Assembly (NCBI GenBank): GCA_030390025.1
Contig: CM059436.1
Span: 37,386,001 to 37,450,000, forward strand
Reading direction: 5' to 3'
Length of the DNA: 64,000 nucleotides
Origin: Squalus acanthias
Lineage: Eukaryota
Numbering within the stretch: position 1 is the stretch's first letter; each line of letters begins with the position of its first letter. The position numbers and the translations under genes are program-made. Under the pieces are notes generated by a model. The model was not told the origin of the DNA. It saw only the letters and a program-made list of their open reading frames with translations, and searched no databases. Of this stretch, positions 1 through 64,000 are shown piece by piece.

Positions 1-345
1 TTGGCAATTACAATGCTGTTTTTTCTCACTAGAGTTTGGTGAATTGTAATGGTGGGTATCTGAAATGATTGTAACATGTCCACTAGAATGGTGAATCATA
101 CCCAATTATAGACTTTAGTCCTTCCAGGTTAAGGGATGTGTTTGGAGAGAGCGTTTTGAACTATGCAACACTGAAACACAAAAAAATGACTTCATCTCTT
201 GATGAATGTTAAGAACCAAGCACACTCACCTTAATAAAAACCCTATATTAAGCTAGCTGCCATTCATGCTTCAACTGTGTAGACATTACCAATGTCAAAT
301 GATGAACTTTAAAACTGTTCCTTGTTGTAATCCTTTTGTTGGCAG

Positions 346-502
346 GTTGATCACTGGTTGGAGTTCAGCAGCACAAGACTGGCAAGCTCTGCTCTGTTCC
401 CTGCAGCAATACAAGAGCTTGATCGTGCACTCTCTCTCAGGACATTCCTGGTTGGAAATGAATTGACCCTGGCTGATCTGTGTGTATGGGCAGCATTGAA
501 AG
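346..502 (+). CDS. EPRS1: EPRS1 coding exon (human exon 4 equivalent), GST-like domain
   Basis: AG at 344-345, GT at 503; 157 bp; translates [15 protein letters not shown]...[22 protein letters not shown]. Confidence 0.93.
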
Positions 503-838
503 GTTGGCAAGAGAATAGTGTTGTTTAAAATGTATTTATTTTTGTAAGTTGTATGTATAGTACATTTTAGGTTAGTATTTTTGGAGAGCTATTTTAGCCT
601 GATAATTTTGAAGATGCAAATATAAATGCACACTGAGGTGATTATATTGAACAGTCTTCTAACCCTTGTTTAAGGAAATCATTCTTTTACAGACACGACT
701 TCACAGTGACATTACAAAATGTTTTAAATTGAATTTCCTTGGGTTACAGTAATAATCCTTTCAATTGAAAACCTACAAATGTGACGAATAGACTACGTCC
801 TGGCCAGCCACATAATATGATAGATTTCTCTAACAACT

Positions 839-915
839 ACTACTACTACAAGAACAACTTTAGATTTTTATAGCGCCTTTAATGTAGAAAAAAATCCAAT
901 ATCCCTTCAGAGGCA
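839..915 (-). mobile_element. L2-type LINE 3' tail fragment
   Basis: Reverse complement resembles the AAGGCGCTATATAAATGCAAGTTGTTG tail of the L2 copy at 46254-47660. Confidence 0.5.
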
Positions 916-2063
916 TAATTCCCTCCCAAAAAACTCTACTTATGAAACTAATTATAACTCAATTGGGATTGTCAGTTGAGAGTTATGGCGCTATTTAATA
1001 TATTCCATAGCATGTCTTTCAGAATTTATCTACAGTTTTAAGACTGGTGTGACTTAAGTTAACCTGTAACTTGGTTCAATATTTAATATGAAACTACATT
1101 TTACACTGCACACAGGTCATGGGGGATGTAAAAATATCAGTCCTCGCCCAGTATTGCTGTTGTGTGACTCTTCTCATCTGGCTTGTTGCTGTCCATGTTT
1201 ATAGGGGGCGGGTGAAATATGACAAATTCCTGCTAATTATTCTTTTTCATGCTGAAGGTGATGCAAAGATTATAACAGATCCTTGAAACATTAAAATGTT
1301 ACATTAACGATTGATGGGTATCCACAAAGGCTGCTATTTGGATATCGTGAGCGTCAACAAAACAAAGCAAAAATGAGGGACATTGATGACGCCAAGGTTT
1401 AAAAGCAAGGCACACACTTATTGGCTACCTGCGGGAAGTTCAAAACGCATGCACAGTTGTTAGAACCAAGCTGCTAATTTAGTGATGCCTTTAGTAGAAC
1501 TTGATTAATGTGTAAAATGTGTTTGTTTAAAAAGAAAAACACAAAGAAAAGATAATGGACATACTAAATAACTTTAAATGTTAGTTGGGGAAAGTCATGA
1601 CCATCCTAAGCAGTGGTTGTGCTGATGTTTTTATATGAAGAAAGAAGCCTGTTCTTTTTGCACATAATTTGGAGCTCTGGCACACGGTGGTTTCTGTTAA
1701 TTCTAGTCTTGGGGAATGCATACTAGAGCAGGGTATGGGACTAAGTAGGGATCAGCATTGTGAGGCCTCTGAATGTGGGAAGTCAGCTGGCTGGGTGGGG
1801 ATTTTGAAGTGTAGCAGAGGGATGGATGATATACCTTGGGTTTAGGGTGTTTAGAAGCCTGGCAGGATGTGTTTTTGGGCTGGGGAGAGTTTTGGAGCCA
1901 AATTGTATTTTTTTTAGTTTGTAAAGTTTTTTTTTCCAATTACATTGTGATTGGATTTTATTTCTACAATGTATAGTGGAATGGATAAGGAACTGTCATA
2001 AACACTACTATCCCAAAGAATTTCTTTGTTTCGCACTAACTTTTTTTTGGCAATGTAACTGAG

Positions 2064-5000
2064 GAACATAAGAACATAAGAACATAAGAAGTAGGAGCAG
2101 GAGTAGGCCATATGGCCCCTCGGGCCTGCTCTGCCATTCAATAGGATCATGGCTGATCTGAACCTAGACTCACGTCCACTTCCCTGCCCGCTCCCCATAA
2201 CCCTTAATTCCCTTATCAGCTAGGAAACTGTCTATCTCCGTTTTAAACTTATTTAATGTCGCAGCTTCCACAGCTCTCTGAGGTAGCAAATTCCATAGAT
2301 TTACTACCCTCTGAGTGAAGAAGTTTCTCCTCATCTCAGTTTTGAAACGGCAGCCCCTTATTCTAAGATTATGCCCCCTAGTTCTAGTCTCACCCATCAG
2401 TGGAAACATCCTCCCCGCCTCCACCCGATCAAGCCCCCTCACAATCTTATATGTTTCGATAAGATCGCCTCTCATTCTTCTGAATTCCAATGAGTAGAGG
2501 CCCAACCTACTCAACCTTTCCTCATAAGTCAACCCCCTCATCTCCGGAATTAACCGAGTGAACCTTCTCTGAACTGCCTCGAGAGCAAGTATATCTTTTC
2601 TTAAATATGGAAACCAAAACTGTACGCAGTATTCCAGGTGTGGTCTCACCAGTACCTTGTATAACTGAAGCAAGACTTCCCTGCTTTTATACTCCATCCC
2701 CCTTGCAATAAAAGCCAAGATTCCATTGGCCTTCCTGATCACCTGCTGTACCTGCATACTAACCTTCTGTGTTTCATGCACCAGGACCCCCAGATCCCTT
2801 TGTACTGTAGCACTTTGCAGTTTCTTTCCATTTAGATAATAACTTGCTCTTTGATTTTTTTTCTGCTAAAGTGCATAACCTCACACTTTCCAACATTATA
2901 TTCCATCTGCCAAATTTCCGCCCACTCACTTAGCCTGTCTATGTCCTTTTGCAGGTTTTTTATGTCCTCCTCACTCACTGCTTTTCCTCCCATCTTTGTA
3001 TCGTCAGCAAACTTGGATACATTGCACTTGGTCCCCTCCTCCAAATCGTTAATATAGATTGTAAAGAGTTGGGGTCCCAGCACTGACCCTTGCGGAACAC
3101 CACTAGTTACTGATTGCCAACCCGAGAATGAACCATTTATCCCAACTCTCTGTTTTCTGTTAGATAGCCAATCTTCTACCCATGCCAGTATATTACCCCC
3201 AATCCCGTGATTTTTTTATCTTGTGCAGTAATCTTTTGTGTGGCACCTTATCAAATGCCTTTTGGAAGTCCAAATACACCACATCCACTGGTTCCCCTTT
3301 ATCCACCCTGTTTGTTACGCCCTCAAAGAATTCGAGCAAATTTGTCAAGCATGATTTCCCCTTCATAAAACCATGCTGACTCTGTCCGATTAAATTATGC
3401 TTATCCAAATGTCCTGTTACTGCTTCCTTAATAATGGACTCCAACATTTTACCAACCACAGATGTTAGGCTAACTGGTCTATAGTTTCCAGCCTTTTGTC
3501 TACCTCCCTTTTTAAATAAGGGCGTTACATTAGCAGTTTTCCAATCTGCTGGGACCTTTCCCGAATCCAGGGAGTTTTGGAAAATTACCACCAATGCATC
3601 CGCAATCCCTACCGCTGCTTCTCTCAAGACCCTAGGATGTAAGCCATCAGGTCCAGGGGATTTATCCGCCTTAAGTCCTATTATCTTACCGAGTACCATC
3701 TCCTTAGTGATTTTAATCGTGTTTAGCTCCTCCCCCCCCTATAGCCGCCCGTTTGTCCAGTGTTGGGATATTTTTAGTATCCTCTACTGTAAAGACTGTT
3801 ACAAAATATTTGTTCAGCATATTTGCCATCTCCGTGTTCCCCACTACTAATTTCCCGGTCTCGTCCTCTAAGGGACCAACATTCACTTTAGCCACCCTTT
3901 TTCTTTTTATATAACTGTAGAAACTCTTGCTATCTGTTTTTATATTTTTTGCTAGTTTACTTTCAGAATTTATCTTCCCCTTCTTAATTAATCTTTTAGT
4001 TATTCTTTGCTGGCTTTTAAATGCTTCCCAATCTTCTATCCTCCCACTAGATTTGGCTACTTTATATGCCCTTGTTTTCAGTCGGATACTATCCTTTATT
4101 ACTTTACTTAGCCACGGATGGCTGTCTTTTCTTTTACGCCCCTTTTTCCTCAGTGGAATATATTTTTCTTGAAAGTTGTGAAATACCTCCTTGAATGTAC
4201 ACCACTGCTCCTGTACCGTCTTACACCTTAATCTATTTTCCCAGTCCACTTTAGTCAACTCTGCTCTCATACCTTCATAGTCTCCTTTATTTAAGCTTAG
4301 TACGCTGGTTTGAGATCCAACTCTCTCACCCTCCAACTGAATTTGGAATTCAACCATGTTATGGTCACTCATTCCAAGGGGATCCTTTACTAGGACACTT
4401 TTTTTATTAATCCTGTCTCATTACACAGGACCAGATCTAAGATTGCCTGCCCCCTGGTTGGTTCAGTAACATACTGCTCAAGGAACCCGTTCCTAATGCA
4501 CTCTATGAACTCTTCCTCAAGGCTGCCCTGCCCAATTTGATTTGTCCAGTCAATATGAAAGTTAAAATCTCCCATGATTATAGCTGTTCCCTTATTACAA
4601 GCCCCAACTATTTCCTGATTTATACTCCGACCAATAGAGTTACAACTGTTAGGAGGCCTATAGACTACGCCCACTAGTGACTTTTTCCCCTTATTATTCC
4701 TTATCTCCACCTAAACTGTTTCACTATCCTGATCCTTTGACCCAATATCATTTCTCACTATTGCAGTGATTCCATCCTTTATTAACATAGCCACCCCACC
4801 TCCCTTTCCTTTCTGTCTGTCCTTCCTAATAGTCAAATACCCCTGGATGTTTAGTTCCCAGTCATGGTCACCTCGCAGCCATGTTTCTGTAATGGCCACC
4901 AGATCATACCCATGTGTAGTTATTTGTACCGTCAACTCATCTGTTGTTACGAATGCTGCGTGCATTCAGATAAAGAACTTTTAAACATGTTTTGTGACAA

Positions 5001-6500
5001 TTTATTCCTGCTTTTACCCCCTTTACTACTTTACCTTTATCTTTATATATTCTGTCCCTTCCTGACACGCTCTGGTTTTTAATTTCCCCACTGCTAATTT
5101 GCTCTATTGCCTTCTCTGCTGACATTTTTATTCTTCGCTCTCTTGAAACCTCCCCCCCCACTAATTAGTTTAAAGCCCTCTCTATAGCCCTAGTTATTCG
5201 ATTTGCCAGGATTCTAGTCCCAGCACTGGCCAAGTGAAGTCCGTCCCAACGGAACAGCTCTCTCCCGTCCCAGTACTGGTGCCAGTGTCCCAAGAAGCAA
5301 AACCCATTTCTCCCACACCAGTCTTTGAGCCACGCATTTAACTCTCTGATTTTATTTACCCTAGCCAAATTTGCTCGTGGCTCAGGTAGTAATCCAGAGA
5401 TTATTACCCTTGTGGTTCTGCTTTTTAATTTGGCCCCTAGCTACTCATACTCCCTCAGCAGAACCTCTTTCCTTGTCCTATCTATGTCGTTGGTACCAAC
5501 ATGGACCACAACAACTGGATCCTCCCCCTCCCACTCCAAGTTTCTCTCTAGCCCAGAGGAGATGTCCTTAACCCTGGCACCGGGCAGGCAACACAACCTT
5601 CGGGACTCTCGCTCTCAGCTGCAAAGAACCCTATCTATCCCCCTTATGATACTATCCCCTACCACTACAACATTTCTTTTTACTCCCCCCCCCACTTGAA
5701 TGGCCCCCCCCGTTCCACGGTGCTGTGGCCAGGTTGCTCATCCTCCCTGCAGTCCCTGCTCCCGTCCTCACAGGGAGTAAGCGCCTCGAACCTGTTGGAC
5801 AAGAGCAAGGGCTGCGACTCCTCCAACACTACCTCCTGGATCCCCGTACCTGCCTCACTCATAGTCACACCCTCCTGTCCCTGACCACGGACTACATCTG
5901 AATTAGTTAATCTAATTGGTGTGACTACTTCCTGGAACACAGAGTCCAGGTAACTCTCCCCCTCCCTGATGTGTCGCAGTGTTTGAAGCTCGGACTCCAG
6001 CTTATCAACACGGAGCCGGAGTTCCTCGAGCAGCCAACACTTACTGCAAATGTGATCACCGTGAGCATCAATGGTGTCCACCAGCTCCCACATATTGCAG
6101 CAGTAACACATCACCTGCTCTCCCATTCTATGTAATTAATTAAATTTATTAATATTTTTAAATACCCTCTGCCCCGCCTGATGAATATCACACCTTAGAA
6201 ACTATAAACCACAGAGTTTAAGTTTAAAAAGAGAGAAATACTCACCAACCAATTACTTACCTGCTTTCTGGTGATGTCACACCTCGATTATTTTTTACCT
6301 CTCTCCCTCCCTCCGAGTTCGGAGACTGATCCCGCCTTATCTGGTCTCTGGAGCCTTTTAAACCCTCTGCCGCCGCCTCGCCTCACGCAGGTCCGCCGCC
6401 GCACCAGGAAGCTGACAAAGATGGAAAAAGGAAGGAACACCTCCCTCCCCGCACTCCTTCACTCACCAAACTCGCAGCTTAACACTCTGTTCCAATCACA
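2064..6500 (-). mobile_element. Near full-length CR1 LINE: 5'UTR, ORF1 (Zn-finger, coiled coil, SGNH esterase), ORF2 (APE endonuclease and RT); disrupted
   Basis: (TTCTTATG)n tail at 2064-2090; RT motifs NYRPVSLTS, YLDFQKAFDKV, FADD; APE motifs AITETW, GDFN, SDH; ORF1 CYCCNMWE...CSKC; stops near 5438 and 4711 plus homopolymer frameshifts. Confidence 0.93.
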
Positions 6501-6662
6501 TTGGTAAATTAAGTGTAATGAAAGTAGAAAATAACCTATTTAAAAGAGGGGGGAAAAGCAACTTAAACGCTGACCTAATGACACAAAAGTAAAAATGGCC
6601 ACTATCTAAATGATGGACACAATAATAAGTTTATTATAAAGACTGTATATTGTTATCAACAG

Positions 6663-6802
6663 AAAGTAGCCTTTGTCAGGAGCAGCTAAGCCAGAACAAG
6701 ATGCCAGCTCATGTTAAACGCTGGTACAACTTCCTTGGCTCACAGGATGCATTTCAGTCTGTGGGTAAAAAATGGGCAATCGTAACACCACAGAATAAAG
6801 TG
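6663..6802 (+). CDS. EPRS1: EPRS1 exon (5)
   Basis: AG/GTAAGT; 140 bp, phase fits previous exon; QEQLSQNKMPAHVKRWYNFL. Confidence 0.92.
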
Positions 6803-7815
6803 GTAAGTGTGCAGTTTTCTAAAATCTTGTGTAAACCAGTTGAAATAGTAGTATAGTTTAAGAGCTGTCTGATCATTAAGGCTGGCATAGAAATTGTTGT
6901 TTTAAATCTGGTAAGATAACTGTTGTTCCCATTGAGATATCCTCACTGTATCCAATCCTTTTTATAGTATTTTAAGTATCCCTCTTTCCCAGAGATTTCT
7001 TGTTTTACTGAACCTCCCTATTTTAGTTGACTCTCTCATTTCATTACTCTAATATTAGAGATGTGTCTATCTAGCCTTGCATTTTATTCAGAAAGCATAC
7101 AATATTAATGTATCTGTATTAATGCAGCAGTATATGATTACAGAAAAGACACACATGAGCTTGGGAGTGGCATAGTGGTGCAGGATGATGCAGATCCAGT
7201 GCACTGTCCATAAACATATTTGCACCTGTGATTCACCACATGATGAGTTCCCAGTATCACCAGTGCTGCCATGAGAAGGAGCTTCTCTACAGGGTGGAAG
7301 GGAGAATTTGATGAGCTGTTTGCCCTGGATTGTTCTCCCATGCCTCCAAGTGGCTAGCGAAAGAGCAACATTGGCAGAAGTGTGCTTTCTAGCTTGTCGT
7401 CTTGGTCCAGAAGGCATGTGGCACTGGGATATGTAGGAGAAGAAAGGAAAATAATATACAGTACTACAAAAGAAGTCACTTGCCAATTTGATACTTGTCC
7501 TAATGTGTTTTTTTTGTCAGTAAATTGATAGTGAAGCCAGTTGAGCATTAGCCAAATCAATTTGGAGAAGTCTGATAAAACATGCCATTTTGCTCAGCCA
7601 TACATTTTATGGGATCGACATTTTACGGCTCAATGTCTTTCTTTAAAACACATGACCTTGAATGCATTTCTCTAACATTTTTTTTATCTCTACCCCCACA
7701 TGATTTTTTTTTAGAGAAGGTTTAAATTGAGTAGATAAAACTTTTATAAAGGGAGTTTATAGTTAATATGCTCCAAATGAGGAATGCTTATCTTTGTGCA
7801 TCATAATTTTTGCAG

Positions 7816-7910
7816 ATGAATGAGAAGAAGGAGGATCGTGGAAAATTTGCTGAACTGCCCGGTGCAGAAATCGGGAAAGTGGTAGTAAGGTTTCCACCTG
7901 AAGCCAGCGG
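7816..7910 (+). CDS. EPRS1: EPRS1 exon (6), start of GluRS catalytic domain
   Basis: 95 bp; [24 protein letters not shown]; AG/GTGAG. Confidence 0.95.
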
Positions 7911-8559
7911 GTGAGTTAACGGGTTAAAATTTCCTTTTATTTTTTTAAAAAAAACCTGAGTCTTAAATGGTGTTAATTCTGTTTGTATTAACTGGTGTTG
8001 AGTCATTTGACTCTAGCTTTAAGCTGGAGTTGCAAATCACCTGGAAGGTGAATATTGGGAAAATATTACAAAAGATAGACGTATCTTTCTCACCTCAGTT
8101 GTTGTTGCATGTTTTTAAATGGTGTCAAAATCTTGGACTGGGGAACATGAAATGGTGACAGGAGAAGTGAGGTTTTAAGATACTGAATGTGACGAGAGAA
8201 ATCAGGATATTAAAATGTGAGCATGACTGGATGAGTGAAGGAGTATTGTCATGGGAAAGGAATAGTGAGCTTAAAATAGTGATTAGAAGGAGAAAGAAGA
8301 TATACTTCAAAATTAATATCTTGATACCTCCCTGTATCCCTAGGGAGGGACTTGATGATATTTTGAATTCAAGAAAAGAGTTGTTGTATTTGGGACCCAG
8401 ACTTTTGGGTGGGGAGGTTTGAAACTATGTTTTGGGGTGGGAAGGAGTTTGAAAAATGTCTGATTGGAACATAAAAACAGGTTATGAAAGTATTCAAAGT
8501 TGGAGTCAGAGGTCCAGTGGTGGGATGAAATTGATGGTGCCCATGGCTCCCAGACCTCC

Positions 8560-8940
8560 AATGTCTCAAGTTTAAAATTTTCATGCTCATTATTAATTCC
8601 CTTCATGGCTTGCTTCTCTCTAACCTATTTCAGACCTACAACCTCTCCTCCAGAACTCTCTCTGCTCCTCTGACTCTGGCCTCTTGTGTATTTCCCACCC
8701 CTCCCCTTACCCCACCATTCGTGCATGTGCCTTTAGCCACTGAGGCCCCAGGCTCTGGAATTCCTTCCCTAAATTCCTTTGCCTCTCCACCTTAAGCATC
8801 CTTAAAACCCACCTCTTTGACTAGCTCTTGGTCACCACTCCTAATAGCTCGGCTTCCATTTCTGTCTGATTAAGTTTTGGTGAAGCATCTTGACATGTTT
8901 TCCTACTTTAAAGGTGCTATATAAATGCAAGTTGTTGTCG
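8560..8940 (+). mobile_element. L2 LINE 3' fragment
   Basis: Degenerate RT C-terminus and tail AAGGTGCTATATAAATGCAAGTTGTTG. Confidence 0.65.
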
Positions 8941-8989
8941 TCCTTAAGTCAAGTATAAGGTTTTTCGAATTGTAGATGTTGCAGTGTAG

Positions 8990-9238
<249 letters not shown>

Positions 9239-9925
9239 TAAAACCACGGTGATCATTCATTTTGACAATCAAATAGTCATTTGATTGTAAAAATTGTTAA
9301 TTTAATATTTAGATCGTTTAAATGTTTTAAATATATTTTTCTAGGTTCAGTGAGTTCAGTGTTTTGAGACCATACTGAGTGCCAAGTCTTCTAGATGGTT
9401 TAGATTCCCAGCACTACAGATGTCGCACTGCTAAGTGAACTAAAATCCTCCCACTCCCCAAATTAAAATCTGAGCAAATCCGATAACATGAAAAAAAATC
9501 CACTATGAAAATCAGTCATTTAGCCCCTTGAAACTGTAAATTCTTCTACTCTAGCGTGTTGCTTAATCTCCTGGTTTTTTTTCCTTGATGACCGCCCAAG
9601 ATTAAGAACTTGCAGGTCCAAACTTATGATCCATCTCTCTCTGGCACAGGGCACAGAACACAAAACAGCAAGCTGTGTCCCACCTTCAATTTCAAAAATG
9701 TTGCAATATACTTCTAGCTTTAACCTACATCACATAACTGAGGCACTTGAGAGCCTAGCTACCTTCTTTGAAACTTTTCAGAACAGTGTAATTGAAAAGC
9801 AGTTTCCTTCAGAATTGAGGAATTTAAGATTTTTCTCAACCTGCACTTCAGAATTAAATTGAAACTTGTTGCATTGCATTCTAATAAGGAGTTGAATTGT
9901 ATGTAACATTCACTGCTTTCTGTAG

Positions 9926-10118
9926 GTTATACTGGAAGATGTTTCAATGCTACAGATAAAACCTGATCGATTCACCTACACCTCTGATCATTTTGATATT
10001 ATAATGCAATATGCAGACAAAATGATTAGAGATGGGAACGCTTACGTGGATGACACACCTCCAGATCAAATGAAACAAGAACGTGAGCAAAGGATTGAGT
10101 CTAAACACAGGACAAATT
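9926..10118 (+). CDS. EPRS1: EPRS1 exon (8)
   Basis: 193 bp; [23 protein letters not shown]...; AG/GTGAGT. Confidence 0.95.
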
Positions 10119-10326
10119 GTGAGTATCATTAAAATTCTGCTTGGTATCAGTCTGGGTTGCTAGCTATCAAATCTTTTTCTTCTCTGCACTTGTTTTCCCA
10201 CCTCTCCTAAAAAGAGTGATTCATGCTGGGGCATGGTTCTTGCACCTTGCCTTATGAGCCTAGACGGTATGCGTTCGTAAGCTTCTTGACTACAGTGGAC
10301 ATCATATTTGAACCTGATTCTGCCCT

Positions 10327-10825
10327 CGGTTGACTTTCTCATGGCTGAAGGGTTGATAACGAGAGGGCACAGATTTAAGGTGATTGGCAAAAGAACCAGA
10401 GGTGACATGAGGAAAAACTTTTTTACGCAATGAGTTGTTAGGATTTGGAATGCACTGCCTGATAGTGTGGTGGATACAGATTCAATTGTAGCCTTCAAAA
10501 GGGAATTGGATAAATACTTGAAGGGGAAAAAAATGTAGGGATATGAGGAAAGAGTGGGGAGTGGGGCTAACTGGGATTGCCCTTCGAATGAGCCGGTGCA
10601 GATCAATATTCCCCCTAATTTTTTATTCTAGATGTGCGCCCCTTTAGGGGGCTGTGTGGCCCATTCACAGTTTCACGCATGCATGAAATTTAACATTAGA
10701 AAAGCTGGTCCCGGGCTGCGCGGGGCCAGCAGAGACCTGTGGCTGCGCAGCCTAGAGGGAACATTGGTGCAGACTCCATGGGCTGAATAGCCTCCTTCTG
10801 TGCTGTACTAGTCTGTGATTCATAT
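10327..10825 (+). mobile_element. CR1 3' fragment interrupted by a MITE
   Basis: AEGxxTRGHRFK-type coding end and tail GGGCTGAATAGCCTCCTTCTGTG. Confidence 0.8.
10604..10766. mobile_element. hAT-type MITE
   Basis: TIRs CAATATTCCCCCTA / TAGAGGGAACATTG; 8-bp TSD GTGCAGAT / GTGCAGAC. Confidence 0.8.
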
Positions 10826-11431
10826 GCAGCTTCCAACAAACGTCACTGAATAGCATTCAGGAATAGTAATCTTGGCCATCCCCCACCATGCCTGGTGGCA
10901 TTGAAACTAATTGTGCAATGATTGGCTAATTTAGCATACCCCACCGATTTAAGCTGGGACTTTTGAGATCTGTTTGGATCAATACCACACAAATATATAT
11001 TTTTTGTTTAATAGCATTTTTTCTGAATTGTCATTAATTAGAAAAAATGCACCAAAAAGCCATAGGTTGGTTTTCATTAAGCAAGTGGCCTCCTTGGGGG
11101 AAGCGAGGTGTGTTCTTGGGGTGGAAGTAGCTGCAAAGTGGCATGCATGGTGATGGAAGTTCGGAACATAAAGTCAATCCTCTGTGGCAGACTCAGTAAT
11201 GCAATAATGAAACCCTGCAGGAACCAACTCACTACTGTACCTTGTAGTGCACAAGTATTCTCAGATTGTAGTAACACAGAAAAAACCCATAGATTTCAGA
11301 TGCTCCAAGGAATGGCTGTAATGGAGGAAGAATTCCTATTGTATTTATTTGGTTGGGGGTTCTTTTAATATTAACTCCTATAGATTTAAATTCCTATCAT
11401 CTTGACACTGCATGTAACTTATTTCCTGCAG

Positions 11432-11603
11432 CTGTGCAGAAGAACATGCACATGTGGAAAGAGATGAAGACTGGAACAGAGTATGGGCAAACCTGCTGTT
11501 TACGAGCAAAAATTGACATGGCCTCCAACAACGGTTGCCTCAGGGACCCCACGATCTACCGATGCAAGAACATGCCACATCCTCGCACAGGGCTCAAATA
11601 CAG
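11432..11603 (+). CDS. EPRS1: EPRS1 exon (9)
   Basis: 172 bp; [24 protein letters not shown]. Confidence 0.95.
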
Positions 11604-12176
11604 GTGAAATATATCAGTCACATTTAGGTTCTGAAAATATCACTCTAGGATATTTAATTTCTTTGGTATTTTAAATTAAAAAAAAACATACATACATACT
11701 AGACCCCTGTAATGAGGCCTCAATAGTGCCGCATTGTCAGAGGGCATATACCATAGTTTTCTCATGCAGGTGTTCCGCTGGCAAGTGTGTCCAGCCCAGG
11801 CACTGTTATAGATCTACAGAGGTGAACATTAAAAGCATTATGTCCTTCCCCTCAATTCCAGCACCTTAAAAGCTCTCATTGCAGCAGCTGATTGATTCAA
11901 TGTTTTAGCTGATTTACAGCTCTTCGCTCATCTGGCTACAATCTTAACCATCTTGCTGACTTAAGTTTTTTGTACTGAAGTGTGAAATTGATAACAATGG
12001 AGTCTGTACAAGGGGTCAATTCCTGATTTAACCTTTTCAGGGTCTAATAGGTAGCCATCAACAGGTAATTGGAAAGCTGAGGTTTAACAATCCATACAAG
12101 TGGAGATCAGAAAAATATTTAAGGTCATTCAGAAAATTTACAGAAATGCCAGCACCTGAATAAAAGACAAGTTAAT

Positions 12177-12884
12177 GGGCCAGAATTTACTGTAAAAGTA
12201 ACGGTGAGGCACTCAACGCTATTTATGCGTAAATCAGACAGCAACTTCAGGCGAGCGCAGTTAAACGCGAAAATCTGGAAGTTACTGTCCGCGATGTGCT
12301 GTTCATCTGTAGTTGTACGAAAATGGCATCTCTTGATCAGGCTCCCCATTCAAATGTATTGAACGGCCTGAAGTTCCTGGACTTGCATGGTAGATACAGA
12401 CTAAACTCACAAAGTTAGGGCTTGCCTCTTTCTTTCTAAGTACCCTTTTTAACAGCATGATAAGTCTTAATTACTGCCAAACAACCTCTCTGGCACTGAA
12501 AATTAACTTTTACAAGTGTGGAATCTCATTCTTTCAGATTTTAATTGTTGCTGGAGATTTTTTAAATTTTTTTTGCTTTTTTTTGTCCTTTTTACTCTCT
12601 CAAGCCAATCTTTCTTTCTCCCTTTTCATTATGCTTTCTGTACCTGATTTGACATTGAATTCACTATTCATACTTACACTCCTGGTTCAGACTCTGGGCT
12701 GTTCATTAATAATACTTCAATCTAATTGGTTAAGGAGACACATCATTGCTTGTCCTATTCACACACACATCCCAGATGTCCTCTAGAGGGCGCTGTGCCG
12801 TTTGGCTCTCTAACTTCCAGCAACTTCCAGTGCAAAAGGTCATAGACATTAAATGGGCAAGCCGGTTACAGTAAACTCTGCCCC
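12177..12884. mobile_element. Non-autonomous DNA transposon with GGG(C/G)C termini (Harbinger-like, inferred)
   Basis: 19-bp TIR GGGCCAGAATTTACTGTAA / TTACAGTAAACTCTGCCCC (17/19); no clear TSD. Confidence 0.65.
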
Positions 12885-14056
12885 ACCTGACCAGAATGGT
12901 ATTCTGATGAAGGGATGCATCAGAATTCTATCCCAATAGGATTCTGTGGCAGGCAATTGGCGGACCAAATTTATTTTTCTAGCTATAGCCTTGCATGATA
13001 CTGCTTTGACTTGCATTCTTTTGGCAAATATTCTTTGCATGCAAGACTTCTTAAGCTGCATCCATGCTTAAAATAACTGGTCTTTTATCTTGGCTTTCCT
13101 TTTCATTCTTGCAATCATCATCATTAGTTTTCTTGTCCTTTTGTATTATGATTGTTGGTACAATATTTCACTAGCACATATTTCCATTGACAAAGGAACC
13201 TCATGTTTATTTGCAAACTGAGGTGTGCTGATCTGTGGTGACATTAAAGAATATTTGTTTCATAATTGTATTTAGAGTTGTATGAAAACTCAGCTGTAGT
13301 CCACAAAAGGCTAATATGTATACAGATTAGAAGCGTTTCTTCTCCTTCTCATTTTGTACCAACAGGCAAATTATTATCTACCTCACTTTTTTTGCCGACC
13401 TAGTTAATCTGCATAATTTAGATTGCTATTGTGGTCAAATTTTTCTCCATGCTCTTATTCTGATTCGCATCCAGTAGCGTGTTAGCTAGGCAAGGGGTGA
13501 AAAGCTGGAGAGCAGTTATGTTGATTGGATTTTGAGATAAACTGAAGTTATATAATTCAAAAAGTTATTTCTTTTTTTAAACTGAAGGATAGTTTCATAT
13601 CTTATAATTTATTCAGTCTTCACATTGATCATAACTAAAGGACTGCAGTTCAGGTTGCACATCCAGAAAGATAGAAATAGATATCCCATACATAGAATCA
13701 TAGAATGGTTACAGCACGGAAGAAGGCCATTCGGCCCGTCGAGCCTGTGCCGGCTCCCTGCAAGAGCACTTCAGCTAGTCCCACTCCCCCGCCCTTTCCC
13801 CGTAGCCCTGCAAGTTTTTTTCCTTCAGGTACTTATCCAACTCCCTTTTGAAAGCCGTGATTGAGTCTACCTCCACCACCCTTTCAGGCAGTGCATTCCA
13901 GATCCAACCACTTGTTGAGTAAAAAAGTTTTTCCTCATGTCGCCTTTGGTTCTTCTCCTGATCACCTTAAACCTGTGTCCTCTGGTTCTCGACCCTTCTG
14001 CCAATGGGAACAGTTTCTCTCTATCTGCTCTGTACAGACCCCTCATGATTTTGAAC

Positions 14057-14558
14057 TGTTGGTGAAAAATTAATTCACTCGTGTCTGTCATAAAGCAAAA
14101 GATCACAGTTTATTATTCAGAGCGCTCCGGGAGAATTCAGAGCGCTCTGGGAGAAGCGTCACAGCCTGCGGTCTCATGACCTGCTTCTCAATCCAACAAT
14201 GGCAGCCACGCTTCTTTATACACTTCCAAAAGCCATAAAAATACAAACATCAGCACAGTCATTACATCATAAGCGACTCGTATGGTCTCTAAAAACAACT
14301 TGTTTAGAATTTTACAATGTTAGCGAAACTTATCCTTTACTTCTGCTTTTTGTTAGGCATCTGCGCTGCGAGGTTTCATTCTTACAAATATCTATACTGC
14401 AGCCTAAGCAAGTTGGTCTTTATCTAATTATACCCCTGTCTCCATGCCTTCAGGAGACACTTTGACCTTTACTATAGTCCTTTAAGCAGTTCAACTAATC
14501 TTAAACATTACAACTGATTCGCCCTTACATTATTACAATTACATTTTTTACTCTTACA
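14057..14558 (-). mobile_element. Solo LTR (Gypsy or ERV type), 502 bp
   Basis: TGT...ACA termini; 4-bp TSD GAAC whose removal restores the CR1 sequence; minus-strand TATAAAG (14214-14220) followed by AATAAA (14109-14114). Confidence 0.85.
14115..14154. repeat. 20-bp tandem duplication inside the LTR
   Basis: ATTCAGAGCGCTC(C/T)GGGAGA x2. Confidence 0.9.
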
Positions 14559-15559
14559 GAACACCTCTATCAAATCTTCTCTGTTCCAAGGAGAACAACC
14601 CCAGCTTCTCCAGTCTATCCACGTAACTGAAGTCCCTCATCCCTGGAATCATTTTCGTAAATCTTTTCTGCACCCTCTCTAAGGCCTTCACATCCTTCCT
14701 AAAGTGTGGTGCCCAGAATTGGACACAATACTCCAGCTGAGGCAGAACCAGTGTTTTATAATGGTTCTTCATAATCGCCACGCTTTTGTACTCTATACCT
14801 CTATTTATGAAGCCTAGAATCCAGTATGCTTTTTTAACTGCTTTCTCAACCTGCCCTGCTACCTTTAACGATTTGTGCACATATACCCCCAGGTCTCTCT
14901 GTTCATGCACCCCCTTTAGAATTATACCCTTTAGTTTATATTGCCTCTCCTCGTTCTTCCTACCAAAATGTATCACTTCGCACTTTACTGCGTTAGATTT
15001 CATCTGCCACGTGTCCGCCCATTCCACCAGCCAGTCTATGTCTTCTTGAAGTCTATCACTATCCTCCTCACTGTTTACTATACTTCCAAGTTTTGTCATC
15101 TGCAAATTTTGAAATTGTGCCCTGTACACCCACATCCAAGTCATTAAATATATAAGAAGAAAAGCAGTGGTCCTAGAACCGACCCCTGAGGGACACCACT
15201 GTATACTTTCTCCAGTCTGAAAAACAGCCGTTCTCCGCTACTCTGTTACCTGCCACTTAGCCAATTTCGTATCCATGCTGCCACTGTCCCTTTTATTCCA
15301 TAGGCTTCAACTTTGCTGACCAGCCTATTATGTGGCACTTTGTCGAACGCCTTTTGGAAACCATGTACACCACGTCAACCGCATTGCCCTCATCAACCCT
15401 CTGTTACCTCCTCAAAAACTCGATCAAGTTGGTTAAACACGATTTGCCTTTAACAAATCTGTGCTGGCTTTCCTTAACTAATCCACACTTGTCCAAGTGA
15501 CTGTTAATTTTGTCCTTGATGAGGCTGCCAAGATACTACAAAGATAATTTGATAGGCCT

Positions 15560-16325
15560 TATACCTGGGAAGATCAGTGGTGAATTAAGTTCAGTATGAA
15601 CAAATGCAAGATATTGCATACTGGAAGTAAAAATAGGAGGTATATCTGCTCCATCAGTAGGAGAGAACTTGACAAGCGGGAGGTATAAGAGACCTATGGG
15701 TGTTAGTTGACTTGTTAAACCATATCCTAATGGTGTGAAGTAGAAAAAATTAAACAAATAGGATGCAGAATTATATTGCCAAATCAGTTAAATTCAAATG
15801 CCTGAATGTTGCTGAGGTTGTACTATTGCCTGGTCAGGCTACACCTAGAGTACTGTATCAAGTTCTGATTGGCGTGATTTAAGCGGGGCATTCAGGCGCT
15901 AGAGGCAGTGTAATGGAGAGCAAAGCGACTAGTTACTGGTGTCAGAGGGAAGGCCTATGAGGAGCATTTTAATAAGCCAGAGTTCATCATTCTCAAAAGA
16001 TGTCTTGGAGGTAAATAAATATTTAATGAACCTGAAACAGTGCTTGAACTGGGCAGCAGGACAGACATCAGGAACTATTTCTTTAAGCAAAACTTGAACA
16101 GCTGGAATGTGTTGTCATGAAGACACTTAAAAATAACAGCTAGATGTGATGATAAAATAATAGGGATCATATTCTGGAAGGATGGGATAAAATGATCTGA
16201 AAGACCTTTGTTTGAACTATCTTATGATAGCAATTCCTGAAAGACATTGATGTAGTTATGTAATGCACAGACATGATGGGCCGAATGGCCTCCTTCTGTG
16301 CGTTAAATTTCCATGATTCTATGAA
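15560..16325 (+). mobile_element. Highly decayed CR1 RT C-terminus followed by a younger CR1 tail (16270-16325)
   Basis: Remnants resembling LVRLHLEYCIKF; tail GGGCCGAATGGCCTCCTTCTGTG...ATGATTCTATG. Confidence 0.55.
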
Positions 16326-16357
16326 TGATTTCATTAATAAATTGAGAGGTATAGTAA

Positions 16358-16687
<330 letters not shown>

Positions 16688-16877
16688 TGAATTAGCTTGT
16701 ATAAAGAATAGCAATTTAAACAAAAAAAAATCTCTGATTCTATTATAGACTGGCATGTTGTCTTTTACACTATCCTTTTTTGTTTTTTTAAAATTATTTG
16801 AAAACGTGTAGCGTTTTTTCTGAATGTAATGGGTTCTTTGAAATGCTAACTTGTTTTGTCCACAATGTTTTGTTTAG

Positions 16878-16962
16878 GGATGATCCTCGCTTTCCAACAG
16901 TGCGCGGAGTCCTGCGGAGAGGGATGACTGTTGAGGGATTGAAACAGTTTATTGCTGCTCAA
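16878..16962 (+). CDS. EPRS1: EPRS1 exon (11)
   Basis: 85 bp; (W)[28 protein letters not shown]. Confidence 0.95.
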
Positions 16963-17020
16963 GTGAGTTGAATGTGAACTAGGTGCTTTTCAACATGGAT
17001 CCATAGTATGGAGCCCGGTA

Positions 17021-18706
17021 CGTGAGTGAAAAAGACAAGGCTGAAGCGTTTGCAACCATCTTCAGCCAGAGGTGCCGAGTGGATGATCCATATCGGCCTC
17101 CTCTTAAGGTTCACACCATCACAGAAGCCAGTCTTCAGCCAATTCAATTCACTTCATGTGATATCAAGAAATGGCTGAGCGCACTGGATACAGCAAAGGC
17201 TATGGGGCCCCGACAACATCCCGGCTATTGTGCTGAAGACTTGTGCTTCAGAACTAGCCGTGCCGCTAGCCAAGCTACAACACTGGCATCTATCCGACAA
17301 TGTGGAAAACTGCCCAGGTATGTCCTGTCCACAAAAAGCAGGACAAATCCAATCCAGCCAATTCCCGCCCAATCAGTCTACTCTCAATCATCAGTAAAGT
17401 GATGGAAGGTGTCATCGACAGTGCTATCAAGCGGCACTTACCAATAACCTGCTCGCTGATGCCCAGTTTGGGTTCCGCCAAGACCACTCGACTCCCGACC
17501 TCATTACAGCCTTAGCCCAAACCTGGACAAAGGAGCTGAATTTCAGAGGAGAGCTGAGAGTGACTGCTCTTGACATCAAGGCAGCATTTGACCGTGTGTG
17601 GCATGAAGGAGCCCTAGTAAAACTGAAGTCAATGAGAATCGGTGTGGGGGGTGGGGGGGATACTCTCCACTGGCTGGAGTCATACCTAGCACAAAGGAAG
17701 GTGGTTGAAGGTCAATCATCACAGCCCCAGGACATCGCTGCAGGAGTTCCTCAGGGCAGTGTCCAGGCCCAACCATCTTCAGCTGCTTCATCAATGACCT
17801 TCCCTCCAATATAAGGTCAGAAATGGGGATGTTCGCTGATAACTGCACAGTGTTCAGCGCCATTCACAACCCCTCAGATAATAAAGCAGTCCATGCCCGC
17901 ATGCAACAAGACCTGGACGACGTTCAGGTTTGGGCTGATAAGTGGCAGGTAACATTCGCACCACACAAGTGCCAGGCAATGACCCTCTCCAACAAGCGAG
18001 AATCTAACCACCGTCCCTTGACATTCAATGGCATTACCATTGCCGAATCCCCCACCATCAACATCTTGGGGGTCACCATTGACCAGAAACTTAACTGGAC
18101 CAGCCACATAAATACTGTGGCAACAAGAGCAGTTCAGAGGCTAGGTATTCTGTGGCGAGTGTCTCACCTCCTGACTTCCCCAAAGCCTTTCCACCATCTA
18201 CAAGGCACAAGTAAGGAGTATGATGGAATGCTCTCCACTTGCCTGGATGAGTGCAGCTCCAACAACACTCAAGAAGCTCAACACCATCCAGGACAAAGCA
18301 GCCCGCTTGATTGGCACTCCATCCACCACCTTAAACATTCACTCCCTCCACCACTGGCGTACCGTGGCTGCAATGTGTACCATCTACAAGATGCACTGCA
18401 GCAACTCGCCAAGGGTTCTTCGGCAGCACCTCCCAAAACCGCGACCTCTTCCACCTAGAAGGACAAGGGCAGCAGGTGCATGGGAACACCACCACCTCCA
18501 AGTCACACACCATCGCCGATCCTTCATCGTCGCTGGGTCTAAATCCTGGACTCCCTACCTAACAACACTGTGGGAGTACCTTCACCACATGGACTGCAGC
18601 GGTTCAAGAAGGCGGCTCACCACCACCTTCTCAAGGGCAATTGGGGATGGGCGATAAATGCTGGCCTTGCCAGTTACGCCCAGATCCCATAAATGAATAA
18701 AAAAAA
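17021..18706 (+). mobile_element. 5'-truncated poly(A)-tailed non-LTR retrotransposon (CR1/L2 group), RT
   Basis: NSRPISLLSIISK, ALDIKAAFDRVWH, GVPQGSV, MFADN; ends ATGAATAAAAAAAA. Confidence 0.88.
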
Positions 18707-18838
18707 TCTTGGTCACTTGTATTGGTGTCAATGATCAGGATAAACTCTTTCCTCTTCTCCCCTCCCCCCTGCCCTCTGAAACCCTTTCATTGCCTTCTGA
18801 ATCATGCGCTGTAATATAATTCACAATTTGTTGTGTAA

Positions 18839-18979
<141 letters not shown>

Positions 18980-20672
18980 TGAGCTAATCAGAACATCTCT
19001 GCACTGTGTTCTTGTCTGTTGAGTAACATCCGCTTTATATTGCACTTTTTCTTTTGAAGTCTGTGCCCTTTGTTCACAAGTGTGTGAATTCAGAGTGTAT
19101 AAAAATCACAGCTGTCTGAGGAAAATGGAATGTTCTTGTGACTGGTTACATGGTGACAAATGTGTTTTTTCTGTTGCTTTAAACAGTATGAAAAATCCAA
19201 TTTTGGGTGAAAAATGTTTACTTTGGGGTTGGAATAACAGTATGAAAAGAAACATTTACTTTAAAAAATATTCTGTAACCTCAAAAAAAATGTGCAAATT
19301 TATTGTGAATTAAACACAAATTATGCATTGCATTTTCTGCTTCTTTCAAGCTGCAAGCTAACTGTAACAAGGTATTACTTAACAATTTTCTGCTTTAACT
19401 AGAGTATTAGGTTTACCTCACAGCTTGAATAGCATGGCAACAATGCTTCAAGGTTCAAGGTGTGTGCAAAGCCTGGCCACCTTGTGAACTACTTATGTGT
19501 TTGTATGTTTAGCTGGTATGGTTTTCTGCACATTTTGACAGTGACACAACTATATTGAGTTCAGAATATTTGCATTGATAAGTAATAAATATGGCAGTAA
19601 TTATTGCTCTCTACATTTGGAGCAACCAATTTTTTCTTTTGCTTTTTTTTAAAGAATTTTTTTCAGTCTTGTTCCACTGGTAGAACCAGTTTTTACTGAT
19701 TTTTTTTTTCTCCATTAGAAAATCTGGGTGAAAGTGTATTGGTTGCTGGGAGGGGCAAACTTCCTGTGCTTCTGTAAAAATGCGCACTTTCATATTTTAA
19801 TAATTTCAAGTCTCGTGCTGAAAAATCAGTGGAATTTTTACAAACACTTTGTTTAGAGACCAGTCTGTCTTTGTTTCCTGTTTCAGTTCAATATTGTGTA
19901 CTATAAAAATACTGTACCAAGTGCAATCTAGCATGTAAAATTTGTACCACAAAAATGGTACCACATGATGTCTAATGTACAGTACTAAACAACTTAGACA
20001 TGTCATTTTCTAACTAGAAAAGGAGCACAGCGGAGTTTACATTCCTTGAACTAATTTTATAAAATTGGCAGCACAGATAGCAAGTGAAACTGTATGACTT
20101 AATTAATTAAGTGCAGAAAGACCATTCTAGGACTTTGGTTGGCTTGGCTGGGGTCTTAATCTAAACCATTTGAATTTGACTTCTTGAGCTGATTTCTTGC
20201 TAACTTTCCCATTTGCTTGTGCTTCAGTGCCACACTTGCTACCTTTTGTAACATTATTTTTTTTCTCCAGTCATCAATTCAAAAGGAATGGCTTTTATTT
20301 TTTATAATTTTTAAACATTTTTTTGCTCACATTAAGGATTGTTTGTGTTGTTGCAGTTAACTGCAAATAATCGAGATGTATAAAATTTTAATTGGCCTTT
20401 ACTTAAAATTATCATTGAATTAGACTGTTATAATCCATATAAACTCTGCATGTAGCTTTCTAGAAAATACTATTTTAAGTGCATAAGCAGGCCTCTTTTC
20501 AGGAAATATCTTCCAGTTTTCAAATATTTCCTATTTAACTATACCACAGTTATTAGTTGAATGCAGCAAGCGAAACAATTCCATATGCCCCTATTTTGGA
20601 TATTGCATGCAGGTGAAAATGTAACATCACTTTATATTTTACTGATAAAATAACCATACCTATTTACTTCAG

Positions 20673-20783
20673 GTTATTGATCCGGTGGCACCTCGGTATA
20701 CAGCATTATTGCAGGATGGAGTGGTGCCTGTGAGCGTGCCAGGGGCCAAGGAAGAGATGAAAGACGTGGCCAAGCACCCCAAG
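20673..20783 (+). CDS. EPRS1: EPRS1 exon (13)
   Basis: 111 bp; [13 protein letters not shown]...KDVAKHPK. Confidence 0.94.
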
Positions 20784-22315
20784 GTAATAAAGTTTGAAAA
20801 TGGAGGTTGGAAAGAATACTATGCACAGTGCACTTTTAACTTTAACCTGTTGAGAATCAAACTGAGTGAAAAGGATGTGCAAGATAAAAGTCTGGTTTGT
20901 GTTTAATTTTTCCCCCACAGTTCTTAATCTGATGGATTAATACTTTATTGTATTTTAATACATTGTTTTAAAGAGGCTTTGAAATGGGCAATACTTTTTT
21001 TTCGTATTTCTCAGATGGATTAAGGGAATTAAATCTCCTCAATTTCAACTGTGGGATTGGAAGCTCGCCAGTCATGTTTAAAAAGGAGTGGCCTGAAATT
21101 TTATAGTAGTGAAATTAGAAATAGCTGGCACTTCAAAAATGTGTTTAAGCTTCCATTCTTAGTTGGTATGTTTTTTCAAATTGTTCAAACATTTATTATG
21201 GACCATAGTTATAGAACAAAAAGCTTCTACTTACAATCTTATCGGCCAGTATTCTACGTAGTTGATATCGTGAGCTATGATGTGATAAATATATGTACTT
21301 GAGATTAACTGTATACCTTATGAATGTGGATGTATCCTATCTCATGTTTTAAATGCCCTTAATTTGCCATAAATATAACGGTTAAATGTTTTCAGTGCTA
21401 TTGAGAACCATGAAAATTTGTTATAACATCTTTTAAGGAATACTGATTTTTATATCGTAGTAAGTTACTGTTGCTCATGCATCAGTGATTAATGTAAAAA
21501 TATTCCATCCTTTCTAGACAGATCAGTGGTGCATTTATACAGTTCTTCCAGTGGGCTCACTTTTTGTTATGCACACATGGCTGAAGACAATGAATTTATA
21601 AAAAAAAAACACTTTTTTTGCTAGGTGATGGATGTTTGTGCTAAGGAATGGAACACCCAGTGTCATCTTTAAGCACATTTTTCCATTTCCTATATCAGCC
21701 ATCTTGTGGCCTCTGAATGAGATAGTCAATTAATACCAAATTAGGTGCAGGTATTTGTTGTGGGCCAAAGTTACCAGGAGCTGCATTGAGACTTATTTTA
21801 TCTTGATCATTTTAAATCGAACCCATACACTAGAAGGCCAGAGATACTATCATCCTAATAGTCTGGCTAGATTTGAAGCCAAGCTTCAGAAGTGAAAGGC
21901 CAGCGTCTCTATTAGGTCATTTTAAAATCCAGCCATAGAGGTGTGAAACAAGCTGTTATAGGTGCCATACATAAATACTGTAGCCACGGGATATGTTGAG
22001 CAAATCCAAGGCATACAATTAATCTTGAAACATGCATCTGTTTGCACTACTATTTCATTTTATCTGTACTGAAACCTACGACAGGAGGTATATAGTTTTA
22101 AATTAGTTTGTATTGGCAGGTTTGATCTGTGAAATCCGCACTGCATGTACAAGTAGGAGCATACAAAATTAAACCGGGTTTCATAGATGTATAAAAATTA
22201 CAAACAAAAATATAAATGCAAACATAATGCAGCAGCTCTCCTTTGTTGATTCCCCCTGGTCTGAGTGTTGGTGTTTCTTCTTTCCTTTCCTCCCCACCCA
22301 CATTTTTTTTGTCAG

Positions 22316-22452
22316 AATCTGGATGTAGGGCTGAAGCCTGTGTGGTACGGACCCAAAGTGCTAATTGAGGGAGCAGATGCAGAAACTTTCACCGAGGGAG
22401 AAATGGTTACTTTCATCAATTGGGGTAACATTAACATCACTAAAATTAACAG
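22316..22452 (+). CDS. EPRS1: EPRS1 exon (14)
   Basis: 137 bp; [38 protein letters not shown]. Confidence 0.95.
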
Positions 22453-22566
22453 GTGAGAAAACTGAGTATGAAGTTTCCTGCCTTTTTCAGTAGGACCTGA
22501 CATTCTGTTCTTTATAAGACACCAAAAGGTTTGTAAGATTTAATAAAAACAAATTTTTATTTGTAG

Positions 22567-22774
22567 AGATTCCAGAGGAAAGATTGCATCACTTGAGGCA
22601 AAATTAAATCTAGATAACAAGGATTATAAGAAGACAACAAAGATTACATGGTTAACTGAGACTCCACAAGCTCCATTGATTCCTGCAGTATGTGTCGTCT
22701 ATGAACATCTAATCAGCAAACCTGTCATCAGCAAGGATGAAAATTTCAAGGATCATGTTAACCGAAACAGCAAG
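22567..22774 (+). CDS. EPRS1: EPRS1 exon (15)
   Basis: 208 bp; [21 protein letters not shown]...[25 protein letters not shown]. Confidence 0.94.
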
Positions 22775-23232
22775 GTATTCTTATTTGTAGCGAACACCTA
22801 GTTATAGTTAACTTATAGTTGCGAGACAAAATTTCAGTAAAAGTTATTTATTAAAACTTAGTCAGACGCTAGGAATTACAGAGCAATTGTAACAGAATAT
22901 TCAAAACTCTTTTACTAGGAGCTTCCTTTTAAAGAGTTTGTGAGCATTTCACTGTGCTTAAAATTGGGCAAGTAAAATTAATTGCTGACTTTACAAACTC
23001 TTAAGATTATAGGATCTCATTGACGAGATTTCTAACCAGTCATTTAAAATTGTTTACTGGCTGCATTAGTACATAACTGAAAACTGAGCATGTATTCCCT
23101 AATTCTTTTCTTCTCCATTACCCACTACATTTTAAGTGTGGCTGAACAGCCATGATGAAACTGTCTGCAGCAGATGAAACTCGTTGAGCATTAATGCAGT
23201 TGAAGGTGGCAATTCCTATTTCACATTCTCCA

Positions 23233-23706
23233 GTGTCAGCTGTGGCTCAGTTGGTAGCACTCTCGCCTCTGAGTCAGAAGGTTGTTGGTGCAAATCCCAC
23301 TCCAGGGACTTGAGCACATAAAGCTAGGCTGACACTCCAGTGCAGTGCTGAGGGAATGCTGCACTGTCGGAGGTGCCGTCTTTCGGATGAGACGTTAAAC
23401 AGAGGCCCCGTCTGCGCTCTCAGGTGGACATAAAAGATCCCATGGCACTATTTTGAAGAAGAGCAGGGGAGTTATCCCCAGTGTCCTGGCCAATATTTAT
23501 CCCTCAATCAACATAACAAAAACAGATTATCTGGTCATTGTTACATTGCTGTTTGTGGGAGCTTGCTGTGCACAAATTGGCTGCCGCGTTTCCCACATTA
23601 CAACAGTGACTACACTTCAAAAAACAAAGTACTTCATTGGCTGTAAAGTGCTTTGAGATGTCCGGTGGTCGTGAAAGGCACTATATAAATGCAAGTCTTT
23701 CTTTTT
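23233..23706 (+). mobile_element. tRNA-headed DeuSINE-like SINE, full length
   Basis: A-box TGGCTCAGTTGG, degenerate B-box, central GGAGGTGCCGTCTTTCGGATGAGACG domain, L2-like tail; near-identical copy at 56933. Confidence 0.85.
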
Positions 23707-23990
23707 ACTGTTATACACATTTCTAATCATCAATACCAAAGGTCGATTATCTAACTTGTATGGTCTTCATTTTTCAAGTGATTTGCATCCTTCATATGCC
23801 ATAAAAGCTTGCCTGGTTTGGGGAAATACATATAGAAATGTTGTATTGATGTTGCAGATAGGTGTTGCATCACATGGTCTACTACGGCATCTTATAAAGT
23901 CCTAGGAAACGTACCAGTTCATTCAGACCCGAGGCTGAACTGAAACTGACTGACTAGTAATAGATTCCACACCTCTAAATCCATAGTTGG

Positions 23991-24312
23991 GTCTTTCAGA
24001 TGAGACGTTAAACCGAGGCCCCGTCTGTGCTCTCAGGTGGACGTAAAAGATCCCATGGCACTATTTCGAAGAAGAGTAGGGGAGTTATCCCCGGTGTCCT
24101 GGCCAATATTTATCCCTCAACCAACATAACAAACAGATTATCTGGTCATTATCACATTGCTGTTTGTCGGACCTTGCTGTGCGCAAATTGGCTGCCGCGT
24201 TTCCCACATTACAACAGTGTCTCCACTTCAAAAGTACTTCATTGACTGTAAAGCGCTTTGAGATGTCTGGTGGTCGTGAAAGGCGCTATATAAATGCAAG
24301 TCTTTCTTTCTT
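23991..24312 (+). mobile_element. 5'-truncated copy of the same SINE
   Basis: Direct similarity to 23378-23706. Confidence 0.85.
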
Positions 24313-24606
24313 TGTGGTAGACAGTGTATTAATGTTATTGCTGTTTACTCAGTTTCTTTAATTTTGAATTGTACTTCATTTATAGCTGGATAAATAAAGT
24401 TCAATCGGTGTTCTGCAGTTTCAAATAACTGCTTCCATTGTATGAAGTTCTTGCAGAAGTAACTTTCGTCTACTCTAATGGGATTACTGCACCAAGAACC
24501 CATAATGGTGGGCAGCTTTATTTTGATCTTGAGTAATGTGCAAATATTTTGTGCACAAATACGATCACTTACCTACTCAAGTGAAAATTGTGCCAAGAAT
24601 AAGTGA

Positions 24607-24813
<207 letters not shown>

Positions 24814-25326
24814 TGAGAAATTCTGATAATCTACCTTTTGTAGGGGAAGAATATCTGACTGAAGGAAAACTGTCTGTGACTAAAGGTTTCAGCTATAACT
24901 ATTAATTCTGGTTTAATGATCTTGCAGTAAGAAGCTTACACCAAATGTTGCCCAACAATAATAAAATCAAACTTGTATCAACTGTTGGGGATTAGTTGTG
25001 CTACTGGTTACATGTACTCTCTTTAAGCTTTCTATCTACCGTTAATTTTTCATGCTAAAGTGACAAAGATCTCCAGAATATGGCAGATCATTTATTGAAA
25101 TAGCAATCTGCTGTATTGATATTGGCAAATGTTTAGACATTTGTATAAAGTGCTACATTGATTTCGGAACTGTGGAGCAATTCAAATATAAAATGTTACA
25201 TTATATGATTTCCATATTTAAAGTAGTTATATATCATAGCGCTTTATTTAAAAACAAAAGCTAAAACACTACCTAACGTTAGAATTTAGTTGATGCCAGC
25301 TCCGTGATTTCCTGGTCTTGATTTAG

Positions 25327-25444
25327 TCCATACAGTTGCAAAGAATCTCCTTGCATTCTGATCTACATCCCTGATGGTCATACCAAGGAAATGCCAACCT
25401 CTGGTTCCAAGGAGAAGAGTAAACTTGATGCAGTTAAAAAAGTG
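25327..25444 (+). CDS. EPRS1: EPRS1 exon (17), end of GluRS
   Basis: 118 bp; [30 protein letters not shown]. Confidence 0.94.
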
Positions 25445-25737
25445 GTAAGAATGGCTTTTCAAATGTGACTGAGCATCTGTAGACAGTTAAGTTCATTTCT
25501 ATGGGGGAAAATTACCTCTTTTTCTGTGTCTCTCAGATTCTGATTGAGAAAAAAACAAAACTAGCTCTCTTCATTTAGATAGGTTCTATATCGAAAGTTG
25601 TCTTCAAAAAAATTCCAGTCATTTAATGACCCTTGTCGAGTCTTTTTTTCTACTGTCTGCAGTGGTAGGGGGGACAGAAACTGATTCCATAAAGTGAGGT
25701 CTTCATCCTTCATTTCTGTGTAAATCTGTTAGATATT

Positions 25738-26435
25738 GGGCCGTATTTTCCGATCGGAGGCTTACTTACCTGAGGGCTCCTGAGGTCCGGACACTTCCGC
25801 TCCTGGGCGCCTCCAACTCGAAATGTGCAGGGCCCATGTATCCCAGAGGCGCATGCGGTTCGCAAGCATCCCTGGGATCACGTGGGCCATGGGGGAGCCA
25901 ATAGGAGAAGGGAATCTCCCTTCATACACTTGGCAGATAGACCTGTCAAATATATGAATGGAGATCACCCCAAAAACACTTTAAAACATTAAATAATTTT
26001 TTTTTAAATCACATTTTTAAAATGAGTTGAAATTACAATCAATTAAATATTTAAAACAAAAATTAATTTTTTTGAAAAAAAATAATTGAAGTTTTTTACG
26101 GGGCTAAAAATAAACTTTCTTAAAAGTATTTTTAAATGATAGAATTTTTTTTTTTTCAAATCTTATGCTGGTAAAAGCAGGCCTTACGCCTGCTTTTACC
26201 AGGCGTAAGATTTCTTAGGGTTTTCTGCAGGCGGAGGCGCTCCAGAAAGCGGAACTATCCGCCCTTAGAGGCCCTTCTCCAGGGCAGGTGTCCGATCTGT
26301 CAAGAGCATTCTTGACAGATCGGAAATGCCGGTTTTCAGCACATGCACTTCGCATGCCTGAAACCTGCATTTCCGATGTCCCTACAGGTGTGTACACAGC
26401 GCGTACCCACCCATAGGGTTCGGAATATCCGGCCC
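25738..26435. mobile_element. Non-autonomous DNA transposon with GGGCC termini (Harbinger-like, inferred)
   Basis: TIR GGGCCGTATTTTCC / GGAATATCCGGCCC; AT-rich centre; internal hairpin TGGTAAAAGCAGGC...GCCTGCTTTTACCA. Confidence 0.65.
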
Positions 26436-26882
26436 CTTGTTTTTAAGACTTCTCAACAGCAGAAGTGTTTTTAACATGATTGATAGTATCATTATATGGA
26501 AGCACCATAGCATGAAAACTGTTTCATCTATCTCAGTTCTGGATCCGTTAAAGGTTTGTATTCCATTTTCTTTTGTGTTAGCCTGTCTCCTACGTGGGTG
26601 GGGCATCAGAGTAAAAAGATACATTGTGTTTTCTGCTGCTAATTTACATGACTGGATTGCAAACTATAAGAAAGTGGTTTGACCTTTCTCGTAATTAACA
26701 CATTGTCGTAACCCTCCCATGATTAACAATTAAAAACAAAGTAGCACATATAAAAATTCTAAGTTTCCTGCTTCCTTTTAACATGTGATTATTTACAATG
26801 CATAGCTTAACAAAATGTAACAAAGTAACCAAATTCAAGGTAATAGTTTGACTTATTTTGTAAAAATCATTTTTATTTTTAG

Positions 26883-27251
26883 ATTAAAACTGACTCCGTA
26901 GCTACAACTGTATCACCTCTTGCTGTTTCCCCTGCCTCAACCTGTGACACTATGGACCTTATTGCACTTCACAACAAAGTAACTCAACAAGGTGAGGTTG
27001 TACGCGAACTGAAGACAAAGAAAGCATCCAAAGAAGAGGTGGATGCAGCGGTAAAAGGACTGTTAATCTTGAAGGCAGAATATAAGCAGAAGAGTGGTAT
27101 TGAGTACAAGCCTGGAAAGCCACCAGCATCTAGTGCTAGCCCTGTCTCTGCACCCGAGACCTCAGACTCGACTATGAGCAAAGTTCTGTATGACGAGGTG
27201 TTTCAACAAGGAGAGCTAGTACGAAAGCTCAAAGCAGATAAAGCCCCCAAG
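26883..27251 (+). CDS. EPRS1: EPRS1 exon (18): WHEP1 and first half of WHEP2
   Basis: 369 bp, phase 0-0; [16 protein letters not shown]...[14 protein letters not shown]...[15 protein letters not shown]. Confidence 0.94.
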
Positions 27252-27974
27252 GTATTTTTTTTTTGTAATTTCTAATGCTTCTGAAATAATACTATTTATG
27301 TCTCTTCCTTTCACTGACATAAGAGACGTGGGATTGAGTGAATTGTCGTTTTAATTTATCTGGTTTCCCCAGTGTGCCAGTTAAGGGTATACGTAGAGCT
27401 AGCAGGTGAAACCAACTCTCCGCTTGCCCTTAAATTTGTGCCTATGGTGAAACATTCACTGGTATTGCATTTAGAAATTGAATTGTTAAAACTTTTTGTG
27501 GCGATCCAGTGCCATGATGGTGTAATAACTTTCAGTTAATGCAAACATGGATTCACCAGGGTGTCATTTTATTTGGCGTGTGTGATGACATGGGTATACT
27601 AAACTATATATGGTAGTGTAGTAATATCCTAATTCGAATCATAATTCCACTTAACTTATTCTGCATATATCCTCCAATTTGTCTGACTGGTGAAACATTC
27701 TGATATAATGCATGTTGAAATGTTGGAATTGATAAACTTTCGGCTGGGAACTTTACTATTGTACAACAAGCCAAGGCAGATATATAATTTCACAAAAACA
27801 ACCCCAGAACGGGAATCTCTGATCCCTTTTTCATCGGTTGCACTTCATTCATTTTTTCCAAATGTCAGCTAATTGTTTTGTATGATATGCTGCTCTCCAG
27901 TGATGGCGTGCACCTTTTTCCCCCTTCTGTTTCCACCCCTTCACCATACCCATACTGTATCTGCTGGAGTTCAG

Positions 27975-28364
27975 AATAGTAAGAGGTGACTTGATTGAAA
28001 CATATAAGATCCTGAGGAGTCTTGACAGGGTGGATGTGGAGAGGATGTTTCCTCTTGTGGGAGAATCTAGAACTAGGGGTCACTATTTAAAAATAAGGGG
28101 TCGCCCATTTAAGACAGATGAGAATTTTTTTCTTAGAGGGTCGTGAGTCTTTGGAACACTCTTCCTCAGAGGGCAGTAGAAGCAGAGTCTTTGAATATTT
28201 TTAAGGCAGCGGTAGATAGATTCTTGATAAGCAAGGGGGTGAAAGGTTATCGGGGGTAGGCGGGAATGTGGAGTAATCAGATCAGCCATGATCTTATTGA
28301 ATGGCGGAGCAGGCTCGAGGGGCCGAGTGGTCTACTCCTGCTCCTAATTCGTATGTTCGTATGT
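27975..28364 (+). mobile_element. CR1 3' fragment
   Basis: Same subfamily as 52601-55686; tail TTCGTATGTTCGTATG. Confidence 0.85.
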
Positions 28365-28750
28365 CAAAGGGCACATACTTCCTGGAGCCAGGCAACTGCC
28401 AGAAGTGCACGGGTGTACACTAGAGACACTCTTATGATTTTTCTTTCATTGCCTAATATGAAGATTATTGGTTGCACAACAGGTCTAGATCCATAGAAAC
28501 ATAGAAGATAGGAGCAGGAGTAGGCCATTGTGGATAAGATTAGGAGCTCAGTGCAGTGAGAACTCAAAACTACATCTTATTCAATGGCTGTGCGCTATTA
28601 CTGTTCAATGCTATCTCGAGCCTGTATGACAAATGAGGCCATTTGCACTAATTGTGCTAAACAAATAGAGTTTGTATTTATTCACACTGATGAGATTAGA
28701 TTGTCATTTAGTCTATGTGTGTTTAAAAATGTTGATGTCTTCATCTATAG

Positions 28751-28969
28751 GACAAAGTAGATGAAGCTGTAAAGTTGCTTCAAGCATTGAAAGCTGAGTA
28801 CAAGCAAAAGACTGGCCAGGAATATAAGCCTGGTAATGTACCATCATCAGCTTCAAGTGCTGCCTCTCTTCCATTAACTTCAAGTAGTTTGGACAACAAA
28901 GCTTTGTATGACAAGGTTTCTGAACAAGGAGAGTTGGTCCGAAAACTCAAAACAGAAAAAGCTCCTAAG
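28751..28969 (+). CDS. EPRS1: EPRS1 exon (19a): second half of WHEP2 and first half of WHEP3
   Basis: 219 bp, phase 0-0; [22 protein letters not shown]...[15 protein letters not shown]. Confidence 0.93.
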
Positions 28970-29031
28970 GTATGTGTAATGATAAATGCATTGTGTAGAA
29001 TTAATAAGTTACCTACTATTAAAATGCTGCT

Positions 29032-30648
29032 ATAAAAACAGAAAATGCTGGTCAGGCAGCATCTGTGAAGAGAGAAACAGAGTTAACGTTTCAGGTCGAT
29101 GACCTTTCGTCAGAACTGGAAAAAAGCAGGAAATGGAACAGATTTTAAAGCAAGTTTAGGGGCTGGGAAAGGGGGGGAGGGGATGAAAGAACAAAAGGGA
29201 AGGTCTGTGATAGATAGAAGGCAGGAGAAGTAAAGAGACATTGAGAGATATTCAAGGCAAAAGGAGATGGTAATGGGACAGGTTAAGAAACAAAGGATGG
29301 CTTTAGATGAAGTGCAAATTGCGCTGGCAGAATGAAAGACAGCTGCCATGTGGGAGAGAAGAACAGAAGGCACAAACAAAAAGTGTGGATAAAAAATATA
29401 TATATGATGGGGGTCGAGGTTATGATCTGAAATTGTTGAACTCGATGTTGAGTCCAGAAGGCTGTAAAGTGCCTAATCGAAAGATGAGGTGCTGTTCCTC
29501 GAGCTTATGCTGAGCTTCAGTGGAACAATGCAATAGGCCGAGGACGGTGAGGTCTGAGTGGGAATGGAGCGGTGAATTAAAGTGACAGACGACCGGAAGC
29601 TCGGGGTCCCCCTTTCGGACTGAACGGAGGTGTTCCGCAAAGCGGTCACCCAATCTGCGTTTGGTCTCCCCAATGTAGAGGAGACCACATTGTGAGCAGT
29701 GAATACAGTATACTAAATTGCAAGAAGTACAAGTAAATCGCTGTTTCACCTGGAAGGGGTGTTTGGGGCCTTGGACAGTGGAAAGGGGAGAGGTATAAGG
29801 GCATGTGTTGCATCTCCTGCGCTTGCATGGGAAGGTGCCGGGCGAAGGGGTGCTGGGGATGGTAGAGGAGTGGACTAGGGTGTCGCGGAGGGAGCGGTCC
29901 CTTCGGAATGCTGAAAGGGGAAGTGAGGGGAAGATGTGTTTGGTGGTGGGATCACGCTGGAGGTGGCGGTAATGGCGGAGGATGATCCGTTGAATGTGGA
30001 GGCTGGTGGGGTGAAAGGTGAGGACAAGGGGAACTCTATCGTGGTTCCGGGAGAGAGGGGCAGGGGTGAGGGCAGAAGTGCGGGAGATAGAACGGACACG
30101 GTCAAGGGCCATGTCAATCACTGTAGAGGGGAATCCTCGGTTGAGGAAAAAGGAAGACTTGTCGGAAGCACTGGTATGGAAGGTGGCATCGTCGGAGCAG
30201 ATGCGGCGGAGACGGAGAAACTGGGAGAATGGAGTAGAGTCCTTACAGGAGGTGGGGTGGGAGGAAGTGTAGTCCAGGTAGCTGTGGGAGTCAGTGGGCT
30301 TGTAGTGAATGTTTGTCAATAACTTATCCCAGAGATGGAGACGGAGAAGTCGAGGAAGGGAAGGGAAGAGTCGGAGATGGACCATGTGAAGGTGAGGGAA
30401 GGGTGGAAATTGGAAGCAAAGTGAATGAAATTATCTAGTTCAGGGCGAGAGCAGGAAACGGCACCGATACAGTCATCAATGTACCGAAAAAGAGGTGAGG
30501 GAGGGGACTCGAGTAGGTCTGGAACAAAGAGTGTTCCACATATCCCACGAAAAGGCAGGCATAGCTAGGACCCATGCGGGTACCCATAGCAACACCTTTG
30601 ATTTGGAGAAAATGAGTGGAGTCAAAGGAGAGTTGTTCAATGTGCTTC
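29032..30648 (-). mobile_element. 5'-truncated Penelope-like element (RT C-terminus, GIY-YIG endonuclease, 3' pLTR)
   Basis: GVAMGTRMGPSYA RT motif; CKRRRCNTC linker; NLVYCIHCSQCGLLYIGET; 14-bp TSD ATTAAAATGCTGCT at 29018-29031 and 30649-30662. Confidence 0.93.
29081..29117 (-). ncRNA. Minimal type I hammerhead ribozyme motif in the Penelope pLTR
   Basis: Minus strand AGTT-CTGACGA-A-AGGTC-ATC-GACCT-GAAA-CG-TT-AACT: stem I, core, stem II and palindromic stem III. Confidence 0.8.
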
Positions 30649-31129
30649 ATTAAAATGCTGCTGGTTGCTAGTTTAATGGTTTTCTGATATAATTGAAATT
30701 ATTCTACTCTGTGAAACCTGTCTTTAAAACTAGTTGAGGACTGTATGATAGGGTTATATAGTTTTAAAATAGAACTCTGAACTTTTTAGATTCTTGTTTA
30801 AGAATCTTGTGCTTCTAAGTACTGAACTCTTGACTATATATTCCTTAATGTGCCTTTGGCAGCATCACCCAAATCTTTACAACAAATAAAAACATTTTTT
30901 ATCACTGGCATGCAATAAGTAAATCTGTTCTTGGCTGGTAACACTGGTTGAATGTAATAGTGAGATTGCTGTTCCAAGTCTTCTAATTTCAAATGTGCAC
31001 ATGGTTATTGCTGTTATAGCTGAATAGTAAAGTTAAAATCATAGAGAGATGATTGTGATTATGTTCTGTTTTACGCAGTGAGGGAGAGGATTTTCATTAG
31101 AAGAAAATGCTAATAAATTATTTATGCAT

Positions 31130-32010
31130 AATTTTTTATTTGTTCTCTGGATTTGGGTGACGCATTTATTGCCCATCTCTAGTTTCCTTGAGCAGCTGTT
31201 AATGGGCCTTCTCCTTAAGCTGCTGCAGTCCTTGTGTTGACGGTGCTCCCACAATGGTGTTCGGTAGAGAATTACAGAATATTGACTCCTCAACGTTGAA
31301 TGAAATGATATACGTCCAAGTCAGCATCATGTGACTTAAAGGGGAACTTGGAGGTGGTGATGTTTGTATGATACTGCTGTCTTGTCCTTCTCGGTGGAGG
31401 TCGCAGGGGAGGGAGGTGCTGTTCAAGTAACCTTGGTGAGTTGCTGCAGTACATCAGGCAGCCACAGTGCGCTGGCTTGAGGGGGAGCATATTGAGCCTG
31501 ATCAAGTGAACTGCTTTGTCCTGGATGGTGTTGAGCTTCTTGTGTTGTTGCAGCTGCACTCATCCAGGCGAGTGGTGAGTATTCCATCCCACTCCTAACT
31601 TTAAGCCTTGTAGATGGTAGATAGGAGGTCAGGAGGTGAGCCACTTGCCACAGCGTGCCCAGCCTCTGCTCTACTCTTCTAGTCGCTGTGTTGATCTGTC
31701 TGTGGTCCAATTAAGCTTCTGGACATTGGTGACTTCAAGATGTTGATAGAGGGACTAGGCAATGGTGGTGCTGTTGAAGGTCAGGGGGAGATGACTGTTT
31801 TCTCTTGTTCGAGGTGGTTATTTCCTGGCACTTATTTAGCACAAATGTTATGCTACTTGTCAGCCTAAACGTTGATGTTATCCAGGTTCTGCTATAGGCT
31901 GATATGTGCTGCTTCACTATCAGAGAGTTGTGAATGGAGCAGAACCCTGGCATCATCAGTGAACAACCCCACTCCTGACCTTATGACTGAGGGAGGATCA
32001 TTGATGAAGC
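31130..32010 (-). mobile_element. Decayed copy of the poly(A)-tailed LINE family at 17021
   Basis: Shared peptides MEYSPLAWMSAA and KKLNTIQDKA, same 3' end. Confidence 0.8.
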
Positions 32011-32276
32011 TCTTTTTTTATTTTCCTGTGACCTTTTGTGATTCATATGTGTTTAAGGAGGCCTCTTCATGTGTAATTTATAATTAGAAATGTTTTTTTC
32101 TTTTCTAAGAACTTTATTCTACTTCAAGAATCCTTGTAACTGTAATGAAATACAAAAGAGTTGAGTGTTCATGCAGTTCCAGCACCAGTATATCTTTGCA
32201 TTGCTATCTATATCTGCTTTAGTTTGTCTTGCTTTTTATTTCTGTTTCTGTTTAATTTTCTTACTTTCTGATGCAG

Positions 32277-32504
32277 GATAAGATAGATGAAGCAGTAAAA
32301 GCACTTCTAGCCTTAAAAGTGGAGTATAAACAGAAGACTGGTGAAGAGTACAAACCAGGGAAGCCACCTGGTGCTGCGGCAGTGCCAGCAACTGCAGCCA
32401 TGATCTCTACAGAAGCACCAGGATTTGATGAGAAAGCACTACACAGCAAGGTGGCAGAACAAGGAGAAGTTGTACGCAAACTTAAAGCAGAGAAAGTTTC
32501 TAAG
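32277..32504 (+). CDS. EPRS1: EPRS1 exon (19b): second half of WHEP3 and first half of WHEP4
   Basis: 228 bp, phase 0-0, pyrimidine tract plus CAG/GTAAC; DKIDEAVKALLALKVEYKQKTG...QGEVVRKLKAEKVSK. Confidence 0.9.
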
Positions 32505-35500
32505 GTAACAGGACGGGATTCTTTTAAAGTGTTAGAACCACAAGGTTTGTTGCCTAATTCACATGGAGAGGAAAAAATTAGCAGCCACTCTATTTCAGGT
32601 CAGATTTTAGCACCCTTCAAGAACAACATACCCACCCTCCCCTTTTCAAACTGGAGTGAACATTGTTCAACTCAGGAGGTTATGAAAGCAGTAAGATTCA
32701 TAAATAAAATGAAAACATTTGTACAATTGCACTGAAATTCAGGGTGCTAAATTCCATTAGAAGCCTGAAACTGTGCCATGTTGCTGAGAAATACCCCTTT
32801 ATAGCAAGTTTCAGGAGGTGGTCACCCCGCAGCGTAAGAGTGTGCAGGCAGAGAGGGAATGAGACGATCAGACAGACAAGGAGGACCAGGCAGGTAGTGC
32901 AGGAGTCCCCTGAGTGCATCTCGCTCTCCAACTGGTGAAGGGCGATGGTTTCTCTGGGGAGTACAGCCAGAGCCAAGTCCATGCTACCACGGGTGGCTCA
33001 GCTATACAGGGAGGAGGAGGAAGATTGGGAAAGCAATAGTGATAGGGGATTCGATAGTTAGGGGAACAGACGGGCATTTCTGTGGCCGCAGACGTGATTC
33101 CAGGATGGTATGTTGCCTCCCTGGTGCCAGGGTCAAGGATGTTCCTGAGCGGCTGCAGAACATTGAGGGGGGAGGGTGACCAGTCAGAGGTCGTGGTCCA
33201 TATCTGTATCAACGACATAGGTAGAAAGAGGGATGAGGTCCTGCAGGCAGATTTTAGGGAGCTAGGAAAGAGATTAAAAAGTAGGACCTCAAAGGTAGTA
33301 ATCTCTGGATTACTCCCAGTGCCACGAGCTAGTGAGTATAGAAATAGGAGGATAGAGCAGATGACTGCATGGCTGGGAGATGGTGCAGGAGTGGGGGCTT
33401 TAGATTCCTGGGACATTGGGACCTGTACAGGCCGGGCGGGTTGCACCTCAACAGAGCTCGGACCAATGTCCTCACGGGGGGGGGGGCGGGGGGGAGGTTT
33501 GCTAGTGCTGTTGGGGGGGGTTTAAACTAATTTGGCAGGGGGATGAGCACCAGGATGTAACATTAGAAAGGAGAAACAAGGGAGAGACAGATAACATGAG
33601 TAAGAAATAGTGCGGTATTAGGTGGGGTCAGACTGAGAGAATACAAGAAGGTCTAAGATAGGTTTACAGTGCATGTGTGTGAATGCACAAAGTGTGGTAA
33701 ATAAGGTTGGTGAGCTGCAGGCGCAAATAGCCACATGGGGATATGATGATGTGGCGATAACTGAGACCTGACTCAAAAAAGGGCAGGATTGGGTACTAAA
33801 TATTCCTGGATATAAGGTGTTCAGGAAAGATAGGGGAGGAAAGAAAGGAGGTGGGGTGGCAGTATTGATTAAGGAGAATATTACAGTGCTGGAGAGAGAG
33901 GATGTCCTGGAGGGGTCAAGGACAGAATCTATTTGGTTAGAGTTGAGAAACAATAGAGGTGCCATTACACTACTAGGTGTATTCTATGGGCCGCCAACTA
34001 GTGGCAAGGATATAGAGGAGCAAATTTGCAGGGAAATTACAGAGAGGTGCAAGAACTACAGAGTAGTGATAATTAGGGACTTCAACTATCCTAATATAGA
34101 CTGGGATAGTAATAGTGTAAAGGGCAGAGAGGGGGATGAACTTCTGAAGTGTGTTCAGGAGAACTTTCTTGATCAGTATGTTTCCGGCCCAACGCGGAAG
34201 GAGGCACTGCTGGATCTGGTTCTGGGGAATGAGGTGGGTCAAGTAGAGCAAGTGTCAGTAGGGGAACATTTAGGGAACAGTGATCACAGTATCCTAAGGT
34301 TTAGACTAGCTATGGAAAGGGACAGGGAACAATCTAGAGTAAAAATACTTAATTGGAGGAAAGCCAATTTCAGTGGGTTGAGAATGGATCTGGCCTGGGT
34401 AAATTGGAATCAAAGATTGGCAGGCCAAACTGTAATCGAACAATGAGCTGCCTTTAAAGAGGAGATGGTTCGGGTACAGTCGAGGTACATTCCCACGAGG
34501 GGGAAAGGGAGGGCAACCAAAGCCAGAGCACCCTGGATGACGAAAGAGATGGAGAGTAAGATGTAGCAGAAAAAGGGGGCGTTTGACAAATGTCAGGTTG
34601 GGAATACAAGTGAGAACCAGGCTGAATATAGAAAGTTCAGAGGGGAAGTGAAAAAGGAAATAAGAGGGGCAAAGAGAGACCAGAATAGATTGACAGCTAA
34701 CATAAAAGGGAATCCAAAAGTCTTCTATAGGCATATAAATAGTAAACGGGTCGTAAGAGGAGGGGTGGGGCCGATTAGGGACCAAAATGGAGACCTGCGC
34801 ATGGAGGCAGAGGGCATGGCTGAGTTACTAAATGAGTACTTTGCATCTGTCTTTACCAAGTAAGAAGATGTTGTCAAAGTCATCATGAAAGAGGAGGTGT
34901 TGAGATACTGGATGGGATAAAAATTGATAGAGGAGGTACTAGAAAGGCTGACTGTACTTAAAGTAGATAAGTCACCAGGACCGGATGGGATGCATCCTAG
35001 AATGCTGAGTGAAGTAAAGGTGGAAATTGTGGAGGTACTGGCCATAATCTTCCAATCCTCCTTGGGTATGGGGATGCTGCCAGAGGACTGGAGAATTGCA
35101 CATGTTACACCCTTGTTCAAAAAAAGAGTGTAAGGATAAAGCCAGCAACTACAGGCCAGCCAGTTTAACCTCGGTAGTGGGGAAGCTTTTAGAAACGATA
35201 ATCCAGGACAAAATTAACAGTCACTTGGACAAGTATGGATTAATTAAGGAAAGCCAGCACAGATTTGTTAAAGGCAAATCGTGTTTAACTAACTTGATTG
35301 AGTTTTTTGATGAGTTAACAGAGGGTTGATGAGGGCAATGTGGTTGATGTGGTGTACATGGGCTTCCGAAAGGCGTTTGAGAAAGTGCCACATAATAGGC
35401 TTGCCAGCAAAGTTTGAAGCCCATGTAATAAAAGAGACAGTGGCAACATGGATACAAAATTGACTAAGTGACAGGAAACAGAGAGTAGCGGTGAACGGCT

Positions 35501-35967
35501 GTTTTTCGGACTGGAGGAAGGTATACAGTGGTGTTCCCAGGGGTCGGTACTAGGACCACTGCTTTTCTTAATGCATATTAATGACTTAGACTTGGGAGTA
35601 CAGGGCACAATTTCAAAATTTGCAGATGACATAAAACTTGGAAGTATAGTGAACAGTGAGGAGGATAGTGATAGACTTCAAGAAGACATAGACAGGCTGG
35701 TGAAATGGGCGGGCAGATGGCATTTAACGCAGAAAAGTGTGAAGTGATACATTTTGGTAGGAAGAACGAGGAGAGGCAATATAAACTAAAGTGTACAATT
35801 CTAAAGTGGGTGCATGAACAGAGGGTATACGTGCACAAATCATTGTCATTGTAGGTGGCAGGGCAGGTTGAGAAAGCAGTTAAAAAAGCATACGGGATCC
35901 TGGGCTTCATAAATAGAAATCAGAAGTCGCACAACACCAGGTTATAGTCCAACAGATTTATTTAATT

Positions 35968-36006
35968 TTACAAGCTTTCGGAGCTGTTCGCTCCTTCTTC
36001 AGGTAA
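35968..36006 (-). ncRNA. Minimal hammerhead ribozyme motif (left arm, opposite strand)
   Basis: Exact reverse complement of 36288-36326. Confidence 0.75.
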
Positions 36007-36287
36007 GGTAGCTGTGAGAGAATCTCCCAGAATTCACAATATAAACACAGAAAAAATCTATTCAAATCTTTCCCTACATCAAAGACACACTAAGAGCACA
36101 GCCAAGACAATGAGATGTGTCCCAGGGGGTCCAACGTGTCAGCAGGTGTTTTGACACGTTGGACCCCCTGGGACACATCTCATTGTCTTGGCTGTGCTCT
36201 TAGTGTGTCTTTGATGTAGGGAAAGATTTGAATAGATTTTTTTCTGTGTTTATATTGTGAATTCTGGGAGATTCTCTCACAGCTACC

Positions 36288-36326
36288 TTACCTGAAGAAG
36301 GAGCGAACAGCTCCGAAAGCTTGTAA
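36288..36326 (+). ncRNA. Minimal hammerhead ribozyme motif (right arm)
   Basis: TTAC-CTGAAGA-A-GGAGC-GAACA-GCTCC-GAAA-GC-TT-GTAA. Confidence 0.75.
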
Positions 36327-37367
36327 AATTAAATAAATCTGTTGGACTATAACCTGGTGTTGTGCGACTTCTGATTTTTGTCCACCCCAGTCCAACGCCG
36401 GCATCTCCACATCATGACCTTCATAAATAGAGGCATTGAGTACAAAAGCAAGGAAGTTATGATGAACCTTTATTAAACACTGGTTCGGTCTCATCTAGAG
36501 TATTGTGTCCAATTCACGGCACCGCACTTTAGGAAGGATGTGAAGGCCTTACTAAGGGTTCAGAAAAGATTTACAAGAATAGTTCCAGGGATGAGGGACT
36601 TCAGTTATGTGGATAGACTGGAGAAGCTGGGGTTGTTCTCCTTAGAGCAGAGAAGGTTGAGAGGAGATTTGATGGAGGTGTTCAAAATCATGATGGGTCT
36701 CGACAGAGTAAATAGAGAGAAACTGTTCCCATTGGCGGAAGGGTCGAGAACCAGAGGAGACAGATTTAAGGTGATTGGCAGAAGAACCAAAGGCGACATG
36801 AGGAAAAACCTTTACGCAGAGAGTGGTTAGGATCTGGAATGTACTGCCTGAAAGGGTGGTGGAGGCAGATTCAATTGTGGCTTTCAAAAGAGAATTGGAT
36901 AAGTACCTGAAGCAAAAAAAATTTGCATGGCTGCGGGGGAGTGGGACTGGCTGAAGTGCTCTTGCAGAGAGCCGGCACGGGCTTGACGGGCCGAATGGCC
37001 TACTTCTGTGCTGTAAGCATTCTATGATTCTATTCTATTCTATGATCCAAGTGTTTTGGCAACCTTTTCCTAGTGAGCTGGAGTCAGTTTACCAGTCTCA
37101 GTCAGAAAGGCTGAAGCACACTGCTTGAGCAGATTAGAGGGAGTTTTACTTTGCACCTAACTACAGTGATCCTGCATGGAAAAAGCCTCTCTTCCCCAGC
37201 CCGAGCAAACATTTGTGTAATATTAGATATTCCAGTTTTGGATGCCTATAAATTAGTGTGCAGTATACTTTCATGCAGTGGGCAATTAGTTAACTTCCTT
37301 GTTGCATGTTCCAAATTTGGTTTTGTTTTCCTTCTCATAACCTCCACTCCCCAATTAATTTCTCCAG

Positions 37368-37621
37368 GGGATAATAGATGCTGCTGTCGCCTTGCTCCTT
37401 GATTTGAAGTGCCAGTATAAAGCTCTAACAGGAATGGAATATAAACCGGCTGCAGGGAGTGATGACAAGAACAAAAACAAAAAAGAGAAACAGAACAAAT
37501 CTGAGAAGCAGAATAAGTCTGAAAAACCTGAAGGGCAGAAGAAAGATGCAGCAAAAGAACAGGAGATGGGATTAAGCAATGGAGGTGCAGGAGAAGGGCA
37601 GGGGCCGAAGAAACAAACCCG
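37368..37621 (+). CDS. EPRS1: EPRS1 exon (20): second half of WHEP4 and basic linker
   Basis: 254 bp; [22 protein letters not shown]...[13 protein letters not shown]; donor GTGAGC. Confidence 0.93.
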
Positions 37622-37626
37622 GTGAG

Positions 37627-37762
37627 CAATGTTCCCTCTAATTTTTTGTTTTGTGCGCGTTCCCTTTAACTGGCTGCGCGACCCATTCAAATTTTCGCTC
37701 ATGCGCGATTTCTTCAATTTAAAAGCTGCTGAGCACGGCTGCATAGCTTAGTGGGACTGTTG
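37627..37762. mobile_element. hAT-type MITE inserted in an EPRS1 splice donor
   Basis: Left TIR CAATGTTCCCTCTA, decayed right TIR TAGTGGGACTGTTG; perfect 8-bp TSD CCGGTGAG; same family as 10604-10766. Confidence 0.85.
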
Positions 37763-38519
37763 CCGGTGAGTAAGTATTAAGACAAATTCAGCAAGGTTGT
37801 GCTCCTAAGAGTGGAACCTTGCTAGACAAGAGCCTGAGTTGGAAATAAAGCAAGGCACCTTAGTCTCCATTGTCTAATTCATGCTCCCGTCTAACCGTCA
37901 ATCTGAAAACCTTGCCAAACAGGCAGTCACATCAGTCAGCCTGGGAGTGACTAATGTCAGTCTGAGAGATCAGAGATTGGGAGCACATCCTTGTGAAATT
38001 TGTCCAATATTGTGACTGAGTTTTGGATTTCATTTTTTTTCTTTTGCAGATACTGATTCTGTTAAAGCCCTAAATAATTGGCGCATGAATTATATTTCTG
38101 CACGCACATTTATATACATTTTTAAACGGCCATACATTTCTTGGCCAGAGGTAGGGAGTGGGGAGAATACGAACGTATGATATTGTGGCACTTCTGAAAT
38201 TTGAAATAACTTAAATGTTTAATTTCTGTAATCTAATTCTTAAGTTTTTTTTAAAACTTTTTTTGCTCTCATGAAAGTGCTGAAGAATGGAATGTTTACT
38301 ACATTTGCTCCCAATTGTCAGCAGAAATTATTGGGTAAAGCACAGGCCAGGTGCTGAGTAAAGCTCCCTCTATTCTGCCTCAACAATGCACCTAAGCCCC
38401 AGCCTGAGAGCACCAGTGTCAGTTTTATTTTTCACTTTCTACACTGAGCATTTTTATAGTCTCTATAATTGAGATTTCAGATTGTGGACAGCTTTATGCT
38501 GTAGATTTCCAACCACTAC

Positions 38520-38635
38520 GAATTTGCAGGGCTATGGGGAAAGAGCAGGTGGAGTGGGACTAATTGGATAGCTCTTTAAAAGAGCAGGAATAGGCATGAT
38601 GGGTTGAATGGCCTCGTTCTGTGCTGTATGATTCT
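38520..38635 (+). mobile_element. CR1 3' tail fragment
   Basis: TTGCAGGGCTATGGGGAAAGAGCAGG...GAATGGCCTCGTTCTGTGCTGTATGATTCT. Confidence 0.7.
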
Positions 38636-39070
38636 GAAATGGTGCTGCTCAAAATAATTTCACGTAGTCTGTATAGACAGCAGAAGAGAAGCCATTTTCC
38701 TGTCCTGTGACTGGCTGGACTGGGGTTTGGGTTCTAAAGGTGAAAGAACATTATACTGTACGAACCCACTGTGTCCCTGAGGTCCCTGTAATCTCAAATA
38801 TCTAATACATTGATTAGATGTGTACATTTATATTGGCTAATATACTTGTAAATTATCTGTGGCATTTCCCTTAGTCTCGGGGTCTGGGAGTTTTGGCGGC
38901 ATTTTTAATAATATGTATGGATACCTTAAAGGCATAGATTTGACGAGTTTGAAGACTCGTCTGACATTTAGCCTATGTAGTCTAAATGGAGAACATGAAA
39001 TATGGGGTTGGTTCAATTATTAATGTATGTTCTTGTTTGTTGATTTTAAATGATGTGATCTTGTTTGCAG

Positions 39071-39122
39071 ATTGGGCCTAGAGGCTAAAAAAGAGGAGAA
39101 TCTAGCAGAGTGGTATTCACAA
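39071..39122 (+). CDS. EPRS1: EPRS1 exon (21), start of ProRS
   Basis: 52 bp; LGLEAKKEENLAEWYSQ. Confidence 0.94.
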
Positions 39123-40441
39123 GTAAGTGTGCGTTTTTTCAAAAGCCTTTTTGGATCATTTGTATTTGAATTGTTAGTGAAATACATGTTTATTTCAATT
39201 TAGCTATAAATTGATAGCACTTTCTGGAAAGTAACCACAATAGTATAAACATTTACATTTTTTAAAGGGAAGAAAGTTCCAGATTGAATACCTTTCTGTT
39301 CAAAGTAGCCCCTGAATCATCATGTCTGAAAGAAAAAGTGACAAAAATACGTATGACCCATATAATAACTTTACCATTTTAGTAACCTTTCTAGGCTAAT
39401 AGATACTTACCTTTCTGGATCTTTTCCCCTCTTCTGGTAGCATCACTGACTGTGGGAGGAATTACCTGTGTCCAGAACAGCTCCATCCCTTTCAATGGTG
39501 GTTACAACTCCAGACGAGCCCAAGAACTGATCAGGGGGTTGTCTGACCCTAAAAACCTCTACCAGCTGGGTGAAGCTGCATGCCCAGGCTGTTAGAATAT
39601 TGTCCTGTGGCCAGTCCAAAGTTGCTGCACCCATTCAATAAATGAAGCTGCTCTGGGATGCATGTGGCTCCTCACGGTCAGTGATCCGTACAATGGAAAG
39701 ACCCAAAATGGTGGGAGCCTGTGAGCAGTAATTACAGTCGTGATAGTCTTTGATATGGATATCATTGTTCATCAACCAGGTGGAGCATCCTAATTGTTGG
39801 TATCTGCCATAATGTCTTTTAACTTTACTCTCATGGTTTATGATATCATCTGCAACCATTCATGTCTTGTAATCAGTTCTCCTTATCCATTATTTAATGT
39901 GTTTTTTCTATATACTGATAACATGCATATACTGTAAACTGGTCTGAAACATTTGGGTGTTTGATAACACTGCTTCAGAAAAAAGTACCCCAGTTAGCCA
40001 CAGGTTCTAAATATTGCGCTGTTGCTTTATCGAGCAATTCAACTTGTGCTATAAAATTTTTTCCATGAAATATTTAGTGAAGTTTTTGAGTACAATTTTC
40101 TTCAATATTATGACTCATAAATTAAACTGTTTAAACTTCGCTTTAAACATTTTAATTCTAAATTGTCACAATGTACAAAGTTATAATAGCTACTTTAAAT
40201 TCGTTTTGACTTGCACAGCAGAATTTATTTATGCCCTCTCAAAGTTGCTGCAACCATTGAATGAAACGAGCGAAGCTGCTTTGGGATGCATGTGACTTCT
40301 CACCATCTTTATTTTCATGACGACTTTCTCTATTGCTTTTCTGCCCCTCTTTTCCCCTCCCCCAATCTTCCTTGTCCTTCCCTTTCTGGCTTTAAGTTGA
40401 TGTTTACCAGTTCTAGGTTTACAGGAGAGAGAGATCATTTT

Positions 40442-40605
40442 GGGGGTAGTTTTCAACTTCATTGCCTGGGCAGTAACCCAGCAGAGCAGGTTGCCTGCCA
40501 GTTGTAGAACCCTCCTAGCCCCTAATTTTCATTTCATGGACTTCAGTGGTGAGAAATCCGCTCTGCCAGGTTACCACCCAGGTAGTGAAGTTGAAATTTA
40601 GCCCC
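40442..40605. mobile_element. Short MITE with GGGG termini
   Basis: 20-bp TIR GGGGGTAGTTTTCAACTTCA / TGAAGTTGAAATTTAGCCCC (17/20). Confidence 0.6.
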
Positions 40606-40803
40606 TGTAGGTTTGCAGCAGATTAATAGCTGACAGTACCAAGATATTGTCTACCACATCAGTAGATGTTAGTTAGTGGTATAGCTATAAAGCAGTCAGG
40701 GAGGAAAGCTTTGATCAGAGAATGGAACGTTAAGCTGTACAGTGAAGAAGAGTGAAAGAAAATATAGCAATAAAGTAAACGGATATAAACTAGGTTACAT
40801 ATA

Positions 40804-41167
40804 CAGGAAACTCTTTATTAATTGGCACCCAAATATCCGGAAATCTCTCTTAACCGGCAAAATTCTTGAGTCGGTAACCGGGGTTTTCCTTCATCTCTCG
40901 TTTAAAATTAACTTTAAAAAAAACCCCAAGGCGTTTGCCTTGTATCGGAGCGTGTAGATTGGGAGGGGAATGTGCAGCCCGGGTAGGCAGCGGACACGAC
41001 AGATGGTCAGCTAGCGGTCCCCGGGGAGACGGAGCTCCGAATGCAGGCGCATGTCAATGTGTACGGGGCTCTCGTACGTTGGGAGATATAACTCTCCGTT
41101 ATCCGGACTTTTTGATTAACCAGCACCACGCCGGTCCCGTCTGTGCCGGTTAATAAAGTGTTTCCTG
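40804..41167. mobile_element. Tc1/mariner (pogo/Tigger-like) MITE
   Basis: TA TSD; 25-bp TIR CAGGAAAC(T/A)CTTTATTAA..GGCAC (22/25); subterminal TTAACCGGCA and TATCCGGA repeats. Confidence 0.85.
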
Positions 41168-41332
41168 TACTAGAAAAATGTAAAGATAATGCCATTGAGG
41201 TGCCAAATTACTGCTGCCTCTTGCTTTTGAATTGTACAATCCATTTGAGGCCACTTCAAGCAATTAATCTGACAAGTGCAGTTTTTTTGAATTTGTAAAC
41301 GTCATGCAATTTGTCTTTTTTGCTGTACCTAG

Positions 41333-41542
41333 GTCATTACGAAATCAGAATTGATTGAATATTATGATGTCAGTGGCTGCTATGTTCTCCGACCATGGTC
41401 TTATACTATCTGGGAATCTATCAAAGAGTTCTTCGACCGTGAGATTAAGAAACTTGGTGTGGAGAACTGTTACTTCCCCATGTTTGTGTCTCAGGCAGCC
41501 CTAGAGAAGGAGAAGTCACATATAGCAGACTTTGCCCCTGAG
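41333..41542 (+). CDS. EPRS1: EPRS1 exon (22)
   Basis: 210 bp; [22 protein letters not shown]...[26 protein letters not shown]. Confidence 0.96.
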
Positions 41543-42020
41543 GTAAGAACATAAATATATTTCCTTCGAAATCCATTCACTTTGTGTTCCATTTTAAAGA
41601 CGTATGGTTGCGTAATGTATTTTCTAAAAGGTTTGGCATAGTTCTGACTTTAGGAATCTGGATTGTGACTTTTATGTCTGCATGCAAGAATGCTTAATTT
41701 TACACTGGGTCTCTAGGTCAAGAGTTGATTGAGGAAACAAAGCGTGTTGAAGACTCGCCCATCAAACACGCACTTGACTCTGTTGGCTTGCCTATGTATG
41801 AGTGATATAAAGTTAGGTTTTGTTGCATTTGATCCAAAATATGATCGTTTGTTTCATTTTAAATTTTGTGTGGAATACTGCATTCTAATGTGAGTGATAT
41901 TGAAATTAAGTCCAGTGATGCATATGACTGAGAAATATTAAGTTATGATATAAACTTTCTTCACGTCGACTGTTTTGTTCCATGGAGGAATTAATCATTA
42001 TTTTACTTTTTCGAAATAAG

Positions 42021-42093
42021 GTTGCTTGGGTAACTAGATCAGGAAAAACAGAGTTAGCAGAACCAATTGCTGTTCGACCAACAAGTGAAACAG
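42021..42093 (+). CDS. EPRS1: EPRS1 exon (23)
   Basis: 73 bp; [24 protein letters not shown]. Confidence 0.95.
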
Positions 42094-42139
42094 GTAGGAA
42101 AGAATTTAATCAGGAATTTCTGACGGTTTATTGATGAAG

Positions 42140-42545
42140 AAAGAACTTGAATTAAAGAGTATCTTTAACATGTCCTCAAGACATCTCAGTGCTTCACATC
42201 CAATTAATTGTGTAACCATTGTTCTATAGATAAATGCAGAAGCCAGTTTGCACAAAGCAAGACCGCCAATGAGAGAAATGATGATCTGATTTTGGTATTG
42301 TTAGTTGATGATGGAATATTAAACCGGACACCAGAGAACTCCCTGCTCTTCTCTCTGTCCCCCTTCAAATAGTGCCATGGGATCTCTAACATCCACCTGA
42401 ACAGACAGACTGGAGCACTTTTTCAGACTTTACATTAAGTACAGTATTTCCTACAATGCAGCTCTCCCTTACTGATGCACTGGAGTGTCAGCCTAGTTTG
42501 TGCTTAAAACCTGGAGTGTGGCTTGAACGCACAGTCTCTTGACCT
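42140..42545 (-). mobile_element. Decayed DeuSINE-like copy
   Basis: Reverse-complement matches such as AAATAGTGCCATGGGATCT and GCACTGGAGTGTCAGCCTAG. Confidence 0.65.
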
Positions 42546-42559
42546 ACAATCTCAGAACT

Positions 42560-42965
42560 TTACAGTAAGAGACTATTCAGCTCATTGCGCCTTTGCTGGC
42601 TCTAGAACAAGCTATCCACTTGAACGAGCATTTCCTTTTAAAATGTTTCTTTTTCCAAATATTTATCTACTCTTTTAAAAGTTATCATAGAATCTGCTTC
42701 CACTAGGACATTCTGGTAGGGCATTCCATATCCTTACAGCCAAAAAGATTCTCCTAACCTCCTTTTTGTTTTGGTGGTGGTAAATTTATGACCTCTAATT
42801 ACAGGCTCACCAATCAGTGGAAATAGTTTTTTCTGATTTACCTTATTGAAACCCCTCATATTTTTGATAACATCTATAAGATCTCGTAATCGTCTTTACT
42901 CTAATTAAAAGGGCCCAGTTCCTCTAATCATGAATATAACCTCTCATCCCTGGAATCATCTTAGT
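42560..42965 (-). mobile_element. Decayed CR1 3' fragment
   Basis: GAATCTGCTTCCAC...GCATTCCA, CTCATCCCTGGAATCAT. Confidence 0.6.
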
Positions 42966-42967
42966 GA

Positions 42968-43075
42968 AATAAAAACAGAAAATGCTGGAACCACTCAGCA
43001 GGTCATGCAACATCTTTGGAGAGAGGATGGTTGGGTTAACATTTCAGATCAATGACCTTTCATCAGAACCGGGAG
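42968..43075 (-). mobile_element. Solo Penelope pLTR fragment with degenerate hammerhead (43034-43070)
   Basis: Matches 29032-29120; minus strand GGTT-CTGATGA-A-AGGTC-ATT-GATCT-GAAA-TG-TT-AACC. Confidence 0.7.
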
Positions 43076-43122
43076 ATGTTACAGATAAATAGCTTAAAGG
43101 GTGGAGCTTCCTGTCTTAATAA

Positions 43123-43314
<192 letters not shown>

Positions 43315-43899
43315 TGAAGCCCCGAGTATGACCAATGGAAACTTGTAAAATGCAGAAATAAGAGAGGATTATAAGGGAATGGACAATACATGGCAAAATT
43401 GTCCTGGACTCTCTGTACCTTTCAGTAACTAATTTATATCCACCGTTGGGATCCTGTGAACAGGCCACCTTCCCCTTGACTGGGATGGTTCATGGTACGG
43501 AAATCTGCACATTTTTCATCATTCAAGCATCCCTCGTACATTGTAGGAATTTATTCAATCTTGCTTGGTTCTGTTTTTGTTTTTACCTATCATGACTACC
43601 CCCATGTGTCCCCCTGCTCCTGCACTATACAAAGGCCTATGATCTTCATGATGGTGCAGTTCTTTTGAGGTTCTCTAAGCTACCAGCATTATTTTTATTT
43701 GACTTCTCGAGTCACTCTGTAGCAGAGGAAGGTACAGTTTTTAGCTTTTAAGCTTAATTATACTTCTATATGTTTCTGTTTTAGTTAACTCCTTGTGTGC
43801 GACCATAGCTGAAGCTGACACCTCCGGAACACTGGTCGGTCTTAACTAATTTAGAAAATCGCTCACTTTGGGCACAAGCTATATGCTGCTCTCAAAGGC

Positions 43900-45720
43900 T
43901 CGTGCCTTCAGCAGGTTTAATCTATAAAGCAATAACTACCTCAGATTCTCAGGTGATCCAGTGGAGTTTTTTGTAGCACCAGTGATCTCTCCAGAAAGTA
44001 GCTCCTCTCCTAAAAACAAATAAATAAATAAAAATCATTCAGCTGTAGTGATGGGTGCTTTTCCCCCAAGATAGAGCTCAGTACCTTGGATTCTTCTCCT
44101 TGGATCCAATCTCATAGATGCATAAAAAATTTAACGCCAAGTATGACTTCAAGCAGGGACACAGACTCTAGTGCAAAACCATAATCTAATTAGAACAGGA
44201 TTCTCAGATGGAACTTTTTTGTTCCTCAGCTGTTGTGCTTGGAGATTTGGGCAGGGGGAAACAGCACTACTTGGGTGATCATTCAGCCCCAGATCCAGTA
44301 AGTGGTTTCTTCTGCTAAAGAGAGCAGCTTCCTTACACACGTCAATCTTGGGTTGCAGGGGAATGTACCAGACCTTTCACCCTGTCACTTTCCAGTTGCC
44401 ATGTAGATGATCAAACAAAATTCATCATTCTAAACAAGGGTACATCGCACCTAGACCAAGTGCATGGGATTATTAATATTAAATGATAACAGAGTGTGGA
44501 CTGGATCGATTTCTGCTGGAATCCATCACAAGCAATCATGATTTAGTCAGAAGTTTGAGGGAGGGAGCCACGATTTGAAGGCTGTTCAGCTTCTGTTAAC
44601 TGCTTCTTGGGAGAGACTGACTGTGGTGACTATCCAGATTTTCTGCCCTCGATGGATCAGGATATGCTTGACACCCTTTATTCTGGAGCTCTTCACTCAT
44701 TTACCCTGCCACAGGTGGTTCCAACACTTGGAGAGAGCTACTTAGGCAGTGACTGGCAGATCAAACAAATTGTCTCCATCAGTCTGTTCATCAATAATTC
44801 TGTTGCATCTATTTTTCCCCTTAGGATGGCCTAAGTGAATGATGGAAGAGAAAATGTAGGGAATGAGGGTATTGAGGATGATGATGAGGATTCACTCGAA
44901 TAGTACTAGGTTTGGTGAGGCATTTTACGTCCAGGTGGAGCAGGGAATAAATGCTACTCTTGCTGTGGTTCGAGAAGCCTAAGTGAATCCCTATCTTCAG
45001 CTATTGTAGTAGGCACAGCTTGTCAATGGGTTTTTCATGCCCTCATCCCTACAGGAGTGTACCCTTGGGTTTGAGTGGTAATCTGAGATACACCTAGGAT
45101 CAGCAGACCTTTTAGATCAGGTACTAGTACCAGACTCTGGTCACTCTCCATGTCCTCCCTTCAGCCTGCAAGGTCAGTGACCTGCTGCGAGTTGTAGGCT
45201 AGCCTTATCTTATGTGGCATGAGGATAGAGTAGTTCTTGGACTCGCCCAGGATTTTTCCCCTAGATGGTGACCGTTTGATTTGGGTGAGGGATTGTTGTA
45301 CCCTGTTTATATACATGTCATTTCAATCAGATGAATATTGTAAATATAGATATCCACAGAATGTTTTATTTTTATGTTCACTGAACTTGGGGAAACACCA
45401 GGAGTTGTGTATGTCATATGGACAGAAGACCTGGGTATTTCAGTGATGAGACAGTGTATTGCAAAATGGCTAATCAAGTGTATTCTCCACTATACCACTT
45501 AGCAGGTGAACATCCCCGAGTAAAGGGCCATTCAACTTGTTCCACAGTTGCTATATGGGTTTCTCTTGTTTCCGTTGACTATATCCGTAAGGCAGCTGCA
45601 TGGAATACCTCTCCTGTTTACCAGACTTTACTGTTTAAATTTGACCAACTCCAGGACAATGTTTTTAGTAGATTTGTTTTGGTGGCAGGGGTTGAGGGGT
45701 CCCAGCTACCGTCCCCCTAA
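43900..45720 (+). mobile_element. Probable decayed DIRS-type (tyrosine recombinase) retrotransposon; left boundary uncertain
   Basis: 45500-45650 reads VKGHSTCSTVAIW...VDYIRKAAAWNTSP, then after a frameshift FTRLYCLNL, resembling the DIRS YR C-terminus (HSTR...AATW...F.RFY.L); AFPP motif near 44057. Confidence 0.45.
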
Positions 45721-46253
45721 ATTGGCACTACTTTGGTATAGCTTGGAAGGTGTGCGAAGAGTACTTGCATGACTAAGAGAGTGAGATTGCCTACCTTGTA
45801 GAATACATCACACTCCATGATTTTGCTCGACTACCACATGGTTGCCCTGCTGATAGGGTTTGTTGTTTTATTATTAAAATATTTTGAAGGAAGTTGTTTT
45901 TAGATTAGTTCCTAGTTCAAAAAGAACTGAACAATTTTGCCGATACTAGTCCTTTATATAGGTTGGGAACATGGTGTTATATGGGCAACCCCATACGTGC
46001 CAAAACTGCTCATTAGTCCAGGATAGTCCTGAAATGCAAAGATAACCTCTGGCTTCTCTTCACTACAAACCATCTTCTTAAACCCCTAAACCTGAGATTA
46101 GTCACTTTATAAAAAAAAAAATAATAATAATTAAAATACTTTAAGTCTAAAAAGGTGTGTTAAAATAAAATCTACACAATTTACTGAAAGCTCAAAGCCT
46201 TTTCAGGAAGCTGGACAGATCTTAATATATGAAGTCAAATGAAAACATAGTGC

Positions 46254-47660
46254 AGGCCTGCCTCCTCCACCCTCCCCTCCAACAACAAGTGTGAGGAGCT
46301 CATGGACTTCTTTGTCACTAAGATTGAGACCATCCGTTCAGCTGCCTCTACTGCTTCTCTTCATTCCCCTAGCCCACCAAGCCAAACTTCCCCTAAGGTT
46401 CTCCCCTACCCTAGCCCTGAACTCTCATCTTTCACTAGTTTCTCCCCCTCATGCCCTCACCGAGCCCATATTGTCCATGAGACCCACTTCCTGCTCCCTT
46501 GACCCTATTCTCAGCAAACTGCTGACCACCCAACTTCCCTTCCTGGCCCTCATGTTAGTTGATATTGTTAACGGTTCCTTCTCCTCAGGTACTGTTTCCC
46601 CCTCCCTTTCAAATCTGCTGTCATCACTCCCCTCCTCAAAAAACCCACCCTTGACCCCTCTGTTCTTGCAAACTACCATTCCATCTCCAATCTCCCTTTC
46701 CTCTCAAGTTCTTGAACGTGTTGTTGCCTCCCAAAATCCGTGCCCATCTTTCCCGTACCTCCATGTCTGAACCCATCCAATCTTTTGGTTTTCCGCCTCT
46801 GCCACAGCACTGAAACAGCCCTTATCAAAGTCACAAATGGCATCCACTGTGACTGTGGTAAACTATCCCTCCTTATCCTTCTCAACCTGTCTGCAGTCTT
46901 TGACATGGTTGACCACACCATCCTCCTCCAATGCCTCTCCTCCATCATCCAGCTGGGTGGGACTGCCCTCACCTGGTTCCATTCTTATCTATCTAATCGT
47001 AGCTAGAGAATCACCGGCAAAGACTTCTCTTCTCCCGCATCGTTACCGCTGGAATCTCCCAAGAATCTATCCTTGGCCCCCTCCTGTTTATCCTCTACAT
47101 GCTGCTCTTTGTTTCCTCTAAATTTGACCCTTCCAATGTTATTCTGGTCATCCTCCCATCTTCCACCCTTCATAAACTTGAACTCATCCAAAACTCTGCT
47201 GCCCTTATGCCAATTCACACTAAATTCTGTTCACCCATCACCTCTGTGCTCACTGACCTACATTGGCTCCTGGTCCGGCAAAGCTTCAATTTTAAAATTC
47301 TCATCCTTGTTTTCAAATCTGTCCATGGCCTTGCCCCTCTCTACCTCTGTAACCTCCTACAGTCCTCCAAGATCGCTGTGCTCCTCTAATTCTGGCCTCT
47401 TGAGCATCTCCGATTTTAATCGCTCCACTATTTGCTGCCGTGCCTTCAGCTGCCTAGGCCCATGGCTCTGTAATTCCCTCCCTATGCCTCTCTACCTCTC
47501 CTCCTTTAAGCTGCTCCTTAAAACCTACCTCTTTGACCAGCTTTTGGTCACCTGTCCTAATATCTCCTTACGTGGCTCAGTGTCAAATCTTGTTTGTTAA
47601 CGCTCCCTTGGGATGTTTTACTACGTTAAAGGCGCTATATAAATGCAAATTGTTGTTGAC
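46254..47660 (+). mobile_element. 5'-truncated, internally deleted L2 LINE (RT)
   Basis: [16 protein letters not shown]...[16 protein letters not shown]; PITSVLTDLHWL; tail AAGGCGCTATATAAATGCAAATTGTTG. Confidence 0.88.
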
Positions 47661-47723
47661 AGAACAAGTGTGATTTGTAATTCCTCAAAACCAGTCAAAA
47701 TTGGACAAGTTCCTATGGGGGGT

Positions 47724-48010
47724 GAACATAAGAACATAAGAAATAGGAGCAGGAGTAGGCCAATCGGCCCCTCGAGCCTGCTCCGCCATTCAATAAGATC
47801 ATGGCTGATCTGATCCTAACCGCCAATCTACTATCTATCACAGAACCATCTCCTGCATCTAACAGAATTGCACACACGAAATAGGAGCAGAATCAGGCTA
47901 CACGGTCCCTGGGCCCGCTCCACTACCCACAGGGCCATGACCGATCCGAACCTAGACTCATGTCCAAATTCCTGCCCGCTCCCCGTAACCCTTAATGCCC
48001 TTTACTTCTA
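47724..48010 (-). mobile_element. Short CR1 3' end with doubled 3'UTR
   Basis: GAACATAA tail repeats; two successive TAGGAGCAG modules before the ORF2 stop. Confidence 0.8.
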
Positions 48011-48029
48011 GGGTGAGAGATGGTTACTG

Positions 48030-48923
<894 letters not shown>

Positions 48924-48940
48924 TAAGAGCCCTAAACAAA

Positions 48941-50830
48941 ATCATAAGAGATAGGAGCAGGAGTAGGCCATTTGGCCCTTCAAGCCTGCTCCGCCATTCA
49001 ATAAGATCATGGCTGATCTGATCCTAACCTCAAATCTAAAGAACACAAGAAGTAGGAGCAGGACCCGGCCACTCAGCCCCTGGGCCCGCTCCGCCACTCA
49101 CAGGGCCTTGACTGATCCGAACTCCGCCTCATGTCCAATTCCCTGCCCGCTCCCCGTAACCCCTAATTCCCTTTACTTCTAGGAAACTGTCTATTTCTGT
49201 TTTAAATTTATTTAATGATGTAGCTTCTACAGCTTCCTGGGGCAGCAAATTCCACAGACCTACTACCCTCTGAGTGAAGAAGTTTCTCCTCATCTCAGTT
49301 TTGAAAGAGCAGCCCCTTATTCTAAGATTATGCCCCCTAGTTCTAGTTTCACCCATCCTTGGGAACATCCTTACTGCATCCACCCGATCAAGCCCCTTCA
49401 CAATCTTATATGTTTCAATAAGATCGCCTCTCATTCTTCTGAACTCCAATGAGTAGAGTCCCAATCTACTCAACCTCTCCTCGTATGTCCACCCCCTCAT
49501 CCCCGGGATTAACCGAGTGAACCTTCTTTGTACTGCCTCGAGAGCAAGTATGTCTTTTCTTAAGTATGGACACCAAAACTGTATGCAGTATTCCAGGTGT
49601 GGTCTCACCAATACCTTATATAACTGCAGCAATACCTCCCTGTTTTTATAATCTATCCCCCTAGCAATAAAAGCCAACATTCCGTTGGCCTTCTTGATCA
49701 CCTGCTGCACCTGCATACTAACTTTTTGATTTTCTTGCACTAGGACCCCCAGATCCCTTTGTACTGCAGTACTTTCCAGTTTCTCGCCATTAAGATAATA
49801 ACTTGCTCTCTGATTTTTCCTGCCAAAGTGCATAACCTCACATTTTCCAATATTGTATTGCATCTGCCAAATCTCCGCCCACTCACCCAGCCTGTCTATA
49901 TCCCCTTGTAGGTTTTTTATGTCATCCTCACTTTCTACTTTCCCTCCCATCTTTGTATCATCTGCAAACTTTGATATGTTACACTCGGTCCCCTCCTCCA
50001 AATCGTTAATATAGATTGTAAAGAGTTGGGGACCCAGCACCGACCCCTGCGGAACACCACTGGTTGCCTGTCCGAGAATGAACCATTTATCCCAACTCTC
50101 TGCTTCCTGTTAGATAACCAATCCTCCACCCATGCCAGAATATTACCCCCAATCCAGTGATTTTTTTATCTTGAGCAGTAATCTTTTATGTGGCACCTTG
50201 TCGAATGCTTTCTGGAAGTCTAAATACACTACGTCCACTGGTTCCCCTTTATCCACCCTGTACGTTATGTCCTCAAAGAACTCAAGCAAATTTGTCAGAC
50301 ATGACTTCCCCTTCATAAAGCCATGCTGACTTTGTCCTATTAAATTATGTTTATCTAAATGTTCTGTTACTGTCTCCTTAATAATAGACTCCCAAATTTT
50401 ACCCACCACAGATGTTAGGCTAACTGGTCTATAATTTCCAGCCTTCTGCCTACTACCCTTTTTAAATAAGGGTGTTACATTAGCAGTTTTCCAAATTGCC
50501 GGGACCTTTGCTGAGTCCAGGGAATTTTGGAAAATTATTACCAAAGCATCCACAATCCCAACTGTCACTTCCCTCAAGACCCTAGGATGTAAGCCATCAG
50601 GTCCAGGGGATTTATCCGCCTTGAGTCCCATTATTTTACTGAGTACCAATTCCTTAGTGATTTTAATCGTATTTAGCTCCTCCCTGCCTAGAGCCCCCTG
50701 TTTGTCCAGTGTTGGGATATTCTTAGTGTCCTCTACCGTAAAGACTGAAACAAAATATTTGTTCAGCATTTTTGCCATCTCATGTTTCCCACCATTAATT
50801 TCCCGGTCTCATCCTCTAAGGGACCTACGT
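48941..50830 (-). mobile_element. Young 5'-truncated CR1 (RT) with doubled 3'UTR
   Basis: ORFs 50143-50778 and 49129-50040 with RT motifs, close to the 2064-6500 element. Confidence 0.92.
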
Positions 50831-50832
50831 TA

Positions 50833-51145
50833 CCTTTCTTTAAAGTATGTAAAAAAGATAAACCTGTTGAAAAAATGTTTAAATCGTATTTAATTCACCA
50901 CTTACCTTGTTAAAAGCAGGCCTTGCGCCTCCTTTTTCCCCGCGCAGCTTCTCCGTACTTACCCTCACGGAGAAACCTGAAAAAAAAAACGAAGTTCGCT
51001 GCGTGCGCGCTGCCTCTCCGGCGCACGCGTTCGACCTCAACCCCTTCCTGCATGTGCAGTGCATGCGCGAAACTGGCACTTTCGTTAGGTCTACGGGTGA
51101 GTACCCAGCGCGTACTCACCCGTGGAGACCCGAATTTCTGGCCCA
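50833..51145. mobile_element. Half MITE related to 25738-26435
   Basis: Shares AAAAGCAGGCCTT.CGCCT motif; ends GAATTTCTGGCCC. Confidence 0.55.
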
Positions 51146-51780
51146 TTACATTTGGTCCCCTCATCCAAATCATTGATGTAGATTGTGAATAGCTGAAGCC
51201 CAAGCACTGATCCTTGCGGTACCCCACTAGTTACAGCCTGCCAACCCGAAAATGACCCGTTTATTTCTACTCTCTATTTTCTGTCCGTTAACCAATGCTA
51301 GTATATTACCCCCAATCCCATGAGCCCTAATTTTGTTTAATAACCACTTGTGTGGCACCTTATCAAATGCCTTCTGAAAATCCAAATACACCACATCCAC
51401 TGGTTCCCCCTTATCTATTCTGCTAGTTACAACCTCAAAAACTCCAACAGATTCGTCAAACACGATTTCCCTTTCATAAATCCCTGTTAACTCTGCCCAA
51501 TCCTAATATTTTCTAAGTGCCCTGTTACCATATCCTTAATAATAGATTCTAGCATTTTCCCTGCTACTGATGTCAGACTAACTGGTCTATAGCTCCCCGT
51601 TTTCTCTCTCCCTCCTTAAATAGTGGGGTTACATTTGCCACCTTCCAATCCGCAGGAACTGTTCTAGAATCTGTGGAATTTTGGAAAATGACAACCAATG
51701 CATCCACTAACTCTATAGCCAACACTTTCAAAACCCTAGGATGCAGGCCATCAGGTCCAGGAGATTTATCAACTTTCAGT
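51146..51780 (-). mobile_element. CR1 RT fragment
   Basis: VDVVYLDFQKAFDKVPH. Confidence 0.85.
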
Positions 51781-51943
51781 TATTTTGAATAATGTTGGCC
51801 ATATTCCTGGTGGATATGAGTATACTTTTTTTTAATAGTCATAATTTAGCATTAATCATTATTAAATTGTTGATCTACAACTGGTTATGTAGGAAATGGT
51901 TTTATGGTATCTCTTTAGTTGTCAAATTTTTTGTCTTATTACT

Positions 51944-52013
51944 CCTGTGAAGCGCCTTGGGACGTTTTATTACGTTAAAGACGCTATATAAATACTAGTT
52001 GTTGCTGTTGTAG
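51944..52013 (+). mobile_element. L2 tail fragment
   Basis: CCTGTGAAGCGCCTTGGGACG...CGCTATATAAAT. Confidence 0.6.
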
Positions 52014-52600
52014 TTGGGTGCATGTTCTATGTAGCTTGGGTTTTTATTTTCTGTATGATGTTTCTATTTAAGAAAAAGCAAGTTAGTTGCTACTGCAGGC
52101 CACAGGGTGAAGCTAGATCTCAGTTTTGTTCTGCCACTGTCTGAATCCAAATGTTAATAGTTGCTAATTGCCCTTTAGACTGGCAGTTACGAACTGAATT
52201 AACCCATTAATTTGGCTCTCATTTGTCACTGGCAATTTTATTGCCTTCAATTGATCAAGAACCTATCTCTGGATGGAAAAATTACTTGTTAGGTTGCGGA
52301 AAAAGATTACTCGGGAAGATCATAAGCATTTCTGAATTTTTTCAGTCGCTGATGTCTGAGCCATTAGCCCTAGAAGTGCAATGTCCAAATCATTACACTA
52401 CAGATACATTGGTACATATGAAGGGTTAAAGCTAAAAGGCCACTTTTTCTTTTCAAATGCTAACTGATCTGTGTATTTCCATTATTTTCAGTTTTATTTT
52501 GGAGGGTGTAAGTTTGGGATTTCAATGCGGGGATGCCCCTCTTGTATATTAGATCCCTGAGGTATTAACATCCATGCCAAGGTTGCCTTATTTCCAAGCA

Positions 52601-55600
52601 CATACGAACATACGAATTAGGAGCAGGAGTAGACCACTCAGCCCCTCGAGCCTGCTCCGCCATTCAATAAGATCATGGCTGATCTGATTACTCCACATTC
52701 CCGCCTACCCCCGATAACCTTTCACCCCCTTGCTCATCAAGAATCTATCCACCTCTGCCTTAAAAATATTCAAAGACTCTGCTTCCACCGCCCTCTGAGG
52801 AAGAGAGTTCCAAAGACTTGCGACCCTCTGAGAAAAAATGTCTCCTCATCTGTCTTAAATGGGCGACCCCTTATTTTTAAACAGTGACCCCTAGTTCTAG
52901 ATTCTCCCACAAGAGGAAACATCCTCTCCACATCCACCCTGTCAAGACCCCTCAGGATCTTATATGTTTCAATCAAGTCACCTCTTGCTCTTCTAAACTC
53001 CAGTGGATACAAGCCTAGTCTGTCCAACCTTTCCTCATAAGACAACCCGCCCATTTCAGGTATTAGTCTAGTAAACCTTCTCTGAACTGCTTCCAATGCA
53101 TTTACATCCTTAAATAAGGAGACCAATACTGGTACACAGTACTCCAGATGTGGTCTCACCAATGCCCTGTATAACTGAAGCATAACCTCCCTACTTTTGT
53201 ATTCAATTCCCCTCGCAATAAACGATAACATTCTATTAGCTTTCCTAATTACTTGCTATACCTGCATACTAACCTTTTGCGATTCATGCACTAGGACACC
53301 CAGATCCCTCTGCATCTCAGCTCTGCATCTCTCACCATTTAGATAATATGCTTTTTTATTCTTCCTGCCAAAATGGACAACTTCACATTTTCCCACATTA
53401 TGCTCCATTTGCCAGATCTTTGCCCACTCACTTAACATATCTTTATCCCTTTGTAGTCTCCTTATGTCCTCTTCACAATTTACTTTCCTACCTATCTTTG
53501 TGTCATCAGCAAATTTAGCAACCATACCTTTGGTCCCTTCATCCAAGTCATTTATATAAATTGTAAGAAGTTGAGGCCCAGCACTGATCCCTGTGGCACG
53601 CCACTCGTTCTATCTTGCCAATCAGAAAATGACCCATTTATGCCTACTCTGTTTCCTGTTAACTAGCCAATCTTCTATCCATGCCAATATATTACCCCCT
53701 ACACCATGAGCTTTAATTTTCCACAATAACCTTTGATGTGGCACCTTATCAAATGCCTTCTGGAAATCTCTAAGTACAGTACATCCACCGATTCCCCTTT
53801 ATCCACAGCACATGTTACTTCCTCAAAGAACTCCAATAAATTGGTTAAACATGATTTCCCTTTCACAAAACCATGTTGACTCTGCCTGATTACCTTGAAC
53901 TTTTCTAAGTGCCCTGCTATAACATCTTTAATAATAGCTTCTAACATCTTCCCTATGACGGATGTTAAGCTAACTGGCCTGTAGTTTCCTGCTTTCTGTC
54001 TCCCTCCCTTTTTGAATAAAGGAGTTACATTTGCTATTTTCCAATCTAATGGAACCTTCCCCGAATCTCGGGAACTTTGCAAAATTAAAACCAACGCATT
54101 AACTATCTCACTAGCCACTTCTTTTAAGACCCTAGGATGAAGTCCATCAGGACCCGGGGACTTGTCAGCCCGCAGCTGCAACAATTTGCTCAGTACCACT
54201 TCCCTGGTGATTGTCATTTTCTTCAGTTCCTCCCTCCCTTCCATTTCCTGATTTACAGCTATTTCTGGGATGTTACTTGTATCCTCTATAGTGAAGACCG
54301 ATGCAAAATACCTACTCAACTCTACTGCCATCTCCTTATTTTCCATTATTAATTCCCCAGACTCACTTTTTATAGGACCAACGCTCACTTTGTTAACTCT
54401 TTTCTTTTTTAAATATCTATAGAAACTCTTACTATCTGTTTTTATATTTCTAGCTAGTTTTCTCTTGTACTCTAATTTTTCTCTCCTTATTAATCTTTTA
54501 GTCATTCTTTGGTGTTTTTTATATTCTGTCCAATCTTCTGACCTGCCATCCATCTTTGCGCAATTATATGCTTTTTCTTTAAGTTTGATACTATCTTTAA
54601 CTTTTTTAGTTAACCACGGATGGTGGGTCCTCCCCTTGGAATTTTTCTTTCTTGTTGGAGTGTATATATTCTGTGTATTTTGAAATATCCCCTTAAATGT
54701 CTGCCACTGCAACTCTATTGAACTATCCCTTAACCTAATTTGCCAGTTCACTTTAGCTAGCTCTGCTTTCATGCCCTCATAATTGCCCTTATTTAAGTTT
54801 AAAATACTAGTCTTGGACCCACTCTTCTCTCCCTCAAACTCAATGTAAAATTCAATCATATGATCGTTGCTACCTAGGGGGCGCCTTCACTATGAGGTCA
54901 TTAATTAATCCTATCTCGTTGCACAATACCAGGTCTAATATAGCCTGCTCTCTGGTTGGCTCCAGAACGTGCTGTTCTAAGAAACTATCCCAAAAACATT
55001 CTATGAACTCCTCATCTGGGCTACCTTTGCCCATCTGATTTTTCCAGTCTATATGTAGATTAAAATCCCCCATGATTATTGCCGTACCTTTCTGACAAGC
55101 TCCCATTATTTCTTCCTTTATACTCCATCCTACCGTGTAGTTACTGTTGGGGGCCTGTACACCACTCCCACAAGTAACTTCTTGCCTTTATCATTTCTCA
55201 TCTCTACCCAAACCGCTTCAACATCCTGGTTTCCTGAACTTGCGTCATCCCTCTCTATTGTGCTAATATCATTAATTAACAGAGCCACCCCTCCACCTTT
55301 TCCTAACGTCCTGTCCTTCCTAAATGTCATGTACCCTTCAATATTCAGGTCCCAATCTATGTCATCCTGCAGCCATGTTTCTGTAATGGCTATCAGATCG
55401 TACTTATTTATTTCTATTTGCGCTATCAGTTCATCTGTTTTGTTTCGAATGCTACGTGCATTCAGATGCAGAGCCTTTAGTTTTGTCCTTTTTATTATTT
55501 TTGTAACCACTAGCCTTATCTGTTGATTTACTCTTTGATTTGTACTCTCTATCCCTTCCTGTCACGCTTTGTTTATCATTTCCCATATTAATACCTTTCT

Positions 55601-55686
55601 CTTTTGCCTTGTCTCTACTCTTTGATTTACCACATCTTCCCAAATTTGATCCCTTGCCCCCACTATTTAGTTTAAAGCCCTCTCTA
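52601..55686 (-). mobile_element. CR1 LINE with essentially the whole ORF2 (APE and RT), frameshifted
   Basis: ORFs 55130-55510 (LNARSIRNK, AITETW), 53699-54859, 53256-53546 (FADD), 52770-53231; CATACGAA tail. Confidence 0.92.
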
Positions 55687-55757
55687 CTGCACTCCTGTAT
55701 TATGAACTGTACACCGACACTGTCTTAACTTTTGTTGACTAATATCTGCCGTCATAG

Positions 55758-55913
55758 GTCTTGCAAATTCTGGAACTGTATGCACGAGTATATGAGGAAC
55801 TACTTGCAGTCCCTGTAGTAAAAGGAAGAAAGACTGAAAAAGAAAAGTTTGCAGGTGGTGACTATACGACTACAGTGGAGTCCTATGTATCGGCCAGTGG
55901 AAGAGCCATCCAG
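55758..55913 (+). CDS. EPRS1: EPRS1 exon (26)
   Basis: 156 bp; [34 protein letters not shown]...GRAIQ. Confidence 0.96.
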
Positions 55914-56256
55914 GTGTGTACACACTTAAAATTGAATATACAACTTGTAAAGCACTGTATATGGCCTGAGCTTTGCAGTTAACTACTTAGCCAAAACTGA
56001 TTTCAATCTAAAGTGTATTTTAGATTTAAAGTCACTGGAATTTTATACTTAAATCACAAAAAATAAATTATTTATTTCGGGTCTCTGAAGTCTAACCATT
56101 TCAGACCAGTCAGATCAAATCTTATTTCACCAATTTTGCTGGATGGTGAGTTGAAAGAAGAGTACAGAATAGAAAAGGTATAACTAATTCTACACAAGAA
56201 GTGAAAAATATTTGGTATCAGGAGGGGGAAAAAACAAAGGTGGGGTTCACAGACCT

Positions 56257-56882
56257 CAGCCTGGATATTAATAGGGGCAGGCTACGTAGGCTGGGGGCCG
56301 GAGTCTCAGGCGGGAAGTCTGGGTTTCCCCGCATGCTGTGGAGTTTTAACTCCACGGCGTGTCTTTTGTGCTTGACAGGTTCCCTGCCCGGAAGTCAGTC
56401 TGATTGACAGGTTTGGCTTCCAGTCGAGCGGGGAGGACTCTGGAGCAGGCCGCAGGAGCAGGTAGATCCAATCCATGACCCCGGGGGCCTTTGTGTAAGG
56501 GGCGGGGTGATCTGATGGGGGTGGGAGCTTGGGGGGCCGGGGGGAAGCACTCTTGCTCCTACTGCCCCACAAGCGGTGCTGTAAAGGCACTTGCCTTCTC
56601 CTCGCTGTCCTCGCCTTCCCTTCTGCTGCAGAGTTTCCCAAAGCCTGGGAAACCCGGCCGACCACTGTTAAAACTGCAAAGCAGGCCAACTCCGAGACTG
56701 CCAGCCTCATTTAAAATATTTCAATTGCCAACCCGCCACCTGGGAGTGGGTTGGCTGCACGCCCCTTGACCTGCCTCCAATAAACCCGGAAGTGGGCGAG
56801 TTGGGTCGGAATTCAGATTTTTAAAGTTTTAACATTTGAACCGACCCTAACCTACCGTTTTTGGGTGTTAAAATTCATCCCC
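56257..56882. mobile_element. Probable GC-rich non-autonomous DNA transposon; left end uncertain
   Basis: GC-rich island ending TTAAAATTCATCCCC, similar to other MITE termini in the window; left TIR weak. Confidence 0.35.
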
Positions 56883-56932
56883 TCATCTCTCGTGATCTTA
56901 TACAACATTGTATTGCGGGCTTAGCCTGTAAA

Positions 56933-57396
56933 GTGTCAGCTGTGGCTCAGTGGGTAGCACACTCGCCTCTGAGTCAGAAGGTTGTGGGTTCAAGTCCCAC
57001 TCCAGGGACTTGCGCACATAAAGCTAGGCTGACACTCCAGTGCAGTGCTGAGGGAGTGCTGCACTGTCAGAGGTGCCGTCTTTTGGATAAGACGTTAAAC
57101 CGAGGCCCCGTCTGCGCTCTCAGGTGGACGTAAAAGATCCCATGGCACTATTTCGAAGAAGAGCAGGGGAGTTATCCCCAGTGGCCTGGCCAATATTTCT
57201 TCCTCAACCAACATAACAAAAACAGATTATCTGGTCATTATCACATTGCTGTTTGTGGGATCTTGCTGTGCGCATATTGGCTGCCGCGTTTCCCACATTA
57301 CAACAATGACTCCACTTCAAAAGTACTTCATTGGCTGTAAAGCGCTTTGAGACATCCGGTGGTCGTGAAAGGCGCTATATAAATGCAAGTTCTATT
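56933..57396 (+). mobile_element. tRNA-headed DeuSINE-like SINE, full length
   Basis: A-box TGGCTCAGTGGG, B-box GGTTCAAGTCC, tail AAGGCGCTATATAAATGCAAGT. Confidence 0.87.
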
Positions 57397-57458
57397 TGTA
57401 TGAGAGAAACTTTCTCCAGTATTGATATAGTAATCGATGTACTGTTTTTAAATTGTAG

Positions 57459-57671
<213 letters not shown>

Positions 57672-59147
57672 TAAAAACAAAGCATCTGGAAGCTGAGAAT
57701 TTGGCATGAGCAGTTTACATTATCAATGCCTGAATAGACCTTGTACAAGGATGAGTGACGCTGGTAAAACAGTAGTGCATTGAAATCCATAATCTAAAAT
57801 AACACTCTAATATATCATTTCTGTTTAGTCTAATAATCTGCAAAATTATTCGACAAGTGATGATATCCTTGTGAAACTTGTGTATGAACTTAATCAAGAT
57901 TCAAGGCAGTCATCATTGTGTAATGGAGGTCTAAAATTATAGTGCCCTTCATCAAATCAACAGCCATAATAAAATACACTGTTTAAATATCATTAGTTGC
58001 ATAGTTGATGGATTTTCTAGTAGTTTTAAATCTGGGAATGTATAATGTACAATATAAATGGCAGGGAACAATATATATTTGTTACATGGGCACTGGGTAA
58101 TGGGAAATTGGAGGAGGGCACTTCTAAACTCAGCTGGGTGAGTGAATTTGGCCTGTGTGTGAATTCACTGAAAAGTCGTTTCTCGCTTGTACTTTGAAAC
58201 TTGCTGTTCCTACAAGCGTACGTGTGGGTGGCTGTGGGGCCGGATTCAATTGCACATTTACAAATGAATAGTTTCTGACCTATGTTAGAAACATGTGGGA
58301 AAGCTATGTAAAAATGGATTGCTCGATAACACAACTATTGGGGTTTCCAATGTGCGTACACTCTGCAAGCTGATCTCCCATGGCATTGCTCACAGTAAAT
58401 CGGATGATGCACTGTTTTGAAAGAAACAAATACTATATCTTGTCCCGCTCAATGTTTTCTGCACAAGTGAAGCTACGTTCATTTAAGGCTAGAATGTCCA
58501 ATTGTGTGAATTCATTCAAAGCTTAATTGCTTTTCAGGCAAATTATCAGGCTACGATCAGAACCCTGGCTTTGTTTGTGAGAAGATTAATTAAGCGGTTG
58601 CTGGTCACAGTTGAAGATGCCTCAGGGTCTTAAACTCGCAACGCTAAAGGGTATAACATTCAGCCCTATATGACTGATATGTATTCAGTGATATTCAACT
58701 GGGTATGACTGAATTCCCTAGACTTCTCTATCTTGTGCTAAGTAATGTGCAAAATACAGTACGGTCATTCCTTGCTTGTGCATTTAAAAGTACGCAGCTT
58801 CACCTTCATAGAATAATACATTGGTCATTCTATATTATGATAGGACTATCTTTATAAAACAGCAGTTTCAATGGCTGATGTCGTGAGTCTGGCTGAGAAC
58901 CAACTCATTAAAAAGAATGGTCCACTGAGAGCCAGAGAACTACATACATATGAAGATAATTGATTCAGATTGTAAAGACTTTTGCATCTAATTTTACACC
59001 TGATCTGGAGATGTGTGATGATGACACTAGGTGCCATAAATAAGAAAATGTTCCATTTACCATCTTTTACCTCGAGCACAGAATTTACAAAAGAAAATCA
59101 AGCAGTACTTATCCAATTTGTTTCATGATTAATTGCTCATTTTACAG

Positions 59148-59321
59148 ATTATAATAATCCCTTGTGGGATCACAAACAATCTCTCAGAAGAGGACAAAGA
59201 CTCTTTAATAAAGAAGTGCAGTCAGTATCTTGACCGGCTGACTAATGTTGGAATCCGTGCTCGGGCTGACTTGAGGGACAACTACTCACCTGGCTGGAAG
59301 TTCAACCACTGGGAGTTGAAA
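59148..59321 (+). CDS. EPRS1: EPRS1 exon (28), ProRS anticodon-binding domain
   Basis: 174 bp; IIIIPCGI...[19 protein letters not shown]. Confidence 0.95.
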
Positions 59322-59499
59322 GTAAGTGGATAATTTCTATTTCTATAGAAATGCATGAACCCTCTTTGGTTAATTTTGTTGGCATTACAGGTTCTGACTT
59401 GCAGCAAATTACTGTGCAGTGCCCACAATGCATAAAGGTACAGATAGTGAACACCATGTAAGCAGTAGACTTTTGCACCATATAAAGTGCTTCTAGACA

Positions 59500-62400
59500 G
59501 AGTGCTAAATTGGGAATTTGGAGAGAGTGGGAATTCTGAGCAGAGGGGGAAGGAGGAGAGAGCGAGAGGAGCGGCCGGATATAAAGGGTAGGCCCGAGAG
59601 CCCAGAGGGAGTGCGAGCGTTAGGAGCGAGGTAAGTGACGTCCGCACAAGCTGAAGAGAGAAAAAAACAAATTGGTGAGTAGCTGGTGATTGTTCTTTTC
59701 TGTTAAATTAGTTAATCTATTAAGTAGAGGCATGGCAGGGCACCTCAGTCCCATGGAATGCACATTTTGTGCCCTGTGGGAACTCCAGGACGCTTCCAGT
59801 GTCCTAGACAACCAAGTGTGCAGGAAGTGTCGTCAGCTGGAGGAGCTCAAGCTCCAGGTTTTGGAGCTTGAGCAGCAGCTGGCATCACTGCAGTGCATTC
59901 GTGAGGCTGAGAGCTACGTGGATAGCACGTTTCAGGAGGTGGTCACCCCACAATGTAAGGATGTGCAGGCAGAGAGGAAATGGGTGACCACCAGACAGAC
60001 AAGGAGGACCAGGCAGGTAGTGCAGGAGTCCCCTGAGTGCATCTCGCTCTCTAACCAGTACTGGCGAGGGCACTGGTTTCTCTGGGGAGTACAGCCAGAG
60101 CCAAGTCCATGGCACCATGGGTGGCTCTGCTGTGCAGGGTGGGGTGGGGGGAGGGAGATCAGGAAAACAGTAATAGTAGGGGATTCGATAATTAGGGGAA
60201 CAGGCAGGCCTTTCTGCGGCCACAGACTTGATTCCAGGATGGTATGTTGCCTCCCTGGTGGCAGGGTCAAGGATGTCACTGAGTGGCTGCAGAGCATTCA
60301 GGGGGGAGGGTGAACAGCCAGAGGTCGTGGTCCATATCTGTACCAATGACATGGGTAGAAAGAGTGTGAAGTCCTGCAGGCAGATTTTAGGGAGCTAGGA
60401 AAGAGATTAAAAAGCAGGACCTCAAAGGTAGTAATCTCTGGATTACTCCCAGTGCCACGAGCTAGTGAGTATAGAAATAGGAGGATAGAGCAGATGACTG
60501 CATGGCTGGAGAGATGGTGCAGGAGGGAGGGCTTCAGATTCCTGGGACATTGGGACCGGTTCTGGGGGAGGTGGGACCTGTACAGGCCGGATAGGTTGCA
60601 CCTCAACAGAGCCGGGACCAATGTCCTCATGGAGGGGTTTGCTAGTGCTGTTGGGAAGGGTTTAAACTAATTTGGCAGGGGGATGGGCACCAGGATATAA
60701 CATTAGAAAGGAGAAACCAGGTGCACAAAGGATTGGGAGAGACAGATAGCACTAGAGTAAGAAATAGTACGGTATTGGGTGGGGTCAGACTGAGAGAGAA
60801 TACAAGAAGGTCTAAGATGGCTTACAGTGCATGTGTGTAAATGCATGAAGCATGGTAAATAAGGTTGGTGAGCTGCAGGCGCAGATAGAGACATGGGAAT
60901 ATAATGTTGTGGCAATAATGGAGACCTGGCTCAAAAAAGGGCAGGATTGTGTTTTAAATATTCCTGGATATAAGGTATTCAGGCAAGATAGGGAAGGAAA
61001 GAAAGGAGGTGCGGTGGCAGTATTGGTTAAGGAGAATGTTACAGTGCTGGGGCGAGAGATGATGTCCTGGAGGGGTCAAGGACAGAATCTATTTGGTTAG
61101 AGTTAGAAATAATAGAGTTGTCTTTACACTACTAGGTGTATTCTGTAGGCCACCACCTAGTAGGAAAGATAGAGGAGCAAATTTGCAGGGAAATTACAGA
61201 GAGGTGCAAGAACTATAGAGTAGTGATAATGGGGGATTTCAATTATCTTAATATAGACTGGGATAGTAATAGTGTAAAGGGCAGAGAGGGGGAAGAATTT
61301 CTGAAGTGTTCAGGAGAATTTTCTTGATCAGTACGTTTCCAGCCCAACGAGGAAGGAGATATTGCTGGATTTGGTTCTGGGGAAATGAGGTAGGTTAAGT
61401 GGATCAAGTGTCAGTAGGGGAACATTTAGGGAACAGTGATCGTAGTATCATAAGATTTAGATTAGCTATGGAAAAGGACAGGGAGCAATCTAGAGTAAAA
61501 ATACTTAATTGGCTGAAGGCAAATTTCAGTGGGTTGAGGACGGATCTGGCCCGGCTAAATTGGAATCAAAAATTGGCAGGCAAAACTGTAATCGAACAAT
61601 GCCTTGAAGGAGGAGATGGTTCGGGTACAGTCAAGGTACATTCCCACGAGGGGGAAAGGTAGGCCAACTAAAACCAGAGCTCTCTGGATGATGAAAGAGA
61701 TAGCAAGTACGATGAAGCAGAAAAGGGGGGCTTCACCAAGGAAGAAGATGCTGCCAAAGTCATAGTGAAAGAGGAAGTCGTGGGGATACTGGATGAGATA
61801 AAAATTGATAGAGGGAAGTACTAGAAAGGCTGTCTGTACTTAAAGTAGATAAGCCACCAGGGCCGGATGGGATGCATCCTTAGATGCTGAGGGAAGTTGA
61901 GGAGGAAATCGCGGAGATACTGGCCATAATCTTCCAATCCTCCTTAGATACGGGCTGGTGCCAGAGGACTGGAGAATTGCAAATGTTACACCCTTGTTCA
62001 GAAAAGGGTGTACGGATAAACCCAGCAACTACAGGCCAGTCAGTTTAACCTCGGTAGTGCGCAAGCTTTTAGAAATGATAATCGGGGACAAAGTTAGCGG
62101 TCACTTGGACAAGTGTAGATTAGTTAAGGAAAGCCAGCACAGATTTGTTAAAGGCAAATCATGTTCAACTAACTTGATCGAGTTTTTTGATGAGGTAACA
62201 GAGAGGGTTGATGTGGTGTATATGGACTTCCAAAAGCTGTTTGATAAAGTGCCACATAATAGGCTTGCCAGCAAAGTTGAAGCCCATGGAATACAAGGGA
62301 CTAGGCAGCATGGATACGAAATTGGCTAAGTGACAGGAAACAGAGAGTAGTGGTGAACGGCTGTTTTTCGGATACAGTGGTATTCCCCAGGAGTTGGTAC

Positions 62401-63345
62401 TAGACCACTGCTTTTCTTGATATATAATAATGACTTGGACTTGGGTGTACAGGGCACAATTTCGAAATCTGCAGATGACACAAAACTTGGAAGTATAGTG
62501 AACAATGAGGAGGATTGGGATAGACTTCAAGAAGACATAAGCAGACTGGTGAAATGGGCGGACACGTGGCAGATGAAATTTAATGCAGAAAAGTGCGAAG
62601 TGATACATTTTGGTAGGAAGAACGAGGAGAGGCAATATAAACTAAAGTGTACAATTCTAAAGGGGGTGCGTGAACACAGAAACTTGGGGTTATATGTGCA
62701 CAAATCATTGTAGGTGGCAGGGCAGGTTGAGAAAGCGATTATAAAAGCATATGGGATCCTGGGCTTCATAAATAGAGGCATTGAGTACAAAAGCAAGGAA
62801 GTTATGACGAACCTTTATAAAACACTGGTTCGGCCTCAACTGGAGTATTGTGTCCAGTTCTGGGCACCGCACTTTAGGAAGGATGTGAAGGCCTTGGCGA
62901 GAGTGCAGAAAAGATTTACGAGAATGATTCCAGGGATGAGGGACTTCAGTTACGTGGATAGACTGGTGAGGCTGGGGTTGTTCTCCTTAGAGCAGGGAAG
63001 ATTGAGAGGAGATTTGATAAAGGTGTTCAAAATCATGAGGGGTCTAGACAGAGTAGAGAGAGAGAAACTGTTCCCATTGGCGGAAGGGTCGAGAACCAGA
63101 GGACACAGATTTAAGGTGAAGAACCAAAGGCGACATGAGGAAATACGTTTTTATGCAGCGAGTGGTTATGATCTGGAATGCACTGCCTGAACGGGTGGTG
63201 GAGGCAGACTCAATAAGTACCTGAAGGAAAAAAATTTGCAAGGCTACGGGGGAGTGGGACTGGCTGAAGTGCTCTTGTGGAGAGCCAGCACAGGCTCGAC
63301 AGGCCGAATGGCCTCCTTCTGTGCCGTAACTATTCTATGATTCTT
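59500..63345 (+). mobile_element. Near full-length CR1 (HER1-like) LINE with 5'UTR, ORF1 and ORF2; disrupted, with an internal deletion
   Basis: ORF1 CTFCALWE...CRKC, coiled coil and IVGDSIIRG esterase; ORF2 APE and RT motifs; TATTCTATGATTC tail. Confidence 0.92.
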
Positions 63346-63993
63346 TAAGATGGACAAGTGTTCAGTTTCCAGGACCAGAATTAATTTCCGTACCCTGCTC
63401 TTGCCTGTTGTCATTTTTCTACAGAGAGCTAGATGGATACTTTAGCAATGCTGAAGTTTTGAAACATTTCTTGCTGATTTTATGGTGATGTCTTGAGTCC
63501 TCAGAACTTGTAATTTATTGGAATGAATGCATAGTTACTTATGCATTTTCTACTATATAGCATGAACTTTGGATGCAGCCTTGATTGAAGTGCACTCCGA
63601 ATTGCTTTAACCTATGTGCATTGTAGGTTTAAATGACCACAAAATACTTGCTGCCATCAGTATGACTAGTAACTCATCTGGCCTAATTGTCCTCAAATAA
63701 GGATGTCAGAAAATGCTACTAGCCAGGGTTGGAATTTATCACCATACCCAGTAAATATAATGATGCTTATAGCTAACTCAAACACAAACTCAACTCTGAC
63801 ATGTAATATTAGGGGTATCCTTTATCTTAGTTATCACTCTCTGAACCTTTCACCCAGTTTATTAAAGATTCGTGAGCAACTGTTGCAGCACCTCATCGAA
63901 CTTCAATGTATTATTATGCTACAGCAAATATTAAATGCTATTATTTTCAGTGAGGAAATGGAGCTAAGATTTTTTAATTTATTTCAATTTTAG

Positions 63994-64000
63994 GGTGTAC
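63994..64000 (+). CDS. EPRS1: EPRS1 exon (29), first 7 nt only, runs off the window
   Basis: T-rich tract plus TAG, then GGT GTA C, the expected GVP after WELK. Confidence 0.75.

Follow-up and report, generated by a model that had tools for sequence, protein, structure and literature searches.

The arrangement of an inverted pLTR with a tail and a TSD has been published for Penelope-like elements (PLEs; PMC3846280, PMC8557442), and pairs of hammerheads lying 100-700 bp apart on opposite strands had already been noted (PMC4209133). In the Pen2a/Pen2 examples of the rotifer Adineta vaga (PMC3846280; scheme in PMC8557442), an inverted, 5'-truncated copy occupies the 5' end, the TSD surrounds the whole insert, and a tail of 30-40 bp on one side reaches the ORF start region. 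The formation of such inverted ends and of the one-sided tail is called open in the accounts of PMC8557442 and PMC11167929. The latter describes PAc, a Poseidon protein of Anolis carolinensis predicted to form a dimer, which cuts and extends both strands and uses two RT starts that delimit the tail; in vitro, RT is reported to start at a site not homologous to the cut DNA, and no difference in start site between the strands was seen. Metazoan PLE hammerheads are described as minimal type I motifs with a 4-bp helix I, a bulged base before helix II, G10.1-C11.1 and a palindromic 15.2-16.2, which as single motifs gave no cleavage and as dimers low cleavage (PMC4209133). Finally, non-LTR retrozymes (bioRxiv 10.64898/2026.07.22.740005) are presented as non-coding, PLE-pLTR-derived head-to-tail tandems with at least two same-sense type I hammerheads.

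The window analysed here, a 64,000-nt stretch of Squalus acanthias DNA, contains an insert that can be set beside these systems. We confirmed a half-kilobase palindrome composed of arms, loop, tail and TSD, with one minimal hammerhead motif per strand. The rotifer layout recurs in it and in its family, including a TSD that encloses the entire insert and a one-sided tail that extends to the ORF start region. Unlike the rotifer examples, the insert is devoid of an ORF because both copies are truncated within the non-coding end, and the TSD mode is 12 bp in the shark family versus 8-10 bp in the rotifer. Its hammerheads show no material difference from the metazoan minimal motifs. With the retrozymes it shares a non-coding nature, derivation from a PLE pLTR and a type I hammerhead; in contrast to them, it is head-to-head and single-copy with one ribozyme per strand, and we found neither a head-to-tail tandem of same-sense hammerheads nor dispersed copies of the same unit.

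The palindromic insert and its setting

The features of the locus are listed by position in the window and strand; unit coordinates refer to the parent element described below.

32280..32498 (+): upstream EPRS1-like WHEP exon
35905..35917 (+): left TSD copy, a 13-bp maximal repeat with a probable cut of 12 bp (35906-35917), within CR1 ORF2
35917..36141 (-): left arm, 225 nt, inverted unit 2765-2989; its end belongs to the first class of 3' ends (pLTR end, T run)
35968..36006 (-): left-arm minimal type I hammerhead motif, antisense to EPRS1
36140..36377 (+): right arm, in sense, starting at unit 2753 and derived from the non-coding stretch between ORF stop and pLTR end
36142..36151 (+): 10-nt loop of element sequence (about unit 2755-2764), meeting the left arm via a 2-nt overlap
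36288..36326 (+): right-arm minimal type I hammerhead, a motif match with predicted cut after 36322
36378..36418 (+): PLE tail, 41 nt, unit 2990-3030, terminating in the ATG-AC of the element ORF
36419..36431 (+): right TSD copy; GGCAT comes next and is the half that fits the target motif best
37374..37448 (+): part of a downstream WHEP-like exon (tblastn E 4e-5)
62765..62776 (+): homologous position in the sister CR1, left empty; hot spot of the family

Arms of 225 and 226 nt around a 10-nt loop, as first annotated, were recovered at 35917-36141 and 36152-36377. Their complementarity is 100% in two ungapped blocks, and the sole break is a 1-nt difference in an A/T run, which counts 7 T in the right arm and 6 T in the parent family. 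The insertion indeed splits a CR1 whose sister copy retains the empty site, with the repeat present once at about 62764-62776. The exact 13-bp TSD stands as a direct repeat, CTTCATAAATAGA, at 35905-35917 and 36419-36431; the duplication made by the cut was probably of 12 bp (35906-35917/36420-36431), since the thirteenth base agrees as well with the base that follows in the element itself. A target matrix run on CR1 ranked the 12-bp register second of 966 positions; shifted leftward by one base, the register ranked 159. As for the 41-nt tail, its length held and its supposed uniqueness did not: it is the family's standard tail, ending in the ORF start.

The near-perfect arms, at a locus known from the assembly alone, are what a fold-back assembly artefact would look like. 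We give this explanation next to no chance, given that the empty sister site matches the TSD, a tail on one side only makes the ends asymmetric, the arms differ by 1 nt, and the layout is repeated in 40 other TSD-flanked or pLTR/tail pairs.

WHEP-TRS exons on the plus strand flank the insert on either side, which places it within an intron of an EPRS1-like gene. Along 26940-37448 (+), the WHEP repeats of this gene are split, each exon containing the last part of one repeat together with the first part of the following one. The sense donor CAGGTAAG (36000-36007) and the AATAAA (36332-36337) that had been pointed out are both present. These two sense-strand signals, CAG/GTAAG and AATAAA, together with a predicted 225-bp duplex of -430 kcal/mol, would fit an insert that serves the host in EPRS1, whether through an intronic hairpin that is edited or diced, a cryptic donor, or a poly(A) site used prematurely. 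Such a role seems highly improbable to us: the insertion is very young (99% identical to intact copies) and one of many stubs, both donor and AATAAA lie within the predicted duplex, and conservation is not expected.

The hammerhead motifs and the parent element

The hammerhead cores start at 36292 (+) and 36002 (-). The motif at 36288-36326 consists of a 4-bp helix I, the core CUGAAGA, a bulged A, a 5-bp helix II, GAAA and a palindromic AGCU. An Rfam scan of the window at gathering score returned 0 matches, so that the hammerhead rests on motif match and not on a covariance model. Of the ribozyme proposed for each arm, what stood is thus the motif with core, helices and palindromic AGCT on each strand, without a model match at that score. 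Across subfamilies, the core, GAAA-GC-UH and the helices are kept, while N7 and loop II vary and H17, a U in the insert, is C in some older subfamilies. Helix changes are mostly one-sided (G-C/G-U, A-U/G-U), and no two-sided change was seen within the family.

Folding predictions bore out the proposal that the hairpin masks the sense ribozyme, with a helix II pair probability of 0.84 for the right arm alone versus 0.00 for the full insert. Cofolding of two hammerhead copies formed no dimeric helix III (a 4-bp intermolecular helix). With one minimal hammerhead beside its own antisense on each strand, the prediction for EPRS1 pre-mRNA is an inert ribozyme trapped within a 225-bp duplex. In D. 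virilis Penelope, an intron is described as ending at helix I (PMC4209133). At 36252-36281 (+) of the window, an acceptor-like pyrimidine stretch ends in CACAG a few bases 5' of helix I; neither a spliced copy nor a joint turned up for it. At L079:3571-3631, contigs of three runs (two organisms, RNA guessed) carry 10 letters in place of about 59 nt spanning the hammerhead, possibly a pLTR variant without ribozyme.

Comparison of one arm with its own genome gave 1247 first-look candidates; the 40 of them that were scored showed 100% identity across 224 nt. Most of the matches are not palindromic, and their upstream extension is shared sequence that turns into a long ORF. The parent unit measures 3025 bp, the period of tandem copies at loci L078 and L079, both of which hold an intact 892-aa ORF. 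On this unit, the insert corresponds to 2765-2989 inverted plus 2753-3030 in sense. Identity to L079 is 99.6% for the left arm and 99.3% for 36140-36418, that is, right arm plus tail. The hammerhead 38-mer has 495 exact matches in the genome, and a 20-mer common to older subfamilies has 35,873. Loci L032, L078 and L079 share a layout of inverted copy, partial pLTR and unit. L078 and L079 (G000:C2:127681000-127686000; C3:42107900-42112700), full-length with this inverted and partial-tandem layout, are candidates for recent activity.

The 892-aa protein contains RVT_1 (E 1e-8), YIDD, a CX4CX2C linker (CHGNLCKTC, residue 753) and C-terminal CCHH GIY-YIG motifs. Pfam gave no GIY-YIG match for this protein, and PF01541 is present in some relatives. 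The closest named proteins are from sharks, namely Heptranchias perlo (91%), Scyliorhinus torazame (85%) and Mustelus asterias (79%). The family thus displays the hallmarks of an EN+ Penelope-like element: an ORF with RT and GIY-YIG, a partial-tandem pLTR, an inverted 5'-truncated copy, a one-sided tail and a TSD. According to PMC8557442, a CX2-5CxxC linker between RT and EN marks Neptune, is lacking in Penelope/Poseidon, and has a counterpart in the linker motif of Nematis. The shark protein carries such a linker between RT and EN along with the C-terminal CCHH GIY-YIG, as in the Neptune clade of that source. The linker motif, on which the call rests, points to Neptune rather than Penelope/Poseidon. 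A Poseidon label was accordingly dropped, as Penelope/Poseidon lack the linker Zn-finger present here.

Judged by sequence match, the insert represents the 3' end of a Neptune-like Penelope element that is autonomous, resides in this genome and matches the arms at 99% identity. The initial annotation was right that the insertion is young and derived from a Penelope-like pLTR as an inverted copy with a TSD, and the autonomous PLE carrying this pLTR was found in the 3025-bp unit of L078 and L079. Its driver differs, as had been supposed, from the Penelope at about 29032 (30% protein identity); it is no other family than the insert's own, with its intact 892-aa ORF. A second PLE family is represented at 29032-30640 (-) by a 5'-truncated element whose own minimal hammerhead has its core at 29113 and a palindromic ACGU, and motifs related to that hammerhead occur at L031, L034, L109 and L112. 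A literature search, with most subscription journals and Repbase outside its scope, yielded no description of the parent family, its target preference or its structure.

Head-to-head pairs in the genome

We then examined a sample of 134 loci, 20 of which were skipped as duplicates or as L068/L070 (one older-subfamily site, treated separately); 104 loci had a 3'-end anchor, totalling 153 ends. Many chromosome-1 loci came with 1.5 kb of flank only and unmerged extension windows, so ends called unpaired there may have a distant partner. The 3' ends are bimodal, falling at unit 2985-2995 (pLTR end) and 3022-3037 (tail end). A pLTR-ended arm was combined with a tail-ended one in 41 of 43 head-to-head pairs, the window being one of the 43, and 40 of these 41 had an exact TSD of 10-15 bp with a mode of 12 (12 bp, n=21; 13, n=11; 14, n=3; 10, n=2; 15, n=2; 11, n=1). 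The two remaining pairs were pLTR/pLTR, both without TSD.

An unbiased set of 33 two-piece pairs was obtained by dropping the window and three loci found via its junction. Within this set, 59 of 66 arm starts (5' ends) were distinct and 11 pairs were wholly non-coding, as in the window. Arm starts lay no more than 15 nt apart in 8 of the 33 pairs (against a mean of 1.4 in shuffles; p about 5e-5) and more than 15 nt apart in the other 25. Genome-wide, fold-backs within 30 nt were counted at 20 loci for the window position and at 27 and 16 for two control positions, with varied loops. The exact junction of the insert, a 2-nt overlap plus a 10-nt loop, is single-copy in the genome. Some identical fold-back junctions do recur at the control positions, through duplications or microhomology preferences; at one of these positions, a single short fold-back junction is common to about eight loci (G000:C17, 48.6-54.7 Mb; C18; C3548; C3578), either by duplication or as a copied palindrome. 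A special break point at unit 2765, as a transcription start or strong stop, was considered from five junction-selected loci and rejected: the controls match it in fold-backs, and 2 of 66 starts fall in 2750-2770.

These data bear on the idea of a retrozyme-like family, raised by the initial annotation as a possibility. On this reading the palindrome is non-autonomous, and a PLE protein re-inserts its transcripts as whole units. Palindromes of about 500 bp made of pLTR only do recur across subfamilies (L067, L068, L075, L137, L139, L141, L142, L146 and L148), the insert is without coding sequence, and L067 shares its junction register, with the same 2753/2765 junction in mirror form at 91% identity and with a different TSD. 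Nonetheless, the other palindromes vary in loop, subfamily (73-99% identity) and TSD, the control positions are equally rich in fold-backs, and the exact junction was found once genome-wide. Besides, retrozymes are defined by at least two consecutive units (bioRxiv 10.64898/2026.07.22.740005), against one hammerhead per strand here. The other copies of the insert's sequence proved to be ordinary ends of the 3025-bp element with varied inversion points, and we regard a copied palindromic family as very improbable, even more so than a host role. The pLTR/tail layout, the fold-backs at all three positions and the single-copy junction together make it most likely that the palindrome was built once, during insertion. 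Almost certainly, then, a young and autonomous Penelope element of the Neptune-like type inserted here in head-to-head form with heavy 5' truncation, most likely assembled on landing rather than copied as a palindrome. Its layout is already published for PLEs, and it is one of many such stubs.

Target site and proposed route of integration

The flanks of 12-bp TSDs are mirror-symmetric around a 12-bp A/T-rich core. Among 42 half-sites (21 TSDs of 12 bp), +1 was G in 31, +3 a pyrimidine in 37 and +7 G in 23, and C was never found at -1 (binomial p 3e-13 to 5e-5). Of 72 held-out ends, 4 of them at the CR1 site and hence not independent targets, 14 exceeded 5 bits under the target matrix at the offset expected, compared with 2, 0, 1 and 1 of 72 in control windows. 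The motif is loose, as 58 of the 72 ends were not above 5 bits. Older subfamilies fit it weakly, at a mean of about 1.6 bits over 6 half-sites, and a TSD was undetectable in 6 of 14 palindromes. Microhomology between the first TSD bases and the element RNA beyond the start site averaged 1.52 nt at the tail end versus 0.47 for shuffled targets, and 1.71 nt at the pLTR end versus 0.96 (p <= 2e-4 in both cases), with 2 nt in 22 of 42.

One 12-bp site of CR1 ORF2, within a 1-kb CR1 segment, harbored 8 of the 104 loci, window included and in both orientations, and 2 loci lay elsewhere in the segment; L137 and L142 are two further insertions at this hot spot. A matrix trained without the hot-spot insertions ranked the site 2 of 966 positions. 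Genome-wide, junctions of the pLTR end to the CR1 site in one orientation numbered 234 versus 2 at an A/T-rich control about 50 bp away, raw counts against a single control, not scaled to CR1 copy number, of which some of the 234 may be amplified composite CR1-PLE copies. The family inserts repeatedly at this site, likely because its endonuclease prefers the sequence. Homology-directed choice of the site, which in one orientation shares 8 nt with RNA lying behind the tail, was rejected as the principal cause, since both orientations occur.

The symmetric motif, the microhomology of about 2 nt and the CR1 hot spot suggest a dimer priming from both strands. From the genomic end-products only, we infer double priming followed by fold-back, which could proceed as follows. 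A dimer of the RT/GIY-YIG protein would bind a loosely symmetric site and cut both strands 12 nt apart; each 3' overhang would pair over about 2 nt with element RNA and prime reverse transcription, from one start at the pLTR end and another at the tail end, some 38 nt apart. Both cDNAs would stop early, and the 3' end of one would fold back via 2 nt, leaving the 10-nt loop, to prime plus-strand synthesis and seal the arms head to head. Near-equal arm starts, as in 8 of the 33 pairs, are what fold-back of one cDNA end would give. We moderately favour, as a general rule for the family, integration by symmetric double priming, with a dimer on a palindromic site of the approximate form C-n-n-n-R-Y-C / 12 A/T-rich bp / G-R-Y-n-n-n-G, a 3' stagger fixed at 12 nt, and pairing of about 2 nt at two obligate, different starts. 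If true, this would account for the CR1 hot spot and for the tail being on one side only, and thousands of genomic ends would amount to an in vivo specificity map of a PLE endonuclease.

PAc resembles the shark family in its two tail-delimiting RT starts, in the cutting and extension of both strands, in A/T-rich targets and in a hammerhead near the pLTR-ORF junction. It differs in that, as described in PMC11167929, RT starts inside the ORF (about +111 to +118) versus about -36 and +3 here, the hammerhead overlaps the start codon rather than lying ~120 nt upstream, and targets show an ATT preference and no primer homology, in place of a symmetric site and ~2-nt microhomology. The cutting and extension of both strands, the two RT starts and the predicted dimer of PAc, a protein of a different clade, favour a version of the double-priming scheme; its start-site behavior in vitro counts against the scheme, whose strict pLTR/tail asymmetry and 2-nt microhomology depart from it.

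Alternatively, a single priming event might suffice, one cDNA folding back and self-copying the second arm while endonuclease resolution leaves the one-sided tail; self-priming is proposed in PMC3846280 and such resolution of the tail in PMC8557442. By our by-eye count, the arms of one insertion carry the same subfamily variant in 14 of 15 pairs spanning a diagnostic indel, indicating that both usually come from one source element, and private alleles are shared in some pairs; this, like the near-equal arm starts, is what self-copying would produce. Against it, the tail arm is the shorter one in L067, L109 and L121, impossible by self-copying of a pLTR-ended cDNA, target microhomology exists at both ends, arm starts are mostly well apart (the 25 of 33 pairs above), and the arms of L042, the exception to the shared variants, differ. 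We therefore hold single priming to be unlikely, though far less so than a host role; it would alter the mechanism and not the identity of the insert. Under either route, the insertion alone carries little weight: the value lies in the family, whose intact ORFs, modal 12-bp TSD, symmetric motif and natural hot-spot substrate make PLE integration testable in vitro.

Two sampled pairs deserve separate mention. In L042, which is flanked by a TSD, the arms represent different subfamily variants, with 25 differing columns of 436, suggesting two RNA templates in one event. In L081, 899 nt of other sequence, either a later insertion or captured DNA, separates the arms of a TSD-flanked head-to-head pair.

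What the first reader, a model, noticed from the sequence alone, without database searches (positions are those of the whole stretch)
37619..37775. MITE target-site duplication copied the EPRS1 splice donor at the WHEP-linker/ProRS boundary
Seen: the 8-bp TSD CCGGTGAG spans the exon/intron junction. The proximal donor now reads CCG/GTGAGC. The downstream copy, 144 nt later, keeps the original and closer-to-consensus CCG/GTGAGT, with an overlapping GTAAGT. Reading past the proximal donor gives CGG TGA, so splicing at the distal donor ends the protein at ...GPKKQTR. That product is GST-GluRS-4xWHEP without any ProRS. Established: a truncated human EPRS form (EPRS-N1) antagonises GAIT repression. 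Inference: the TE created a competing donor that could give either an NMD-sensitive poison isoform or a standalone GluRS-WHEP protein from an essential fused synthetase.
Basis: partly seen in the sequence, partly recalled or inferred. Interest (0 to 1): 0.7.

Follow-up and report, generated by a model that had tools for sequence, protein, structure and literature searches.

The report
Shark transposon duplicated EPRS1 splice donor
A small jumping DNA element landed just inside an intron of a shark's EPRS1 (Glu/Pro-tRNA synthetase) gene and duplicated the splice signal, but the RNA assemblies checked all splice at the normal exon end, so the spare signal is likely a silent, ordinary leftover rather than a switch.

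Summary
A 136-bp hAT-type MITE (37627-37762; 2,586 exact copies of its left end in this shark genome) sits five bases into an EPRS1 intron. Its 8-bp duplication CCGGTGAG leaves CCG/GTGAGC at the exon end and CCG/GTGAGT 144 nt downstream, behind an in-frame TGA. In 7 of 7 RNA-type contig sets laid (2 studies) the only junction is the normal 37621-39071; none lists a junction from 37765 or 37769. Contigs drop rare forms and NMD would hide them, so a small leak is not excluded. A better-scoring unused donor within 200 nt occurs in 6 of the gene's 24 other introns. About 0.4-0.8 such hits on a donor are expected by chance for this family. A DNA run about 96% alike carries the same insertion. The predicted product is unlike EPRS-N1, which has two WHEP repeats and arises by polyadenylation. 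Best reading: a tolerated insertion that left a latent 5' splice site. The scan noted the same kind of event on other DNA before (two unchecked notes).

The parts
37368..37621 (+). EPRS1 coding exon (254 nt): second half of the last WHEP repeat and the linker up to ...GPKKQT
   Evidence: covered by spliced contigs
37619..37626 (+). Left copy of the 8-bp target-site duplication CCGGTGAG, spanning the exon/intron border (-3 to +5)
37619..37627 (+). Used 5' splice site CCG/GTGAGC; the +6 C is the element's first base
   Evidence: joint 37620-39070 read as GT..AG (cut +1) in 7 of 7 RNA-type runs
37623..37625 (+). In-frame TGA met on read-through; part of the GTGAG donor itself, so it would predate the insertion
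   Evidence: age inferred
37627..37762 (+). 136-bp non-autonomous hAT-type element (MITE), with an internal deletion against the 163-nt family majority; 8/104 non-CpG and 8/32 CpG positions changed
37627..37641 (+). Left terminal inverted repeat CAATGTTCCCTCTAA
37726..37734 (+). Remnant (CTG/CTGAGC) of the donor-like CCG/GTGAGC that most family copies carry internally; GT lost here
   Evidence: GT also lost in 4 of 21 other aligned copies, so not exceptional
37748..37762 (+). Right terminal inverted repeat, decayed (3 changes from the family form; 11 of 15 complementary to the left repeat, counted by eye)
37763..37771 (+). Right copy of the duplication (37763-37770), forming the latent donor CCG/GTGAGT
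   Evidence: no joint from it listed
37770..37775 (+). Overlapping GTAAGT, a +4 donor (TGA/GTAAGT), weak at 2.4 bits
37844..37849 (+). Single AATAAA in the intron; relevant only to the intronic-polyadenylation rival
   Evidence: about what chance gives in 1.45 kb of AT-rich DNA (own estimate)
39071..39122 (+). Next exon, start of ProRS (R|LGLEAKKEENLAEWYSQ)

Best explanation
A hAT-type MITE inserted five bases into this EPRS1 intron and duplicated the -3 to +5 part of the donor; the cell splices at the upstream copy, and the downstream copy is likely a latent 5' splice site with no function. Shown: the element, the duplication, and splicing at 37621 in all RNA-type contig sets laid. Inferred: the insertion was survivable because the duplication rebuilt the donor except for +6 (T to C). 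The upstream site likely wins because it comes first, keeps the exon's own context and gives a 254-nt rather than 398-nt exon. Any rare use of 37765 or 37769 would put a stop 140 nt before a junction and would be removed by NMD as splicing noise.
For: Joint 37621-39071 is the only RNA joint at this intron in X1, X2, X3 (depth 193, 334, 99) and X4, X6, X7, X8 (186, 92, 355, 467): 7 of 7 runs laid, 2 studies. Contigs as shallow as 2.1-2.6 were listed in these data (table 8). 6 of the other 24 introns have an unused donor within 200 nt that outscores the real one on the gene's own matrix (3 of 24 by consensus count), 13 of 24 within 1 kb. In human genes 57% of coding introns have a latent donor within 1 kb, 91% of them behind a stop (PMC3510495 passages). 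With tandem donors of equal strength the first is favoured (PMC6783452 section 7). Expected hits of this family on a real donor: 0.4-0.8 (with a recalled figure of 2e5 donors). 12 of 2,586 copies have a donor-like duplication, and by eye only this one abuts a recognisable coding exon. A perfect duplication is common in the family (8 of 22 others). All 13 annotated shark EPRS1 isoforms listed are 1430-1515 aa.
Against: The data are assembled contigs, which drop rare forms, and NMD lowers any stop-bearing isoform, so usage in nascent RNA is not measured. The downstream site scores higher, and the same paper says the stronger site tends to dominate when strengths differ. One run (X2) has a contig that leaves the exon at 37621 and reads into the element (37592-37704, depth 7.4 against 334); its rest is unlike this locus, so it cannot be assigned. 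The matrix rests on 24 donors and is crude. The 13 isoforms come from other sharks that may lack the insertion, and a truncated form might cluster apart.
Confidence: 0.8

Rival explanations
1. Regulated or stress-activated poison isoform: the downstream donor is used at a meaningful rate in some tissue or under stress, and NMD of the product tunes EPRS1 levels.
For: The downstream donor is intact and scores higher. The stop lies 140 nt before the new junction with 7 more junctions downstream in the window. Latent donors can be activated by heat shock and are then NMD targets in human cells (PMC3510495). The insertion is shared with a relative about 96% alike (X9). X2 has a read-through contig.
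Against: No such joint in 7 of 7 runs. Nothing sets this site apart from the gene's other latent donors. An intact 8-mer is expected about 35% of the time at this divergence and is seen in 8 of 22 other copies, so there is no sign of selection.
Confidence: 0.14
2. A stable stand-alone GluRS-WHEP protein is made, by NMD escape or by intronic polyadenylation at the AATAAA at 37844 after read-through of the weakened donor, and acts like human EPRS-N1.
For: The stop falls exactly at the linker/ProRS border. One AATAAA lies 220 nt behind the stop. Truncated EPRS forms exist in human cells (PMC10618286, PMC4371305).
Against: The TGA is part of the donor itself, as in many phase-2 GTGAG introns, so its position needs no explanation. 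N1 has two WHEP repeats and is made in the coding region. The residue matching Ser999, the key GAIT phosphosite, is Asn here by ungapped comparison with a 1512-aa bat protein (equivalence inferred). No truncated shark isoform among 13 listed.
Confidence: 0.04
3. The 8-bp repeat is a chance match or an assembly error and no insertion occurred.
For: No empty site was seen, and this copy's right TIR is decayed.
Against: High-copy family with TIRs and 8-bp duplications. An independent DNA run spans both ends of the element at this place (X9 records 25 and 28).
Confidence: 0.01

Closest known systems
Latent 5' splice sites (suppression-of-splicing literature; PMC3510495, passages read)
   Same: Consensus-like intronic donor less than 1 kb behind the real one, scoring as well or better, preceded by an in-frame stop, not seen in ordinary RNA.
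   Different: Here the origin is traceable: it is the former donor sequence displaced by a transposon duplication. Stress activation is untested in sharks.
Non-autonomous hAT elements / MITEs (superfamily traits recalled: short TIRs, 8-bp duplication)
   Same: 15-bp TIRs, 8-bp duplication, T at target position 2 and A at position 7 in 16 of 21 copies each, no coding capacity, thousands of copies.
   Different: No autonomous partner with the same ends was found in 25 of 150 hAT-domain loci looked at; no family name could be assigned with these tools.
Introners: transposons whose duplication supplies a splice site (PMC11282704, passages read)
   Same: A splice signal is co-opted from the target-site duplication of a MITE-like element.
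   Different: Introners land in exons and create a new intron. This element lies inside an existing intron, creates none, and is removed with the old intron.
Human EPRS-N1 (via PMC4371305 and PMC10618286, passages; the primary paper PMC3615456 was not held)
   Same: An N-terminal EPRS piece without ProRS.
   Different: N1 is an observed stable product with two WHEP repeats, made by polyadenylation within a Tyr codon. The product here is hypothetical, would keep four repeats and the linker, and would be an NMD target.

Membership tests
hAT-type MITE | Terminal inverted repeats | tested here: met
   Right TIR found within 4 mismatches in 28 of 30 loci; decayed in this copy
hAT-type MITE | 8-bp target-site duplication | tested here: met
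   Perfect here; at most 1 mismatch in 19 of 22 independent other copies
hAT-type MITE | Short, non-coding, high copy number | tested here: met
   136 bp, stops or no usable frame; 2,586 exact left ends
hAT-type MITE | Autonomous hAT transposase element with the same ends | tested here: inconclusive
   150 PF05699 matches in the genome, 25 loci checked; 2 held MITE-like sequence, which in L056 reads as a whole nested copy with its own duplication. The hAT label rests on recalled superfamily traits.
Latent 5' splice site | Consensus-like GT donor within 1 kb behind the real donor | tested here: met
   CCG/GTGAGT at +144, 7/9 matches, 6.7 bits
Latent 5' splice site | In-frame stop between the real and the latent donor | tested here: met
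   TGA 37623-37625
Latent 5' splice site | Not used under ordinary conditions | tested here: inconclusive
   Only the normal joint in 7 of 7 runs, but contigs cannot prove absence
Latent 5' splice site | Activation under stress | not testable with these tools
   No stress or NMD-blocked reads offered
Poison isoform (splicing coupled to NMD) | Stop more than 50-55 nt before a downstream junction | tested here: met
   140 nt; rule from established knowledge
Poison isoform (splicing coupled to NMD) | The unproductive junction is observed | tested here: not met
   Not listed in 7 runs; limit of contig data applies
Poison isoform (splicing coupled to NMD) | Conservation beyond neutral expectation | tested here: inconclusive
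   Element shared with one ~96% relative; no change listed at 37763-37775 but 43 rows were cut; a perfect copy is common by chance
EPRS-N1 | Made by polyadenylation inside a coding Tyr codon | tested here: not met
   The stop here is a genomic TGA in the donor
EPRS-N1 | Holds only the first two WHEP repeats | tested here: not met
   Would hold all four and the linker
EPRS-N1 | Stable protein that counters GAIT repression | not testable with these tools
   No protein data; Ser999-matching residue is Asn (inferred alignment)
Introner | Insertion into an exon that creates a new intron | tested here: not met
   The junction peptide is the conserved ...KKQTR/LG(L/I)EA... of the vertebrate homologues; the element lies inside the intron

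The most novel reading that the evidence does not exclude
The transposon gave a lineage of sharks an off-switch for the ProRS half of EPRS1: under stress or in some tissue the displaced donor (or intronic polyadenylation behind it) is used, yielding either a regulated NMD isoform or a free GluRS-4xWHEP protein, in effect a conditional un-fusing of the synthetase.
Probability: 0.08. Interest if true: 0.6.

Novelty: new member of a known kind. Interest (0 to 1): 0.15.

Why it matters
As it stands it is a clean textbook case of how a transposon can land on a splice site of an essential gene and be tolerated, because the target duplication rebuilds the signal. It is also a natural two-donor experiment: identical from -3 to +5, differing only at +6 and in position, with the first site winning although the second scores higher. 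It would matter more only if the spare donor proved to be switched on, since that would let a transposon control the ProRS half of a fused essential synthetase.

Tried and rejected
No listed run is on record as RNA; X1-X8 are guesses, treated as RNA here only because their contigs join across the GT..AG intron. Lack of cover at 37757-37838 in the RNA-type runs is not used as evidence. MaxEntScan was not available; a consensus count and a 24-donor matrix were used instead. The first baseline used a wrong donor at 25441, counted ties and included the focal intron; one search corrects this and is the one cited. Folding of 37600-37790 gave z = 0.27: no support for a structure that hides or joins the donors. 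Loss of the element's internal donor as a sign of selection: rejected, 4 of 21 other copies lost it too. L056 as the parent transposon: rejected on reading the sequence, it is a nested copy. No related genomes are held, so the empty site could not be sought. A paper search for EPRS + alternative splicing + poison exon found 0 papers; searches listed nothing on a duplication-copied donor by title or abstract start. These searches cover only the open library. PMC9617928 gave no sequence around Ser999.

Full report
Setting. The window (G000:C12:37386001-37450000, genome of 3.7 Gb) holds 26 exons of EPRS1 on the + strand, which join to a stop-free frame of 1,355 residues. The closest proteins to the exon in question are from sharks: Mustelus 83%, Chiloscyllium 78%, Cetorhinus 76%. 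The exon 37368-37621 ends in ...GPKKQT with a split Arg codon (CG|A), and the exon 39071-39122 begins the ProRS part.

The observation. The 8-mer CCGGTGAG stands at 37619-37626 and 37763-37770. The upstream donor reads CCG/GTGAGC, the downstream one CCG/GTGAGT with GTAAGT four bases on. Read-through meets TGA at 37623-37625.

The element. The 136 bases between the copies belong to a large family: 2,370 candidates, 40 scored, at 82-91% identity for the others, and 2,586 exact matches to the 19-nt left end against 1 control match. Of 30 loci fetched, 28 have a recognisable right TIR. Leaving out this copy and 5 tandem-array duplicates, 19 of 22 have an 8-bp duplication with at most one mismatch, 8 of 22 a perfect one. 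Targets prefer T at position 2 and A at position 7 (16 of 21 each). TIRs with an 8-bp duplication mark the hAT superfamily (recalled). No autonomous partner was found among 25 of 150 hAT-domain loci. This copy differs from the family majority at 8 of 104 non-CpG and 8 of 32 CpG positions and has an internal deletion, so it is not recent. Run X9, which behaves as DNA of a relative about 96% alike, has contigs across both ends of the element at this place (37200-37678 and 37669-38547). The insertion therefore predates that split. The empty site was not seen.

Which donor is used. Seven of the eight RNA-type runs offered were laid. In each the only joint at this intron is 37620-39070, read as GT..AG with the cut one base to the right, that is 37621-39071. 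Depths are 193, 334 and 99 (X1, X2, X3) and 186, 92, 355 and 467 (X4, X6, X7, X8). They come from two studies, and the exon matches the window with 0-1 differences. No joint from 37765 or 37769 is listed. Contigs of depth 2.1-2.6 appear in the same data, which would be about 0.5-3% of the normal joint, but assemblers drop rare forms and NMD would lower this one, so this is no measured ceiling. Against my reading: X2 has a contig that starts 30 nt before the donor and reads into the element (37592-37704, 4 differences, depth 7.4), then continues unlike this locus. It is most simply unspliced RNA joined to another family copy, since X2 also reads through the next donor (39104-39270, depth 2.4) and X1 has intronic contigs at depth 2.6-4.4. 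Use of the downstream donor cannot be excluded as its source.

How unusual is a spare donor. The downstream site scores higher: 7 against 6 of 9 consensus matches, 6.7 against 4.9 bits on a matrix from the gene's 24 other donors; the +4 site scores 2.4. But 6 of those 24 introns also have an unused donor within 200 nt that outscores the real one (3 of 24 by consensus count), and 13 of 24 within 1 kb (8 of 24 by count), nearly all behind a stop. In human genes 57% of coding introns have such a site within 1 kb and 91% of these lie behind a stop; they stay unused in normal cells, and some are activated by heat shock and then degraded by NMD (PMC3510495, passages). In a designed library the first of two equal donors was favoured, though the stronger tended to win when they differed (PMC6783452, section 7). 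Landing on a donor is also not surprising: 0.4-0.8 hits are expected for 2,586 copies, with a recalled figure of 2e5 donors. Twelve copies have a donor-like duplication, and by eye only this one adjoins a coding exon. Intactness of the downstream 8-mer is expected about 35% of the time. The loss of the element's internal CCG/GTGAGC here is matched in 4 of 21 other copies. Neither points to selection.

Mechanism. Shown: insertion, duplication of -3 to +5, splicing at the upstream copy. Inferred: the allele survived because only +6 changed (T to C). The upstream site likely wins by order, exonic context and exon length (254 against 398 nt). Any use of the downstream sites would leave a stop 140 nt before a junction with seven more junctions in the window, a standard NMD target (established rule).

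The EPRS-N1 parallel. N1 holds the first two WHEP repeats and is made by polyadenylation after UA of a Tyr codon, giving a stable mRNA (PMC4371305 and PMC10618286, passages; the primary paper was not held). The product proposed here would keep four repeats and the linker and would not be stable by that route. The residue matching Ser999, the key GAIT site, is Asn in this shark by ungapped comparison with a bat protein numbered like the human one (inferred). Thirteen annotated shark isoforms are all 1430-1515 aa. One route to a stable product remains, polyadenylation at the AATAAA at 37844, but a single hexamer in this intron is what chance gives.

Comparison and verdict. The site works like, and on the tested features is, a latent 5' splice site whose origin happens to be visible. 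It borrows the introner principle of a splice signal from a duplication (PMC11282704, passages) but makes no new intron. A search for EPRS with alternative splicing and poison exon found no paper in the open library. Two unchecked notes of this scan describe the same outcome for retroelements at donors in other genomes. Novelty: new member of a known kind. Interest 0.15. The boldest reading left open, a stress- or tissue-switched shut-off of the ProRS half, I put at 0.08.

Noticed in passing
window 28751-28969: An extra WHEP-bearing exon, 68% alike at DNA level to the exon 32277-32504, in frame with GT-AG ends, gives this shark four WHEP repeats; the three shark proteins checked and the elephant shark (PMC4072531) have three. 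The X1 contig holds 846 nt before 37368, which equals the four-repeat exon sum plus 30 nt, a weak hint that the exon is included.
   Followed up: partly
window 37726-37734 and family copies L002-L030: The family's internal sequence contains CCGGTGAGC, the same 9-mer as the donor it rebuilt here, so most copies carry a ready donor on one strand. The match to this target site is probably coincidence.
   Followed up: partly
window 10604-10766: A second, more diverged relative of the same MITE kind in another EPRS1 intron, with TIRs and a near-perfect 8-bp duplication (GTGCAGAT/GTGCAGAC).
   Followed up: no
window 25441-25444: Tandem donors AAA/GTG/GTAAGA three bases apart at the end of the GluRS part; shark isoforms X1/X2 differ by 7-10 residues in length, possibly near here.
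   Followed up: no
window 32544 and 32598: Two donor-like sites 40 and 94 nt behind the exon end at 32504 that outscore the real donor and have no in-frame stop before them.
   Followed up: no
window 37470: In run X1 one contig joins at 37470, just behind an AG, with at least 255 letters before it that were not found in the window; seen in one run only, possibly a chimera.
   Followed up: partly
L003, L004, L006, L007, L008, L013 (G000:C5:73.4-74.2 Mb): Six near-identical copies of the MITE with the same flanks, so the element sits inside a unit that was amplified in tandem or segmentally on C5.
   Followed up: no
L056 7419-7845: A copy of this MITE kind is nested at the end of a broken hAT transposase gene.
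   Followed up: partly
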